A stretch of 63,643 nucleotides of DNA, counting the filler, from Rhabdomonas costata (taxonomy: Eukaryota), in assembly GCA_019059605.1 (NCBI GenBank). It is 51 parts of 51 records of this genome, joined end to end, with 100 filler letters (N's around TTAATTAATTAA, not from the genome) between each part and the next. Parts side by side here need not be neighbours in the genome. Positions count along the whole stretch, not along the records: positions 22,500 to 23,652 come from JAHMHO010026164.1; 50 more parts are not named here. One strand, given 5' to 3'. This document shows, piece by piece, positions 1 to 63,643 of the stretch. Position numbers and translations under genes: made by a program. The notes beneath the pieces were generated by a model, which was not told where the DNA came from, searched no databases, and saw only the letters and a list, made by a program, of their open reading frames with translations. Each line of letters starts with the position of its first letter. Positions within the stretch are counted from its first letter, which is position 1.

Positions 1-841
1 GATTCTTTTTTATTATTTTTTTCTTATTTTTGTTGTTTGTTTTTTCGTGTTTTTTTATGTTGTTTATTTACACGAACATACTATTAATGTGAGCAACAAC
101 AAAAAAAACTGTTCTTCACGGAGTCCATGATTCCGATCGGGACCTTTGGACGCAGATCGCGGAGAGGAGGATGAAGTGAGAGGCGTCGGAGTTTTTCTCG
201 GCGACGAGGCTGTTCTTCGTGGCAGATCTGCCTCTCAGCGTGGATGACGGGCGGGCCGATCGATCGAGATCAGTCCCAGGTGGTGGGAATCCAAGGAGAT
301 CCGATAATTTCCTGGTCCTCCGATCATCGAAGTACACGAAACCCACATGCAAAACGCACTGAAAGGCGTACCTAGAGACCCAAGCCCGAGGGGCGTCGAG
401 GGTTTCTCGTGGAACGTCGAGAAGAGGACGAAGAACGAGACGAGGACGAAAAGCGATGTTCCAGATCACATCCAGGACCATGATTGGTTGCGAATACGCG
501 CAACTCTCTCCGCCGCCGGAGATTTGTTATTCTCTGTCGTCTTCGTCATCGTCGGCGAGGATGGCGGCGGCGAGGAGGCAGAGAGAGAAGGAGGAGGGTG
601 TTGGTGGAGTGGTGTGGTGGCTTCAGAGGAGAGACAAATTAATGAATTTTAATTTGCTTCTAGAAATAACGCGACATTTATGATGACCAAATCTTTGTAA
701 TTTTGTTTTATTATTCAGTTTAAAATGAGCGGGATATTTATTGAGTTCTGTTTGGTCTTTTAATTAGTTGCTAATTGGTGGGCGTGGCTATTTACTGGAA
801 ATTAACAAAAGGTTGGCTAAAAACAAAACCTCTATAACCAA

Positions 842-1057
842 ATGGCTATTAACCTATATAACCCAAATAAAATCTACTTAGACAAAACTATAATTTATTT
901 TAAGAATGATATCTCATCTAACCAATTTCATGGTGATCTTATATCCACTACCCCTATTTCTTTTATAAGGATCAAGTTAAATGCAAAACCTACGCATTCA
1001 GTTAATAGCGATGCAATAAATTACAATATAGGCTTCACCTATACCATTTACATATAA
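842..1057 (+). CDS. Short AT-rich intronless ORF, hypothetical (possibly viral or foreign)
   Basis: 71-aa ORF (MAINLYNPNKIYLDK...) with AT-rich codons unlike the GC3-rich host exons; no recognisable motif. Confidence 0.25.
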   Translation: MAINLYNPNKIYLDKTIIYFKNDISSNQFHGDLISTTPISFIRIKLNAKPTHSVNSDAINYNIGFTYTIYI

Positions 1058-1150
1058 ATTTTTCAACTCTTAGACGAGGAAAAGCCCTCCGATTTAGACA
1101 ACGCTGGTAACAGGCCATGAATCAAAGCGATATCAAATAACCCAACAAAA

Positions 1151-1250
1151 NNNNNNNNNNNNNNNNNNNNNNNNNNNNNNNNNNNNNNNNNNNNTTAATT
1201 AATTAANNNNNNNNNNNNNNNNNNNNNNNNNNNNNNNNNNNNNNNNNNNN
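1151..1250. other. Artificial contig spacer (first of about 50): N44-TTAATTAATTAA-N44, stop codons in all six frames
   Basis: Identical 100-nt linker recurs every ~1250 nt; flanking segments differ in composition and content. Confidence 0.99.
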
Positions 1251-1314
1251 CCGCCCCCCCCCCCCCACAAGCACACACGGTGCTTATCTGTTATGTGTGT
1301 CTTTTCTTTCGCAG

Positions 1315-2390
1315 GATGCCCGTGTTCGGCAGCAGGCCGCCGATCTGATCGCGCGGATCGCCCCTGTGATGAAGGCGTGCGAGGAGGAACAGCTGCTGAG
1401 TCACATGGGCTTGGTGCTGTACGAGTACCTGGGCGAGGAGTACCCCGAGGTATCACCCCACCCCTTTTTTCCCTTGTTGTGTGCGTGGGGGACCCAGTTT
1501 CACACAGTGCTGCTGCCAACCGCTGTGAAAGGATGAATAGAATAGAGTTCAGCGCTTTTGTTGCTCTGCCGGGTGCTGACGTGTGTTGTGTTTTTTTTTG
1601 CAACTGGAAAAACTGAAGAGAATGGCAAAGTCAAGGAATCTCCTCAACTAAAATGGCTGTGCGAGACATTATATCATATGCTTACGCTTGGATGGGACCC
1701 CTGAATGTTCAAGCAATGCAGCGGTGAGGAGCCCAACCCGCTGATATCGAAAACGCTGACAGCGTGGGTGCTGCAATGCGGTGCTTGATTGCAACCTACT
1801 CGGAAGTAAAAGAACTAAAACCCCAGCGATGACTTTTTGTACAAACGTCGGCTTTGAGTCTTCACGTGAAGTTTTGGAGACACCCCCCCTCCCCGTCGTT
1901 ACGGCAGTGACTTGCACGGTGTGGGGGCTTGCGCAGGTCTTGGGTTCAATTCTGAGCGCGATGAAAGCAATCGTGAACGTGATTGGGATGTCCCGGGTGA
2001 CCCCTCCGATCAAGGACTTGCTGCCCCGCCTCACTCCTATCCTCAAGAATCGCCACGAGAAGGTCACCACCGAATCGCAGGGGGGGGGGTCTCTCTCCAC
2101 TTTTCTCTCTCCTCGCCACCGTCACCGCAGAGCTCCGTAGAACGCATTTTTGGGTCCTGCGGCAGGTATCCCCATGTGTTACTGGCCCTTTGCGCCGCCC
2201 GTCTTGCTGTGCGCTGGTTGTGTGGTGGCCTGGGTGTAGGTATTGGAGAGCGGCTGCGGGATGGGCTCAGGTGCAAGAGAACTGCATCGACCTTGTGGGG
2301 CGGATTGCGGACCGTGGAGCGGAGTACGTGCCTGCCCGGGAGTGGATGAGGATCTGCTTTGAGCTGCTGGAGCTGCTGAAGGCCCACAAC
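1315..2390 (+). CDS. SF3B1: Splicing factor 3B subunit 1, HEAT-repeat region, partial; exons 1315-1449, 1937-2062, 2271-~2390
   Basis: Spliced peptide [16 protein letters not shown]...[17 protein letters not shown]...[59 protein letters not shown] matches the conserved SF3B1 sequence; GT-AG introns at 1450-1936 and 2063-2270. Confidence 0.97.
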
Positions 2391-3062
2391 CCCCAAACCN
2401 NNNNNNNNNNNNNNNNNNNNNNNNNNNNNNNNNNNNNNNNNNNTTAATTAATTAANNNNNNNNNNNNNNNNNNNNNNNNNNNNNNNNNNNNNNNNNNNNG
2501 GGGTTGGGGCGAAGTATGCAACCAGCCGACCAAAAGAAATGTGGTCTAAAAATTGCACAACGAATAATGCTCGACGCTTCCCTTCTCAAAAGCATACTGG
2601 CGGGACGCTCGTCGTCCCCACCCTCTGGACCCGTTATCGTACGGTGCACTTCGAAGAAAAAGCCCTCAGCGAACCGAACCAAAACCGCGGTTCTTGACCA
2701 CCAAAAACCAAAACACATGGAACTCGCAGCTTCACAACCACTAAGCAAACAGTTCCACGGCGGAAGCCTCAGCTGTCAAGCGGTTCAGAGAAAAAGCAGA
2801 CTATACTTTTTGGTTGTGCCCTTTACTACATAAAATTCCCTCTGAAAAAAATGCAACAATAAAAGAAGTGCGTTTCCAGCAGAAAATCGGGCTTCAAAAA
2901 ACATGCGGAATGGGAGTGGACTCCTGTGTAGTTGCTGCTGTTGTCTTGTTTCACCAGTGTCTTCCTTCATTGACTGTTTAAAAGCTTTTGTTGTTGTTCC
3001 TCCCTTCAAACTGTACTGTTTTCCCGCACTCACGTTCTCATCTTCTCTTTGCATATGTGCAG

Positions 3063-3426
3063 CTGTTGCGTGCGCCGGACTTTGAACACTGGACTTTTGT
3101 GTTCACAGATTTTTTTTTGCCGAAATATGCAAACATAAGCAAAATATTCTCAGCAGAAAATCCGGACCGGTGGTTTCCTTGCGAGAGAATCGTAAGTGTC
3201 ACACAGTGTGCCACATTCCTGAGTGCGTTTGATGTTCCCCTCTTCCCTTCTTCCTTTTTCTTTTTTCTTGTTTACCTTGTCATTTGCGCGAGCCGAGCTC
3301 TCTTTGCTTCAGTTACCCATCGCCCTAATACCCATGCGATTGCTTCGAACACATTGTCCAAAAGGGTGTCGACTCGGCAACTTTTATTATCTGCAAAATG
3401 AGCAACAATGCAAGGGATCATTAAAG
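3063..3426 (+). CDS. Two internal exons of an unknown protein (3063-3191, 3313-~3426)
   Basis: tgcag| acceptor, |gtaagt donor at 3192, ttcag| acceptor at 3312; joined in frame as LLRAPDFEHWTFVF...WFPCERI|LPIALIPMRLL... Confidence 0.5.
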
Positions 3427-4230
3427 GCCAGCTGCGGGCCAAGGACAAGGACAAGGAGGGAGTTGGCCTGGTTTTTTTTTTCCTTTTGCACACATGGAGA
3501 GATCTGGACTTCCTTCTTGTGTTGGCTTCGCAAGTTGTGAGTGGCTATCAAACACCCAGATTGCGAGGAAAAAGAAGCGGCGCAACAAACAGATAAAAAA
3601 CAAAGCCCCCGCTCTCCCCCCATCTCTCCTGGTAACGGACAGCCTGTTAGTNNNNNNNNNNNNNNNNNNNNNNNNNNNNNNNNNNNNNNNNNNNNTTAAT
3701 TAATTAANNNNNNNNNNNNNNNNNNNNNNNNNNNNNNNNNNNNNNNNNNNNGTTTGATGACGTGTGTGTTCTGTTTGTCGATATAATATGTATCGATTTC
3801 TATTTCCGGTATTTTGGGATAAACTCAGCCGCTGACTCTGTCTCCTGGAAATATTTTTTTTCGGTACCACGTCCATCATTTTCCTTCTGCTTATCTACGT
3901 AGTTATAAAATGTTCACTAATCAATCCTGACTTCTTTAATGTTCGACAAAGGATACACCTCAACAGTGGACGTTGCAATATGTGTTTTTGGTTTTGCCTG
4001 CTGTTTATCAACGCAATGGTTCACAGCAGAGCGGAGGGTTATTTTTAGTATCATTTTGAAATGTGTTTTTCTGTGCAAATGTATCATTCAGATTGGAATA
4101 TATTGCAGATGAATGCTTTCAGTATACGCGGAGCCTTCCGTATTTTCAAGACGTGTGATTAAAGTCGTTGCTACATCTAGATGTCGTTTTGTTTTCCTGG
4201 CGCTCATTTATGTTTCGACTTTGTGTAATT

Positions 4231-4249
4231 GGTTTGTTTGTTTGTTTGT

Positions 4250-4285
<36 letters not shown>
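4231..4285 (+). repeat. Compound microsatellite (GTTT)n(GCTT)n
   Basis: Directly visible tetranucleotide runs. Confidence 0.9.
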
Positions 4286-6609
4286 TTTTGTGTTGGTTTG
4301 GTTTGGTTTATTTTTCGAAACACGTTCTTTTGTGTGTAATCTTTCTTCTGTTATTTGGTGTTTTTGTGGTAACAAACTCTTTCGGACTACTGTTTAGACC
4401 TTCAAACACTCTATCGTTGTTAGGAACTCAGAGTGAATTAGTTAGAATAGATTCGACTCAATACAAACTCAACGTGTCACTCATCAACTTCAAAATAATA
4501 TGAGCACACACCATATCGATGTTACATGTTCCATCATGTTTTACTCGCATGCAAAGCAAATAAGAACCATGCTTTTTTTATCAGGACTCTGTGTATGTAA
4601 TCCGTAAATGCTCTTGTATCACGTAGCCTACAGTGGTGCTTTATTGCAAAAAAGGCTTGCGCGTTCAAACTATTCACGTATAATGACGCAATCATGTATA
4701 ATCTATTCACATATAGTCACGCTGAAATTATTGGACAACTCCAGAATAAAACAGCACCGCAAATACCGCAACAGCGCAAACCGTGGAAAAGAACGGTGAG
4801 AGAATGATTCATGCTTAGTTAGTAGGTTATTATCAAGACCTCTTTATTATGAAGACTTGTAAATAAACGTGGAGACACAGTATAGGCACAAAGAGAATAC
4901 AANNNNNNNNNNNNNNNNNNNNNNNNNNNNNNNNNNNNNNNNNNNNTTAATTAATTAANNNNNNNNNNNNNNNNNNNNNNNNNNNNNNNNNNNNNNNNNN
5001 NNGGTTTTTTGGGACTTCTATGGGACTGATACGTGCGTGGCAGGGACCAGGAGTACCTCCAGGTGCACGACTGGGTTGCTGCTTCTGATTCCTTCAATAT
5101 CTGCAGTCCCGTGCGCCACTCCACTGCGGGGTTTGGGAAGCTCCCGAAAAACGGGCTCCTCTTGCTGAGCTCAAGACGTGTCCCCTTCCTCTCCTGGTCA
5201 TTTGTTTTTCCAAGGTCTCTGTACGGCTGTTTCAGCTCATTCGTGTTCGGGCATCCTTTGTGCAGGCTTTCTTTCTGTGAGAGCGCTTTTTGTTGCCTGC
5301 ACAAGGGGTGCGCGTTGGAGTGTTTGTTTGTGTGTGGTGTAACTTGGGCAGGAGCAGAAATGGTGTGTTTTGAGTGGGAGGGTGGGGTGTCGATGTTTGT
5401 GGGTACGGTGGGTTTGGGGCTATCCTTCTCTGAGGATTTGATTCGCCTCGTGTCGCTTGCCTTTTGATTTCCGTGGGTTTCTTTGGTGTAAGTTTTGGTT
5501 GTAGTCGCCGGTGATTATGAGAGCTGGCCGACGCCTTGCACTGTTGTAGAAAGGCTTGGTATCAGGCTTCGTCGACCCCTAGACTGGTCTTAGGGGCTCT
5601 GACGCCGGTTCATGCCTTCTTTTGCGTCGTACTTCTTTCCTCCACGGTCTCCCAGAGGTACCGTGCTATCACCCACCCACCCTCCTCCCATTCACGCCAA
5701 ACCGAACTCTCTCCTGGGATTATCCGAGATGCCTTGCTGGGGTGTCTCCTTTCAGTGTTCAGCGCATGTGCGGTTCCTTGCGCCTGCCCTTGTTCTTTTG
5801 AGTGTAGCTCCTTGAATGGAAGGAGGGAATGTTGCACACTTTCAATTCCCAGCCGATGAGAATGAAAGAGTGTGAATGCCAGCCACGATTTTCCCTCTCC
5901 ACCATTCCTCTACCACGTGCACTCAAATCCTGTCCCGCGCCTTGCCTTTTCCCGCGAACATTTTTTCCCTGATTAGGGTGGGTTTCCTGCAATCTTGTGG
6001 CCTGCCTCTTCTGCCCGTGTCATCAGCATGGCCTTTCAGGTGTTCCGGTTGTGGCCTAGCAGCAGCTTGGCTGGTGCATTTTTTGCGCACCGGATGCGCC
6101 TCTCTTTGAAGGCAATTGTTATTCCGGAGCAGGAGAGGCAGGCCACACAACANNNNNNNNNNNNNNNNNNNNNNNNNNNNNNNNNNNNNNNNNNNNTTAA
6201 TTAATTAANNNNNNNNNNNNNNNNNNNNNNNNNNNNNNNNNNNNNNNNNNNNGGTTGGGTGGTGATGCACGGGTCCCCTGGGATTCTGATCGAGGCTTTC
6301 GCAGGGGGTTGGTGGCGATGCATGGGTCCCCTGGGATGGCATTAGAAGCTTTTGCGTCGTTGCCATAATGCGCACCAGCGCACCGGCAAATCCTGATCCA
6401 TGAAACAAAGAAAGACGGGGCGCAATTGAGTGTAGCATGGAACATGTTCCTTGTCCTTCCGCGTGACTCCTGTTCTAGAGACATGGCACCGCGTCATAGG
6501 AGGGGGTGGCTAAAAGGCTGCGGCTTACAATTGAAAGGAATTTTTCAGTCTCGTATGTGATGCAGTGCAGTTGTTGCTCCCCCGACAACAAGATGGAGGG
6601 CAAGCCGAC

Positions 6610-6745
6610 CGGCTTCCGGCAAAGGACACGGGCTCCTTGGGTCCAGGCACGTTGGTGAACAGCAGGTGGAACTTGCTCAGCAGGAAGTGCGTCAGGGCAA
6701 TGAATATCTTGGAAGGCAACAGGGCCCCAGCAATCTGGTTCGAAA
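6610..6745 (-). CDS. Exon of a wax ester synthase/diacylglycerol acyltransferase (WS/DGAT, C-terminal domain)
   Basis: Peptide ...LLSKFHLLFTNVPGPKEPVSFAGS contains the (S/T)NVPGP motif of the WS/DGAT C-terminal domain; flanked by cacag| and |gt. Confidence 0.7.
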
Positions 6746-7196
6746 CTGTGAGGTATGAGGGGCATAGTCAAGCGAGCGAGCGAGCGAGAGACGGGGAAAC
6801 AGAGTGGCGTGAAGGTGTTCGCAAGAGGTGTGCTGCGCAGGCGGGAGAGCACACTGGGGCGGAGCTCCAGGCTCGTACAGCCCGCCATATAACGACGGGA
6901 TAATGTGACCGCTTTACGTGACACCCCTTTTACCAAGACTGGCAGAATGCTGGTTTGATCAGCGTTCAAGGCATGAAAGCACGACACCGCACCAGCTGCA
7001 GCGCTAAATGCCTATTCCCAGCGCCTCTGTCAACCCCTGAAATTGAAGCCACGGCAAAAGGGACTCGGATGAAAGGCTAAGAGAGGAAGCTTTGCCACCA
7101 AGACTGAGGGAATCCAGGCAGATTATCGGCCGAAATTTCATTTGTCCACGAGGGGGGATGCCATTTTTTCCTTAGAGGGAGGCGGGATTTCTTTCT

Positions 7197-7227
<31 letters not shown>

Positions 7228-7384
7228 TGGGTCGCGGCCCCTTTGGACGTTCATAACCCACCCCCCCCCTTTGGGCCGAATGTCAAAACCCCAATCCTCT
7301 TTGAACACATGTCATTTCGGCCAATAAACTTGAGCCTAATACCAAGACCAAGTGCTCCATACGAGGTCGTACATACCAAAAACC

Positions 7385-7401
7385 CCAAACACACCCACCA
7401 C
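7385..7401 (-). other. Whole-genome-amplification primer remnant GTGGTGGGTGTGTTTGG (also at 11248-11264 and 23753-23769 on +; degenerate G/T tails on many contig ends)
   Basis: Same 17-mer at three independent contig termini; resembles the GenomePlex/WTA universal primer end (...GGGTGTGTTTGG), recalled from memory. Confidence 0.8.
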
Positions 7402-9032
7402 NNNNNNNNNNNNNNNNNNNNNNNNNNNNNNNNNNNNNNNNNNNNTTAATTAATTAANNNNNNNNNNNNNNNNNNNNNNNNNNNNNNNNNNNNNNNNNNN
7501 NTGTTGTGGACGCACCCGAATAGCTCGGGAATGATGACGATGTGTTTTAAACGGATGTTTCTGCAGAAGTCGTACTTCAAATGTTTGATTTCGAACATGA
7601 AGTGGTCTTTTGATGTGCATGCTTTCCATTGTTTCCCGCATTTCCTTTGCATTTTGCTAAATAGCATTGTCCAATTTTCCATGCATATGCCTTTTGTATT
7701 TGCGACGCAATTGATCCGCAATTGATCTTGTGTCTTTCTTCATTCCTTGGCTCAGACACCTCTGGACTGCATAACTTAAGTAGCTTTGTTCGTATTCGTC
7801 CTTCTGCATACTTCGCTTTGAAAATCCGCGAGAATTTAGTTGCTTTCAAATTCCCCCAAATAAAACCCTCGGCAGGGATTTCCCCTTCTTCTGGGTGGCA
7901 GGAAAGCAGAGGCAAGAGATTGAAAAAGCTGACCGCCGGAAGGACAAGAAGCGGCAGGAAGAGAACCAGCGAAAGAGCTTGCAGGTGATTTGCTTCTTGA
8001 TTTTCACGTATCGTTATGTGTTCGGCTTTCAGCGGGCAATCGGAAGTGAAAGTATGTTGAACATATGTTTTCTTGCAAGACCTGTTCCGATTTCATAGCT
8101 TAGTGTCGTCATTATGTCGAACCGATCAGTTCATCAGTTGGCAGGCAGAGCTAATGCTAGTTGCGACTGAGTAATCCGTGTGAACGGTGGGTGTGCTTAC
8201 TGTCTTTTGCTGACTGGGCTGCTGTTGCTCCTGTTGCAAGGTCAAAGTGAGCAAATAATACAGAGTAAATCGAGTGGATATAGACTGGATCCTGCCTTCC
8301 CGCTCTGAGGAGCAATTTTATTCGATCTGGAGATCCTTCTTATCTCATTATTTGACACCAAGGGAAACCCTTTTCCTTGCTCTATAGGTTGCAGTCGTTT
8401 TTTTTTGGATGGGCTCATTCTCGTATTTTACACGCTCTGGAAGAACTCGCTGTATAGTGCCCTGTTGTTGTCGACCGTCTTCTGTTACTCGTGTCTTGTG
8501 AATGCCATCAGCAGTTTGAACGACTGATGCACACTTCTTCGTGTGCATGAATACCGGTACGGGTCATGAACACGAAGAAGTGTGCATCAGTCGTTCAAAC
8601 TGCTGATGGCATTCACAAGACACGAGTAACAGAAGACGGTCAACAACAACANNNNNNNNNNNNNNNNNNNNNNNNNNNNNNNNNNNNNNNNNNNNTTAAT
8701 TAATTAANNNNNNNNNNNNNNNNNNNNNNNNNNNNNNNNNNNNNNNNNNNNGGGTGTGTGGTAATGCGGGGAAGCAGGAAAACATTGAAAATAATAGAAA
8801 TTTATTAAGTGGTGGTTATGCGGCTGGCTGGCTGGTTGGTTCTTTTACTTGGTATTACTGCTTCTTGCATGGAGAGGTTGGAAAGGTTTCACTTAGAGTA
8901 CTTGAAATAACTTGCAAATGTGAATTGCATTTCAACGGTTCCAAAGATAAAAAATAAAAATGCGCGAAAAAGCGAATTGCTGCAAGACATCGCTGCAGCT
9001 ATTGCCAGAGCTTTGTTTCTATTGGGAGGCAC

Positions 9033-9695
9033 CTCCTCAATGAGGTGGTGCACCATCTGCGCCATGTCCTGCGCTGTTGGGGCCCGAGCTTGAGCTTGAG
9101 CTTGAGCCTGAGCCTGACCTTGAGCCTGAGCCTGGGCAGGGGCGGCGGACCCATGTGTCCCAGTCGCGGGCTGCCGAGCTCTCGAGTCTCCCATGGGTAC
9201 CGTCGCATAACCCGGTTGTGGTTGTGCCCTCCGCTGGGGGGCAGCAGCGGAGTATCCCCCAGGGGGAACCGCCGCAGAACCTCCACCTGGACGCGGAAGG
9301 GCTGCCTGAAAAAGCAAATGAGGCCTTCTTTGACTTGTTATTTTTTCTTCGTGATGTCGATCTGTGTGAATTACACGGACACACCATTCACAGCCACAAA
9401 AAAGTGGCACGTTTGCTCTTCACCCATAAATCTGCAAGTTTGCAGATGCGGAAGTAGCCCCGGACAAAAGGTCAGGAAAATTTAAAACCCTTCACGTAAA
9501 AATGGGGTAGAAGCGCAAAGCCACCTCGTCCGTAAGCAAGGTGTCTTCGTCCTTCAACCCACTGAAATTGGCACCTCGTCCCAGAGCTTGCTGGTATAAA
9601 GCGGACAAGGGCATGTAATGAGGCTTGCTGCGGAAGGAGTTGTGCCAGGAGTTGATCATGTGTAGAGCTTTCTCCTGGGTCTCACGCTCCCCAGA
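9033..9695 (-). CDS. VHS-domain protein (TOM1/GGA-like), partial; exons 9695-9525 and 9305-9033
   Basis: Exon 1, SGERETQEKALHMINSWHNSFRSKPHYMPLSALYQQALGRGANF, matches the VHS C-terminal helices (K.L..I..W...F....Y..L..G..F). It is followed by an Ala/Pro/Gln linker and a possible GAT start; GT-AG intron 9306-9524. Confidence 0.75.
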
Positions 9696-10428
9696 CTGAA
9701 AACCAGCACAACAAAGGAGTGGGTGAGAATTCTAACAATTATCATACTCTGACTCAGCATGATACCATCCACTCGAAACTCATGCGTGCAACAGAGATCC
9801 GAAAACATGCGGCATGCGGGTTCCCCAAGGGAGGGAGGGAGAGAGAGACAAGCAAGCCAAGGCAAAGGTCAAACCCCTCGCCCCCCCACCCACAAACNNN
9901 NNNNNNNNNNNNNNNNNNNNNNNNNNNNNNNNNNNNNNNNNTTAATTAATTAANNNNNNNNNNNNNNNNNNNNNNNNNNNNNNNNNNNNNNNNNNNNTTT
10001 TTGTACCTTGGTTGCCCTCGCTGAATTGAAATAAGGTGAATATTCATCTCTTTCTCAACTGGTGTGCGCTTTCTCTGCGCCTCGGTGCAGCCTTGTGGTG
10101 TGCGCCGTTGGGTTACCGTGATGTGAAGGCAACCAAGGTACAAAATAAGCCATGCAAAGCTTCCACCCAGCCTAAAGTTAGTTTTTCATGTAGCTGTGAC
10201 GTGAGATCATCAATGAGTATAGTTTTGGACACCCGGTACTCCTGACTGTTTATGTTGTCAGCCGCAAACGTCTAACTTCCTGAACCTGCTTCTGAGTTTC
10301 TGACTTGCGGACTGGTTGCGGATTGTGTGCATTCATCCGCAACCACGGATTACAGTCGATTGCGAAAACGAACGAATAGGATTCATACCGCGGTCAGTGC
10401 GCAGAGCTCAGACGCGGCAACCCGCTAG

Positions 10429-10641
10429 GCGCAAGCCCAGCGAGTGGTGGAGATCGCCTCGAGTCGGGCGAGGGTGGAGAGTGCGCTGCCAGGCTCGGCT
10501 GCGGGGAAGGAGCTTCGGGCGCTACGCGTTCTTGTGGGCAGGCTGACGGCAGAGGCCACGATCGTAGCGCGAACTATCCTCTCCTCTCCTCCGCAGGAGC
10601 TTAGCTTCGCTTGGAAGGTGCGCAACATCCTCCCTCCCTAA
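10429..10641 (+). CDS. Probable terminal exon of an unknown protein
   Basis: tag| acceptor, GC3-rich helical peptide ending ...FAWKVRNILPP*. Confidence 0.35.
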   Translation, partial: AQAQRVVEIASSRARVESALPGSAAGKELRALRVLVGRLTAEATIVARTILSSPPQELSFAWKVRNILPP

Positions 10642-12817
10642 GCGATTCGGGGGCTTTCAGGTGCTTTACCAATGGGGATTCCTGCGTCGTTGTCCTTTCT
10701 TCCGCTCGCTCTTCTCCCTTTCTCTCCCACGCGCTGCGTGGTAACAGGTGGTAAAAAGGTACCCACAATGGCTCTCCGCAGTTCTTTGCGTCTTATGTCG
10801 CGTTTGAGCCTGACCTCATTTCCATAAAAATCTGCTTTTCACCGTGAGCATTTTGCCTCCGCAGTTGAAAAGCAGCATAAAAGCCCTCCCTCCCGAATTC
10901 TCTCCGTCCCACCTCCGTGATCGACAGTCGCACCAACACACCAACACTCCAGGGCGAACATGCCGCATTACCCAATCCCAGGAAGTGGGACGATTACGCG
11001 ATAATCCTCGTCGCTGGACCTCCGGCTCTGTGAGTTGAATTGAATAGAGTTCTGCACACTCCCCCCTTACATCTAGAATCTGACTCATCCATCTGATCGA
11101 TCAAATTGAAAATCAATTAAGCTCCACGCTGCATCACCCCCACAACCNNNNNNNNNNNNNNNNNNNNNNNNNNNNNNNNNNNNNNNNNNNNTTAATTAAT
11201 TAANNNNNNNNNNNNNNNNNNNNNNNNNNNNNNNNNNNNNNNNNNNNGTGGTGGGTGTGTTTGGTTGGGGGTGGCAAAAATGCACTTATGCCGTGGGAGA
11301 CTTCTTCCCGCTCCTACGTGCCCCCGCCCGCGCTTCTGCAGCGAGTTATTATGCTGGAAAACGAGCAGCAGAGCCGCACTCAGGTGAAATCCCCCAACCG
11401 CCGTGTTCTGCCGTTGATGTGGTGGCTGCCCGTGACTTCTGTTTTTTGGTTTTTCACCGAGTTATTCCCGGCTAATGAGGTCGCGTTGTTTTCAAGAAGT
11501 GGAAAGGTTGACCCATGAGCTTACGGAAAGAACGGGGGAGGTGACACATCGAACCATTTTCCGTTAATCCGCCATCGTCCTTGGACGTTTTGTTTTTTCG
11601 AACCTACCGGTTGAGCATTTGCTGCTAGAAAACAAAGCTCTGGTTTTTGAACTTAGCCCTCCCCAAAGAAAAGAATGTGAGGCTGTGATCCTACAGCTGT
11701 GCGTGTGGTTGCGCTGCAACTGCTGCTTACTCGCGGCAACATCTGGCTTGTTCTCGGAGGCTGAGTGAAAGCGTTAACCCTGACAATCAGCGAATGGGGA
11801 GTGTCTTCGCCGCCTGCGTTCCAGCCGAATAGGTAGACTTGTCTTCCCTCAAGTGATTTCTTTTCGATCCCTTGTGGCGGTGTGTATAGGTTCCGTATTC
11901 TTGCTCAACTGATAATTAGAAGTTTCCTAAAGATACCTTCGTTTCGGAGTCAGAGCGTTTCCTCTTCCATTCAATTAACTCCCAGAATCTCCTAAGGCGT
12001 CGGGGTGTGTTCTCACTCAGGAGCACGAACCCTCGTCGGGTGACAAACATGAGGTTCCCCTCGGCTTCTACTTTCGCATCACTTTTTTGATCTGGTCTTA
12101 GCTATTTCCACATCTTCACATTGCGCCCCACACACACATGCGCACGCCATCCCTGTGTAGATGACTCGCTCGTGAGCGCTGGACTTCGGACAGCGTGACT
12201 TCCGATACGGGTGAACATTTCCAGAGTTATCGTAGAAATGTCCCATTTTGGCATCAGTGGTCCGCCACCCTGTTCATGTTCCCCATGCCTTCGCTTCCGT
12301 TCGTCTCCAATAGGAAGAGAATGAGTTGGTCCTTCAGTTGGCCAGTAAGGTTGAGGTTTGTTTGCTTCTCTCTCTCTCTTTCATCCCCCACCCACCCNNN
12401 NNNNNNNNNNNNNNNNNNNNNNNNNNNNNNNNNNNNNNNNNTTAATTAATTAANNNNNNNNNNNNNNNNNNNNNNNNNNNNNNNNNNNNNNNNNNNNTAG
12501 AATAAGGGTTACAAAGTCCACTCCAGTCCGGTAGCACCACCCACCCACCATTTTTTTTTTCGGGATTCAGATTCACGGCCTTTACATTCAACTATACATT
12601 CATTGTGTTGCTAAATCATTATTTCCAAAGTTACTATTTTCATACCGTGAGTCAAATTACCCCAGAATCTTCTTGATTGTGTTGTTGGCCACATTACCAT
12701 TTGAGGGGGATGCGAATTCCTAGCAACTGTCCAGTTGCTCACCCTCCTTTCAGTGCTATAATTTCGGAAAACAAGTATATTTTCGAAAATAAAAATGAGG
12801 GTTGAGCTTTCACGCAC

Positions 12818-12966
12818 CACAGCCACGACGAGGGCCGCACAAATCCCCCGTCAGAGCGTGCCTCGTACATCTCGACGTCCACCTTCCGGCTTAGCTCTGG
12901 GATGGGGAAGGGGCTCTGCGGCACCACGGCCGCCATCTCCCGCAGGGGGGCCAGCTTAACGGGCAT
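12818..12966 (-). CDS. Probable first exon of an unknown protein
   Basis: GC-rich ORF MPVKLAPLREMAAVVPQ...RPSSWL ending at a |gtgcgt donor. Confidence 0.35.
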
Positions 12967-15801
12967 TCTTCTCTGGTTTCGACTGTGGAAGGGATGCTAA
13001 TCGGATCTGAACCCCACCGGAATTCGGTAAGTGGAAGAAGCTACGGAGGGAGACGCAATGCAAATACAGACAGACAGAATCAGAGCAGCGACATGCGATG
13101 AAAGCAAAAGAATAGGGAAACTGATCGAGCGCAGAGGAGTACGCAGATGCACCACCGCGAAATCGCACTGGTTATGGATGGATCTGACTCCAGAAATGGG
13201 GCAGGCCGCCACACTGGCTCGCAAAGCTTAGTGGGAGTACCTTCCAAAAGGTTGCACTCACGGTTGTGCGATTGGAAGTTTTGGTCAACTTTAACATGCT
13301 GGTACCTCTGTAAATTCAAGTAACAGCGACACGCGACAGCCTCTCTCACCTCAGGGGGGGAGGACGACTGCTTTGAAGTCTCATGTAGTTCGTTCGTTCG
13401 AGTTCGCGCTGCTGCAAAATCAGTTGCCGCGCTTCCGCACTTCTGGCACAACACTCATTTTGCTCAGCATTGCATGACCACAGGGGGAATGCGGGCTTAA
13501 GCGTTCAACAGAGCAAAACCATTGACCACATTCAAGCGGGGATGATTTCTTCGACTCCCATGGATTCCCAGCCAAACTCTTGCACTAAGCAAGAGTGGGA
13601 TGCACATGCCCCGGGAAGGACTCTAACAAAAGCTACCCCCCCCACACNNNNNNNNNNNNNNNNNNNNNNNNNNNNNNNNNNNNNNNNNNNNTTAATTAAT
13701 TAANNNNNNNNNNNNNNNNNNNNNNNNNNNNNNNNNNNNNNNNNNNNCACACATTCTGGGCTGTGGAGGGGTTCCGCTGGGCGGGTCTCGCCGCTTATGC
13801 CTTTCCCCGATCTCCCAACCAAAGCGAAGGATGTGGAAGGGGCACACGACTTCACACACACCCTTTCCTGTGTAGCTCTGCAGCGTCCCCACCCCGCACG
13901 CTCTGCAAACCCACAGCCTCTGTACCCTCTGCACGGGCCTCCTGATCTCCGCTCGGCTCTGGCCTGCGGCTCTGCTGTGCTTCTTTTAGGGCACCTCTAA
14001 CGAGAAAAACACTCTGGAAAACAAAGAGACCTGACGATTTCTGGATTTCTTCAATCCTAACGTAAATTTTGGAATCCTAGACAAAAGAAGGGACCATCAC
14101 CTTTCAAACCGCCGCTGTGTAACACACCACACTGTCCGTCTTCTCCGCCTGCATCCCCTGAGGCCTTGTCTGTGAAAATCCTCTGAAATCTCGGCCTCCT
14201 CGTCTCTTTCACCTGTGAAAACTCTGGAAAACACTGCGGATGCATCCTTCTTCCTCTGAAAAACTCCGAAAAACATACCACCTGAATCGCTGCAGTCGGG
14301 TCGTGTGCACGCATTCCCCTTACATGCGGCCTCCCTCCCGTGGCATGGCTCTCTGTCTCACCAGGGGTCTTCCACCACTGTCACTCTATCGGCCATCCAT
14401 CTCTCACCTGGCCATACTCTGCTCTGCTCTCTCGCCCAGCTGTGAATAGGTAGCCTGATCTAGCGTTTGGACAGGAGCTGGCTCACGAGAGGCTGAGATT
14501 CGACTTCCGCTCACCTTGTCGGCTCTCTGGAATCTCTATGCAACCTCTGGAAACTAGTCTTTGGAAACACCTTGATGTCATGGCTGTCTTCCTCTGGAAT
14601 GAGGAACACCTTGGTGACCTGGACCGTTACACGCTCCCCTGTTAGTACGAAGAACGTCCCAACAGAAGGGTGACGGCCGATCACTCATGACGGTCCAGCT
14701 CTGGAAAACTGTGGAAAATCACCTGTGTAAACCTCCCCTGGTAATGCTTCCGCTTACTGATCAACACATCCTGACCCACACAAAATTTGTAATCCGCTCT
14801 TTTGCGATTGGCATACGTCGCAGCCTTCTGCTTCTCCTTCTAGGATGTCTCCATCACTTTCTTCAAAGTTATTTTAATTTTCTTAATCTGGAATCTTANN
14901 NNNNNNNNNNNNNNNNNNNNNNNNNNNNNNNNNNNNNNNNNNTTAATTAATTAANNNNNNNNNNNNNNNNNNNNNNNNNNNNNNNNNNNNNNNNNNNNAG
15001 CGCACCCCGCGTTCTTCACACATTCCAGTTTTCGGCTGTCCGAGATTGCAGGCCATTACAGCACATGCACAGAGAGCACCTTCGACGAAGGTCCGGACTT
15101 ACCCAATGCGCATAGAATATGTTCGCGTGCAGTGACTGAGAAGCCTGCACGGTGAATGCGACCAACAGCCCATCTCCCACCTCCGAGAAACAAGGACGCA
15201 CCAAAAACATAGTAGCAAAGCAGAAAAGTAAACGGCTCATGGCCAGTGACAACAGGGCAAAGGGCACCATTGCCAACCTCAGTAACACGCAGCGGGATTC
15301 ACTGCCTCTGTATCCTCAAGCACTTGCAGTGAACATCCGAACAATACAGAGCAGCACAAAGCCAGCAAAATGAGCGTGCCGAACCAGGGGAAGTCAAAAG
15401 GGCGGGGGAAGACACCTTACGGAAGGAAGGTTGGCTGCAGGATCTATTATCTGTCCAAGTTTAATATTGGGGGGTCAGAAGAAGGTAGTCGCAAAGGCTT
15501 TGGACAGTAGAGACATCATTGCGGCCTGGTAGTTTGTGATGCCGCATTAAACTATTCGCTCTACAGTATCACCCGCACCCAAACCTTACAAGATTCGCCC
15601 ACCTGTCCACACCAACCGCATTGAAAGCTCCAAAAATATAATTTGAGTAAGAGTAGGCCATCCAACGTCTTAAGACCTAAGATCCCAATATTCGGAAACA
15701 GAAAACACCCCCGCTCACTTGACCAACTGCAGGAAAGCAACCCAAATGGCTGCTGGCATTGCACAAACGCAACGTGTCAGTGAGAAGGGAAGAGGGAACC
15801 G

Positions 15802-16146
15802 CTAACTCCCAAATAGGAGCGCAGCGGCCTGGTCCACATCCCCACCGCAACTCTGCAGAGCCTCCCTGGCAATGCCATCTGGGAACCCCAGTGACACCAG
15901 AAGCGCCAGCTTTTCGTCGACTGAGGCTGCACTTTGGGCTGCCCCAGTCCCCTGGGGAGGCGCAGGGGCGGGCACAGCAGCAGGCACAGCAGCAGGCACA
16001 GCGGGGGGCGACGTAGGAGCAGCCGAGGCAGCGGGAGGTGGTGCTGTGGTGGCCTTGTCCTCCGCGACCGCGGCGTCGCGGTACTTCAGAGGCAGCTCGG
16101 CTTCGGAGAGAAAGGGCACTTCGATGGAGGCGTCGCCGATGCATAG
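15802..16146 (-). CDS. DDI1: DNA-damage-inducible protein 1, C-terminus (end of the retroviral-like protease domain, linker, UBA)
   Basis: LCIGDASIEVPFLSEAELP is the typical end of the Ddi1 protease domain; followed by a Pro/Ala linker and UBA (LVSLGF...AREALQSCGGDVDQAAALLF*). Confidence 0.8.
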   Translation of the reverse strand, partial: LCIGDASIEVPFLSEAELPLKYRDAAVAEDKATTAPPPAASAAPTSPPAVPAAVPAAVPAPAPPQGTGAAQSAASVDEKLALLVSLGFPDGIAREALQSCGGDVDQAAALLFGS

Positions 16147-18076
16147 GGNNNNNNNNNNNNNNNNNNNNNNNNNNNNNNNNNNNNNNNNNNNNTTAATTAA
16201 TTAANNNNNNNNNNNNNNNNNNNNNNNNNNNNNNNNNNNNNNNNNNNNCCCTTAATTATCCGCCATGTGGGGTGCTCCTGTGCTAGATACGGCACAACGA
16301 AGAAAAACCAAAACACTTGACTTCTTTGTCCAGATGTGTGAATTGACGTACCTCACTCTATTGTGCAAACCCGTCGGTCCTTTTCTCCGTTGTAACGTAT
16401 TGGCCAAGGCCAGGATAACCCATAGGAAGGATCCATATGCACGGCCCACCTCTCAATCACACCTGATTGCTTTGATCTCAAAGGTATCAATCTGTGGAAA
16501 GTTGGAGGTGCCATCCAGGTGTCCCACCCCAGCCAACTCAGAATAACCTTCCGTCCTCTCATCTTGAGGTCAGAAAGGGTGAAGAGAAAAACTCCAACAA
16601 GACAGCCGCTAGGGCAACTATGGTGTCAAAAACTGCACTGCATAGAGACCTCCGTGGCCATGACAATCTTCGACCGTTCCTTCAAAGACCATGTAAAATA
16701 CAAATTTTCCGACGCTGACCCCTCATCAACACACCATAACAGTACAGCGCCCACCGGCTTCAAAGGGCACATCACGACCAAACGTCCCCCCTCTTTCTCA
16801 GAACAACACCCTCCAGCATTGGTGGTGAGGCAGCCGGCAACACCGACGGACCCACAGCACTTACTGGGAAGTCGCATGTGATGGCCCCTGTAACGGGACC
16901 CTTTCAAGAGTCTCATTGTAGTGGGCTTCTGGTGAAGTAGTGTCGTGAGATGAAGACCTCTCAGCCCCCCCATGGGATGAGCCTGAAGTCACAGAACTCA
17001 CAGTATTGGTGAGCTCCCCTTCACTGGGAGGAGGGAGAAGAAGCGGAGTAGCCACTGGACCACCGCTCATTCCGGGTGTCAAGCTCATCCCAGGTTTGGC
17101 CTGAAGAGCCGCTGCGGGCGGTGGTGGTGGTGGTGATGGAGCAGTTGTGCTCCCGGGAGCAGCAGAGCTGGCGTGAGGCTTGCGCGGTTCCTTCGTTGGC
17201 CGCGGAAAGGTGCGAGGGGATGACTCTGTTGGGGGAGGAACCTCGGAATCCACCACAACTGGCTTCCGTAAAATTGCTAGTAAAAACATTCCAAAAACAC
17301 TCCCAACAGGTCTATCCGGCGTACTAGGAGGGGGGTAACGATTGTAATACGTGTCTTAAGTCCCTTTTAGACACGTATTACAATCGTTACCCACAACANN
17401 NNNNNNNNNNNNNNNNNNNNNNNNNNNNNNNNNNNNNNNNNNTTAATTAATTAANNNNNNNNNNNNNNNNNNNNNNNNNNNNNNNNNNNNNNNNNNNNCA
17501 GGCCACTATTCAAAAGAGGTGGTGTGATGAACAGACCTCTAGAGGACCAGTGATGAAGCCGAGAGAGCTCGCGTCGATCATTTTTTCAGAGAAAAAACAC
17601 TCCTGAACAGTGAAGCAAGAAGCCATCTTTTCTGCACATGAGGCGCTGCAAAATGGAGCCAAGCTAACCAAGCTAAGGTAGAAGCTCACCGAGCGGGCGA
17701 GCATCGCCAGTAATGGCAAATCCTCGAACGAAACACACTGGAGGACAGAAAAAACATTTGCTATGAAGTCGGTGGTCCCCCGGCAGCCCGACAAACACCC
17801 GCCCATCTCAAGAACAATGTGCTCGAGGGTTGCCTTGATCTTGCACCAACTGAGACCTTGGACTGAAACCGTTTAGCTTCAGGTTTAATACTCGGAGGAG
17901 TATGAAAAAATGGTAAAGTAAGACAATTACGACAATTACGACCGTACGAAAATTTCTGCACTTAAAGTAAAAAGACATATCACGGCAAACGCGTTTCGAA
18001 GAGCGCTCACCGCAGTGCACACTGAACAAAAAGTGGGAGAACAAGTTGCAAGGGCAAAAATCACAAAGAAAAACGG

Positions 18077-18364
18077 TCACCGCAGAGCCCTCTTTTTCTT
18101 CTTTTTTAACTTTGCGGTGGCGGTGGCGTAGCCCTGCTGAGCCGCCCTGCGGTACCACTCTGCGGACTTCTCAAGGTCCTTGCCGACACCGACGCCTTTT
18201 TCGTACCACAGCCCCAAGCTGAACTGGGCTGCGGCGTAGCCCTGCTCTGCAGCCGCGTGATACCACTCCGAGGCCTCACAGAGGTCTTTTCCAACCCCAA
18301 CCCCCTTCTCGTAGCAGAAGGCAAGGTTGAACTGCGCCACAGCATAGCCCTGCTCGGCAGCTTT
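18077..18364 (-). CDS. Sel1-like repeat protein, terminal exon
   Basis: Two tandem SEL1 repeats (AQFNLAFCYEKGVGVGKDL..A.EWY..AAEQG); aacag| acceptor at 18365. Confidence 0.92.
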   Translation of the reverse strand, partial: KAAEQGYAVAQFNLAFCYEKGVGVGKDLCEASEWYHAAAEQGYAAAQFSLGLWYEKGVGVGKDLEKSAEWYRRAAQQGYATATAKLKKKKKRALR

Positions 18365-21300
18365 CTGTTAACAGAAAGGTCATTTAAAAACACCTGGGAA
18401 CGTTTCACCCCTTGTCACGTTGTCACGAAAAGGAGCAGCATCGTTGACGAGAAAGCGGAAGAGGACAGCAACAACGTGGCCAGTTGGAGTAACCAGCTAA
18501 TTTCAAGATTCCGAATATTCTGAATATTCCGAATATCAATAGTGGTGAACCCGCTGTTGTTATTTCAAGATCTTTTTGCTTCTACGTCGCCAGAACTTCT
18601 CTTACCCTCCCGAAAACGAGGCTTTCCCTGAATTAATTTTTGTGCCGGNNNNNNNNNNNNNNNNNNNNNNNNNNNNNNNNNNNNNNNNNNNNTTAATTAA
18701 TTAANNNNNNNNNNNNNNNNNNNNNNNNNNNNNNNNNNNNNNNNNNNNTGTTGGAAAAATTTCAAAATCCCCCCGGCGAGAAAGATCTTCACAATGCCAA
18801 TGTCTCCTGAAAGTACTGCACGTGGGATTCCCCGGGGGCCTTCGAGAACCTAGCCAATAGCAGGAGACTTCGATTCGGTCATATGGAGGTCACTCGGCGC
18901 ACCAAAGACCTGTACAGTGGGGCTCCTACCTTCAGGTACACGGTAGTAGAGGTTGTCGTGAGCTTTCTTCCAGATTGTGGCATCATCAGACCACAGGGGA
19001 AATGCCTCTGTTATGGGATATGGGATCTCTGCTGAATAGTTGAATAGGGGATGTCACACAGGGACCTTTTTATTAGGGACATTCTTGGCTTTCGGTGGGA
19101 CATTATATAGGCTTTTGCTGCATAACAGCAAGTCCATGTAAAAAAAGACCCTTTGATCTAAAAAAAAAACGCCGTGGAACAGGTGATTGATTGTATTTCT
19201 GGAGTATAGGGGACACTTTCACATGGCGCGGGTCGAGAGCAAAGGGAGACAGAGAGAGGGCATGCCCGAGGAGCGGAGATGAAGGTTCCCATGCCACTGG
19301 AGGGCCGGAAGTTGGCGCCGGCAAAGTTGCCCGCTGCGTCATTTGGGGCGCTCTTGCGGCTGCCCGAGCGCAGTGTGCGTATGCAAAAAAAACGCCGCAG
19401 GCGAAGAGACAAAGAAACGGAAATTCGGAGTGCGAAGTGCGACGATGGCACGCGATAAACACTTGGCCTTTGGCAACAATTGCAGTTACAATCACATTAC
19501 CTTCCCAGTCCGTAAAGGGGGGCCTGGAGAACAACCTTATGCGGAATTTTCGGTCCTGTCACGTTATCAAAAGCTGATGTAAAGAAAATATCCCATTGTT
19601 TCGCAAGCGTCACGTGCTATATCTAGCGCAGAATCTACAAGAATAGAGCTCAACAGAAAACTGAATACGGATTTCCTTATTTATTTTATTGAAGGAAAAT
19701 TTCAAATTTGACAAGTGAACGGCACTTCCAGAAATAATTTCCAGAAGAATTTTCAACTGAGAGGGCAAGAATGCGGAAAAACCCATATCGTTATTTTGCT
19801 GATTTTCGTGAGTTGCAGATTCCAGATTGTAGATTTCGGTCACACCCCCCCCCACCTGCATTAAAGACCACATTTACAAACAGACACACCTGGGGACGNN
19901 NNNNNNNNNNNNNNNNNNNNNNNNNNNNNNNNNNNNNNNNNNTTAATTAATTAANNNNNNNNNNNNNNNNNNNNNNNNNNNNNNNNNNNNNNNNNNNNTG
20001 TTGGTTTTAGCAAGGGACCTTGCATTGCTGTGAAGTTTGAACCGTGGAAAGGGGCTCTGCAGAAGCAGTGGTCTTCGGCTGAGCGACAATGGCCGCCTCT
20101 GCTAAGGGAAGTTTACGTTTATCTTGTGGAAGTGAGAAGCGCAGGGCAACCTTTTTTCCGCGGATCAGAGGTCATAGTTATGGCCCTGCCTGTGCAGCAT
20201 AGTTCGCCGATTCCATTGTTGTAGACCCAGAGACTTTTGAATTCGTTCTGCAGACGCAATCACATCCACTCTGCAACAGCCTTCTGTCCTAACTAGCGCC
20301 AGCCAAGGATCCCCTTGCGAAGGATGCATGGGTGCATCGAAAGCGGCGTTTATTCATCCATTCTGTGCTGGGATGTAGTGGTGTGAAATGCAACTGTCTA
20401 TGAAGGGAATCCCCCGATCCCTGCGCTGCCAACTGTCATTGTGGGTGTTTTGCAGATGCCCTTCGACTTCCTCTCCCATCTTCCGCACCACGGCCCCACC
20501 ACCACCATCACCACGAACGGCGAGTCTTGTACATAGTAGTTTGCGTTTGTTTCTCGTTGGCTCTGCCTTACTTTCTCTCATTCTCTCCATTCGGTTTCAC
20601 ATGCCCCTCTAATTCTCACAAAACCCCGTGTACAAAGCTGTGGTACCATGACTTCATGTAAATGTGTTTAAACCATTTCCTGTGGTGAATGTGCCGTTTG
20701 CTGTTTCGTGGCCTTCCTTTGGATTTTCAGCTGTTGAGCTTGGGAAGGCCGAATGTGACTCGCCGACGCTTTCAGCATATCCTGAACAAGAAAAGAAACG
20801 CGATGCTTCCTGAGGACAGGGCGTATGCGTAGAGGCGGCGTGTGTTGTGAATTGGACCGAATGAAACGTTTTGTTGACCTAAGAGCTCCACTTGTGCTGA
20901 AAACTGCCCTACACAGAATCCCCTGCTCTTTTCCTTCTTTGGCATCTGCTGTCTGCTATCCTGTCTTCTCTGCAGCCAAAGTCTATCTTCATTCCGCCGC
21001 TGCTTTGCTGAGCTTCTTTTCCTTCGGATCCGGAACCTTGTCTACACTTCCAAGCCAGCTTTTTCTTCTCACTCACTTGTACACCGTTCTTACCACCCCT
21101 GCGCCGGACTTTCGTACACCTTCGCTTTGTGTCCTGACGCTCTCTCCCNNNNNNNNNNNNNNNNNNNNNNNNNNNNNNNNNNNNNNNNNNNNTTAATTAA
21201 TTAANNNNNNNNNNNNNNNNNNNNNNNNNNNNNNNNNNNNNNNNNNNNGGTTTGTGTGTCTGTCGCTATGCCTTCTGTGTGTACGCCTTCTGTGTCGATG

Positions 21301-22012
21301 TCTGTACCTTCTGTGTCTACGTCTCAGCCTTCCTGTTTTACGGTGCCTGTTGCTACGCCTTCTGTGTCTGTTGCTATGCCTTCTGTTACCTGTGCTTGTC
21401 CTGTGCTTGTTGTTGCTGATGGTGGTGGGAGGGGTGCGTGGATTTCTGACGACGTGTGGATTTCTGGGGCCAGGGTGTCAGGTTGTGTGGATGTTGGTGT
21501 TACCAGTGCTGTGTCAATGCTTTGTGTGTCAGAGGCTTCGTGTTCTTGCGTCCTTGGGGTCACGGTTTCTGGATTTCAGGGGTCACGTGTTTCGGAGTCG
21601 GAGGGAGTGTGTGAGTTCTGCGATGCCAAGCTGAGTACTACGCTGTGTCTTGATGGATGTGTGCTTGGGGCTACGGGTTCATGGGTTCGTGTTTTCGAGG
21701 GTCAGGGTTTCGAAGGTCACGTGTTGGAAGGTGCGGGGTTGATGGTTGCTGCGAGTGAGTTGGTGTTGCTAGGCTGTCATGTCTCAGGGTGTCAGGAGGA
21801 GTGTGTGGAGTTGGAGGGTCAGGGTCACGTTTTTGGGTGTGAGGGTCAGGAGGGTGTGAGTGCTGTGAGTGGTTCGATGCATGACTGTACTACGCTTCTC
21901 TTCAACATCTAGGAGGGATGACGAGCGTAGCGAGGCATCCCGACATCTATGCCTTTACTCTTCTCCTCTGTCGGGTCTCTCAGGACTTCGAGCCCATCCC
22001 CTACCATCTTAG

Positions 22013-22087
22013 CTATACGTGTCACTCCGTTACACTCCCCGCCATAAGGCGGTCACTCCGACCGGGCGTAGCCACACAGGAAGATAC
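22013..22087 (+). repeat. Conserved non-coding core shared with 35786-35867
   Basis: Collinear blocks CTATAC.TGTCACTCC, CACTCC, CCGCCATAAGGCG, TCCG.CCGGGCGTAGCCACA and GAAGATAC in both contigs. Confidence 0.85.
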
Positions 22088-22499
22088 CCCTTGGGTTCAC
22101 GAGCGTAGCGAGTAGGAGGGTAAGGTGAGTGCATGGAGGCGGCCTATGCCGGTGGAATGCACGAACTACCACATGTAGGAGGAGATGACGACCGGAGGGA
22201 GGCAGCGACGACCACCATCACCTTTTAGCCTTTTACACCCCCTAGGCCATCTTTTACACCTCCTAAGGCATCATCTTTACACCCCTTAGCTCCTAGAACC
22301 CCCCCTCAGCATCCCCCTCAGGGGGGTAGGGTACTAGGGGGTATGGAGGTCCCCTTAGCCCACCTGAGGTCCACCCCCCATCCCATCTCTCCTGCATACN
22401 NNNNNNNNNNNNNNNNNNNNNNNNNNNNNNNNNNNNNNNNNNNTTAATTAATTAANNNNNNNNNNNNNNNNNNNNNNNNNNNNNNNNNNNNNNNNNNNN

Positions 22500-23652
22500 C
22501 CACGCAGGAAACAAAAGTGCACTTTTGCATCCAAAAACAACACCCCATACCTAAGTAGAGTGTTTTCTTTGGGGTCTAGAGCGTACATTTTGAAGTGTGC
22601 TATGGATGTGGTCTTTTCGATATGCACAAGACTCTTCTGGGTGCTCATTCTCACTACGCTCCCGCAAGCCGTCACCCAGACAACGTTTTCCAAAATACTT
22701 TGAACAACCAAGGTTTTGGCCCCCCTTCCCCCCTTATCAATGTTGGGTAAGACCGTTTTGCTAACCAACATTGAAAAATGAGGGGGGGAGGGGGGGTTGT
22801 TCAATTCCATTATGGAAAACGTTGTCTGAAAATGACTTTTTCGCAACGGCGGATTCCCAGCACCTAAACCTCCCGATTTTACCGCCCCCCACAGGGTGGT
22901 GACACAGAAGCCCACGGCGTCGCTCCGCTCCGTGCTAAACTATGGCGAAAGCACACAAGTAAGGTTGAAAAGAGAGACAGGCATGGACTTAAGTGGCCAT
23001 TTTGCGCCAATCAACACTGAAAGAAGTAAAAATCGGCATTTGGGGGGTTTATCAGAGACAAAATATCCTAAAATAGCCTAAAATGGCCTAAAATAGCCTG
23101 AAAGAGCCTGAAATAAGACCTAAAGACGAGAAACGAGAGTAAAGCGAACATTAAAATGACATAAACGGAAACAACCAGCCCTAATTATTCACTGTATTGC
23201 GTTTTCTTCCTACCAATAACCGATTGGTCACGATGCCCAAACGATGCCCAAGACAATTTCCTCGATACCCAGCACGATGCCCGTTATTTTTGACGATGCC
23301 CAGTATTGTGTAAAGGGTTATAAATAATTAGACCTTTATAATAATGCTGGGCATCGTCAAAATAACGGGCAACGTGGTGGGCATCGTACAAAATGCGTTG
23401 GGCATCGTGCAAAATGAGCTCGGTACCGTGCAAAAACACGCCTAGAATGCCTCACCCATCACACAAACCTGAAAAACCCAACATTAATGCCGCTAAAAGG
23501 CTTTCGACACGTTAAAACTTGCCCTGTAATCTACAATACAGCATAGTTGTGTTGAAAAGCGCGCAGAAAGCCTCAAAACACACCACGCAGGAAACAAAAG
23601 TGCACTTTTGCATCCAAAAACAACACCCCATACCTAAGTAGAGTGTTTTCTT
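22500..23652. other. Circular or tandem 1083-bp non-coding unit with two long hairpins, an iteron array and phased A-tracts
   Basis: 22500-22569 is identical to 23583-23652 (70-bp terminal overlap); hairpins at 22677-22828 and ~23231-23410; 10-bp repeats at 23061-23125. Confidence 0.85.
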
Positions 23653-24380
23653 NNNNNNNNNNNNNNNNNNNNNNNNNNNNNNNNNNNNNNNNNNNNTTAA
23701 TTAATTAANNNNNNNNNNNNNNNNNNNNNNNNNNNNNNNNNNNNNNNNNNNNGTGGTGGGTGTGTTTGGTGGTTGGGTTGTGCACAAAGGGATGGTGTGT
23801 GCGGCAAGGACTGTGCAGAAAGGCTTTTCCTAATGCCAGCCGCTCGGCAGCATCCATTCGGAGGGACAGATCAAGTTGGGGATGTTCTTCGGGAGAGGAC
23901 TGTGTGAGGCCTGGGACGAAGCCCCGGCGGCGGGGGTGTACCGGATGTCTTGTGCCTTAACATTATCACCACCAAGCGAGCATCCACATTTCTTCTTTGA
24001 ATTAGGGACAAGCGAGCATTTACATTTGGTCATAACTTTATTTGGAGTGCTTGGGCGCATTTTCGTTGCCTTCTTTTTCGCGGTGTCCACAGACATTGGC
24101 ATTACGCTAAACCTCCCAAAGGTGCCCCATATCTCGGTCGCAGAACATTTTCAGGAGTCCCGTTGCCCTGCCCCGCTGCCTTCGGGTGTGCATGGCGTTG
24201 GCTACAGCCTTGACTACGATATCGAGTTGTATTGAATTGAAGCCTACATTCTGTCTTCTCTTGCATCGCATTGTTTTACTTTGATTTTCGTGGATTTCCT
24301 TTTCAGTTTGCTGATTGGGAGAAGCAGCTCCCATCCGTACTACACTTTTCTTTTCTCTCAAGTCGATTCTAGGCGTCCAC

Positions 24381-24902
24381 ATGGCGTCTGCGCCTCTCCT
24401 CGACGATATTCGTACCCTTTCCCTGCAAGAGGCGGTGCAGAAGCTGGACAAAGTGGTGTTTACCCACCCAGACAGAGGAGAGGTGGTATTTGACTTCAAC
24501 GAAGCCTGGGGTGGGTGCGAGAACTGCCTGCAGGAGTGCCTCCACTGGGCCCAGCACAGCGCTCCGGAAGACGTCCGCCGCACCGTCAACCCTGAATACC
24601 TGGCCGCCGTCCGAAGCTTTACGGGATCGTCGTTGCGCTACGTGCTGAAGTACCTAATGGCTAACAGGAGGCATGCGCGGTTTTCCGACGGGCTGTTCTT
24701 TGCGAAGTTGGTTCTGATCGGGCTTCGGTCACTTCCGGGGCGTTTCTGGATCTCTGGGGTGACGGGCTTCCGTGTGGAACGTGGCGTGAAGGAGTCCATT
24801 GAGGGCGAGGCTCCCAGGATCTTTTTCAACAATTTGACCTCCTTCACCACAGCGCGCGATGTGCTGGCCAGTTTCCACACGGAAGCCCGTCACCCCACAA
24901 CC
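24381..24902 (+). CDS. ADP-ribosyltransferase-like protein (R-S-E clade; ecto-ART/ExoS-like fold), N-terminal part
   Basis: AAVRSFTG...L..GLRSLP...GFRVERG...FFNNLTSFTTARDVLASF parallels ART motifs (A..YT; L..LP; aromatic-R; F.STS....A..F); pyrimidine tract plus AG just upstream of the ATG. Confidence 0.55.
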
Positions 24903-27900
24903 NNNNNNNNNNNNNNNNNNNNNNNNNNNNNNNNNNNNNNNNNNNNTTAATTAATTAANNNNNNNNNNNNNNNNNNNNNNNNNNNNNNNNNNNNNNNNNN
25001 NNGTCTGCATGCGAAAGCCCAAAAAACAAACCGTCGTTGCAATAGCCGATAGCTTTTTCTCCAAATACCAAAGCAGTGCTTAGGACTCAGATCGCTCATC
25101 CTGCGGTTTTGAAGAAGGAAACACTGGCAATGCAATCTTGAGCAGCTGCTCTTCCCCGCAAGCCCAACCTGCGACCCGCGTACCATTTGAATCAGACGCA
25201 AGCGAAGGCACAAGAGTGCAGTCACAATTACAGGGATTCAAAAAAGAGCACGCAACACAGCTGCACGAAGAGCCATGGAGAAGAGGTTCGATACAGTCTG
25301 TCAGTCTCTCTCTGTATGTATGTGGTGGTGTGTGGAGTGACGTGGTGAGCGAAAAGGTTCCGTTGTTCGCGCGCGCGTAGGTAGGAGAAAGGGGGCGTCC
25401 TCTATGAAAAACAGAGAAAGAATCACACAGCCGGAGCCAGACGCAACGGCACATCACAGATACACAGAGAAAGACAGAAAGACGAGAGAGCCACAAACAC
25501 AGCAGGGAGCCAGAGCTGCGTTGCGGCAGCCACTACTTTTTCGGATGACCACGCCAACACACATACACACATAATTCCAATTCTCAGCCCTGTGCAGCGT
25601 ACCTCCAGTCACCTCGACGAAGGCATTCCCTACACCACCACCACGAAAGGACAAAAGGAGCTGCAGCAGTAAGGTCCGGCCGGTCCCATTTCATTTCTGT
25701 ATAGCCGACCGCACGTAGAACACACACACACATACACAGAAAAGCAAGGCAAGAGTGAGAGAGAGGTTAGTCCCATGACGAGCAGACGTTTTACGGAGTC
25801 CCTGAGAGCATCAGGTGAAGGTCACTACCAGAACTACATGTACGTGTGGAGCAAGAGGCCTGCCCGGATGGGTTGCGTCAGCGCAAGCCGCAAGGCTCTC
25901 CACCACATAAAATGAAGTGCACCCAACCCATCCACACCAACCCCCACACAAGTACACTCTTACATGTACAATAAGCCCTCCGCACCCTCCCAAGGGCAAA
26001 AAGAAGAAATCCCGAAAAGAACCCCTCAGGAAGTTAGAGATTGGGAGGCAGCCCATCGTGCGGTGGGTCACACAGAGGTGCAAGCCACGCAGGATAGCCA
26101 CGGAACCCTCACGTCCCCACTGAGCCCGAGCCCTCCATCTCCACCCAACAACNNNNNNNNNNNNNNNNNNNNNNNNNNNNNNNNNNNNNNNNNNNNTTAA
26201 TTAATTAANNNNNNNNNNNNNNNNNNNNNNNNNNNNNNNNNNNNNNNNNNNNCATCCGAAGCCAGCTGAGTTTGAGGTTGAGCTTGCCCACCAAAACCTC
26301 TGGCTTCGGCTTGGACAAGACTTCGATCTGTGCTCCCCCTTGCTATGCAGGGCCCCCGCAGGGTCGCCCGAGCCCTGGGTCGCCACCACTGCTACCTTAA
26401 CGCTGCGGCTGCAGGCGCAGGGGTTTGGCCAGCGAGTGGAGCCGACGGTGCGAAGCCGACTGCACATCTCGTGCTGCTTTCGCGTTCGGCACTTCTTGTG
26501 CTTTTGTGATTCTTGAGGCTCACGTGGGGGGTGGTTTGCAAAAATCACCCGGTCATTCCCATACTCACCGTAATGACAGTGTTCGGCGCAGAAGCGTTAC
26601 GCTAGGCCGAGCAGCTTCACACTGTTCACTGATGTCCTTTCGCAGTTCATGTCCATTGCAGGCTCAAACTTTGAAGTCGCACAGTTGCAGCTTCCGTCGA
26701 ATCCGACGATCCTTTTCTTGCATTTTACTGTCAATCTCTTGTGGATATTTTACGCTCACTGACGCTGCCAGGTTTTGCCGAGATCAGAATTCAGAAACTT
26801 GAGTGATCGGTATGCTTTGTCTTCGTTGCATTTGGTTCTACAGACTCCGCAGCAGCAGAAGGCTGCTGCGCACACTGGCCTGGCCGATGCTGTAGCGGTG
26901 CCGGTCTCCGGGTTTGTTCTCCTGCATACATTGCGTTCAATTTTAACGAGGTTCTTTTGTGCACTACTCCGTGGAAACAGGAGGTATGGAGACAGACTGG
27001 TGCGTGCGCGAAGTGAATTGCAGCATGCCGCATCCATTCTACACTTCAGGTACACGCTTCTATGCAGCTCAGAACATGACAAGGTTGGAAACATCTTGTA
27101 TCATGCACTCCCTTCTCATTCACTCACTTCACGGTACACAGGGGATCGGGGCGCTTCGGCGGGACCTTGGCCGGAGGCTCACCGGCCTCTTCCGATCGGA
27201 TGCCCTCCAGCGTCTCCGTGGCTTCTCCGGTACGCTCAAAAGTCTGCCATTTAGCGGCATTTTCGATTTTCCGGACTTGACCTTGTGGGACGGGGAGTAA
27301 CAATTTCTATAGTTTATAATTTTTTATGATCATCCGAAGAAAATATTGTCGCGCGGTATGTCTACAAAAAATTATAAACTATAGAAATTGTTACTCCCCC
27401 CCNNNNNNNNNNNNNNNNNNNNNNNNNNNNNNNNNNNNNNNNNNNNTTAATTAATTAANNNNNNNNNNNNNNNNNNNNNNNNNNNNNNNNNNNNNNNNNN
27501 NNGGGTGGGTGTCATTCTAGGACAAGTTTGGGTTTCAGGTTTTGGTTCCGTTTGAAACACTATGCAAGCACATTGCGCGCATCTAGAACTATACATAATA
27601 ACACTAATTGTACGTTTGTGTAGCGGGCATTGTCCAGGTGCCTGTTTGAAGCAATCGAGACTGTTACCAAGGAAGAAGTGAAAAGCTTCACAGACGAGGT
27701 TTAGCAACAAATGAAACCGTGTCCCAAGAAGAATTTTTGTTGCTCAGGAACTGCGCGCTCTACTTCGACATCAAACTTGGACAGTGCTCATCGTTCCTTT
27801 TTCATCGGGCAAAAAGAATATGAAGGGAGCGAGCAAGCGGGACTTGAAGAGAGTGAGGATTCGGAGGCAGAGGAGGTGGGGTCCGAGTTTTCGGCTATAT

Positions 27901-28529
27901 GTGCTCAAGTTGCGCCCACAAGCCCATGTCGCTGAGGCTGACACTTGAGGAAGGACATTTTGCTTGCTAGGTTAAAACCTGCTTGCCTTGGTTTACGGTT
28001 TATTGGAAGTCTGTGGGAACGTTCATTGCCCTCTAACCCCCTACAAGCAGTTTAATGAAAGTCCCAGTGGGCACTATTCACGGTCTCGGTACCAACCGGA
28101 ACCATAGCCCAACTTTTCTTGACTCGCTTTTCTTCTCTCTTTTCTTGAAGTTTATGAGAAAGGTCAACCAACGGAACATGCCGAAACTGTCTTCTTGCCT
28201 TTGCAAACGTACTTGACGGCTGTTTAGGGACGCGTCGGCGACATCAGAAACTTCCCCTGTGTGCACGGCCGCGCTCGAAGTTTGACTGCCTGATTTACGA
28301 ACGCGACTAACGGCACAGCACCTGCCGTTAGTTGCTTCGGCTTCTTCCCCCTGCACTCTGTGAGAACTGTCCTTTGTGAAGTGCGGTTTTGCTGGGCATT
28401 ACTGTTGTCTGGTTAATCTTTTGGAAGCATGGATCTGCTGTCCTGCACATTTGTTATGCTTGGTGAGCTGTTTTGTTGTGTTTCAGCTTTCATTCCAAGC
28501 TTTTTGCTTTAATTCCTTCTTCATTCGCG

Positions 28530-28652
28530 ATGGGAACCGGTGCAAGCACGCAGCACACCGCTACCCACCCCTCCCTTACCCACGAGGTGGCCGCCAACCC
28601 ATATCCCGTGGCCGCGGCCCCAACCGCCCAATCCCCCCAATCCCACCACCAC
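28530..28652 (+). CDS. N-terminus of an unknown protein with a possible N-myristoylation motif
   Basis: MGTGAS start (MGxxxS) after a pyrimidine-rich upstream region; truncated by the contig end. Confidence 0.35.
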
Positions 28653-28953
28653 NNNNNNNNNNNNNNNNNNNNNNNNNNNNNNNNNNNNNNNNNNNNTTAA
28701 TTAATTAANNNNNNNNNNNNNNNNNNNNNNNNNNNNNNNNNNNNNNNNNNNNACAAGATCGCAGACAAAGCACCTTACCCATGAACATCAAACCCCGCGG
28801 ACAGCCAAGCGCCCCATCACTCCAAAGCAGTTCAAAGAAAGTAAAAACAAACCAAGCAGCACAAGGAGCGAGACAGTAATGTCTGTAGAAAAGTGGCCAC
28901 GACATGCGCCTGATAATTTTGATTTGTGGTGAGGTTAGCGGAGGTACGCGCAC

Positions 28954-29680
28954 CTTCTCTTTCAGCTGATACATCCACTCATCGTCGGCCTGTTGCCGCC
29001 CCCCGATGACCTCATAGGATTTCTCTGACTTGCCCTCGGGCAAGGGAAGCACAAGTGCAAGCCGGCATTGGGTGCTGATGTTGATCTGGGAGTAGATGTT
29101 CTGGTCGATCAAGATCTATGCCAAGGCCGGCGCCGAGGTAAAAGTCACGGGAACAACAAAAGCAGGTTGAGAATAGAATGGAAAATCGTAATTCAAGTCA
29201 CTTTGGAGCCTCAAGTTGGTGACCTAGTCAATTGTGGTGGATGGCGATGAACACCTGATGAAAGTATGAATTGCAGAAAACTCACCTTGAAGGGGATCAA
29301 CTTCACCAGCTTCTGTAGCACCAACCCTCGGGGAACGCACGGCGAAACTACGGTGAAGGCCCGCTGAGTTGCCGTGCCCAGAGGCCCAAACGTGCTCAAC
29401 CTGAGAGATTACACACCAGAAAACGTCAAACACCTGCGCCCATTTTTGCGCAAAAGCAGCCTGGATTCAACCTCAAAGCAAAAGCAAGACTCAGGTTGGC
29501 GAACCCTCCCGTGCAGGCGAGCCGAACACTAAGATCCATCTTCTGCGAGGCCTGCAGCACCTCCTGCGCCGCAGCCACGCACCGCGAGGCGTGGTCCGAG
29601 CGCAGGTTGCGGACGTTCCAGAAGGCCAGCACCTTGTCCCCGGCGAAGGGCGCAGAGAGCCCCCCATGTGCCTGAATTGC
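28954..29680 (-). CDS. Class III nucleotidyl cyclase-like domain (degenerate, EWMYQL type); exons 29680-29505, 29400-29286, 29115-28954
   Basis: Spliced peptide FAGDKVLAFWN...DHASRCVAAA...RLACTGG|LSTFGPLGTATQRAFTVVSPCV...K|ILIDQ...YEV...DDEWMYQL; spacing matches the RxGxxxGxxxxGxxG cyclase strand. Confidence 0.85.
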
Positions 29681-30089
29681 CTGAAGAACATCAAATGGGA
29701 AGGTGTGCGCTTGAGATGACGAACATGAGGCTACGCCCGGATTCACGAGGTTCCCGCGGAATCGTGACACGTGAAATTGAATCCCACAGGATTAAGTGGC
29801 AAAGAAGAACAAGGAAACATTCGTACGTGACAAGCGGTATAGGTAATCTCATTATCGAGCAGCCGCGCGACGTTCCAAAACACACCAACCACCCCCAACA
29901 CANNNNNNNNNNNNNNNNNNNNNNNNNNNNNNNNNNNNNNNNNNNNTTAATTAATTAANNNNNNNNNNNNNNNNNNNNNNNNNNNNNNNNNNNNNNNNNN
30001 NNTTGCATGGGTATGTGGCACTGTCTTCTGAATTGCCTGATATCGGTTAGCATTGTCCCGTGGGACTTTCGAGGGTGTCTTTTGCCCAG

Positions 30090-30312
30090 GAAACCACGAG
30101 ATGTACACGTCCGGCAAAGACGACCTCAACGCCACTCTGTTCCGGGAAAAGTTTCCGTACCCCTACGTCGACTCCACGGCGTTCTACTGGAGCTTTGCCT
30201 ATGGTCCCGACGTGCGGGTGTTTGTGGTGGATCAATACCATGACTACGGGGCCAACACGAAGCAGCTCCAGTGGCTGGAGCAGAACCTGGCACAGAGCAC
30301 GGCGAAGTGGAA
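30090..30312 (+). CDS. Exon of a metallophosphoesterase (purple acid phosphatase-like)
   Basis: GNHE motif followed by YWSFAYGP..VFVVD...QLQWLEQNLAQSTAKWK; cag| and |gtgtgt boundaries. Confidence 0.9.
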
Positions 30313-31333
30313 GTGTGTTCGTTTTCTGTGGGGTGACCTGAGCACCCGTGTGTCTTTTTTCCGTTTGTCTGTGTTTCTCTGAGCATCCGAACTTTTGTCT
30401 ATCTACCTGCCTGTCTCAGTACCAGGGTAAGGGTAGAATTACAAAAAAATTACCTGTGCGGTACCATGCATCTGGGCGGGGGGGGGGGGGCCTTTGTCAA
30501 TGGTTTAACGATGAAACGGAACCCGACTGCGGCCGAATTCTGCCGTCTAACTCTCCTGAAGAAAGAACATCAGCCTCTTTTACATCGGTATTGGTGAACC
30601 GTTTTACACACATACCAAGAAAAAAAGAAAACAGAAAGAAAAGAAAAGAAAAGAAGGAACCTCGTGGGAAGCCGCCATCACCGCGAGCGAGCCAAGGTGG
30701 CGTCAAGGCGGCGCACCCGCGGCAACACGGCCGCACCGAAAGCCGCACCGAAATTCAAGCGAGACATCAGCTCATCCCTTCTGAAACAAAAGGAAAGACA
30801 CATGCCTGCACCGTCCCAAGGATGGCGTTCAGGTTCGCGTTGAACAGGTGAGAGAGTCTGCTGAGGGCAGCACTGCAAAGAAAGACGAAAAAACCCCGCA
30901 ATTGCACTGTACACTTGATAATCAGCCCCGCCGCCTCTCGGGGCTGAGGTGATGTGGCAGCAGCGAGAAAAGTGGGAGGGGTATTTACCCCAGGGGCCCT
31001 CCGCAAGGTCAACGATGATCAGAAAGAGGCAACTAATCTCAACCCAGGTCCTCCGGTGACGGATAGGCCAAAAGCCGAAAATGGGGACAGCATCCGCCAA
31101 AACCAAAGTCGTCATTCGAAGGAAGCACCGCCAGAGGGAATGCAACACCAACNNNNNNNNNNNNNNNNNNNNNNNNNNNNNNNNNNNNNNNNNNNNTTAA
31201 TTAATTAANNNNNNNNNNNNNNNNNNNNNNNNNNNNNNNNNNNNNNNNNNNNGGTTTGTGGTGTACTGCGCTGCATTGCTCCAACTCGTTATGGGGGAAA
31301 GCAAAGAAGGCAAGGGTGGTCACCCAGGCACAC

Positions 31334-31559
31334 CTCACAGCTAAAGTGGAGCTGTACCAGCTTCTGCAGCAGCAGACGGTTAATCGCGTTGTCGTCCACA
31401 ATCACCACCAGCAGCCCCGCAAACAGCGCCCGCGAGGACTCCTCGCTGCCCACACTCGCTCCGCCCTCCGCGGAAATCACCCCCGTAGCCTCTACCGTGG
31501 AGGGAAACCCTTCGGGAGAGACAGCTCTGGGGACCATGGCGTCCACGGTGGACAGTGTG
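31334..31559 (-). CDS. Exon with the N-terminus of a response-regulator receiver domain (likely hybrid histidine kinase)
   Basis: LLVVIVDDNAINRLLLQKLV motif; |gtgtgc donor. Confidence 0.85.
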
Positions 31560-32048
31560 CTGTTTTTTTTTGAAATCGAGCAAAGAAGCAACGCCTCATT
31601 ACCACGGCACAGGACATGACACGCTCAAAGTTGCTTTCCTTGCGTTACGATTTGGATTTCCATTAAATTGTACCTGCCACCATAAAAATCAGAGTTGGAA
31701 CAGTGGTACCAAAAACGACCCATGGACTTGCACGGGGGGGGGGGTTAGTGATCCCATTGTAAACGAGTCAGCCTGACTGCTTCTTGTGAATACGAAGCAG
31801 CTCAGTAGATCTTTGTGGAATACCTAAGTTCACCTTTTGGGGAACAGAACGACGCTCTCCAATGTGCGGGTGACCATACGCTTAAAATATATACTGATCC
31901 GGCATTTGACAAAATCATGGGGACAAATTTCAAGAAAGCGTCCAATACCCTCAATTTTTTTTTCGAAACAAACAATCAGGCAACCGCAGCAGGAAAAAGG
32001 AAGGAAAGAGAGCAGCAAGCTTGAAGAGGGAAGGTATGTTTATGCATA

Positions 32049-32245
32049 CCTTCAGCAGTGTACCTTTTTTTTAGGGGACACGTGCATCGCCTCCTAACCC
32101 CATGCGAGATGAAATATCCTGATCTAGGGGACACGTGCATCGCTTCCTAACCCCCTGAGAGATCAATAAAAGGATACGATCAGGGCAAATGTCAATCATA
32201 AAGTGTCAACATGAGGAGCCTTAAAAAAAGGTACACTGCTGAAGG
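32049..32245. mobile_element. MITE-like element, ~197 bp, with ~24-bp terminal inverted repeats
   Basis: CCTTCAGCAGTGTACCTTTTTTT ... AAAAAAAGGTACACTGCTGAAGG; internal duplication of TAGGGGACACGTGCATCGC(C/T)TCCTAACCC. Confidence 0.65.
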
Positions 32246-35200
32246 AGTGCCGTTTAGCCTTCCAATTGGCAGAATTAGAGTCCACCGGACCCCTCACCAT
32301 TCAAGATTATGAAATGATAATTATGTTCCTATCCGTGTATTTATCACAGGATCCCAACGCGTTGTTCACGTTCATTCAGCCCCCGATGTGCAAAAACAAC
32401 AANNNNNNNNNNNNNNNNNNNNNNNNNNNNNNNNNNNNNNNNNNNNTTAATTAATTAANNNNNNNNNNNNNNNNNNNNNNNNNNNNNNNNNNNNNNNNNN
32501 NNGGGTTGTGGGCAAGGGTGAAGACGTGCCGCAGGGAAAGCAGCACTGCCAAGGGTGTGGGGGAGAGTGGGGTGTCCACCCACCGCTGCAGCGCCAAGGA
32601 AACCGTCCGGAGCTGAGCCCCAGTGAGCAGCTGCGGCTGCTCAGCCAGAACCTCCTCGATCTCCATTCGGGTTGGCGTGGAAACCCGTCAGCAAAGAAGA
32701 ATATTGGGGGCGCCCTCAGCTCCAGAATAATGTAAATGAAGGTATTTTACATCTAAGAACAATAGAAACCTGCAGAATGTTTGTAGGGCAGTGTGGAAGA
32801 GCGCGGATTCAACAAGAAATCACCAACACAAGGCCGTGGCTAATATTGGCCCTCCAATCCATTTTTCCAGGAAGTAGGATGCTCTACCGTTGATGACCTG
32901 GAAAAAGGAGTCAAAGAAAAGAGCCAAAGTCGAGAAAAATCCCACAAAAATCCGAAAGCACTAAAACAGCTTGAATTTAGTTATGTGGGACCGATCCGTC
33001 ATATTCCTTCGGGCCTTGGGTGTCGCTCGGTGCCGCAACGGCACCAGAGCCCCCACGGCTGCCCAGGGGGGTCACCTCCCCCCGGTAGAGGATACCAACA
33101 ACCCAAAATTGGTCAGGGTTCGAATGCAACTGTCGAGGCGTATAGCAAACTTTAACGTCGGATTTTTTTTTGCAGAGAATCCATTTAATCGAAGATATGC
33201 TTAAAAACCCTTTCACGGACCCTCCCCACTCCACTGCACCCCTCAACAGCGCACCGCGTCCCTCGCCCAGAGCCGCGGAGGCCTGGCCCCTCAATTAAAC
33301 TCTTGGTCTCCTGGACTGCATTTTCCCGTCTTTAAATCTTCGTGCACGAACCCAGACCGTCCAGCTCGTTTCCCTCGGTGGCAATTGTTGTCGACCCCCC
33401 CCCCGATGCTGTCCGACAGCAAACACTGCCGGGCTCTAAAACTATTTTTTGAACCACCCTCCCACTCCTCTGCTACCCTTTCCCCAATTCTTTCGCTCTC
33501 TCTCTCTCTCTCTCTGCTTCTCTGCTTCTCTGTTTCGTGGACTATTGGACAATGAACACCTGTGGAGAGCATTTGCTATCGAATTTTCATTCACGGATGT
33601 CACTCGGTAGCAAATGCTCTCCACAGGTGTTCATTGTCCAATAGTCCACAAANNNNNNNNNNNNNNNNNNNNNNNNNNNNNNNNNNNNNNNNNNNNTTAA
33701 TTAATTAANNNNNNNNNNNNNNNNNNNNNNNNNNNNNNNNNNNNNNNNNNNNTTTGTGTTGGTTTTTCCGAATGCTTTACGGTTAACAAAAAATTACTCT
33801 TGCACCACATGCCAGCCTTTGTGTAAAATACAATACAATTCCACATGGCTGCAAAATTCAGGCGCCTTTGGCGAGGGATACCAAGTGGCAGAAGACCTCT
33901 TTTTCATATGTGTGCGAAAGAAAAAAGGCAGGGAGCATCGAGACCATATAATCAGAGTGCTGAAGACGATGGTGCTTATATCGGGTCTGGGGACTCGGAT
34001 GCATTCAGTTGCTCCTCCCGGCGTGACTGCTGGTGAAATCTTAATTTAGATTTCGGTAAATCCGAACACGTGCCCGTGCGAGTGGCAAAACCAAAACTCA
34101 GTTTAGGGTCAACGCATGGGGGGGGGGACATGCACACTTCCACACGACAATGTCCTCGGCAAGAGTGGTGGACAGGCGCTTCACCGCATTTGCGGTAGAC
34201 GGAGTCGTGGCGGCGGAGGACTGCGAATTGATTGCAACCACATGCAATGAAGCTACCGCTCTTCTCTCCACTCCGGTTCCGCTCCCAACTCGCTCCCAAT
34301 CTTGAAGGTGCGTCGGGCAGTGTCACGCACAGACTTTCAGCAAATATGAGTTGAAGCACAATACGCGGAGTGATAAATCTTAAGGTTGTTTACTTGCCCT
34401 TCTTTTTTCCTGTTCCTTTTTCGCTTTGGCTAATTTCCAATGTCAACATCAACCCCAACCCCATAACTGAACGCAAATCACTCCACTCGAGCCCGATTTT
34501 ATCATCGATCTGAACACCTAACGCTGCACATCCTCGAAATAATTGTAAATGAGTGCAAATGTGAGCTTCAAGATACAAAGACTCAGTACTTCAGCAGAGA
34601 GCCAATTTTACCACTAAAATATCAAACAATCCAATAGTTCAAACACTCCCCTGCGGTCAATTCAAATACCAACGCCAGTACTCTCATCCTTAACCAAAAC
34701 TTTTACTATTCCTACCCAGGCTTAACTTCAGCTTCGCTTTGGCATCACATCAGCTTTGCATCAGGCTTCACATGATGCGCTGATCACTTTCCCCATCCAA
34801 AGTTCACATCGAGTCAACATGCCCGAACTTCCATGGTGTTTGTCAGTCGGCCTTCCTATGGCCCATGCGGACAAAATGTCTAAACTTAGTATAAAAAAAC
34901 ACNNNNNNNNNNNNNNNNNNNNNNNNNNNNNNNNNNNNNNNNNNNNTTAATTAATTAANNNNNNNNNNNNNNNNNNNNNNNNNNNNNNNNNNNNNNNNNN
35001 NNTGTTGGGGTGGGGGATCGGCATAGGTTGCTCAACTTCACACACTGAGGTGATATCGCGTGTAGAAGGTGGGTTAGTCTGTGCGTAGGGTATGTCATGC
35101 TGTTATCATCCGGTGGTGGTCATTGGCAGCGTTCCTCCTTCGCTGGTGGTTATGCATCGAGTGCTAGGCATTGGCTGTCTATCCATCTGTGTGTGATCCT

Positions 35201-35785
35201 ACCGTTGGATTGACGTTGGTGGTGATCATCAGGTGGTCGTGGCGATGTTGGCAACCCAGCGAGGGCCCAACATCCTACACTGTACAAAGGTAGAGGTGTC
35301 ACAACCCTGTAAACCCTTCGTCTGTGTCGTGGTGGTGGTAGTAGTAGTAGCATGGTGTCACATCGTCGCTTCTCACCTTGGTGGTGTTATGGCATCCTCT
35401 CTCCTTGGCATCGGTTGTCCCCTACCGTGTGAGTCCAGTGACTGGGAATGCCGACAGAAGAAAGCACCTGTTAAGTGGAGGAACATGAACAACCGTAGGG
35501 AGTGACTGTGACGACCAAGAGAAGGAACATGAACAGGAGGTGGAGCGCAGCGACACCAAGTGTGAATGTGACCGAGTGAGTGGAAGCGCGCAGCGGTGGA
35601 GTGACGAACAACAGCATTACGAACGAAGTGAGTGGAGCGTAGCGCAACGAACGTAGTGAGAGCGTCGCCGGAGGCGGTCTTCTCTTGGGGCCCCATGACA
35701 TCGGTGTAAGGAGATGACATGGGGTATCAGTATCATCATACACTCACATGTCAGGATGCTCACGTCCTATCTTCATCATCATCAT

Positions 35786-35867
35786 CTATACCTGTCACTC
35801 CTCTCACTCCACCGCCATAAGGCGCCTACGTGAGATCCGTCCGGGCGTAGCCACAGGAAGAAGATAC
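35786..35867 (+). repeat. Second copy of the conserved non-coding core (see 22013-22087)
   Basis: Collinear conserved blocks; weaker similarity continues about 100 bp downstream. Confidence 0.85.
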
Positions 35868-36442
35868 AGTGAGGGTTTCATCTTCAGAGGGCATCACGAA
35901 GGCATGGTCGTAAGGGCATGCCGTAGTAGTATCACATGAAGGGCATGACAGATAGAGGTGAAGAAACCTGGTAGGAGTGGTTGACACACGATACACTAAG
36001 TCAGCACTTGACATCCTGACACCATCCTACACTTCCTACGCACTAGAAACAGAGAGCTAGGTAGATGGAACACAGACAGAAGGAACAGACACAGAAGCGT
36101 GAACCCAGCACTTGAGACACAAACCACCACAGAAGCACTCCACAAAACCCACNNNNNNNNNNNNNNNNNNNNNNNNNNNNNNNNNNNNNNNNNNNNTTAA
36201 TTAATTAANNNNNNNNNNNNNNNNNNNNNNNNNNNNNNNNNNNNNNNNNNNNGGTTTTTGTGGAATCGGGGTGGGGTGGGGTTGAGACCATCCCCCTTTC
36301 GCGGAAACATCAGAATGCATCCACTTCAGAAGCAGAAGGTTATCTATGAGTCGGGGATACCAAGGGGCGGGGAAAAGGTGCGGGCACCCCGGGCAAACCT
36401 AGCCAAACGGAATCTGCCCCCTTTGGGTGCGCGTTCACGCAC

Positions 36443-37394
36443 CTGAGTGGGCTCCTCCTCGCTTCCCTCCAGCCACCACGTGAGCCTCGCGACGGTTTCC
36501 TTGGCTAAGTCCAGCTCCCTCTGTAGCTCCAGCCGCACAGGGGTCTCTGCCGTCAGCTTGCCGTGCTGGCAGGGCCCGAAGGTTACCACTTTGCCGCAGT
36601 CCTCCTCCGAGGTATTGGCCACGGACCGAACCTGACTCATCTCCGCCGCTGAGGCCTTGCTCTTCTATCACCCCGAAAAAGAATTGTTCTGAAGCCCCGT
36701 TCCAAAAACCAGCCTCACAAACTCATACCATCATGATGCTGGCACCACACCGGGCAAAGGGAGTTATGAAACAGGGAAATAGATGCGAGCTGAAACCTAG
36801 AAAATACAGCACCGAATTTTTATGGCAGCCCACCGAAAACCCGATGTGTCCAGTGTGCCTGTTTCGCTGCGGGTTTTGGTGCGGGATACAGAATTAAGGA
36901 CAGGCATGGTGGAACCGCACCCCCACCAACCAAGCCGCCGAGCTGCATCCCTGGCTCTGCCTGTCCCTTGGATTCGTTAGCTGGGATGCGGGAAAAACTT
37001 TCTTTGTGATAAGCTCAAATTAAACTCAAAAATGCGATATGGCATGATACAGCAAGAAGCGGCAACGAAAACCCATGACGCAGTGCAATACGACAAAATA
37101 TCACATGATGCAAAACGACACCAAACGGAAGGGGTTGATACAGCCGGATATGAAAGGGCAACACCACAAAAGAAAGGAAACAGATACCTTCCCGCATTTC
37201 TGGCACTTGCAGCTCCGACTGAGAATGTCCTGGGCGAACTCGAACATCTCTGGAAGGTTCCGGAAAACCGCCAGGTGCAGCAGAGTGTGCTTGGAAGAGT
37301 CCTTGCTGCGGCTGCAGGCGCCCTTGGCGAGAAGCAGCTCCGCCATCTCGCGGTTGTCCAGCCCCACGGCGAAGAACAAGGGGTGCTCCCCCAA
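36443..37394 (-). CDS. Ankyrin-repeat protein, TRPV-like ankyrin region, partial; exons 37394-37188 and 36664-36443
   Basis: GEHPLFFAVGLDNREMAELLLAKGA...KDSSKHTLLHLAV resembles TRPV ankyrin repeats (GEHPLSFA...GA....D....TVLH). The second exon joins in frame but is unrecognised. Confidence 0.7.
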
Positions 37395-37826
37395 CCCNNN
37401 NNNNNNNNNNNNNNNNNNNNNNNNNNNNNNNNNNNNNNNNNTTAATTAATTAANNNNNNNNNNNNNNNNNNNNNNNNNNNNNNNNNNNNNNNNNNNNTGT
37501 TGGGGGTAATCCTCACTAGGAAACCAATGATAAGCACGGTGCCCAGGTGTAAGAAACCTCGAAGAATAGGAAATACTCACTCTGTTCTATTTGGTGGAGA
37601 TATGTTCCCTATGACCGACGACTAAGCCAAACCAGCCCTGGGGGCTGTTTGATACACAGAAACCTCCTCCCAACGCGGCACTACGTGCGCGGTCCTTAAC
37701 ATTCTCAAGTAAGCCAGGAAGCATACACTTTCGCTCTTTTGGATCGTGTGCTGCTCGTTTCCGAGCCACAGCGGAGTGCTTGTCCACGACCAACCACAGC
37801 GTTGCAGCGACGGGGCACGGGCATAC

Positions 37827-38333
37827 CTCTGGTGGCTCGCCCTCGCAGTCGCTGTTGTTTCCATCGGAGGCCTCATCCTCCGTGGGGTCCATCTGCAATG
37901 CATCGAAAAGGCTGCCCACCTCTCGCAGGATCACCACAGCCGCCTCCGACTGAGCGAAAAGACAACAGAACAGAAAATTCACGGCCCGTGTGCGTGTGTA
38001 TGCCATAAAAGAGGCCAAGAGCAGAGCACGTGGCTACGCCGGTGGGTTCGAGCGGGAAGCCATCGAAGACCGCCCTGCAGTGGAGAGTGTAAGTGAGGTG
38101 AAAGCAGTGAACTTTGGGTTGAGCAGCTGAATGATCTAATCTCTTACCAGAGTGGCTGGCGTTTCGACCTGCAGTGGAGAGGGAGCGAGAGGGAGAAATG
38201 AGAAAAAGGGAGCGAAGGGCAGCCTAGGGCAAGCGGGGACGGAATGTCATACCTTGCTCTTCCTCGTGGAGCGCCTCAGCCTGCGCTCCTGAAGCACAAG
38301 GACCTGGGCGAGAGCCTTTGCAGTGCTGTTGGG
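37827..38333 (-). CDS. Two exons of an unknown protein (38333-38253, 37949-37827)
   Basis: cag|...|gtatga and cag|...|gtatgc boundaries, GC3-rich, in-frame join. Confidence 0.5.
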
Positions 38334-38784
38334 CTGCGGCATACACAAACCGTAGGGGATCCCAACCACACTCACGCGGACTTGGGCTGACGCCAAACGC
38401 CCCGATTACAACCATTGCCTGACTGCGCACTACTTTTGAGGTTAAAAAGCAATCCGGCAAGGCAAAGCTGTTTGGTGGATAGCTCACATACTGACCAATG
38501 CACGCACGTGTGCTCGCAATGCACCCACAAAAATCAGAAAAACGCAGGAGTTGTGCGGATCATTTCAATCACTGTAAACAATGCGCGACCCCATTCACCC
38601 CAAGCACCGGACTCTTTGGAACAGGTTGGGGGGAACGAGGGGGAGGTNNNNNNNNNNNNNNNNNNNNNNNNNNNNNNNNNNNNNNNNNNNNTTAATTAAT
38701 TAANNNNNNNNNNNNNNNNNNNNNNNNNNNNNNNNNNNNNNNNNNNNGTGTTGGTGTGTTTGGGGGTGTGGCGAAGCCGAGTCA

Positions 38785-39897
38785 ATGACTGAAAAGTTGA
38801 AAGTCGCTCTGGAGAAGGCAGAAAAAGATGCATCTGACTGCAAAGCGGCGCGTGACGCGCTGTCCGTTGAACTTGAAGCCGCTGTAAAACAGACCCTGGA
38901 AGAGGTGGAGCAGCACAGGGTCACCCGAGACATGCTCTCAGCAAAGCTCGAAGCCTCTTTGATGAAAGCCGAGGAGGAAGCTCGACAATACAAAGTATCC
39001 CGTGACGAACTTTTGGTAGAGTGGGAAGCAGCGATGGTGAAAGCTGGCGAGGAGATTCTTCAACTTAAGGCGGTTCGGGACTTACTTTCCGCAGAATTGG
39101 AATCTACTCTGCTAACGGCCGAAGTGGAAGCGGAAAAGTGGCAATCTGTTGAAGCTTTTCTTGTGGAAAAACTGAGTGATGCAATGCGTGAAGTTGAAAA
39201 GCTGAATCGGTGCTGTGGCGAGGCCGATTTAGCAAGTGAGGACTTGAAGGCCGCGCTGGAGAAAGCAGAAAAAGATGCATCTGACTGCAAAGCGGCTCGC
39301 GACGCGTTATCCACCAAGCTGGAAGCTGCTGTCAAAATGTCAGAGGAGGAAATGCGGAAGCACAGGGCCGCTCAAGATTCCCTTTCCGCGGAGTTGGAAG
39401 CCGCGTCAGTGAGTGCCGAGGTTGAAGCTGAAAAGCGGAAATCTGTCGAAGCAATGTTCATGGAAAGATTGAGCTCAGCCCTTTGCGATGTGGACAAGCA
39501 AAAAGCTCATCTCGCAGAAGCGCAGCTTCTGATGTCTGCAGAGGTGGAATCAATGCAGAGAAAGCTTTCGGAGGAAGTTGAAAAGCACAGAGCTGCTGAG
39601 ACAATTCTTCAAACGAAATTGGAAGCCCTGTCAATTGCAAGTGCCGAACAGGCGCTGCGCAGCGAGGAGGCCTCTCAGGAGGCGCTTTCCGCTGTCATAG
39701 AAGCAGCTGCTAAGAAGGCACAGGAGGACGCACTACAGCACAAGGCCGTGCAGGACACGCTTTCCGCGAAGCTAGAAGCTGCCTTGAAAATAGCGGGGTC
39801 CTCCACTCCCGTCACCGACACCCGCAAGCCGGAGACCCATTCTTCTTCTTGCTCCAATTGTAAACTGGTAACCTCCGAACTTGAAAGAACCAAAACA
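38785..39897 (+). CDS. Long coiled-coil protein with internal repeats, partial
   Basis: Open for more than 370 codons, E/A/K/L-rich; LKxALEKAEKDASDCKAARDALS occurs twice and an (R/Q)DxLSxxLEA(A) sub-repeat recurs. Confidence 0.85.
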
Positions 39898-40142
39898 NNN
39901 NNNNNNNNNNNNNNNNNNNNNNNNNNNNNNNNNNNNNNNNNTTAATTAATTAANNNNNNNNNNNNNNNNNNNNNNNNNNNNNNNNNNNNNNNNNNNNGTT
40001 GGTTGGTGTCCGATTGCCTCTCCACTTTCCTTTTTCGCAGCAGAGAAACGAAGGCTCTAGGAGAGTAGTATAAACCCGATTCCTTCGTCTTTCAGGAACA
40101 GCTGCTCAATGACAGATCACAGAGAGAACAGCATCCTATGTC

Positions 40143-40204
40143 GTGAGCAACGGGTAGCTCGTTGGCTGACTGTGCCTTTCGGGCGCTCCATTGCTCACAG
40201 AGCA
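40143..40204 (+). ncRNA. Single-hairpin AGA-box (H/ACA-like) pseudouridylation guide RNA, copy 1
   Basis: Basal stem GTGAGCAA/TTGCTCAC, internal pocket, upper stem GCTCG/CGGGC; AGA follows the stem, 14 nt from the top of the pocket. Confidence 0.7.
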
Positions 40205-40482
40205 CGTTTTCCGAACAAGTCCGATTGCACGGCCACTTTCCTGCTTCGCCGAAGAGATAAGGGAGGGAGAATGGAAAGGAAGGATTTTGACGTTGTCTTC
40301 CCGACTCTTCGGTACCGGTTTTTCTGTGCAGTTTTTCTGCCGAGATTTGTGCATGGGGCGAGCTTTTATCGCTTTCTTCCCTTTTTTTTCAATGTTGGTG
40401 AGTCGTGGTTTGCGAGAGAGAGAGTGTGTGTGTGGGGGGGAGGGTGGTTGTAAAGAAACGAGAACTTTTACATTTCTTTGTG

Positions 40483-40544
40483 GTGAGCAACCTTGAACCC
40501 GTGGGCTGATTGTGGCCTCCGGGAGAAGCATTGCTCACAGAGCA
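40483..40544 (+). ncRNA. Single-hairpin AGA-box guide RNA, copy 2
   Basis: Same basal stem plus AGA; upper stem CCCG/CGGG; pocket CCTTGAA / AGAAGCA. Confidence 0.75.
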
Positions 40545-40949
40545 TGAATGTAAGCGAAAGTGCAAATACGGAAATGACAGGCTGATACTTTATGGGTGTT
40601 GTGTGGTTTCCTGTCTGTCGATGGAGCAGAATACTGGCTTAGCAGGAGAGTCCGCTCTGCATATCGGGAGATGTAGGGACCCAAGGAGGGCACATCAGAA
40701 AAAGGAAACACACTGCGGTATGGAAAATCGGACCTCATAAAAAGATCCGAGTAGATTTGTGGCTTGAAGTTGTGGATCACGGATCGCTTTTCTTTCTCGC
40801 GTCCTGTACAAAACCATCTGCGAAGGCATTTACATTTGGAGGTTGAGCAGAGCTGTCCCTTGACTTCCGGGTCTTTTTACGCCAATGTGTTTTCTCTCTC
40901 TCCCTTTTTCTTTTCGTTTGAATCGGGAGCGAACGGAAATCCGCCGCAG

Positions 40950-41012
40950 GTGAGCAGCATTGACCCCCGTGGGCTTCATGTTGCCTTCGAGAGAAGCGCT
41001 GCTCACAGAATG
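40950..41012 (+). ncRNA. Single-hairpin AGA-box guide RNA, copy 3
   Basis: Basal stem GTGAGCAGC/GCTGCTCAC (compensatory A-T to G-C change relative to copies 1 and 2) plus AGA. Confidence 0.7.
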
Positions 41013-43201
41013 TCGTAGGACAAGTATCGCGTCTGGCTTTAGCGAATCCTTGTTTCTCTGCAGCCTGCCTTGTCTCCGGCTGAAATTCGCTGGGCATGGG
41101 AATGCGCAAGCGCAGCACCGAACCACGAACGATTTCCCTGTGTGTGTNNNNNNNNNNNNNNNNNNNNNNNNNNNNNNNNNNNNNNNNNNNNTTAATTAAT
41201 TAANNNNNNNNNNNNNNNNNNNNNNNNNNNNNNNNNNNNNNNNNNNNGGTGGTGGTCATGGCCATTCCTGGTGGAGGTGGGGTTGGCATCCATCGCAATG
41301 GTGGTTGCTGTGGAGCGAGGGGCCTGTGCAAGTTGGGACCGAGCGACATCGTGATGACTGATGCTGGTGGTGTAAGGCCAATACCCCGATGTGGCAGATG
41401 TCCGAAGTGGAGGTCGCCGAGATGCCATGGTGGTGAAATTCCCGCTATGCCGTGATGCTGATGGTAGTGGTAAAATGCCCACTTCTACAGGGATTGGAAG
41501 TGAGAGGGGCAGCGGCCACCAGAGACGCAAATGGCGGTCTACGCGATGCTTCGATGCCCATCGCTACGTCACCTCCCGTTCACGGTATTCGCTACGGATA
41601 CGCCAAGGTCGGAAGGAAAGGTATCGACTGCAGTGACACGAATAGAAGATGCTGGTCGTTCCGGCCGCTGCGCTCCCACCTACTTCCTACCTCCTACTCC
41701 GCTAAGCTACGACCAAAATCGGCATTCCGATCGCGAGCATACTAATCCTCAAGACCCCATCCCCTAACCCCGCACAGGTTCACTGTCTACCGCCCTTAAT
41801 TCCCACAAAGAGCGTGCAGTGCGTGGGATGACGGAATATTGGTCCTCGTGCAAGGCAGAGATCGGGTATAGTGCAGGTTCTGCCCTCTGATCTGTGATCC
41901 TGCGGTTCCGGAGCGCTGCTGACTGCAATACTCCCCGCATGCCGTTCCATATCTGCCCAACACCCTCCCCAAGTTCCCCCGCCAGAAGAAGCTGCAAAAC
42001 CCAGGCCAACGGCCACGCACGAAAGGCAGCGAGGCGGCAGCGCCCACGTACACGTGCAACGAAAGGCATGACAAGAAGAGCGCCGCGGGAAGGTCTGGCC
42101 ATCGGGCCACACCATCCCAGCAAGAAGACACAGAGACAAGCGAAGACGCGGAGGCCAAACTCACCGCCCTGGCGGGAGCTTCCCCAAACAACGCCTGGTG
42201 TGCAGTTGAAAAGTACAACAAACGCACACACGCATACACACAGACGACTAGACTATGGGCTATGGGCTACAAACCACAAACGCACACCAAGACTTCTGAC
42301 AGCAAAGCTAACGAAGACTCAACATCGTAAACACGTAACAACAAGCTGCAAAACGCCAGAAGTACGGATTGTGAGCTCCCCAACCAACCCACAAACANNN
42401 NNNNNNNNNNNNNNNNNNNNNNNNNNNNNNNNNNNNNNNNNTTAATTAATTAANNNNNNNNNNNNNNNNNNNNNNNNNNNNNNNNNNNNNNNNNNNNGCT
42501 CCTCGGGGATCTTTTTTTTCGCTAGCACGGACAACGGCAGCTTCGAACGTAAGCAACACCACGGGGAGACCATAAACAAAGGAAAGAAAAAAAGAAAAAT
42601 GCAACTGGTAGCTTTTTCTCTCAAAGTGGGACAGCTGCAGACACCTGGAAACACGTGGCAGTCCCATTGCGTAAAACACTCCCATTGCAGAGCCTGCATT
42701 TTTTTTTGACTTGCTGCTTCCATGCCTGACGTGGGGTGGGGCGGGGTGGGGTTATTTTATAGACGTGAAAAAGTGGGTAAAGGATTCAGATAACAAGGAG
42801 ATTTGCTGAAAAAGACAAGCGGAGTGCATCTTTCATCTTGTTCTACCAAAGACACCTGACAAAATCGTCACCGGGCTTGTTCTGGCATGTGCAACGTTGT
42901 TGTTGACCGGTATCATTTTGTAAAATCCGGGACCGAAGAGAGCCCAAGGTTGCCCAATGTCTGGCACTTTGTGGCACAGCGCGTGGGGCCAGGGGAGCGA
43001 CGCGTGGGCCGTGATGGGCTCCTGTTGCACACGCTATGCAGGCTAAGGTGGAGGGAGGAGGACTGTTGGAAGGGCCGGGGGAGATTCCGGAGGTTCACGG
43101 TATGCGTAACCTTCCAATAAAAAAGGGACACCACGTTGTTTGCACTGCACCCCCTTCTTCCTCTTCTCCTCAGTTTCTTCTTGTCCAGTGCCCGCCAAAC
43201 A

Positions 43202-43393
43202 ATGTCTCTGGTTTATGGTGCTGGCTACAGTGGCCTGGGTTACAGCGGGCTTGGGGTGGGCATGCCCACGACCGTGAGCTACGGCGGAGTTGGCCTGGGC
43301 GTGCCCATGATGAGCTACGGCTACGCCATGCCAATGTACGGCTACCACCATCACCATGGCTTCCACCACCACCACCACCATGGTTGGTGGTGA
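43202..43393 (+). CDS. Small 63-aa Gly/Tyr-rich peptide with a poly-His C-terminus
   Basis: MSLVYGAGYSGLGYSGLG...YGYHHHHGFHHHHHHGWW*; biased codons; long pyrimidine tract plus AG 13 nt upstream of the ATG. Confidence 0.75.
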   Translation: MSLVYGAGYSGLGYSGLGVGMPTTVSYGGVGLGVPMMSYGYAMPMYGYHHHHGFHHHHHHGWW

Positions 43394-45472
43394 GAAAGGG
43401 AGTGATAGTGTGGTGGTGCGCGAGATGAGAAGAAATGACGCTTCTTTTTTTCTTCGTTGCTTCGTTGCGGGCGTCCACCACTTAATACCCTTGGTATTAG
43501 CGGATGCAGCAGTCTCCTGCTGTCTGTTTGCTTTCGTTTCCTGTGGAGCGTATCATTTCCCGGCGCCCGCTGCCCTTTGGTGCTTCGTGGCGGTAGGAAG
43601 ATTTTGTGTGTGATGCACACATTCCATTCTTCTGAAATTCCCTTCTNNNNNNNNNNNNNNNNNNNNNNNNNNNNNNNNNNNNNNNNNNNNTTAATTAATT
43701 AANNNNNNNNNNNNNNNNNNNNNNNNNNNNNNNNNNNNNNNNNNNNTGCCAGAGCCACCGCGGGGCGCCGCCTAAGACAAAAACTGGCAAATGGCCTGCA
43801 AATACCATCCAAATTTTTTGTGATTTATTCCCGGTAGCAATAGCTGTTGGGCCCCCATACCTAGTGCTTCTTGTGAAGTGCGTTGACGGTCATCAAGTAA
43901 TCCATTTCCTCTGTCAATCGATTACCACGGTATTTTTGTCTTTCAAAGTTTTCCCATTAGTTAGATCAAACGGTTATCTGACGTTTCTCATGTTCCTCTC
44001 TTTTTTCACCGCAGTCACACATTTGTTAATCTCGTTCCGGAACCCCTCTCGCCCATTGTAGCCATATCCTCAGCGGAAGCGCATCGAAGAATCCACGCCA
44101 AAGTGGAGCTCTCTGACAGATTCGCGACTTTAGCCAACAAGCGGAAGCTCTGAGCCTATCCTTTGGTGACCTACCAGAAGGATGCCCCGCACAGGCACTA
44201 TCAAACCTGGCCACTGACACACGTACGCCACGTTGAATGCCCATTATTCTTTGCCCTCGCTGCGCTCTTTGTACTGGTACAGCAGGCATAAGACCACGCC
44301 ATGCATGTGCTTCAGCTACCACCATATGAAACTTTCCCTGCCAAAACCACGCAGCGCACCAGATCGCAGAACCGCTCTATGTTACGAAACGCGGGCAGAA
44401 CTGCTCACGTCCATGCAGCGCCTGATGTGGAAGGAAGATCCAACTCCCAGTTTTCCAACAGCTCACATGCAACCTCATCAAAACTACTCTGTAGGAGTGG
44501 ACATGTCGTGCAGCCCACCTCCATCTGACACCAACACCCTCTCAGCACCAGACCAAAACTCAATCTATTTACCATTCAGAGACCCACACTTACAGTTATA
44601 CAGAATTCGTTGAACTCCAATTATATCTCCATCAGGCAAAAAAAACTCCGCAATCCCACCATCACACCATTCAGAGTCTCGTTCACAGGTCTGCAGCAGT
44701 CTCCACGCGCACCCAATACTTTCGGCAAATGGCCATATTTTCCCGGTGGGCTAAGCTGGGGCGGATACCACCATCTCCCAGCTCACCTTCTCTCCGATCT
44801 ACCTTCCTTCCAGATAGAATGTACAGGTAATCCATTTTGAAACCTTCGTGCACGTACACGAGTTATGACAGCAAACAACTAAGACGAAAAACCCACNNNN
44901 NNNNNNNNNNNNNNNNNNNNNNNNNNNNNNNNNNNNNNNNTTAATTAATTAANNNNNNNNNNNNNNNNNNNNNNNNNNNNNNNNNNNNNNNNNNNNTGTG
45001 TGTGTTTGGTTGGTTGGTGTTGGTCAATAGGGGCCCCTATTGACTAACATCAATCAATCAATGTACAGCCGTCCCCCACTCGTGGGGTGGTTGCCCATTG
45101 CCTTGGCTTCCGGGTATAGGGGTCCTTGTAGACTCTGGACCAACCGGCGTAAATTCCTACCCTACAGGGCCGCTAAAGAATTACTCAAGTGGTCCTGTCT
45201 CAGCAACATCGACCTCCCTCGTTGCCTGCTTCGTTTCTTCTCTCTCAGGAGTCCCGTGCCACCTGTGGGTGGTGGTTTGGCGGGCTTCGCGAAGCTTCCA
45301 ACCACCTAACATCCAGCAACGGCGACAAAATTTCTCACTGGTGCAGGCAATGATGATAACGACTTCTCACCTACCAAGACAGCCCCATCGTATCCCAGCT
45401 ATCCCAGCTGCTTGTCCCGACCCTCTCTAGCCTTCACTCCATTCACCACTTTTGATCCTGACATCCTCGCAG

Positions 45473-45580
45473 GCCATTCAGTCCAATGGGGACAAGGTGC
45501 TGGCCCTTTGGAACTTCCGCGCGGCGCCCTCGGACCACAGCCTGCGGTGCAGATGCTGGGCCTCGCCGTGCCTGCACCGG
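45473..45580 (+). pseudogene. Deletion-riddled paralog of the cyclase exon at 29505-29680
   Basis: AIQSNG-DKVLALWNFRAAPSDHSLRC aligns to AIQAHGGLSAPFAGDKVLAFWNVRNLRSDHASRC with the same acceptor position, but has about three internal deletions and frameshifts. Confidence 0.7.
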
Positions 45581-46433
45581 GTGGCGCCTCTCCACTCTGT
45601 TCTATTTTTTGCTGCAATCTCGGGTGTCTCTCCCCTCTGTTCGGTTTGGTGGTCGTCCCCTGCTTCTTTTATTTGCCCGTATGGGCGTGTTGTATGGGCG
45701 TGATGACAGCTGATTTCATCCTGTACTAACGGCCAATCGGCGTCTTGGGCAGGTCGCTGGAAACCCCGCGGTATTCAACACCTGAAACGTGAAACCCGCG
45801 CTTACAGTTCCCAAGCTGCTGTTATTTTTTTTAAGGACTTGTACTTGGCCCGCCCTTCATTTTTTATGAGGACGGAAGGGTGGAGCCACACTGGGCTCTC
45901 TTCTTTTTCTGCTTCTGCAGTGGGTAGGAAAGCCAGGAAAATCGATCGGGGTTAAGGTGTCCGTCAATCTTTGGGGGTAACTGCAGTGTCGGATTCCCCT
46001 CCCCTTATCTAATCATAACTCCACTGGTGTTTACGCCACCTGCCGGGGCAGCTGCTCTGGTAGCCAAGCCAGACTCATAAATTCGATTTTAAAGATGCCC
46101 CCCCACCTCTCACCTCTCCCACCAAACCCAAACACACCCCAACACNNNNNNNNNNNNNNNNNNNNNNNNNNNNNNNNNNNNNNNNNNNNTTAATTAATTA
46201 ANNNNNNNNNNNNNNNNNNNNNNNNNNNNNNNNNNNNNNNNNNNNGCGTGACACTCACCATGTCTGCGCGAACAGCACAACAAAGTGAAAACCGAAAATA
46301 GATGAGTCTGAGGAAGTCCTCATTCTCGGAACCCATTCCGTGAGAAGTGATGCGCTCGCTGGTGGGTCAAAGCCAGCACGCGCATCATGAAACAAAGGAG
46401 GGGAACGCAGTAGCCCGAGGCGACAACGTGGGC

Positions 46434-46549
46434 TCAGCAGTCCAGTAGCATTCGGTTGCAGCGGCCGTTTTGGTACACCACCGTAAAGCGTGAGTCATCG
46501 CGACCGGTGAACAATGCACTCCCCATAATGGCGTTGTTCACCCATGTGC
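46434..46549 (-). CDS. Terminal exon, MORN-repeat-like protein
   Basis: GTWVNNAIMGSALFTGRDDSRFTVVYQNG fits a degenerate MORN pattern (G.W......G......DG..Y...Y..G); cgcag| acceptor. Confidence 0.55.
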
Positions 46550-47934
46550 CTGCGAGCGCGCGCGGATGCGGATGCGGATGCAAACACAGGGGTGAGAAAA
46601 AGAAAGGGAAACCCGGCATGACATCCCACTCCTTGCCACATTACGGGCAACACTTCACTTCGCATAAAAATGGACGTAATTATAAAGGTATATTTTTAAG
46701 TTTTCTATATAATTAAAATCGTAATAATTCACCTCCTCCTCCTCCTCCTCTCAACGCGCTAGCGGAATTCCACCAGCCAAGTGCGATCTCATTGAAACTA
46801 GGTGAGGTACACACATCACAGCACAGACCTAGTGATCAACCTTGAGTAGTGTGCTGTATTGAAAAGCGGCCCAATGGAAGTTGGGGAGTGGTAACGGTTA
46901 CCAGCGTTAGTACGAAGGTGTAGAAAACAGTAGAAAACTGGCTTAAACAACCTTAATTAAATCAAAATTAAATTACATGTCAGTACTTATGGGGTTAGGA
47001 GTTGGGGTTAGAGGTTGCCAGTGCCCCATATATGATCTTTTTTGCTTAGCAACTGTAAACTACTCCTGGATAAGGACTCGCCAGTGACTGGGATATGGCC
47101 GGTCGAGTAGGACAGCATTAGTTTTGGGGCGAGCGCCAGTGGCGCCAGTCCGCAACAAGAGGGGGGGGGGGCGGTAGGGCCGACGCGGAAACATGACCTG
47201 AGGAAACGTGGCCTTCAACGCTTCGTGAAAGAATGCTGCCAAAATAAAACTGTTCTCACCTCAACGTCCATAACTACTCAAAGGAAGGGAATGGGGGGAA
47301 TTACACCTGTATCGCTGTGAACTGCTATACGTTGAGCAGTGCCGAAGATTTCTCTATCCCCCACCCAACCCCACTCAACCCTGCACAAACACACANNNNN
47401 NNNNNNNNNNNNNNNNNNNNNNNNNNNNNNNNNNNNNNNTTAATTAATTAANNNNNNNNNNNNNNNNNNNNNNNNNNNNNNNNNNNNNNNNNNNNGGTGT
47501 GTGGTCCAATAAGCGAGAAGAAATCGGCACAAGTTGCATATGTAAGGAGCTGGTCCAATTTTGGGTGGATGAGGAGGCACGCGTACCACTAGGTACTAGG
47601 TCATAATTCCATGAGAAACAACAACACGCGGTTCTTCGTTACGACGCACGTCCTCTTTTGTGATTTGCTTATGAAGCTTCGTGTCCACACAGCTCCCAAA
47701 GACTTGACGATAGAGAAAAATAGGGTTAGGGTTAAGTTCGTACCCCCCCCCCCTCTCTCGCTCGGTTGCAGATATGGCGAGTCCGACGGGATCAATTGCT
47801 GTTTAGTTGTGCTCTGATCACTCCGTCGGGACTCAGGGAGAAGATACAGATGCAGCTTTGATGTGGTGCCATATGCACAAATTTACACCACATTACCCCA
47901 GTGTACCCTCCCCCAAAGAAAGGGACTGACATAG

Positions 47935-48466
47935 AACCCCCAGCTCCTTTCTGGGGTTCCAAGGATTGTCCTTCAGCACCGCCCGCCACGTCCCCGCGAA
48001 CAGCCTCCACGGCTGCCGCAAAGGCCTCCTGCTTGGCCGCGGGGTAAAAGCTGTGCTCATGCAAAGAATAGATAACTAGAAGCGGCCAGGCTCGCGCAGG
48101 AAGCACATCATTGTGAAGCATCCCCTGCAGCTGTGAGAGAAGCGGGAACCCCTCCACCCCGAGGATGACACTGGCACTGGCGGCCTCGGTGGCATCAGAG
48201 GACCCAAGCATGGTCTGGCACAGCATTGCAAAGGCCCGTGCTATGGCGGTGTACGGAGAGGACTGCGCAGGGTTGGGCGAGGCAGGTGAGTCGGGTAGAA
48301 GGGCGACAAGGGCGGAGTGGGCTGACTCCCACTCCAGAGCAAGGAAGTGAAGGCAGGCTTGGTAGAACAGGCTGAGCGGTTGGGCGGCCGGCGCCAGCAC
48401 AGCGGCCATTTCGGCGAGTGGGGGCACCTCTTGGCCCAATCGCCGAAGTACATACCCGCGCAGAAT
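47935..48466 (-). CDS. Large exon of an unknown alpha-helical (TPR-like) protein
   Basis: cctcag| acceptor followed by about 175 open codons of Ala/Leu-rich helical sequence; 3' boundary approximate. Confidence 0.5.
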
Positions 48467-48754
48467 CTGAGGAAACCGAAGTGTGTTGCAGTTGCCGCTC
48501 ACAGGGGTGCTGAGAATCACAAGGGTTATGGGAATTGTACCCGAAAAATCTGCACACAGGGGAATTGCAACCAAACTCTGGAACTCCAAACCACATCTTG
48601 GGAACCCAATCTTGAACAACCCATGAGGTCACCTACACACACCCCNNNNNNNNNNNNNNNNNNNNNNNNNNNNNNNNNNNNNNNNNNNNTTAATTAATTA
48701 ANNNNNNNNNNNNNNNNNNNNNNNNNNNNNNNNNNNNNNNNNNNNGGTGGGGGG

Positions 48755-49537
48755 TTGGACCTCAGTCACAACGAGATCGGCGCGGACGGGGAGGCCGGGC
48801 TGCCCCGCCAGAACCCCTTCCGCGGTCTTGCCAAGCTGCAGGCGCGTCTCTGTGCGTGTGCATGCATTTTGTGACCGACTGGGGTTTCAAGTCCTCGCAA
48901 GGGGTTTTTGAGCACGTGTGGTACTGGCGGTGTCTTTGCTGCTCATCCTGCTGATGTTAGTTTTTGGGGGCGCCTTCCGTTGGTACCACATGACTGGGAA
49001 CGTCCTGTTTCCGTTATCACACGCTTTTCGAATCTGGTGTCTTTACATTCTTTCAAGTTAGGAAGTGTCCTTTGAAATTTTTATCTTGCTTTTTGTTTTG
49101 GACTTCTCTTTTATATCCCAGGAAATTTGTAATGTAAATGTAAATGTGGCCACAAATCGTATGGGGACACAAGTTTGCCCTGCTTGTCCCGACAGCTGTG
49201 ACTGGCTACCTGAGTTAGGCCACGTCGACGCAACCGCACAGAAGTTCGCCGCACAGAACCATTGGTCGCATGTGTGACCAACAGCCAAATGTTTAAACAG
49301 GTCCGGCAGTGCTCTCCATCCGGCACAAGCGCGATTGGATTCGCATAACACCTCATGAGTTGAATCAGCGCCCGAATCCCCTTCCCCTGCACTCCTCGCT
49401 TCTCTCTTCACTTCTTTTTTGATTTGCAAAGGTTCTCCGGCTGAACCACAACCGCATCTCCTCCCCGGCCATGCTGTGGCCCTTGGCGCAGCTGCAGGAG
49501 CTCTACCTGAGCTCCAACGGCCTCTCGGAGTGCACAG
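48755..49537 (+). CDS. Leucine-rich repeat protein, partial; exons ~48755-48841 and 49432-49537
   Basis: LDLSHNEIG...FRGLAKLQ|VLRLNHNRISSPAMLWPLAQLQELYLSSNGL keeps the LRR register only via a GC-AG intron at 48842-49431. Confidence 0.9.
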
Positions 49538-50469
49538 GTTACCGCCCAGTGTGCAGCAGTGAAAGCGCATCAAAGAAGAGGATCCTTGACATTCCAGTAG
49601 AGTGACTGCTGCGCTTGTGTGAGTTTGTGCTCGCGCCCGTGAAGATGACCCGCGGAACCCTGGAAGAAAAAGAGTTGCAGAGTGGCCTTCCTCCATCCAA
49701 TGGCGGGAGGGAAAGAGTGCGAGAGCGTTTGAGTCAAAAATCTCTGGCGGAGGAGAATTTCCCGGAAAAAAATCACAAAGCCTGGTGCAATGGAAGTTGG
49801 GGGAGGGAGTGGTAACGGTTATCTGTGATACCAAATTTTACCATGGGAGCAATTTAAAAAAGTTGTTAAACGCCCCCCAAGTCACACCCACCCACNNNNN
49901 NNNNNNNNNNNNNNNNNNNNNNNNNNNNNNNNNNNNNNNTTAATTAATTAANNNNNNNNNNNNNNNNNNNNNNNNNNNNNNNNNNNNNNNNNNNNCTTGC
50001 CAGTCACAGAATAAGAGGCGGGCTTGCGTTTCAGCAATTTTATCCATTCTGTCTTGGACAGTTCTCTGTTTGTTCATTCTTGTTTCCATTTTCGCGTTTT
50101 TTCGATGTATTTTCATTTTTCCCCATTGTTGATCTTTGCTGATGAATTCGTTGTATTCGTTTAAACAGTGTCTTTTCTATACAGTCTATGTCCTGAATAC
50201 ACAAGTGGAGGGTAATGCCCCGCACCCCCCCCCCCCGCCGATGTTTGCTGGGCGTAGCATGCTGCATGGTCTTATAAGGGGGGGGGGGGGCAGAACTAAC
50301 AGAGCTTTACCATTAACTAGGTAGTGCTCGTCTATGTTGGTGGATCGTCCTCCCCTGCGGCGAATGTTATCAGATGAGATCATATTGAGTGGATGGCAAA
50401 ATGGCTGCTGCTCGTCTTCCGTGCCCCCACCACCTCCTGCTCCCTCCCGCTGCCTCTGTTTGCTCACAG

Positions 50470-50950
50470 GTTTCGGGTGGGGATCAACACCGACTCTGTC
50501 TTTGTCGGAAACTTCGGGTGCGATCACCGCATCAACTATACGGTGTGTGGCCGGGGGTGGAGGAGGGTTCCACCTGGATAGATTCACCCTTCCTCAGCGA
50601 TGGCAAATAATTGTGAAGCCCTTTTTTGAAAAGGGCTCTGCTGCCAAAAGAACCATGATTAATTGGAGTTCGCACTGTCCTCACTCGCGCGGCGGTTAAG
50701 TGCAGATACGGGTGGGTAAGTCTTTTGGAAAACCACACCACAGCAATGTTTTCAGTTTGGCTGGAAGCAAAGCGACGCAGCGCTCATTTACAGAAAGGGC
50801 AGAAAATGCATAGTGGGCAGTAAGGCAGAAAACAGATCTGCTTCAATTATACAGGTCTTTTGGGTTTTGATTGACGTTGGGTTCGAACCCGCTGCTCAGG
50901 TGCTGGGAGATGGGGTGAACCTGGCGAGCCGTCTGGAGGCCGCGAATAAG
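50470..50950 (+). CDS. Adenylate/guanylate cyclase catalytic region; exons 50470-50542 and 50900-50950
   Basis: FRVGINTDSVFVGNFGCDHRINYT|VLGDGVNLASRLEAANK is the canonical class III cyclase motif with the catalytic N and R. Confidence 0.95.
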
Positions 50951-51690
50951 GTTCCGCCGCTAACCCCTCCACCACACTCACATCTTTGCTTGCACGCCCA
51001 ACGCGCAGGCAGACCCTTTCCGCCTGCTGATGCCCAAAAACCCTCTCCAGTTGGTGACTGAATGAAGTGTTTCAATCCACCATTGCTACAGGTTTCTGAC
51101 GTACACTGAAATTCCCATCGTGCAGCGTGCAACCCATTCAGGTAGNNNNNNNNNNNNNNNNNNNNNNNNNNNNNNNNNNNNNNNNNNNNTTAATTAATTA
51201 ANNNNNNNNNNNNNNNNNNNNNNNNNNNNNNNNNNNNNNNNNNNNTGGAAGAGAGAAGGGGGGCCAGACACAAAGTCAGAGAGAGATGCTTATTGACACT
51301 CTGCTCTTACCATCCATGTCGTATGACTATTTTACAATGGTGTGCTTGGCTTACGGAAGTCCAGGCAGTCGCCTTGTTTTAGCTGAGCAAACCAGAGCGT
51401 TCCCCCCGAAAATCCGCTGCCACCAAGAGGGGCGGGTGAGAGATACCGTGCCCAGACAGCGAGGGCGAGGAGAAAAGAGCGAAGAGTGAGGACACATCAG
51501 AAGTGTGTGGGTATATCCGAGCGCATTACAACCCCTGTGCCATGAACTTCAAAACGCCAATGAGCTGCAGGCGCATACACGGTTGATGAACACACACACA
51601 TTAATGAGGGGGGGGGTCATGCGGTATATGGAAATGCCCCTTTCCGCCACGGCCTTCGGGAGAGGGAGAGAGAGGGAGAGCAAGGCAGGC

Positions 51691-52148
51691 CTTGTCCAGA
51701 GGGGTGAACTTCCCCGCGATCTCCTGGTAGACCTCCTCCGAGGCAACTGCCACCCCGTCCGCTGCCACTCCACCGCCATGGCCGCTGTGCTGGTGCTGGT
51801 GGCGGTGCTGCAGGGCCACACCATGCATTGCCCGCACAGCTGCGCCGAAGGCTGCGGCGTTGGTGCCCGCGGAGTCACGGAACGCCGGCACCCCAAACAC
51901 GTCGGCCAGAACCTGCACACACACAAATACCACGTGCTGGATCCAGCGTTATCTCCACGGGCCTGCAACGACCTACCGCCTCTTCAGAACGGTCAGCCAT
52001 TTGCCAACAGCAGAAGGCAAATGGGGGGGGGGGCAGGCCTGCACGATGTGGTTGTTCGCTGCCGCGCCGCCGCAGACCACAACCCGAGATACATTTTCAC
52101 AGCGCATCCCGAGCTTTGCACTGTGCACCCGCCGCGATAGGAACTGCC
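51691..52148 (-). CDS. XYLB: Xylulokinase (FGGY family), C-terminal region; exons ~52148-52039 and 51912-~51691
   Basis: GQFLSRRVHS...RVVVCGGAAANNHIVQ|VLADVFGVP...NAAAFGAAVRAMHG matches eukaryotic xylulokinase; GC-AG intron at 51913-52038. Confidence 0.85.
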
Positions 52149-54264
52149 CTGAAGAAAATAAAACAAAACGAAAAAGAAGAGAAGAGGGAAAATTGGAAAA
52201 TGAGAATGAGAGAGAAACTGCGGGAAGAAATAAAATACAAGACTGAAGTGAAGAATGCAGGAGGACATGTTCCATGAAGCAAAAATCCACGTGTGAGTAT
52301 GTGCCGATGACTTGCAATGTGGATTGGTGATGCATCGTGCGTTGGGCCGACCTTGCCGTCCTTGGTGGGTGCCTCCGTTTATTTCACAACCAACANNNNN
52401 NNNNNNNNNNNNNNNNNNNNNNNNNNNNNNNNNNNNNNNTTAATTAATTAANNNNNNNNNNNNNNNNNNNNNNNNNNNNNNNNNNNNNNNNNNNNTGTTT
52501 GTGGTGTGCTGTGCTGTACTGTGTTTGGGAGTTCCGGGGGGGGGGGGTGCTGCGTCTTTCTCAGCGTGCATATATGCATGCCTTTTTTTCCTACGCCGCC
52601 GAGTTCAAACAAGATGACCTGAAAAGCTCCCGCTGTATTCCAGACTAGCTCTTCTGCAATGCCAATAACTGAGGGAAATGCCATGTCCTTTTTTTTCATC
52701 AAAAAGGTTAAAAGTCAAAAATAACCTGTGTTGATTAATTAAAAGAAGGAAAAGGCCTTTTTCTTCCCGTGGTGAATATTCTGCTGGCATCATTCGAAGG
52801 ATCTGTTCGCCCACACCCTCTGTCGAAATCGGGAACGTCATCCCCCGCCCGTCTCCTGTTCCTGAACAAATGATGAGTGAAAAGCTGTAACTCTAGCACA
52901 GCTTTGACACATTCCGCAGCTATGCAGATAAACGAGTCCAAGGATATGATCTTGTTTCCCACTGAGAGTTTTGAGAGGGGCAAAAGGCAAACGAAGCAAG
53001 ACAGAAAGCAATGGCCCGAGGAAAGATGTCTCTGAGATCCCCGTAGTCCTTTTGGCAGCGAGGTACTGCGTCACCACACAACAGGGCAGGAATCTCTCCG
53101 CCTATCCCAGCACCCTTAAATGCCACGAGGGGCTGTCCATCTCATGTGAAGACGCCGTGGGGAGGACGCCCGGGCCCACTGGGAAGAATTGTTACGTTAT
53201 TACATTCCCCCCGGTCCACTGTCACTCCCGTATTCGCATGTTGTGGCACGCCTTCCCGGGCAGATTTCACTCACACCGGGGCTGGGCAAAAAAACCGCAA
53301 TGAAACAAACATTAAAAAAACCAGATCCTTTTAAGACCGTCTTTTTTTTCATCCGTAGCTGTCCGCTTTAATTCGCGAGCCGCAGTCGCAGTTTCAAGAC
53401 TTCATGTTTTGGCCTATCCGACGGTTGTGTTTGTGGGCTGTCCAACGGAATTTCCCCGACCGACGACTCGAAGGCTAGGTGGTACCAATGGCAAAAAAGA
53501 ATGTGTCATGCTAGTGCTCTTCTCCCCGTTTTAGCCTCTCCTCCCTGCTCTTCAGCAACCGCTGAACACCTGAAGCAATATGCGGTGTGTTGGAAGAGCT
53601 CTCTCGGGATGCTGGATGGGGCGTCTCCACCTCCCCCCCCCCAACNNNNNNNNNNNNNNNNNNNNNNNNNNNNNNNNNNNNNNNNNNNNTTAATTAATTA
53701 ANNNNNNNNNNNNNNNNNNNNNNNNNNNNNNNNNNNNNNNNNNNNTGTTGGGTGTGTGTGCGCGCGCGCTTGAGAAAGTACACACATACTGAATTGGGTT
53801 TAAACGACAATCAGTGGTATCAGTGGTACGCGAAGTGCGGGAGGTTTAAAGCACAGCTGTGGCAAAACCATTCAGGAGGTGAATATGACACTCTTCTGCT
53901 GTACTTTTTATTTCGTAAGCTTTAGGAAATTGCAAAAGTCAAATTCATAGGAAGCTCCAGCCAGGTAAACCAGCGAAAAAAAAATGGCAGGGTTTTGCTG
54001 ATGAAGTCTTGCGATGATTCGAACTCACGGAACTTGGTTTGAGCAGCTACCAATTCCACACATATTGAAACATTCACAGCGCGGACTAGTGAGGACTGCG
54101 CAACATCGAACAGCATAGGACCAGATGCACACCAAAACGCCATTAGGGAAAGTTCAACTTTTGCCCAGGCAATTCCAATCGTATTCAGGGATACATAGTT
54201 GCGTGGACAGATTCTGAAATCACATTACAACCAAAGAGAAAAAACTCCGACTGCAGATGCATAC

Positions 54265-54595
54265 TTCATAAGATCCGATCGTGCGATTGCGGAGAAGCGA
54301 GCGCGGAAGACGTTCGATAAGCCACGGTTTCCACGAATGTTTTTCTCGACGATCGATAGCACCTGGGAGGAATACCGAAGCAGGGGTTTGCTTTCCGTCT
54401 CCGCTTGCCTAACAAGCAGAAATGAAGGAATATTCTTCTTTAATTGGAAGCTATTATTTGGTTGGAATGCGACAGGGATAAGGATCAACCAGGAGTAAGC
54501 AGAGGAACATTAAATCCCACCCCAAAACAGATGTTCTCCCCTTCTCGATCGCAGTCCAGCCACAGGACCAAGTAGTCGCAGTCTCTAGATTCGTT
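54265..54595 (-). CDS. TOP3B: DNA topoisomerase III (beta-like) TOPRIM region; exons ~54595-54521 and 54362-54265
   Basis: [19 protein letters not shown](G/E)|VLSIV...VFRARFSAI matches Top3-beta. Confidence 0.9.
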
Positions 54596-56387
54596 CTGAA
54601 TAAACAGGGAAGGAATCCGAAAAATCTGAAAAAGAGGAGCCTTCCTTCGATCGAATCCATGCGGAGTAGCAAACGTGCAAACAAAAAAGCGCACTCTGCA
54701 TAGACCCGCTGATGGGATTCAGTTATAACCTCAGCTATAATCAGCGACAGAGGCGACGAGGCTTTTGGAGCGGAGAAGCAGCTTATTTCTTGCTTTCCTC
54801 AGACTTACGGGAACACCTCAGGCAAACAGATGACAAATGCGTGTGTTCCAGTCGCTTGCGGACGATGCATAGAGCCCGACATCAGGAAAGGCGGGNNNNN
54901 NNNNNNNNNNNNNNNNNNNNNNNNNNNNNNNNNNNNNNNTTAATTAATTAANNNNNNNNNNNNNNNNNNNNNNNNNNNNNNNNNNNNNNNNNNNNGTTGT
55001 GGGGTGGGCGCAAGAGCCAAACACGATGTAGCGTAGGAAACGTGAGGTGGTGAAGTGGGAGACGGGGTTCCAGCTGGTTGAGTTGGCAAAGCCAGAATGA
55101 ATGGGAAACCTGCGGTGGTGACGGTGCACTAGGAAAGGAATGCTCGGACGCACATTAAATGGGCGAAGTAAAGAAACGGAATTCAGGTGGGAGTCGGAAA
55201 AAAAAAGTAGAACAGAAAAACAAACAACCCCCTAAAGGTTAAGGTTTTTCATTCACGTGCGCACCCTGGACTGTTTCAATGCGTTTCGACCTATGTGTTA
55301 TTTCGGAAGGAGTTCTGCGAACCAACTGCGAAAGTGGTTGCTTGAGATTGGTTTGAAGACTTGAAGAGCGCTGGGCCGGCAGCGAATCAATTAGCTTCCA
55401 GCCAATCTCGAATGGCGGGTAGCCTCACGGGGAGCTTTACACGTCTCGCACCTGCTCCTTCCTTCACGTCAGGCCAGCTGTGCTCGTTCTTCTTGGGGTG
55501 TCCAGTACCTGCGCTGTTTCCCGATGCCTCCCGGGTGTGCGCTCAGAATCCTTGCGGCGGTGTTGCTGAGTGCTGCGTCTCAGGTATACTCGCCCCACCC
55601 ATGCTTGACCTGCTTCTTCGTTGTTGTCTTCTCTTTGAACAACGAACCTACGTGCCGCTAATTCCCGCAGAAGCACTGCTTTCGGTTTTGTGTTTTTGTT
55701 ACCTGCGTTGGAGGGAAACCACTGAAGAGGGTTTATGCACCCCGTCAGCACTGGTGAAGTCCATGCCGAATAAGGAATTATTGCTCCGCGCTTCGGGTTG
55801 TTAAAATCTTTCGACAGCCCAAAACATCAATCCTCAATCCTCAATCTCCACGGGCCAGCTGTACCCTGAAATGTATTTGGCGCTTTGAATCCCACCGAAA
55901 TACGGAGGGTACAGACCAAACGATACAACACTCTAGAGGCAGTCTTTTTTTTTCCGCCTCTTTAAGCTAGTTTCGATAACGTGAAAAGAGATGCTCACTG
56001 TATGTGGGGAGATGAGAATGCAATTCCGACTCTTCCTTGGTTGGGAACAATTGCATTTGGGGTGGGGGGAGTAGGAGGTTTTGCCTTTTGCAGCCATCGG
56101 TAATGGTGCCCCATATTGATTTCATTGAAAGGTGCTTTCTACCCNNNNNNNNNNNNNNNNNNNNNNNNNNNNNNNNNNNNNNNNNNNNTTAATTAATTAA
56201 NNNNNNNNNNNNNNNNNNNNNNNNNNNNNNNNNNNNNNNNNNNNTTGTGGTTTGAGTTGTAACTTTTCCCATCATTCCTCTCCACTTTGGACCATTGATG
56301 AGAAAATATGTTACCGTGTGGCGATATTGGATGTCACCGTTTCCATCCTGTGTTGACCCTCAGGCCTGCCCTTGTCTTTCCCAACAG

Positions 56388-56514
56388 GCTGGTTGTGCAC
56401 ATCGGGAACAGCGACAGGCACTACGCCGAGCACTATTTCACGAAGTGTGACGGCCAGAACGGCTTGGACGCCACCGAGGACATGCTTGCTACACAGACCA
56501 CCTCTGACGAATAG
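56388..56514 (+). CDS. Terminal exon of an unknown protein
   Basis: caacag| acceptor; GC3-rich LVVHIGNSDRHYAEHYF...TTSDE*. Confidence 0.5.
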
Positions 56515-57494
56515 TGCGTCTGTGTGTGGCTTTAAGCGGGGTTTGTGTGACTTAAGTGTGGCGCGCTTCTTCAACAACCAGCAACGTCTTCTTCTCGGCT
56601 GCTGCTCTTGTAGTTCTGCTCATTTGTGCAGAGCGTTTGGCGGTAATCGTATCGTGTTGCGGGTTCTCTTTTTTTTTTCGGAAAGGACTTTTCCCAGTCC
56701 TTGTGCAGCTCTTGCCCTTTGCCCTGGTGCTGTGATGTGTGAATGTCTTTTCGTTGCTGTGTCTCCCAGTCGATGTGCTGCGCTTGCTTTCGAACAAGTT
56801 GTAGCAGGGTTTTAGGGGCTTTTTCAAGAAGGTATCCGTCCATTTGTGTCTTTGCAGCTCCTCCTCTTGAAGGAACGGATTGTGTCCATCCTTTGCTGAG
56901 TGAGATCTGCGAAGGGTACGGGTACGATTTGGGCTCCCTTGCTGGGATTTCTTGGATGTGGGGAAAAATCATATTGGTAGGGTAGGTGCGCCTTTCGGGG
57001 TGGGTTTGTCCACGAGGTTCGGGGTGGGTGCAGCATCAACCTCTTCACTGGACCACCAGGGGGTTCCTCAGCCTTCGTCGGAGGTTGTCCGCTGTCGCGT
57101 GTGCAGTCACAGCGGTTTGCCTGCGCGGGGCTTCTAGGGTTATTCCAGTGGAACCTCTTCGTTTCGTGCCTCTCTCTCTCTCTCTTTCTCCAATATGTTT
57201 GTGCAGCGATGTGTCACGCACTGTACCTCTCCCTTGCCGTCCAATTTGCCTGATTACCGGCCTGCCTCATTATCCCCATTATGTTTTTTCTTCTTTCCGC
57301 TCTCTCTTGTGTATTCACTGTGTGATGTGGCTTGTGTGGCTTGTGTGTCGCGCTGTGTGTGCCCGTGGCCCTCACAGCGCGACACACAACCCACNNNNNN
57401 NNNNNNNNNNNNNNNNNNNNNNNNNNNNNNNNNNNNNNTTAATTAATTAANNNNNNNNNNNNNNNNNNNNNNNNNNNNNNNNNNNNNNNNNNNN

Positions 57495-58644
57495 TATTTA
57501 GATGTGTAGCTCTTGTAATTGCTGTATAAATCCATCGTCTATCTGTATATGCAATATTCGCATCAAAAATTGTATATGGTTTAGTAATCGTTAATCCTTG
57601 TGTTGAATGACACGTGAAACAGTGCGGCAAACTTATATATTTCAATTGATTATAAGTGATATACATTTCTTTATTTTCATACACACTTTTAATTTTGAAC
57701 AGATATTTATTATCTGAATAATGTTCTAAAATCTGATACAGATAATTTGTATATAATTGTGCTTTTTTTCTTTTTAGGGGTTGTCTACAAATAATGTACT
57801 GTCCAACATGATATTTAAAATCATATGTTTTGTTATTGTGCTCGTGTTTAAATTCAATGTATTCATCTGGTACAACTACTAAATTATCTTGAACATGTTT
57901 ATTTATTTTGTATGCTCTTGATCTAAAATAGGATATATTGTCATGAGTAATTAGCTTAGAGATATTACTAATAATTTTAAAATCATACTTTTTGAAAATA
58001 TCAATAATATTTAGTGTATTATCGAAAATATCTTTCTTAAGATTCTTGAGTTTTTCTCTATCTTCTGGATCTTTCAAACGTTTATTCATTCGTAACATGA
58101 TATGAGCATCAAACATACTCATAATGCAATCAACAAGATACTTATTTTTCGATCTAATGTTATTAAAATCAAAATTCAACGGTAAATTTTGCGCATCATC
58201 ACCATTAGCAATGATTTTTTTATCTGGGTGTGCCTTGATAAAGCGTTGAATACTTGAAAGTAATTGAGGATCATATAATAAAATTTCTTCAAAGACAACA
58301 CAAACAAAATTAGATACATCAAACACTTTACGTTTTGAATTTTTACCATTAATATTAAGTGACATTAGATTATGTAATGTGATAGCCATATGACCTTTAA
58401 TAATTAATTCTTGACATAGTTGATTATAAGGTGTAACATACAATATATTTTCCCCAGCTAGTGATGAAGCATAACTTTTTCCTCCTCCTGCATATTCACT
58501 CCATATCATAATTAGTTGATGTTTATTTAAAATATCTTTTATTTCAATATTATATGCTTCTGGATCTTCAAAGAAATGTTCTTCAGATTTAAGATAATAT
58601 GTACTTACAACTCTAGAATTATATTTAACGTCATCTACATATTG
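57495..58644 (-). CDS. Superfamily 1 (RecD/PIF1-like) helicase, intronless and AT-rich, likely from a Polinton-like or other DNA virus; partial at both ends
   Basis: The whole contig is one open frame: Walker A AGGGKS, Walker B variant VVFEEI, motif III GDDAQN, motif V TCHSTQGLTI, motif VI YTAITRA. GC is far below that of the host contigs. Confidence 0.9.
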
Positions 58645-59995
58645 NNNNNNNNNNNNNNNNNNNNNNNNNNNNNNNNNNNNNNNNNNNNTTAATTAATTAA
58701 NNNNNNNNNNNNNNNNNNNNNNNNNNNNNNNNNNNNNNNNNNNNGGTTGGTGGTAAGAGCGAGGTTGCAAGCGACACCTCCGCTCAGGACGATGAGGCCG
58801 TGAATGCGGTGGACATCCCTCTAAATGTAGAATGAGATAGAGGCCCAGTGACTGGGATCCCGCGTGTATTGTAGAGTCAGTCCTCCGAAATGTTTTTGCT
58901 GCACTCCCCTCCCTTACACACTGGGTCGCTTTTGGCAGCCTCACTCTTACCACTCTTTGCCCTCCAGGAGTGTGCTTCCCCGCAGTTCTCTGTGAATGAG
59001 CTCTGGCTTTCCCTTTTTTATCCCTTTCTTGTTCCTTGTGTGTTGTTTGCTGTTTGCTATTCGCCGTGTGCACGTGGGTCTTTCACTGAACATTGGTGAC
59101 GCTGTGAATTGGTTTTGTTTTCAAAAAACCTAACAATAATATCCTAATAATCCTCAATGGTTATCTGTCATAGTTGCACTAGTTTTTCTCAGAAGCACCA
59201 CTTTCGGATGGAGAATTCCTAATTCTCGGGAATTTGCTGTGCGTGGGGGTGGGCATCGAATTTTGCTCCCCGTGACCTGCGACCGCGAATAGTTTTCATT
59301 AGGGGGGGGTTTCTTCAGTGCAACAGAGCGTACTGCCCATCACCCAAAAAGTATGAAGTTCGACTAGAAGAAAAAAGTTGAAAATTAAGCACAACAGAGA
59401 TGCGGTACATGCCTAATTAAACCCATATCATTGTTGTCATGTCCCAAGTGCTCGAGTTGGTAATCGACTTTAACTGTAAAGGGGGCCTTTCTCACCTCAC
59501 AGAGACTCGCTCGCAGCCAAAAGTCGCCCCCCGATGCGCAGAACGAGGTATGGAGCGCCCTCATCTTCCCTCTCCGCTCCATGGAAGCTCTCTCGCTAAT
59601 TGATCGAAGAACCGATCTTTGAGGGTAAATCCAACAGCCCGCTGCTCTCACAAAGCGCTAAAGACTCTTTTGGAGTCGTCCCCGATTTACTTTCCTTTGA
59701 TCCTTTTCAATGTGCTGATTTTGCCTTTCGTGATGCCTTCCTGTTCGGATTTGGTGCGTTGCACTTCCTTTTTCCTTTGCCTTACACACATGGCTCTTTT
59801 TAACCTAAATAGGACTTTTTGTGGTGCTGGCATTTGGTTAAAAAGAGCCATGTGTGTAAGGCAAAGGAAAAAGGAAGTGCAACGCACCAAACCNNNNNNN
59901 NNNNNNNNNNNNNNNNNNNNNNNNNNNNNNNNNNNNNTTAATTAATTAANNNNNNNNNNNNNNNNNNNNNNNNNNNNNNNNNNNNNNNNNNNNCC

Positions 59996-61007
59996 AAGCT
60001 GGGCTGCGGGGTGGAGTTTGCCGTGGACGGCCTGCAGGCGGTGCGCTTCTTTGTCGCGGTGTGAGTGCACCCGACCCCCTGCTTAAAATGCTCTGGATTT
60101 TTTCTCTGGTGCTGATTTTTCCCCGCGCCCATGTATGCTCTTTGGCTGAGTCTATACGACCATGTGCGAAGAAGGATGGTGCTCACTTTAAAATGGACCT
60201 TCATGTCCTGTCGATTATTTTTAGTGCATGTGAGTGGAGGTGGGGGGTGGGGGGCTCAAATTGTTTGGTGTTCTAAACGTTCAGGGATTTGCTCCCCAAA
60301 AGCACGCTTCTCGCCGCGATGTCTGTTTTTTATCTCCTTTTGCCTTCTTTCTCCAGGGTCCTTCCTTGCCAGCGATGGATAGCACCTCACAATCGCCGCT
60401 CGGCGATTTGCGGGAGGACAGTGCGACTATTGAACTACCCGTGAACCCCTTGCACCCAAAGAGTGTGCCCAGTTGCGCGGCAGTTGCGCACTGCTGTGTG
60501 GACATCGTTTTCATGGACGTATGCGTGTGCTTTCGTGTGGAGTGCCTCGAGTGCACTGCCGGGGAGGGCACCCCCCATCCCCGTCTGCGCTAGTCGCCTG
60601 ACTGCAAACCTGCCGATCTGTGATCCAGAGCCCCTTGTAGTTTCCCTTGTGTTGTAAGGCATGCTTCAAACGTGGCGGCCCCATTGCGTGGGAATAAGTT
60701 TTGAGCGACACTTTCTTTTTACACATGAACAGGATTTCTGCACCGGCAACTGAATTGACGTTGAGGTTCCTTTTCCCGCAAGTGTCTGCATTAATTTTCG
60801 CTGCTCCAGGTTTCGATGCCTGTGATGAATGGCATTGAGGCCACGCGGAGGATCCGGGCGTTGGGGGTGACCGTGCCCATCATTGGGTTGACCGCGGACA
60901 TCACCCGAGAGACGCGAGAGGCCTCGCTGGAGTCTGGGATGAGTGAGGTGATGCTGAAGCCAATCAAGTTCCGGACATTCTCGGAGTGCATCCACCGCTG
61001 GGTATGA
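59996..61007 (+). CDS. C-terminal receiver domain of a probable hybrid histidine kinase; exons ~59996-60058, 60357-60518, 60810-61007
   Basis: KLGCGVEFAVDGLQAV ... DIVFMD|VSMPVMNGIEATRRIR...PIIGLTAD...GMSEVMLKPI includes the phosphoacceptor Asp, Thr and Lys-Pro. Confidence 0.93.
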
Positions 61008-61959
61008 CATCCCGTGGTTTCCGTCACTCTTCGATTCGCCCTTAATTTGCCGATCTTTCTTTTTTCAGAATACCCAGCTGCTGCGGATTCGCCTTTCTAG
61101 ATGGCTTTGCCCGCGTCACCTTCCGATGGAGAGAGAGAGAGAGNNNNNNNNNNNNNNNNNNNNNNNNNNNNNNNNNNNNNNNNNNNNTTAATTAATTAAN
61201 NNNNNNNNNNNNNNNNNNNNNNNNNNNNNNNNNNNNNNNNNNNCTTTTAAGTGCTCCTCTCCGCGCGTACATTGGCTTCCAACTTGTGTAACGGCGAGCG
61301 ACGTTTGTTTTTCGGCGGTGCGGGATCGTCGGAAAAATATTAATGAAAGCGCAAAAGAAGGAAAGAACCCAAAAAAAAATTCTTTCTTATTTTCTTTATT
61401 TGATGTGCCTTTGAAGTGTTTCTGATATTTTTCCAGTTTTCGTATATTGGGCGAATTCGGCTTTGAAACGTCACATTGCCTCTGACGCTCGAGTATGAGC
61501 CCGAACCGGTCCGTTTCGGTTGGAGCTTCATATGTGACGTGGTAACCCATTCCCATGATCTCCCGCGACACCTCGAAGCAGCAGATGCTGAAGGTCACCG
61601 TGTAGAGTAAGGTGCCGGTTTTTGGACGGTGCGAGATGTGGCAGTGATTCTCACGTCAAGCAAGGTAAAGTAAAGCAAAGCAGAGCAGAGCAAAGAGGCA
61701 AACGTGTCCATGGTTTCCGTAGTCGGATGTTGTTGGGAACGCTCACCAAATGACGGCTCAGACCTGGTGACAAAAAACAAAAGGCCCGGAGGGGAGTCAC
61801 CAACTCAATGATGGGCCTACGATGTTGTTGATCAGAGTCTTGGGATTGTGTTTGTTTCTGTAGAAACAGATGTAAATATTCTTTTTTCGGGACTAAGGCT
61901 TGCGCCGTCCCGCTGTACTATTGGCACCCCTTATTGGCAGACCTTTTTCAGACTACTAC

Positions 61960-62107
61960 TATGTAATATATAACCTTATAACCGTATAAAAGACGCTCAT
62001 TTTTTGTGTTCTAGGTTCCTGAAATTTGAAAACTCACTTTACTCAATTTCAGGAACCTAGAACACAACATGAACATCTTTTATATGGTTACCAGGTAATA
62101 TAATGTA
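61960..62107. repeat. Internal AT-rich imperfect palindrome (MITE or foldback-like)
   Basis: Perfect 22-bp arms at 62005-62026 and 62045-62066, extended by about 40 bp of diverged arms (TAACCGTATAAAAGACGCTCAT / ATGAACATCTTTTATATGGTTA). Confidence 0.8.
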
Positions 62108-62608
62108 TGGTTTTACCTCGGACTCAGTACGTAACTTTTTTGTGGGTGCTTGCTTTTCCTTTTGAAAGCTCGCTTTGGGTCGTCGCACCCCCCGCCCCTA
62201 ATCACTGCGAGCTTGGTCAAAGACAAGAGAAATCGTCGAAAAATTGTTGGTAAAAGCGCAAATAGAAAGAAAGTCATCAAACTTATTTCCGAGAACACTG
62301 AGAAAAAGACGCGAAAACCGCCAAACTACAAAACTTGCAGCCACCCACTCGCTGCGGGCATTCAACCCAAATTAAGCAGAATGCGAAATACTCNNNNNNN
62401 NNNNNNNNNNNNNNNNNNNNNNNNNNNNNNNNNNNNNTTAATTAATTAANNNNNNNNNNNNNNNNNNNNNNNNNNNNNNNNNNNNNNNNNNNNTGTTGGT
62501 GTTTCAGGAGTGTGAAGGATGCATGGACACGAAAACAAATTGATTCTTAAGGTCACGGACAACAGCAACCATGACTCCGTCCCACAACCACACACAGAGA
62601 GAAAAGCA

Positions 62609-62639
<31 letters not shown>

Positions 62640-63384
62640 TTGGTGCACTTGGCCAGGATGAATTTTTCTGGGGAGGACTCGAGGTCCACTGACCCCCTGG
62701 GCTCCCACCTTTCGATGGGGCATGGTCCATCGGGCCTCACACTCTTGTCGACTCATAGGTGCCTTGTCCCGCTGATTGTCACGTTGAGTTGGGTTACCCC
62801 ACGTGACTTCCAATACGTGTACGCGGGGCCTTGGGAACCCCGAGTGGCGAGTTTAGAGATCTCTTTGTGGGTACCTTCCGCGCTCGTACACTTCCTCGAA
62901 CTCAAGCTCTCCTGTCCAGTCTGCCCATCTCTGAACATGCGTCCCAGCCCGGATGCTTGACCCGATATCACCTCTGCGGCCGTCACTGCAAGGGTGATTC
63001 TGGGGGCGTCGGTCTACTCGCTGAGGCTGTCTCACTCTGACGGAACGCCGAGGGGGTAATTTGTCATGAGTAACGATTGTTGCGGTTCTGGTGGAGGATG
63101 CGGTTGTCCGGCCCTGCACCCACTCCAGAGTTTCTCCCTTTATTGTCCCCAGGGACCGCTCGGATCACTGCTTCTCTCCTTGTGCACCTCTTCACCACAT
63201 CCGTCACTGTGGCTTTCACCTTTCACACACACACATGGCGCCTTGGCGCGGTGTGCTGTGGCGTGTCCTTGTGCTGCTTGTTCTGCACACCTGTTTTTTT
63301 TTTGGCGCATTCACGGTGCTGCTGTTCGTGCTGGACAACACGACGGGCATTGGGGTGAGGGTGTGCGCCGTGCCCATCCACACA

Positions 63385-63415
<31 letters not shown>

Positions 63416-63422
63416 AGCATAG

Positions 63423-63643
63423 CACGGAGCACCTGGAGCGAAAAACTACTACACGAGTACGATCTCTACAAAGTCTCTTCGCCCAGGACCCGAGCGAGGC
63501 TCTTTCTCAGTTGGGTCAAGGAGGAGCGGAGGAAGATCCACAGTACCTCCTCCGCGGCGCACAAGGACGAGCAGCGACGCTGGCGGCGGCAGTACTTTCC
63601 CGAGGAGGCTTCCCAGAGGCGTCAGTCCAGCCAGCGTTCGAGA
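63423..63643 (+). CDS. Probable exon of an unknown protein (not in the ORF track)
   Basis: catag| acceptor followed by the GC3-rich frame RSTWSEKLLHEYDLYKV...WRRQYFPEE to the window end. Confidence 0.4.

Follow-up and report, generated by a model that had tools for sequence, protein, structure and literature searches.

A strand-polarised hairpin array as the likely control region of a many-piece mitochondrial genome in the euglenid Rhabdomonas costata

Euglenid mitochondrial DNA (mtDNA) is known mainly from Euglena gracilis, where it has been described as simple (PMC4806707, PMC8130358). In the E. gracilis literature cited here, mitochondrial rRNA comes in four pieces (SSU-L/R and LSU-L/R) and no LSU gene is clearly identified (PMC4700960, PMC4806707, PMC8130358). 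For R. costata itself, mitochondrial gene contigs with unedited cox1, cox2, cob and nad4 have been published, together with a genetic code in which UAG stands for tyrosine and UGA for tryptophan (PMC8219788); the main-text account of that paper covers these four gene contigs only, and holds no non-coding architecture, rRNA or atp6. Among the diplonemids, as summarized in the reports cited, each mitochondrial chromosome carries one short cassette inside shared non-coding DNA, the cassettes undergo separate transcription from a promoter within the constant region, protein genes are broken up and trans-spliced on proven circles, and constant regions are highly alike within a class (>90% identical, >100 bp) (PMC7049700, PMC3936708). 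A comparable layout, with 1-2 genes per molecule beside a conserved constant region, is described for the minicircles of stylonematophycean red algae, which are proven circles in an unrelated lineage (PMC10250338).

This study examined a stretch of R. costata DNA of 63,643 nucleotides (the window), composed of contigs of ~1,150 bp joined by N44-TTAATTAATTAA-N44 filler, within an assembly of 97 Mb in 104,289 contigs that was searched as a whole. Two of the window's contigs, A (G000:C26163) and B (G000:C26174; 35003-36152), share a non-coding core that an earlier note, made from the sequence of the window, had proposed as the constant region of a multipartite replicon family (Table 1). The collinear blocks on which that proposal was built were recovered by self-BLAST between the two core modules (78% over 83 nt, E=7e-9), and the CTATAC.TGTCACTCC, CCGCCATAAGGCG and CCG[AT]CCGGGCGTAGCCACA blocks each have two copies in the window, one on each contig; the GAAGATAC block has 3 occurrences. 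Likewise present as the note had described are the two GAGCGTAGCGAG mini-hairpins flanking the core of contig A (at 21923 and 22101), the three ~22-bp repeats past it (TTTACACC at 22232, 22253 and 22276; TRF period 21, 2.8 copies) and the ACAGACACAGAAG-type repeat on both contigs (36085, and in reverse complement at 21359). The G/T tract of contig A is 86% alike over 287 nt to the tract of locus L287, which leads into a core. On other contigs the block called PRE, whose start closes contig A, leads through a G/T leader to a promoter-like motif and a cassette; contig A is odd in that its sense G/T tract is fused to the back of the array, differing from the usual order.

Table 1. Features of the two core-bearing contigs, in positions of the window
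Feature	Position	Strand	Evidence
Contig A: G/T tract, short hairpin array with core module, start of PRE	21249..22399	+	
Contig A, G/T-rich tract of the type trailing mitochondrial protein genes; closes with a tail of the conserved BOX motif, 21879-21889	21249..21889	+	
Contig A, array unit with GC-GTA-GC (GNA triloop) mini-hairpin at 21923-21934	21906..21947	+	
Contig A, core module: TGTC block, MTAA-loop hairpin (22039-22052), CCGACC, mini-hairpin, GAAGATAC	22013..22087	+	
GGC-GTA-GCC mini-hairpin inside contig A core	22065-22073	+	
Contig A, second GNA mini-hairpin and further array unit	22101..22182	+	
Contig A, three TTTACACC repeats, period 21	22230..22289	+	TRF
Contig A end, first 62 nt of PRE (upstream block)	22338..22399	+	
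Contig B, spacer-type sequence	35065..35450	+	82% over 390 nt to L366
Contig B, hairpin array with core module (35786-35867) at its end	35479..35867	+	
Contig B, tract rich in C/A, corresponding to the G/T tract type in reverse complement	36071..36152	+	

Genome-wide, many contigs of this fragmented euglenid assembly carry copies of a hairpin array, and the core is one of its modules. A BLAST search of the core against the whole assembly returned a large family (56 matches), the hairpin CCGCCATAAGGCG has 54 exact matches versus 3 for its reversed control, and GGGCGWAGCCA has 355 versus 79 for its control. In 47 of 67 non-redundant modules the CCGWCC block is preceded, at a fixed distance, by an NTAAG loop; among these 47, stem pairs 2-4 show Watson-Crick pairing in 45, 41 and 41 modules, respectively. 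Covariation bears the hairpin out, with 25 two-sided changes in the 49 of 67 modules that were aligned, a number reached in 0 of 500 shuffles, in a test that the relatedness of the modules inflates. Additionally, the GGC-GWA-GCC mini-hairpin is nearly invariant across core modules, and up to 350 nt upstream of the core the GNA-loop hairpins number 179 on the core strand versus 19 (overlapping loci counted). Whole-region folding of the array as DNA gave nothing better than shuffles (z -0.09 and +1.32), which indicates that selection acts on the small local hairpins. The shared region is otherwise loose: most pairs of members are 62-77% alike, only some subsets reach 94-98%, and the family block breaks off at distances ranging from 12 to 937 nt upstream of the core, with no common end (34 of 76 loci).

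The mitochondrial genes found in the assembly comprise cox1 (62 matches), cob (43 matches), nad4, nad5, cox2 and atp6, alongside many decayed mitochondrial gene copies. TAG occupies tyrosine positions in cox1 and cob, and cob contains in-frame TGA; the code is that already published for R. costata (PMC8219788) and is therefore not new. Read from the DNA with TAG as tyrosine and TGA as tryptophan, cox1, cob, nad4, nad5 and cox2 are open frames without editing, cox1 over 241 codons (overlapping the next contig) and cox2 over 253 codons. Around protein genes the order is gene, shared 3' motif, G/T tract, BOX and a core facing the gene. The shared 3' motif, of 17 nt, has 71 matches versus 1 for the control and, according to the 15 of 30 loci that were translated, closes cox1, nad4, cox2, atp6 and three unnamed ORFs, all in the same frame. 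Pfam gave meaningful scores for just 2 of 8 ORFs ending in this motif, with cox2 at E=8e-21, and atp6 (L482:825-1334) matches subunit a of PDB 6tdu (E=3e-15). The three unnamed ORF types (L485, L498, L483, L492) gave no meaningful Pfam match, and the L498 ORF no PDB match; they are likely the ends of cox3, nad1, nad5 or cob. Seven gene types (L480, L481, L482, L483, L485, L492, L493) read in frame into the peptide SYPALHSQ, and most intact copies have no TAA within ~90 further codons; given the code, the stop may be made by cleavage and poly(A) addition, or by another mechanism.

The 3' motif and the core occur together on one contig at three loci, and in all three they are convergent, with the core on the opposite strand and 791-844 nt away. 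Locus L089 begins with the 3' end of cox1 (100% over 50 nt) and then leads to the core, and is the sole contig that joins a recognizable intact protein-gene end to it. The exception in orientation is L124, a decayed cob copy with the core on the same strand; over genes and cassettes together, the orientation of the core is fixed in 12 of 13 linked contigs. The examined contigs are short, and none carries two genes or a whole molecule.

A second class of contigs has the order array, PRE, G/T leader, CCYTCGGGATHTC motif, cassette, variable spacer and a core facing the cassette, the cassette lying within the first ~200 nt after the CCYTCGGGATHTC motif. The promoter-like motif, searched as TCCYTCGGGATHTC, has 218 matches versus 3 for the control. 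It follows PRE in the same orientation, via the G/T leader, in 13 of 13 loci with both, and in 11 of 11 records, corresponding to 9 of 9 contigs, a core lying 775-1,780 nt downstream is turned toward it; array units continue into PRE in 7 of the 21 loci inspected by eye. The cassette set, drawn from ~100 of the 218 motif sites plus related loci, holds 113 records in 36 clusters, 21 of them with at least two records. Cassettes stay conserved where the spacers diverge, and many cassettes have a 5' part taken from a different cassette type, from which we infer recombination between molecules and trimming of precursors. A six-frame, all-against-all protein comparison of the core family gave equal matches in every frame, so that the spacers hold no hidden conserved ORF. 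A gene unit is joined on either side to the same (inner) array end, and the arrays are therefore inverted about the gene; such a layout is compatible with linear molecules whose ends are inverted, or with circles in which arrays stand back to back, as seen in L042. The distal array ends, compared by eye, had no common terminal sequence.

The identity of the cassettes was approached by scoring them against a consensus of 45 bacterial LSU and 45 bacterial SSU genes (positions in consensus numbering). Four types matched domain V of the LSU: type 4 at 2024-2058 (z 1.9-4.8), type 2 at 2387-2437 (z 7-11), type 18 up to 2490 (z 3.2-4.9) and type 21 at 2499-2582 (z 12-14). These four are near-consecutive on the LSU and barely overlap, and on this likeness types 2, 4, 18 and 21 are putative near-consecutive pieces of the peptidyl-transferase centre. 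Type 10/29 had a weaker LSU match at 1638-1698 (z 1.1-3.9). Among the controls, the maximum over 39 spacer windows was z 2.3, and 1 of 62 antisense windows reached at least z 2.5, with one singleton antisense control an outlier at z 5.0. An rRNA assignment was thus reached for 4 of the 21 multi-record types, leaving 17. An Rfam search of 12 and 17 loci found no rRNA, and full-length bacterial LSU and SSU HMMs run on 193 loci gave a single match (E=0.067).

SSU assignments made by eye for L005, L006 and L063 failed a shuffle test and were dropped. A 3' flank common to type 17 (L387, L400, L424) and types 1, 11, 12 and 14 resembles the SSU 530 loop, with z up to 2.7 for type 17; type 17 may be a true 530-loop piece and the other four may hold borrowed copies. 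In type 21 (L519-L531) the A-loop and H93 piece is succeeded by a GA dinucleotide run of variable length, which may indicate where the piece has its 3' end.

The domain V pieces were also compared for adjacency and pairing. Across the assembly, none of the 12 copies of the type 18 piece has the type 2 helix strand before it or the A-loop after it, and none of the 13 copies of the A-loop piece comes after a type 18 piece, several of these 12 and 13 copies lying on short contigs; the promoter-like motif stands just upstream in 6 of the 12 and 8 of the 13. For the type 4 strand, the best partners among the 113 records were seven type 2 records (helix 74, -19.6 kcal/mol). The duplex of type 18 with type 21 has the bacterial helix-90 shape with the upper-stem sequence changed on both strands, and its energy of -13.6 compares with a range of -13.4 to -15.5 over the five bacterial pairs that occur most often; ranked by energy, the helix-90 partner fell outside the top 10. 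Types 2 and 4 did not stand out in whole-cassette, all-against-all duplex energies (rank 85 of 210), which were not discriminating. The predicted duplexes suggest that helices 74 and 90, named after 23S structure, can pair across molecules.

Placed in this setting, the core is probably a control-region module of a multipartite euglenid mtDNA whose rRNA is split across molecules. The strand-polarised hairpin array would be the likely control region, and each molecule would likely carry a single gene, either a whole protein gene or a short fragment of rRNA. The CCYTCGGGATHTC motif would act as a promoter or 5' processing signal, each cassette would be transcribed alone and its borrowed flanks trimmed off, and the rRNA pieces would join into a ribosome by trans pairing through helices 74 and 90, while recombination between arrays and flanks would shuffle modules among molecules. 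GNA triloop hairpins are especially stable in single-stranded DNA, and they lie here on one strand; for this reason the arrays may serve replication or priming as well as protein binding, a role whose chances we consider about evenly balanced, with a terminator role as its rival. The fullest form of the model has ~30 kinds of mini-chromosome, for about seven protein genes and ~20 rRNA fragments, each alone on its molecule behind a shared promoter and between inverted DNA-hairpin arrays, with the catalytic centre assembled in trans from four chromosomes; we would give this form an equal chance of holding or failing.

The host was recognized as a euglenid by its main SSU rRNA, which by eye is long, divergent and euglenid-like, and by cox1, whose best solved-structure match is PDB 8iuf, presumably a Euglena entry (300 bits versus 203 for the next). 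A contaminant origin of the core family was rejected because the linked cox1 belongs to the set with this best match. The constant-region reading of the earlier note accordingly survives in its mitochondrial part, the core standing in fixed orientation by a mitochondrial protein gene and by rRNA-like cassettes, and differs in the host, which is a euglenid and not a kinetoplastid or diplonemid. Contaminants visible by eye in the assembly include a plant-like SSU rRNA, a bacterial nuoL-like gene and an AT-rich, fungal-like nad2 (L109, L129, L130). L139 holds a nad5-like ORF that lacks TAG and has a nuclear-type composition; it may be a complex I or antiporter subunit encoded in the nucleus. Within the window, an AT-rich ORF of 383 aa (57496-58644, minus strand) has a weak match to a UvrD-like helicase C-terminus (E=8e-5, below the cut-off) and may come from a mobile element or virus, and 1760-2140 resembles by eye an exon of an SF3B1-like splicing factor, with no Pfam match.

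The assembly is full of chimeric or NUMT junctions, and many core contigs run into nuclear-looking sequence. Inverted repeats, often at contig ends, occur in many contigs (in the window at 8463-8651, 23241-23408, 33534-33652 and 59750-59891), and most window contigs start G/T-rich and finish C/A-rich, a pattern typical of amplification artefacts. The frequent junctions to nuclear-looking DNA and the inverted contig ends point to whole-genome amplification; single junctions are weak amid such chimeras, and the argument therefore rests on repeated arrangements. In contigs of the source sample (three runs, one sample), the core of contig A lies on one 318-nt unitig at depth 102, and its tract-to-array junction is spanned in one run at depth 168 and crossed by a depth-45 piece in another, while the link to PRE is a minority path (depth 13-18 versus 102). 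In the source run's contigs the core family reaches depths of hundreds to thousands; these are sums and give no copy number. A biofilm DNA run from another study contained two pieces of the core flanked by family-type sequence, plus 296 nt from the cassette/spacer region; since pieces recur in environmental DNA from another study, the core family is not an amplification artefact. A wastewater DNA run and a biofilm RNA run held only short family pieces, and the environmental DNA run with core pieces, X5, had no match to contig A at 92% likeness, which is not proof of absence.

Three other accounts of these data have to be weighed. The passage of many core contigs into nuclear-looking sequence would suit a core that is a nuclear dispersed repeat or a non-autonomous transposon, the latter an option in the earlier note, joined to mitochondrial sequence by amplification chimeras or nuclear insertions of mtDNA. 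This is highly improbable given the scattered breakpoints without a common end, the orientation to genes and cassettes that is constant in all linked contigs except one, and the high (summed) depth, and the transposon version has against it that none of the 3 ORFs of the two window contigs matched a reverse transcriptase or transposase in Pfam. Alternatively, the cassettes could be non-functional scraps in a recombining linear mtDNA pool like that of E. gracilis, the full-length rRNA genes being absent from the assembly. Borrowed 5' ends and the many decayed copies agree with such a pool, and E. gracilis mtDNA is described as having terminal repeats and many gene and rRNA fragments that are likely non-functional (PMC4700960). 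Scraps would nevertheless have to take up a fixed place behind one motif, to be near-consecutive and barely overlapping pieces conserved while their spacers diverge, and to keep trans pairing despite changed sequence; moreover, 0 of 25 copies of two pieces are contiguous with the neighbouring piece, several of the contigs being short. We consider the scraps account unlikely.

Somewhat better placed, yet still improbable, is the view that many of the remaining cassettes encode guide-like or other small RNAs on mitochondrial molecules and that the core is a terminator or antisense promoter and not an origin. The 17 of 21 cassette types with no rRNA assignment leave room for small RNAs, the core is in every case turned toward the gene's 3' end, and antisense transcription has been described in E. 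gracilis (PMC4700960). The open reading of cox1, cob, nad4, nad5 and cox2 without editing and the weaker LSU match of type 10/29 (z up to 3.9) argue against this view.

Read as control-region modules of a multipartite genome, the arrays and their genes can be compared with the described systems. The E. gracilis genome shares with the present one a euglenid host, multipartite organization, repeats, decayed copies and split rRNA; its protein genes are single, full-length and unedited, as those here may be from their open frames (PMC4700960, PMC4806707, PMC8130358). Instead of rRNA in four pieces, however, LSU domain V alone, with the peptidyl-transferase centre, is here spread over four molecule types, and a single promoter-like motif and a single array are common to ~20 cassette types in DNA of ~50% GC. 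E. gracilis mtDNA is linear with terminal repeats; here inverted arrays flank the unit, and the distal ends are, by eye, without a common terminus. The published R. costata contigs have the same genetic code, UAG being tyrosine and UGA tryptophan in both, and their cox1, cox2, cob and nad4 are unedited, as the open frames suggest for those here (PMC8219788). Unlike in diplonemids, the protein genes read as whole and the shared region is a shuffled mosaic, about 65-80% alike and known from short-read contigs; the rRNA is far more finely split than in Diplonema, where rnl consists of two modules (PMC7049700, PMC3936708). The system belongs with euglenid multipartite mtDNA and departs from its four-piece rRNA; it works like diplonemid chromosomes and falls outside that group by its whole protein genes and looser shared region.

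Kinetoplastid minicircles, which go with guide RNA genes and edited maxicircle genes, differ in their conserved blocks, and the genes here read open without editing. Exact motifs for CSB-1, CSB-2 and CSB-3/UMS had 0 matches in the 76 core-bearing loci, and with one mismatch the counts against the control were 7 versus 0 for UMS, 5 versus 8 for CSB-1 and 60 versus 75 for CSB-2; the resemblance of the core to CSB-1 and CSB-3, which the earlier note had itself called too short to count as evidence, is unsupported. A ribosome built from many short RNAs is also found in Chlamydomonas, Polytomella and Apicomplexa, none of them euglenozoan, and there the rRNA pieces are clustered on few molecules or modules and are not known to be placed one per chromosome behind a common motif. 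The short RNAs in those lineages are reported to number from 13 to more than 50 (PMC8660880, PMC9576764, PMC11652630, PMC11742926). Within the full-text literature searched, in which subscription journals are thinly covered and supplements excluded, no description of such an architecture in a euglenid was found.

The scrambling of kinetoplastid and diplonemid genomes is judged against euglenid mtDNA (PMC4806707, PMC8130358). If the present reading is true, cassette architecture is not confined to diplonemids, and a diplonemid-like, one-cassette architecture would have been reached separately in euglenids and applied to rRNA only. The cassettes would supply recognizable euglenid mitochondrial LSU sequence, which the E. 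gracilis account reports as undetected (PMC4700960). Additionally, they give probes for the replication of an organelle genome of many chromosomes and for a ribosome made from separately inherited pieces.

Follow-up and report, generated by a model that had tools for sequence, protein, structure and literature searches.

The contig at positions 22500–23652 raises a simple question: is it one turn of a small circle that replicates without any genes of its own, or one period of a tandem chromosomal repeat? It belongs to a window of 63,643 bases, the whole stretch of DNA analysed here, which consists of 51 unrelated contigs of 1145–1153 bp separated by N/TTAATTAATTAA spacers. The element is one whole contig (1153 bp, 44.8% G+C). 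Its ends are identical over 70 nt (100%, spacing 1083), giving a unit of 1083 bp plus 70 bp read twice, first at 22500–22569 and again at 23583–23652. A contig of this kind is cyclic, derived from either a circle or a head-to-tail array. The earlier note on this DNA had read it as a self-overlapping 1083-bp unit, and this description holds; a self-overlap is also seen in two metagenomic relatives, L043 and L134.

Matching ends occur in 1 of the 51 contigs of the window, solely at 22500–23652, and this cycle closes cleanly in the assembly, without variant breaks. The other 50 contigs (1145–1152 bp) have neither sequence, conserved region nor iterons in common with the unit. Our impression of the window as a whole is of gene-poor, repeat-rich DNA of eukaryotic type. 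Snap-back inverted repeats (96–100%) terminate 7 of its 51 contigs, which suggests that the input DNA was amplified or prone to chimera formation.

The unit carries a mirrored array of a 10-nt iteron, ACGATGCCCA, around an AT-rich centre, and what had been described there from the sequence is confirmed by site counts, by the extent of the palindrome and by the composition of its spacer. At ≤1 mismatch, the iteron occurs 11 times across the 63.6 kb of the window, and 7 of these copies fall in 23230–23408 (4 on the plus and 3 on the minus strand). By chance the window as a whole should hold 3.19 ± 1.84, and none of 100 shuffles reaches 11. When ≤2 mismatches are allowed, five left-arm and four right-arm sites are recognised, a layout for which we use the term 2×5 dyad (~180 bp). 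The left arm (23230–23302, plus strand) contains five sites of ACGATGCCCA type, which begin at 23230, 23241, 23262, 23274 and 23293 and are spaced 11-21-12-19. The right arm (23348–23408, minus strand) mirrors it with four sites starting at 23348, 23366, 23378 and 23399, and a decaying 21-bp period continues to 23435. The 45-nt spacer between the arms (23303–23347) is 76% A+T and possesses a short central stem (TAAAGG...CCTTTA); it is a putative unwinding element. Arms and spacer form a 172-nt imperfect palindrome (79%) with a folding energy of −67.8 kcal/mol (z = −13.2 versus shuffles; z = −7.9 for the L043 counterpart). As in iteron-type theta plasmids, sites spaced 11, 21 and 12 nt apart and a 21-bp period stand beside the AT-rich segment; here the sites form inverted sets, not one direct array.

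A second palindrome, module B (22677–22828, plus strand), is a multi-stem hairpin of ~150 nt, previously noted as a multi-segment structure of that size. Its outer arms match over 20 nt at 95%. Folded as single-stranded DNA, it reaches −51.9 kcal/mol (z = −9.7), a value equalled by none of 200 shuffles, and the L043 counterpart (positions 343–516 of that contig) has z = −8.4; the module is precisely absent from L134. The left arm contains a C6TTC6 tract (22720–22733, plus strand) and the right arm a G7AG7 tract (22782–22796, plus strand), the latter present in L043 as G7AAG7. Judging by its letters, the G7AG7 tract could form a quadruplex.

Smaller features accompany the two palindromes. A perfect 16-nt palindrome, CAAAAGTGCACTTTTG (22513–22528, and again at 23596–23611 inside the overlap), extends to 26 nt at 85%. 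It had been pointed out before and is real, though only slightly unusual, as 36 of 2000 mononucleotide shuffles give one at least as long; in the colinear alignment it is not present in L043. The phased A-tracts reported earlier are likewise found, as an array of AAAATAGCCT with period 10 and 5.6 copies (23060–23115, plus strand), which is not conserved in L043 by the same alignment. A "GAGCGGAGCGA mini-hairpin" had also been claimed. Its letters are present on the minus strand (22920–22930), but they form a direct pentamer repeat (GAGCG-GAGCG) with no self-complementarity, and no inverted repeat was found there; this is the only exception among the seven features described in the earlier note, the other six being real. 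The stable mini-hairpin motif GCGAAAGC (22945–22952) was considered and set aside as not significant: the window has 4 copies in all, one of them here. Two segments of the unit are A-rich, with an AT skew of +0.27 to +0.35.

Relatives were sought in metagenome contigs, where a pattern of three closely spaced exact iterons returned 106 loci, and in viral contigs, where a two-iteron pattern returned 37. True relatives, as judged by blastn, are 2 of these 143 loci, L043 and L134, both metagenomic; the remaining 141 have nothing in common with the unit past the 10-mer, and most of them are tandem repeats of other kinds. Variants sharing the iteron hairpin had been suggested earlier as a check on the reading of this DNA, and the metagenomes thus contain two, both cyclic. 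In L043 (1302 bp), positions 1–251 equal 1052–1302 at 99.2%, a 251-nt self-overlap that gives a unit of 1051 bp. In L134 (1021 bp), positions 1–130 equal 892–1021, again at 99.2%, a 130-nt self-overlap with a unit of 891 bp. The three contigs come from three assemblies and start at different points of the cycle, which argues that the cyclic topology is a property of the DNA rather than the accident of one assembly. As far as sequences can tell, relatives that wrap round and keep the iteron palindrome mean that the element is neither an artefact nor a one-off, and that a family exists. Its architecture appears in no further contig among the 106 metagenome hits, and the scan yielded one sequence class only.

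Once both are rotated to begin at the same point, the unit aligns colinearly with L043 throughout, with similar unit length and module order. Their identity is 115/176 columns (65%) in the hairpin and 154/230 columns (67%) in the iteron module, against 301/712 columns (42%) outside the modules; 10 shuffled partners, used as a control, gave a mean of 28% and a maximum of 36%. These values indicate that the whole unit is homologous with L043 and that the two palindromes are its most constrained parts. The left-arm sites of L043, at 911, 922, 943, 955 and 974, repeat the 11-21-12-19 spacing of the unit, and the starts of the inner sites lie 55 and 56 nt apart in the two lineages. The sequences separating the sites have changed, as has the central loop. 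We regard this conserved site layout as the most telling point of the comparison. Double changes are seen in 3 of the 77 pairs of the iteron palindrome, and several pairs are broken; among the 54 predicted pairs of the hairpin, five changes are compensatory, two are one-sided and none breaks a pair.

The two metagenomic relatives are 99.3–100% identical to each other apart from L043 350–509, which is missing in L134. In other words, L134 is L043 minus the hairpin interior: the outermost 7 bp of each arm are retained and joined as a 14-bp perfect palindrome. The deletion measures 160 nt and is not a multiple of three. Since this natural variant lacks exactly the hairpin, the module appears to be accessory and dispensable.

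Coding capacity was examined on the circularised unit with the standard code and tables 4, 6, 10 and 11. The longest stop-to-stop frame is 149 aa in the standard code. When the 35 frames of 25 aa or more were all compared with L043 by tblastn, no conserved protein frame was found: the matches are confined to the two modules, where they involve several frames on both strands and include stop codons. The earlier statement that the unit has no credible ORF is therefore upheld. Nor do the iterons accompany a rep gene, as neither the unit nor L043 contains a conserved ORF. The window has no Rfam match at gathering score, and the E-value mode gives only sub-threshold look-alikes of microRNA hairpins, which lie on the two palindromes. 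A tRNA scan found none, and promoter-like and terminator-like sites occur at chance level. None of the 30 longest frames of the window reaches the Pfam cut-off, and a search for homologues of a 278-aa window frame found none.

We tentatively hypothesize that 22500–23652 represents a single complete turn of a gene-less, ~1.1-kb DNA, a member of a previously undescribed family and an origin-only replicon dependent on an initiator supplied in trans. Several observations support this reading: the 70-nt identical ends, two relatives that wrap round, colinear units, conserved palindromes and spacing, and stems kept through double changes. It is weakened by the searches, which found no helper, no further contig of the family, no match in viral contigs and no known origin motif. 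Another point against it is that the remaining assembly looks repeat-rich and eukaryotic, and 1-kb satellites are common in such DNA.

The most serious competitor is a structured tandem satellite, i.e. head-to-tail chromosomal repeats of 1083 bp whose dyad and hairpin would bind proteins or adopt non-B-DNA forms, perhaps at a centromere. We consider this explanation possible, and only somewhat less likely than the replicon. An exact end overlap of k-mer size arises equally from arrays, the unit is non-coding with bent A-tract DNA, and the surrounding assembly is nearly devoid of recognisable genes, as the Pfam result above illustrates. The overlapping copies, moreover, differ by 2 bases within L043 and by 1 base within L134, as expected of adjacent copies in an array, although variants in a population of circles would look the same. 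On the other hand, unit length, module order and the exact iteron spacing have all persisted in two lineages whose identity outside the modules has dropped to 42%, which would be unusual for satellites under concerted evolution. Flanking sequence is present in none of the three family contigs, all of which consist of the unit alone, and the cycle in this assembly is free of variant breaks.

If the element is a replicon, its initiator should be encoded somewhere else. The unit, L043 and the origin alone were compared by blastn with PLSDB (72,556 plasmids) and INPHARED (50,697 phages), giving either nothing or chance matches of 20–35 nt inside unrelated genes. A bacterial or phage contaminant, named earlier as a source that would undo the replicon reading, thus finds no match beyond chance level in either database. 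Among 185,579 prokaryote genomes (one per species), nothing exceeds chance-level or iteron-only matches. In viral contigs, the double-iteron 22-mer and 21-mer patterns, the inner iteron pair and the G-tract hairpin pattern have no hits, and the hairpin-end patterns have none in viral or genome contigs. The 21-mer occurs at six loci in genome contigs, all of them matching at the level of the iteron only; in the one genome searched, that behind L145, the pattern is confined to the L145 contig. No Rep-encoding contig with these iterons is present in the viral, metagenome, genome, plasmid or phage collections, as far as exact patterns, which may miss variants, can reveal.

Several candidates among the scanned loci were rejected. 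The 37 viral two-iteron loci are unrelated to the unit by blastn. So are 104 of the 106 metagenome loci, many of them tandem repeats with periods divisible by 3 and others non-coding arrays of 13–35 bp. L054 and L090 also have mirrored sites, but their repeats are different. Arrays of 22–23 bp that resemble plasmid iterons were considered as helpers: L041 and L074 adjoin chromosomal genes (uvrB, pheS and a glycosyl hydrolase), and the tested ORFs of L088 and L028 have no Pfam match. Literature searches with the letters of the iteron returned primers only, and the element is described in no paper found by our searches.

Another idea is that a single-stranded DNA replicon gave rise to the unit as its non-coding satellite or as a defective component, the replicon being, for instance, a CRESS virus, a rolling-circle plasmid or a filamentous-phage-like element. 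The iterons would then be a Rep-binding site and the hairpin a complementary-strand origin or packaging signal. The size of ~1 kb, the lack of an ORF, the A-rich segment and an 11-bp tandem pair among the iterons all agree with it. Single-strand origins are dispensable, and the long hairpin, missing from L134, resembles them in this respect. Begomoviruses do have non-coding satellites that carry iterons and an A-rich region (PMC4756297). Nevertheless, we think this reading very unlikely: the CRESS nonanucleotide consensus is found on neither strand of the unit or L043, the central stem loop is not conserved between the two, the sites form a symmetric dyad instead of a one-sided array, and a Rep-bearing relative is absent from the viral contigs, phages and plasmids searched.

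A protist organellar minicircle, either of kinetoplastid type (with guide RNAs) or an "empty" one of dinoflagellate plastid type, would share with the unit the ~1-kb length, cyclic form, non-coding nature and bent DNA. AT-rich cores of dinoflagellate minicircles also carry inverted and direct repeats (PMC2665238). The earlier note leaned on the kinetoplast analogy, and this part of it is not supported. The 12-nt universal minicircle sequence is absent: its best match has 3 mismatches out of 12 in the unit, and L043 offers none with fewer than 4. The CSB-1 core has no match, and the A-tracts are not conserved in L043. In both organellar systems the circles share one core, whereas none of the other 50 contigs shares the conserved region of the unit and the metagenome scan found a single class. 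We suppose that de Bruijn assemblies would often be interrupted at a core shared by many minicircles, whereas 22500–23652 closed cleanly. Dinoflagellate circles are moreover 2–3 kb long (PMC2665238) against 1083 bp for the unit. Spliced-leader motifs of euglenids and dinoflagellates have no window matches at ≤3 mismatches, which is weak evidence in 58 kb. The mitochondrial DNA of Euglena gracilis is made of heterogeneous linear fragments, not minicircles (PMC4700960), and a euglenid mitochondrial minicircle is without precedent in that description. The "probable euglenid" of the earlier note gains no support from these results. Altogether, an organellar minicircle of either type seems very unlikely.

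Artefacts of assembly or amplification, or contamination from reagents, are scarcely credible: snap-back inverted repeats do end 7 of the 51 window contigs, but a diverged colinear relative is carried by independent metagenome contigs, the palindromes of the unit are internal, imperfect (68–79%) and conserved, in contrast to the 96–100% terminal snap-backs elsewhere, and the plasmid and phage collections contain no match.

We return to the origin-only replicon. What remains of the small non-coding replicon proposed in the earlier note is its cyclic and non-coding character and an origin-like iteron palindrome, kept in both L043 and L134; the analogy with kinetoplast DNA finds no support. We infer the origin function, the reliance on a trans-acting initiator and the circularity itself. 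In the mechanism we envisage, the element would exist as a small circle with cis-acting replication signals alone. As nothing is encoded, the initiator would have to come from elsewhere, and its source may be the host nucleus, an organelle, a bacterium, or a helper plasmid or virus. A sequence-specific protein would bind the ten ACGATGCCCA sites, arranged as two mirror-image sets of five. Because sites within these mirrored sets are mostly one or two helical turns apart, two initiator/helicase assemblies could load head to head and open the 45-bp AT-rich spacer, making the dyad a bidirectional replication origin. Cruciform extrusion of the iteron palindrome is a further possibility. The hairpin of ~150 nt might serve as an accessory single-strand signal, acting in complementary-strand priming, in transcription stop at the G-run with primer formation, or in packaging.

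Going a step further, and with slightly more reserve, we speculate that these elements may be the first described family of gene-less, origin-only mini-replicons of ~0.9–1.1 kb, in which a captured initiator recognises the fixed 2×5 ACGATGCCCA array and the G/C-tract hairpin is an optional single-strand or priming signal. Were this so, they would rank among the smallest natural DNA replicons and would persist in microbial communities, possibly in a protist or an organelle.

The consequences differ between the two leading explanations. If the element is a circle, it would be a natural replicon cut down to its cis signals with a precisely conserved initiator-binding layout, and nature would already have carried out a deletion experiment in the pair of forms that have or lack the hairpin. 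It would then offer a handle on the initiator protein and on the persistence of minimal parasitic DNAs. Because gene-based virus and plasmid finders discard gene-less contigs, more members of the class may exist than have been counted. If the element is a satellite, it is an ordinary repeat with an unusual degree of structure, and its site array would point to a DNA-binding protein of chromosomal function.

Comparison with known systems places the putative replicon near several of them. Kinetoplast minicircles are alike in being cyclic, ~1 kb long, bent and free of protein genes; they differ in that the unit has neither the universal minicircle sequence nor the conserved sequence blocks, and the other 50 contigs do not form a set of classes with a conserved region in common. 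In polyomavirus and papillomavirus origins, bound by large T and E1, and in herpesvirus oriS and oriL, inverted initiator sites flank an AT-rich centre inside a palindrome. The resemblance of the unit to these palindromic double-stranded DNA virus origins is one of design only, as its sites have another sequence, are more numerous (2×5) and have no linked viral genes.

Rolling-circle plasmids possess a double-strand origin with 11-bp direct repeats and a single-strand origin hairpin of ~150 nt, to which the 11-bp tandem site pair and the long dispensable hairpin of the unit can be compared. However, the unit lacks a rep gene, a recognisable nick site and a PLSDB match, and its sites are mirror-symmetric. 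For the proposed role of the hairpin G-run in primer formation, the nearest parallel is human mitochondrial CSB II. It has a long G-run interrupted by one A, which the run at 22782–22796 resembles, a likeness that we treat as a lead only; in the unit, unlike CSB II, the hairpin pairs its G-run with a C-run. The CSB II G-run forms a quadruplex, stops transcription and makes a replication primer in human mitochondria (PMC3488243).

Among organellar DNAs, dinoflagellate plastid minicircles are small and conserve a non-coding core that is AT-rich and full of repeats (PMC2665238). Theirs are 2–3 kb long, with a core common to many circles (PMC2665238), in contrast to the 1083 bp and the single class found here. 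Begomovirus deltasatellites are small, circular and gene-less, with helper-type iterons, an A-rich stretch and dependence on the initiator of a helper (PMC4756297, PMC4958995), all of which the unit resembles, its own circular form and helper dependence being presumed. They have a stem-loop nonanucleotide and one-sided iterons of 5–6 nt, whereas the unit has no nonanucleotide and ten 10-nt sites in a dyad, a comparison made by description only.

The circular plasmids of plant mitochondria are small organellar circles to which the unit can also be likened, and together with origin-only petite mtDNA they are known examples of gene-less, helper-dependent small circles. Satellite-type small plasmids are another (PMC6713099). 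The element would thus belong to a kind already known, and what is distinctive here is the very regular dyad origin together with a natural pair of forms with and without the hairpin.

The smaller of two metagenome relatives of the 1.1-kb element, L134 (unit of 891 bp), lacks module B, the approximately 150-nt hairpin that lies at 22677–22828 in the element and has its counterpart at positions 343–516 of the other relative, L043 (unit of 1051 bp). Comparison of L134 300–330 with this counterpart reveals that exactly 7 bp of each outer hairpin arm are left, and the two remnants abut to form a 14-bp perfect palindrome. This remnant is the kind of symmetric footprint that excision, or a centre deletion, of a long palindrome is expected to leave. 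L134 is a naturally occurring deletion mutant of module B.

Pattern scans for the iteron matched several further contigs. L145, a non-coding-looking contig of 1277 bp binned in a Flavobacteriaceae MAG, carries, in its segments 545–958 and 1104–1260, five AACGATGCCC sites on one strand (545, 641, 653, 664 and 949) and four GCGAAAG repeats. It has the iteron core in common with the 1.1-kb element; beyond this core the two show no alignable sequence, and L145 contains no dyad. Within its genome the iteron pattern is confined to this contig. L145 could be a distant element with the same putative binding specificity; alternatively, the likeness may be due to chance. Arrays of 22-bp direct repeats containing TGGGCATCGT occur in the metagenome contigs L041, L049, L057, L074 and L132. 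The two inspected, those of L041 and L074, are intergenic and adjoin chromosomal bacterial genes (uvrB in the former; pheS and a family-10 glycosyl hydrolase in the latter); they are iteron-like, yet no replication gene lies close by.

In seven of the 51 contigs in the window, a snap-back inverted repeat lies no more than 10 nt from one end of the contig (8463–8651, 17333–17392, 27292–27399, 33534–33652, 45006–45061, 57336–57394 and 59750–59891). In the four looked at closely, arms of 34–88 nt with 96–100% identity flank loops of 13–40 nt, and the repeats extend to the last base or stop at most 3 nt short of it. These ends look like fold-back chimeras of amplified DNA or like an effect of the assembler on natural fold-backs. 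If a strand-displacing polymerase was used for amplification, small circles would be enriched in the DNA.

Contig 57495–58644 (G+C 26%, versus about 50% in neighbouring contigs) is spanned by a single open frame of 383 aa on the minus strand. A protein atlas places its product among viral superfamily-1 (PIF1/UvrD-like) helicase clusters (score 0.96) with taxa mostly assigned to Viruses, the top cluster being Preplasmiviricota and the others Uroviricota; no Pfam match reaches its cut-off (UvrD_C_2, 22.9 bits versus 27.4 required). The assembly that holds the 1.1-kb element seems also to include a virus, virophage-like element or phage; no link between the two contigs was found. Another 383-aa frame, on the plus strand, occupies the whole of contig 38748–39897, which has internal repeats of about 216 nt (72%). 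Glu, Ala and Leu are abundant in the encoded protein, which looks on reading like a candidate coiled coil and matches no Pfam family above cut-off.

The mini-hairpin proposed in the earlier note (minus strand, around 22920) turned out to be a direct pentamer repeat at 22920–22930. The motif GCGAAAGC is located 25 nt downstream of it, at 22945–22952 on the plus strand. With one copy in the 1.1-kb element and four across the whole window, its occurrence is not significant by count. L043 carries a 7-nt form at position 599 on the opposite strand. GCGAAAGC is an unusually stable DNA mini-hairpin motif known from some phage origins.

Follow-up and report, generated by a model that had tools for sequence, protein, structure and literature searches.

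In Euglena gracilis, pseudouridine-guide RNAs are reportedly single hairpins that carry an AGA box, as Russell, Schnare and Gray are said to have described in 2004, and the genes of these guides are reported to be clustered and to include isoforms. The hairpins considered here come from another member of the Euglenida, Rhabdomonas costata, and are likened to the E. gracilis guides by description: in both there is one hairpin with an AGA box, the RNA is small and the genes are clustered. Rhabdomonas is, however, a different, heterotrophic euglenid, and its hairpins are putative guides. The H/ACA-like RNAs of trypanosomatids, according to excerpts of PMC2613932, are single hairpins of 57–91 nt, with AGA placed just after the hairpin and 3 nt from the 3′ end of the RNA. 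Their stem I is perfect and 5–8 bp long (a 9-bp stem I is not tolerated in Trypanosoma brucei), it is usually followed by 1–3 free bases and then AGA, and the base that precedes it is usually A (or C) and never G (PMC2613932, excerpts). The same excerpts give 13–16 nt for the sum of the 3′ pocket strand, stem I and spacer, and describe a perfect stem II of 3–7 bp that adjoins the pocket, an apical loop of at least 5 nt and clustered genes. Complementarity of these guides to rRNA is bipartite, with 3–9 bp on each side, and flanks a uridine located 13–16 nt upstream of AGA; similar single-hairpin RNAs are also present in Euglena (PMC2613932, excerpts).

In the window, i.e., the whole 63.6-kb stretch of R. 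costata DNA that was analysed, three homologous hairpin elements are located on the + strand of one 1150-nt contig (39998–41147, GC 0.50). The window consists of 51 separate contigs, each of about 1150 nt, joined through 50 linkers (N44-TTAATTAATTAA-N44), and the real genomic context of the hairpins is therefore limited to 39998–41147. The DNA outside these positions belongs to the same assembly and is unlinked to the hairpin contig. Each element is 62–63 nt long and is built of a basal stem (stem I, GUGAGCAA/UUGCUCAC), which is common to the three copies and comprises 8 bp with a ninth pair possible in copy 3, of two internal-loop strands of 6–7 nt that form the pocket, and of an upper stem closed by an apical loop of 6–8 nt. 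In every copy AGA abuts the 3′ side of stem I, with no spacer between them. The initial annotation had proposed three elements with a basal stem, pocket, upper stem and 3′ AGA, and all three copies bear this out.

The first candidate hairpin RNA gene (40143–40204, +) has stem I at 40143–40150 and 40191–40198, followed inward by the 5′ pocket strand at 40151–40156 (CGGGUA), the 3′ pocket strand at 40185–40190 (GCUCCA) and the upper stem at 40157–40161 and 40180–40184; its AGA is located at 40199–40201 and the 3-nt tail at 40202–40204. Copy 2, likewise a candidate gene on the + strand (40483–40544), pairs 40483–40490 with 40531–40538 in stem I and 40498–40501 with 40520–40523 in the upper stem (CCCG.GGGC / GCCU.CGGG), its pocket strands being 40491–40497 (5′, CCUUGAA) and 40524–40530 (3′, AGAAGCA), with AGA at 40539–40541 and the tail at 40542–40544. 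The third candidate (40950–41012, +) extends stem I to 40950–40958 and 40998–41006 when the ninth pair is counted, and contains pocket strands at 40959–40965 (5′, AUUGACC) and 40992–40997 (3′, AGAAGC), an upper stem at 40966–40969 and 40988–40991 with one C.A mismatch, AGA at 41007–41009 and a tail at 41010–41012.

The minimum free energies of copies 1, 2 and 3 are −28.8, −27.9 and −26.2 kcal/mol (z −2.81, −3.50 and −3.08), and folds as stable as those of the + strand were obtained in 3/200, 1/200 and 1/200 shuffles, respectively; in these minimum free energy folds the pocket is partly closed by pairing. A covariance model, R1, was built from the three copies themselves and used to scan the window, where it gave 76.7, 87.9 and 80.0 bits for copies 1 to 3, while the best unrelated match reached 14.5 bits. 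The width of this gap indicates that the hairpin family is real and local, and nothing else in the 63.6-kb window resembles it. As a separate observation, other AGA-flanked hairpins occur in the window at 31488–31549 and 504–570, both on the − strand.

When set against the Psiscan consensus for trypanosomatid H/ACA-like snoRNAs, the three copies fall within the ranges of size, stem I, AGA, apical loop and distance, and the genes are clustered as well; the proposal of a single-hairpin AGA-box guide architecture is thus in agreement with the dimensions given in the excerpts of PMC2613932. The distance from the top of the pocket to AGA is 14, 15 and 15 nt in copies 1, 2 and 3. Stem II has 5 bp in copy 1 (one of them G.U) and 4 bp in copy 2, and in copy 3 the C.A mismatch stands at its second pair, near the pocket. 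There are also differences from the trypanosomatid RNAs: the possible ninth pair of stem I in copy 3 would give the length that T. brucei does not tolerate, no base separates stem I from AGA in Rhabdomonas, and stem I is preceded not by A but by C (copy 1) or G (the other two copies), a departure from a consensus that is trypanosomatid rather than euglenid. Moreover, the Rhabdomonas cluster fragment lacks C/D genes, no box C/D snoRNA gene being found on either strand in a scan of the hairpin contig, and it matches no Rfam family, the canonical two-hairpin H/ACA families included. Across the whole window Rfam gave no match at gathering score; when the hairpin contig was searched at E up to 10, three weak and irrelevant matches appeared, and with an E limit of 0.5 the whole window returned only palindromes that resemble miRNA precursors. 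A tRNA scan found none.

Taken with the evidence on sequence variation and rRNA complementarity presented below, this architecture leads us to read the hairpins as tandemly arranged single-hairpin AGA-box (H/ACA-like) pseudouridine guides of a euglenid, a reading to which we assign a probability of about 0.62. Guide RNAs of this sort would probably represent an expected kind of gene that has so far been undescribed in R. costata; the word 'snoRNA' has no occurrence in the main text of the R. costata genome paper (PMC8219788).

The initial annotation relied on compensatory changes in both stems, which holds for the basal stem (one pair) but not for the upper stem, where no change is two-sided. 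Among the 16 stem pairs only one shows a two-sided change: the topmost pair of stem I, A-U in the other copies, is G-C in copy 3. In the upper stem two pairs are changed on one side, and another two are broken in one copy each. Stem covariation of this extent is matched by 286/500 shuffles and, with three sequences, is not significant, and as support for the guides it is weak. The place at which the changes fall is more informative than the covariation of the stems. Variable columns number 11/15 in the pocket strands, 5/10 in the loop, 5/16 in stem II, 2/16 in stem I and 0/3 in AGA, and the sole change within the 16 columns of stem I is the one compensatory pair. The pocket strands are significantly more variable than the stems and box taken together (11/15 against 7/35; Fisher p = 0.0008), and the comparison of pockets with the loop is not significant (p = 0.40). 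Copies 2 and 3 differ in the pocket at 4/15 columns, and copies 1 and 2 at 9/15.

In every copy the pocket strands can pair with each other. Three extra pairs are possible across the pocket (columns 10-47, 11-46 and 12-45), and in these copy 1 differs on both sides from the other two copies. With the cross-pocket pairs counted in, four pairs covary, which is matched by 22/500 shuffles (13/500 for the covariation score). Such covariation could reflect targets that are hairpins themselves, or alternatively it may reveal a near-continuous hairpin without an open pocket; we count it against the guide reading.

The rRNAs that were scanned for targets are stand-ins, i.e., rDNA of eukaryotic origin present as contamination in records of bacterial genomes, and not the organism's own. 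They were retrieved by means of a published trypanosomatid 18S primer that is present in 13 papers and whose use for 18S is confirmed (PMC10689643), and three units in which SSU, 5.8S and LSU were confirmed by Rfam (L002–L004) were used for the target scan. The pocket of copy 2 forms 6+7 Watson-Crick pairs, with no G.U, with SSU 28–33 (AUGCUU) and 36–42 (UUCAAGG), and this 13-pair match is present in all three units. The sequence AUGCUU-GU-UUCAAGG at SSU 28–42 is found in the three scanned units as well as in two further SSU fragments, so that the gap is GU in 5/5. These five include L240, the only sequence that a longer SSU-anchored pattern added; a pattern scan with ATATGCTTNNTTCAAGG yielded at least 120 loci and is unspecific. 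When a 2-nt gap is allowed, 1/400 pocket shuffles scores as well as copy 2, and among 112 other native hairpins with 8-bp stems in the window none exceeds 11 Watson-Crick pairs, as compared with 13 for copy 2, while two of them tie with copy 2 at 13.0 when G.U is counted at half weight. Decoy rRNAs (reversed, complemented or antisense) score below the real stand-in rRNAs. The complementarity between copy 2 and SSU rRNA is real and unusual in these stand-in rDNAs.

It had been annotated that copy 2 would pair with AUGCUU-NN-UUCAAGG, and the 13 Watson-Crick pairs at SSU 28–42 substantiate the pairing, but not the canonical geometry around a uridine. Target G34-U35 is left unpaired and two guide bases beside the upper stem are free; since the first unpaired target base is G, the pairing departs from the canonical psi-N arrangement. 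If U is required at the first unpaired position, the best score of copy 2 falls to 8.5, which is matched by 208/300 shuffles. Two alternative registers would place a uridine approximately 14–15 nt from AGA, namely U35 after a G.G mismatch, or U36 with an extra U35-A pair. The target region is itself a small hairpin (CUUG-UUU-CAAG), which accounts for the mutual complementarity of the copy 2 pocket strands.

With regard to the remaining copies, the comparison of the pockets with stand-in rRNA gave a moderate result for copy 3 and nothing convincing for copy 1. The candidate site of copy 3 is of canonical geometry: around U1563 in the SSU of L003, CGCUU-UU-GGUCGGUG offers 5+8 pairs that include 2 G.U; this site is matched by 6/300 shuffles in canonical mode and by 21/400 in a second shuffle test, and its 8 Watson-Crick pairs lie inside the background of the 112 native hairpins. 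The best site of copy 1 in the stand-in rDNAs depends on five G.U and is not significant, being matched by 21/300 and 121/400 shuffles; copy 1 reaches 7 Watson-Crick pairs, a number within the native-hairpin background. The suggestion that copy 1 was retargeted after duplication is thus upheld as far as its diverged pocket is concerned, but not by a convincing rRNA target. The summed score of the three guides is higher than in all 400 shuffles, an outcome that is driven by copy 2.

As the pairing of copy 2 would predict, the 5′ hairpin of SSU rRNA is a plausible target of one member of the family. The copy 2 target (GCUUG-UUU-CAAGG) is presumably homologous to the human stretch within which psi34 and psi36 would lie. 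Both pseudouridines are carried by human 18S rRNA according to a figure legend of PMC3035437. The human guides for psi34 and psi36 are two-hairpin H/ACA RNAs, in contrast to the single hairpins of Rhabdomonas.

In the mechanism that we propose, transcription of the array would yield a single precursor, from which trimming would release RNAs of about 62 nt whose 3′ ends lie 3 nt past AGA. The basal stem together with AGA would recruit the pseudouridine synthase complex (Cbf5/Nop10/Gar1/Nhp2), the internal-loop strands would pair with rRNA on both sides of a uridine located approximately 14–15 nt upstream of AGA, and Cbf5 would isomerise that uridine. For copy 2 the predicted target is the SSU rRNA hairpin 28–42, with U35 or U36 (in stand-in numbering) as the likely residue; the target of copy 3 may lie in the 3′ major domain of the SSU, and for copy 1, whose pocket has diverged, no target is predicted. 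If this reading is true, the three hairpins would be the first candidate pseudouridine-guide RNAs in a primarily heterotrophic euglenid, they would capture an ongoing divergence of pockets after tandem duplication, and a modified site would be expected within the SSU rRNA 5′ hairpin, in the stretch that harbours psi34 and psi36 in human 18S.

Could the hairpins be introns instead? Because the organism is a euglenid this alternative merits weight, even if we regard it as rather improbable: a euglenid transcript would contain the elements as tiny GT...AG introns of a conventional or intermediate kind, or as insertions resembling introners or MITEs, and they would be removed by the spliceosome, by a nonconventional pathway that relies on paired intron ends, or by both. 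Every element does read GTGAG...CACAG, with 58, 58 and 59 nt from GT to AG, the next base is the purine A in 3/3 copies, and stem I pairs positions +4, +5 and +6 (AGC) with −8, −7 and −6 (GCT). According to excerpts of PMC4770533, pairing of exactly these positions is the most conserved trait of euglenid nonconventional introns, purines at the intron 5′ end (G at +1 in our elements) and at the first downstream exon base are conserved as well, and a MITE-like origin has been proposed for such introns; R. costata itself is intron-rich and has conventional and some nonconventional introns (PMC8219788, excerpts). Any stem directly adjoining AGA, however, will produce this end-pairing register, which therefore cannot separate the guide and intron readings. 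With elements 1 and 2 removed one frame stays open for about 185 codons, but this spliced frame crosses a (GA)n(GT)n microsatellite, and that spacer is in any case almost open in two of its three frames. Pfam gave no match, and the 93-aa 'exon 2' peptide had 0 matches among 1.84 billion protein representatives. Against the MITE-like variant, the 8-bp terminal inverted repeat is present but is accompanied neither by a target-site duplication in the flanks nor by dispersed copies in the other 50 contigs. Introns would moreover leave unexplained why the upper stem is conserved, why the pocket strands are hypervariable and why there are 13 Watson-Crick pairs to SSU rRNA. To sum up the comparison with the euglenid nonconventional and intermediate introns known from the excerpts of PMC4770533, the end-pairing register, GT...AG, the purine that comes next and a length of tens of bases are shared, whereas the hairpins stand apart by their conserved internal structure and rRNA complementarity, by the lack of a detected host gene or coding exons and by the absence of the CAG/CTG motif of nonconventional introns. 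It would be a considerable surprise if the hairpins proved to be excisable, as a family of mini-introns of a 'true intermediate' type or of insertions like introners, or, in a bolder version, if the AGA-box guide hairpins and the nonconventional introns of euglenids had an origin or a recognition mechanism in common. The overlap of guide architecture with the intron end-pairing register is a small point, which can be checked in transcriptome reads.

The hairpins may also have no part in guiding pseudouridylation, and be a structured small RNA or simply a near-continuous hairpin that is repeated. This we consider unlikely, as well as its variants, i.e., a Cbf5-independent 'AGA-like' RNA or an snR30-like chaperone that would bind the SSU 5′ hairpin without modifying it. 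T. brucei does possess AGA-like RNAs that have H/ACA-like features and no Cbf5 dependence (PMC2613932, excerpts), and an RNA of that type would be compatible with the non-canonical pairing of copy 2, in which G-U is left unpaired and two guide bases by the upper stem are free, with the covariation of the pocket strands with each other, and with copies 1 and 3 being without strong rRNA targets. Yet the 14–15 nt between pocket and AGA are exactly the spacing of catalytic guides, the candidate site of copy 3 has canonical U-U geometry, and the copy 2 pocket is self-complementary because its target is a small hairpin. As to the direction of transcription, fold stability does not by itself assign the strand, since the minus strand is as stable as the + strand (z −2.5 to −5.1), and in copies 1 and 2 the minus strand carries ACA 1 nt past the stem, as an ACA-box hairpin would. 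The minus strand of copy 3 has no ACA, however, while AGA is found on the + strand of 3/3 copies, so that a conserved 3′ box is present on the + strand only. The minus-strand pockets would furthermore be sense to rRNA, the + strand pockets score 9.5, 11.5 and 10.0 on antisense rRNA versus 10.5, 13.0 and 12.0 on sense rRNA, and the minus-strand hairpins form 9 Watson-Crick pairs on sense rRNA; an RNA made from the minus strand is in our opinion very improbable. The most likely reading is that of + strand single-hairpin AGA-box guides.

The spacers between the hairpins (279 and 405 nt) are mostly unalignable, as expected if they were unrelated, but this description fails for a segment of 39 nt. 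Located 15 nt downstream of copy 1 (40219–40257, +), the segment recurs with 79% identity at the 5′ edge of the contig (40008–40046, +), and the two constitute flank family D3, for which no stable fold was found (z +1.08). Their presence points to an array formed by tandem duplication, the duplicated unit having extended beyond the hairpin. From the flank repeat at the contig start, a further hairpin copy probably lies just beyond the contig end.

Outside the window, the pattern GTGAGCARC-N34-48-YTGCTCACAGA was found at 71 metagenome loci and 44 genome loci. These loci were rejected as homologues: under R1 they score at most 29.8 bits (metagenome) and 27.9 bits (genome), versus 77–88 for the real copies, and scores so low mark them as chance matches, from which no comparative sequences were gained. 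Full-text search of the literature for the stem motifs returned only unrelated papers.

With regard to the genome setting, a neighbouring contig in the window contains an ORF (38749–39897) that is open from end to end and has 100% identity over 98% of its length to the EukProt entries RCo007200 and RCo007202, the RCo identifiers denoting R. costata proteins (PMC8219788, excerpts). The hairpins are on another contig than this ORF, and the two contigs are assigned to one organism on the basis of their common assembly and their similar GC content. Contigs that are open from end to end number 2 of the 51, which fits a gene-poor or intron-rich eukaryote better than a trypanosomatid.

The window (1–63643) is built of 51 unlinked contigs, each about 1145–1153 nt long, that are separated by linkers of 100 nt (N/TTAATTAATTAA), and an end-to-end open frame, in any reading frame, is present in only two of the 51. 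One of these frames, located on the plus strand at 38749–39897 and open over its entire contig, is a coiled-coil ORF. It shares 100% identity over 98% of its length with each of two Rhabdomonas costata proteins in EukProt, RCo007200 (1154 aa) and RCo007202 (1032 aa), a match that indicates this euglenid as the source.

On the minus strand, a single open frame, 383 aa long, takes up the whole contig at 57495–58644 and matches the UvrD_C_2 helicase domain weakly. The GC content of this contig is only 26%, and the relatives that were found (38–76% identity) all come from metagenome sources. It probably does not belong to the nuclear genome of the euglenid and would instead have a bacterial, organellar or viral origin.

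Hairpins are also present elsewhere in the window. Long palindromic ones at 61971–62098 and 59743–59899 matched, on both strands, several miRNA-precursor models, with scores far under the gathering score. At 504–570 on the minus strand, an 8-bp GC stem (CCGCCGCC/GGCGGCGG) is followed by AGAGAG (fold z −3.3); its rRNA complementarity score (Watson–Crick pairs counted as 1, G·U at half weight) is 10.0, which is background only. This element is possibly a further AGA-flanked hairpin RNA, or it may have arisen by chance. Copies 1 and 2 of the AGA-box hairpins are separated by a spacer that contains, at 40410–40447, a (GA)n(GT)n compound microsatellite leading into a run of G.

The database loci from which rRNA sequences were taken (L001–L004 and L240) are eukaryotic rDNA units, complete or partial, with SSU, 5.8S and LSU assigned by Rfam, and they lie inside records whose titles name a bacterial genome or a MAG; these loci are contaminant contigs of eukaryotes within prokaryotic bins.
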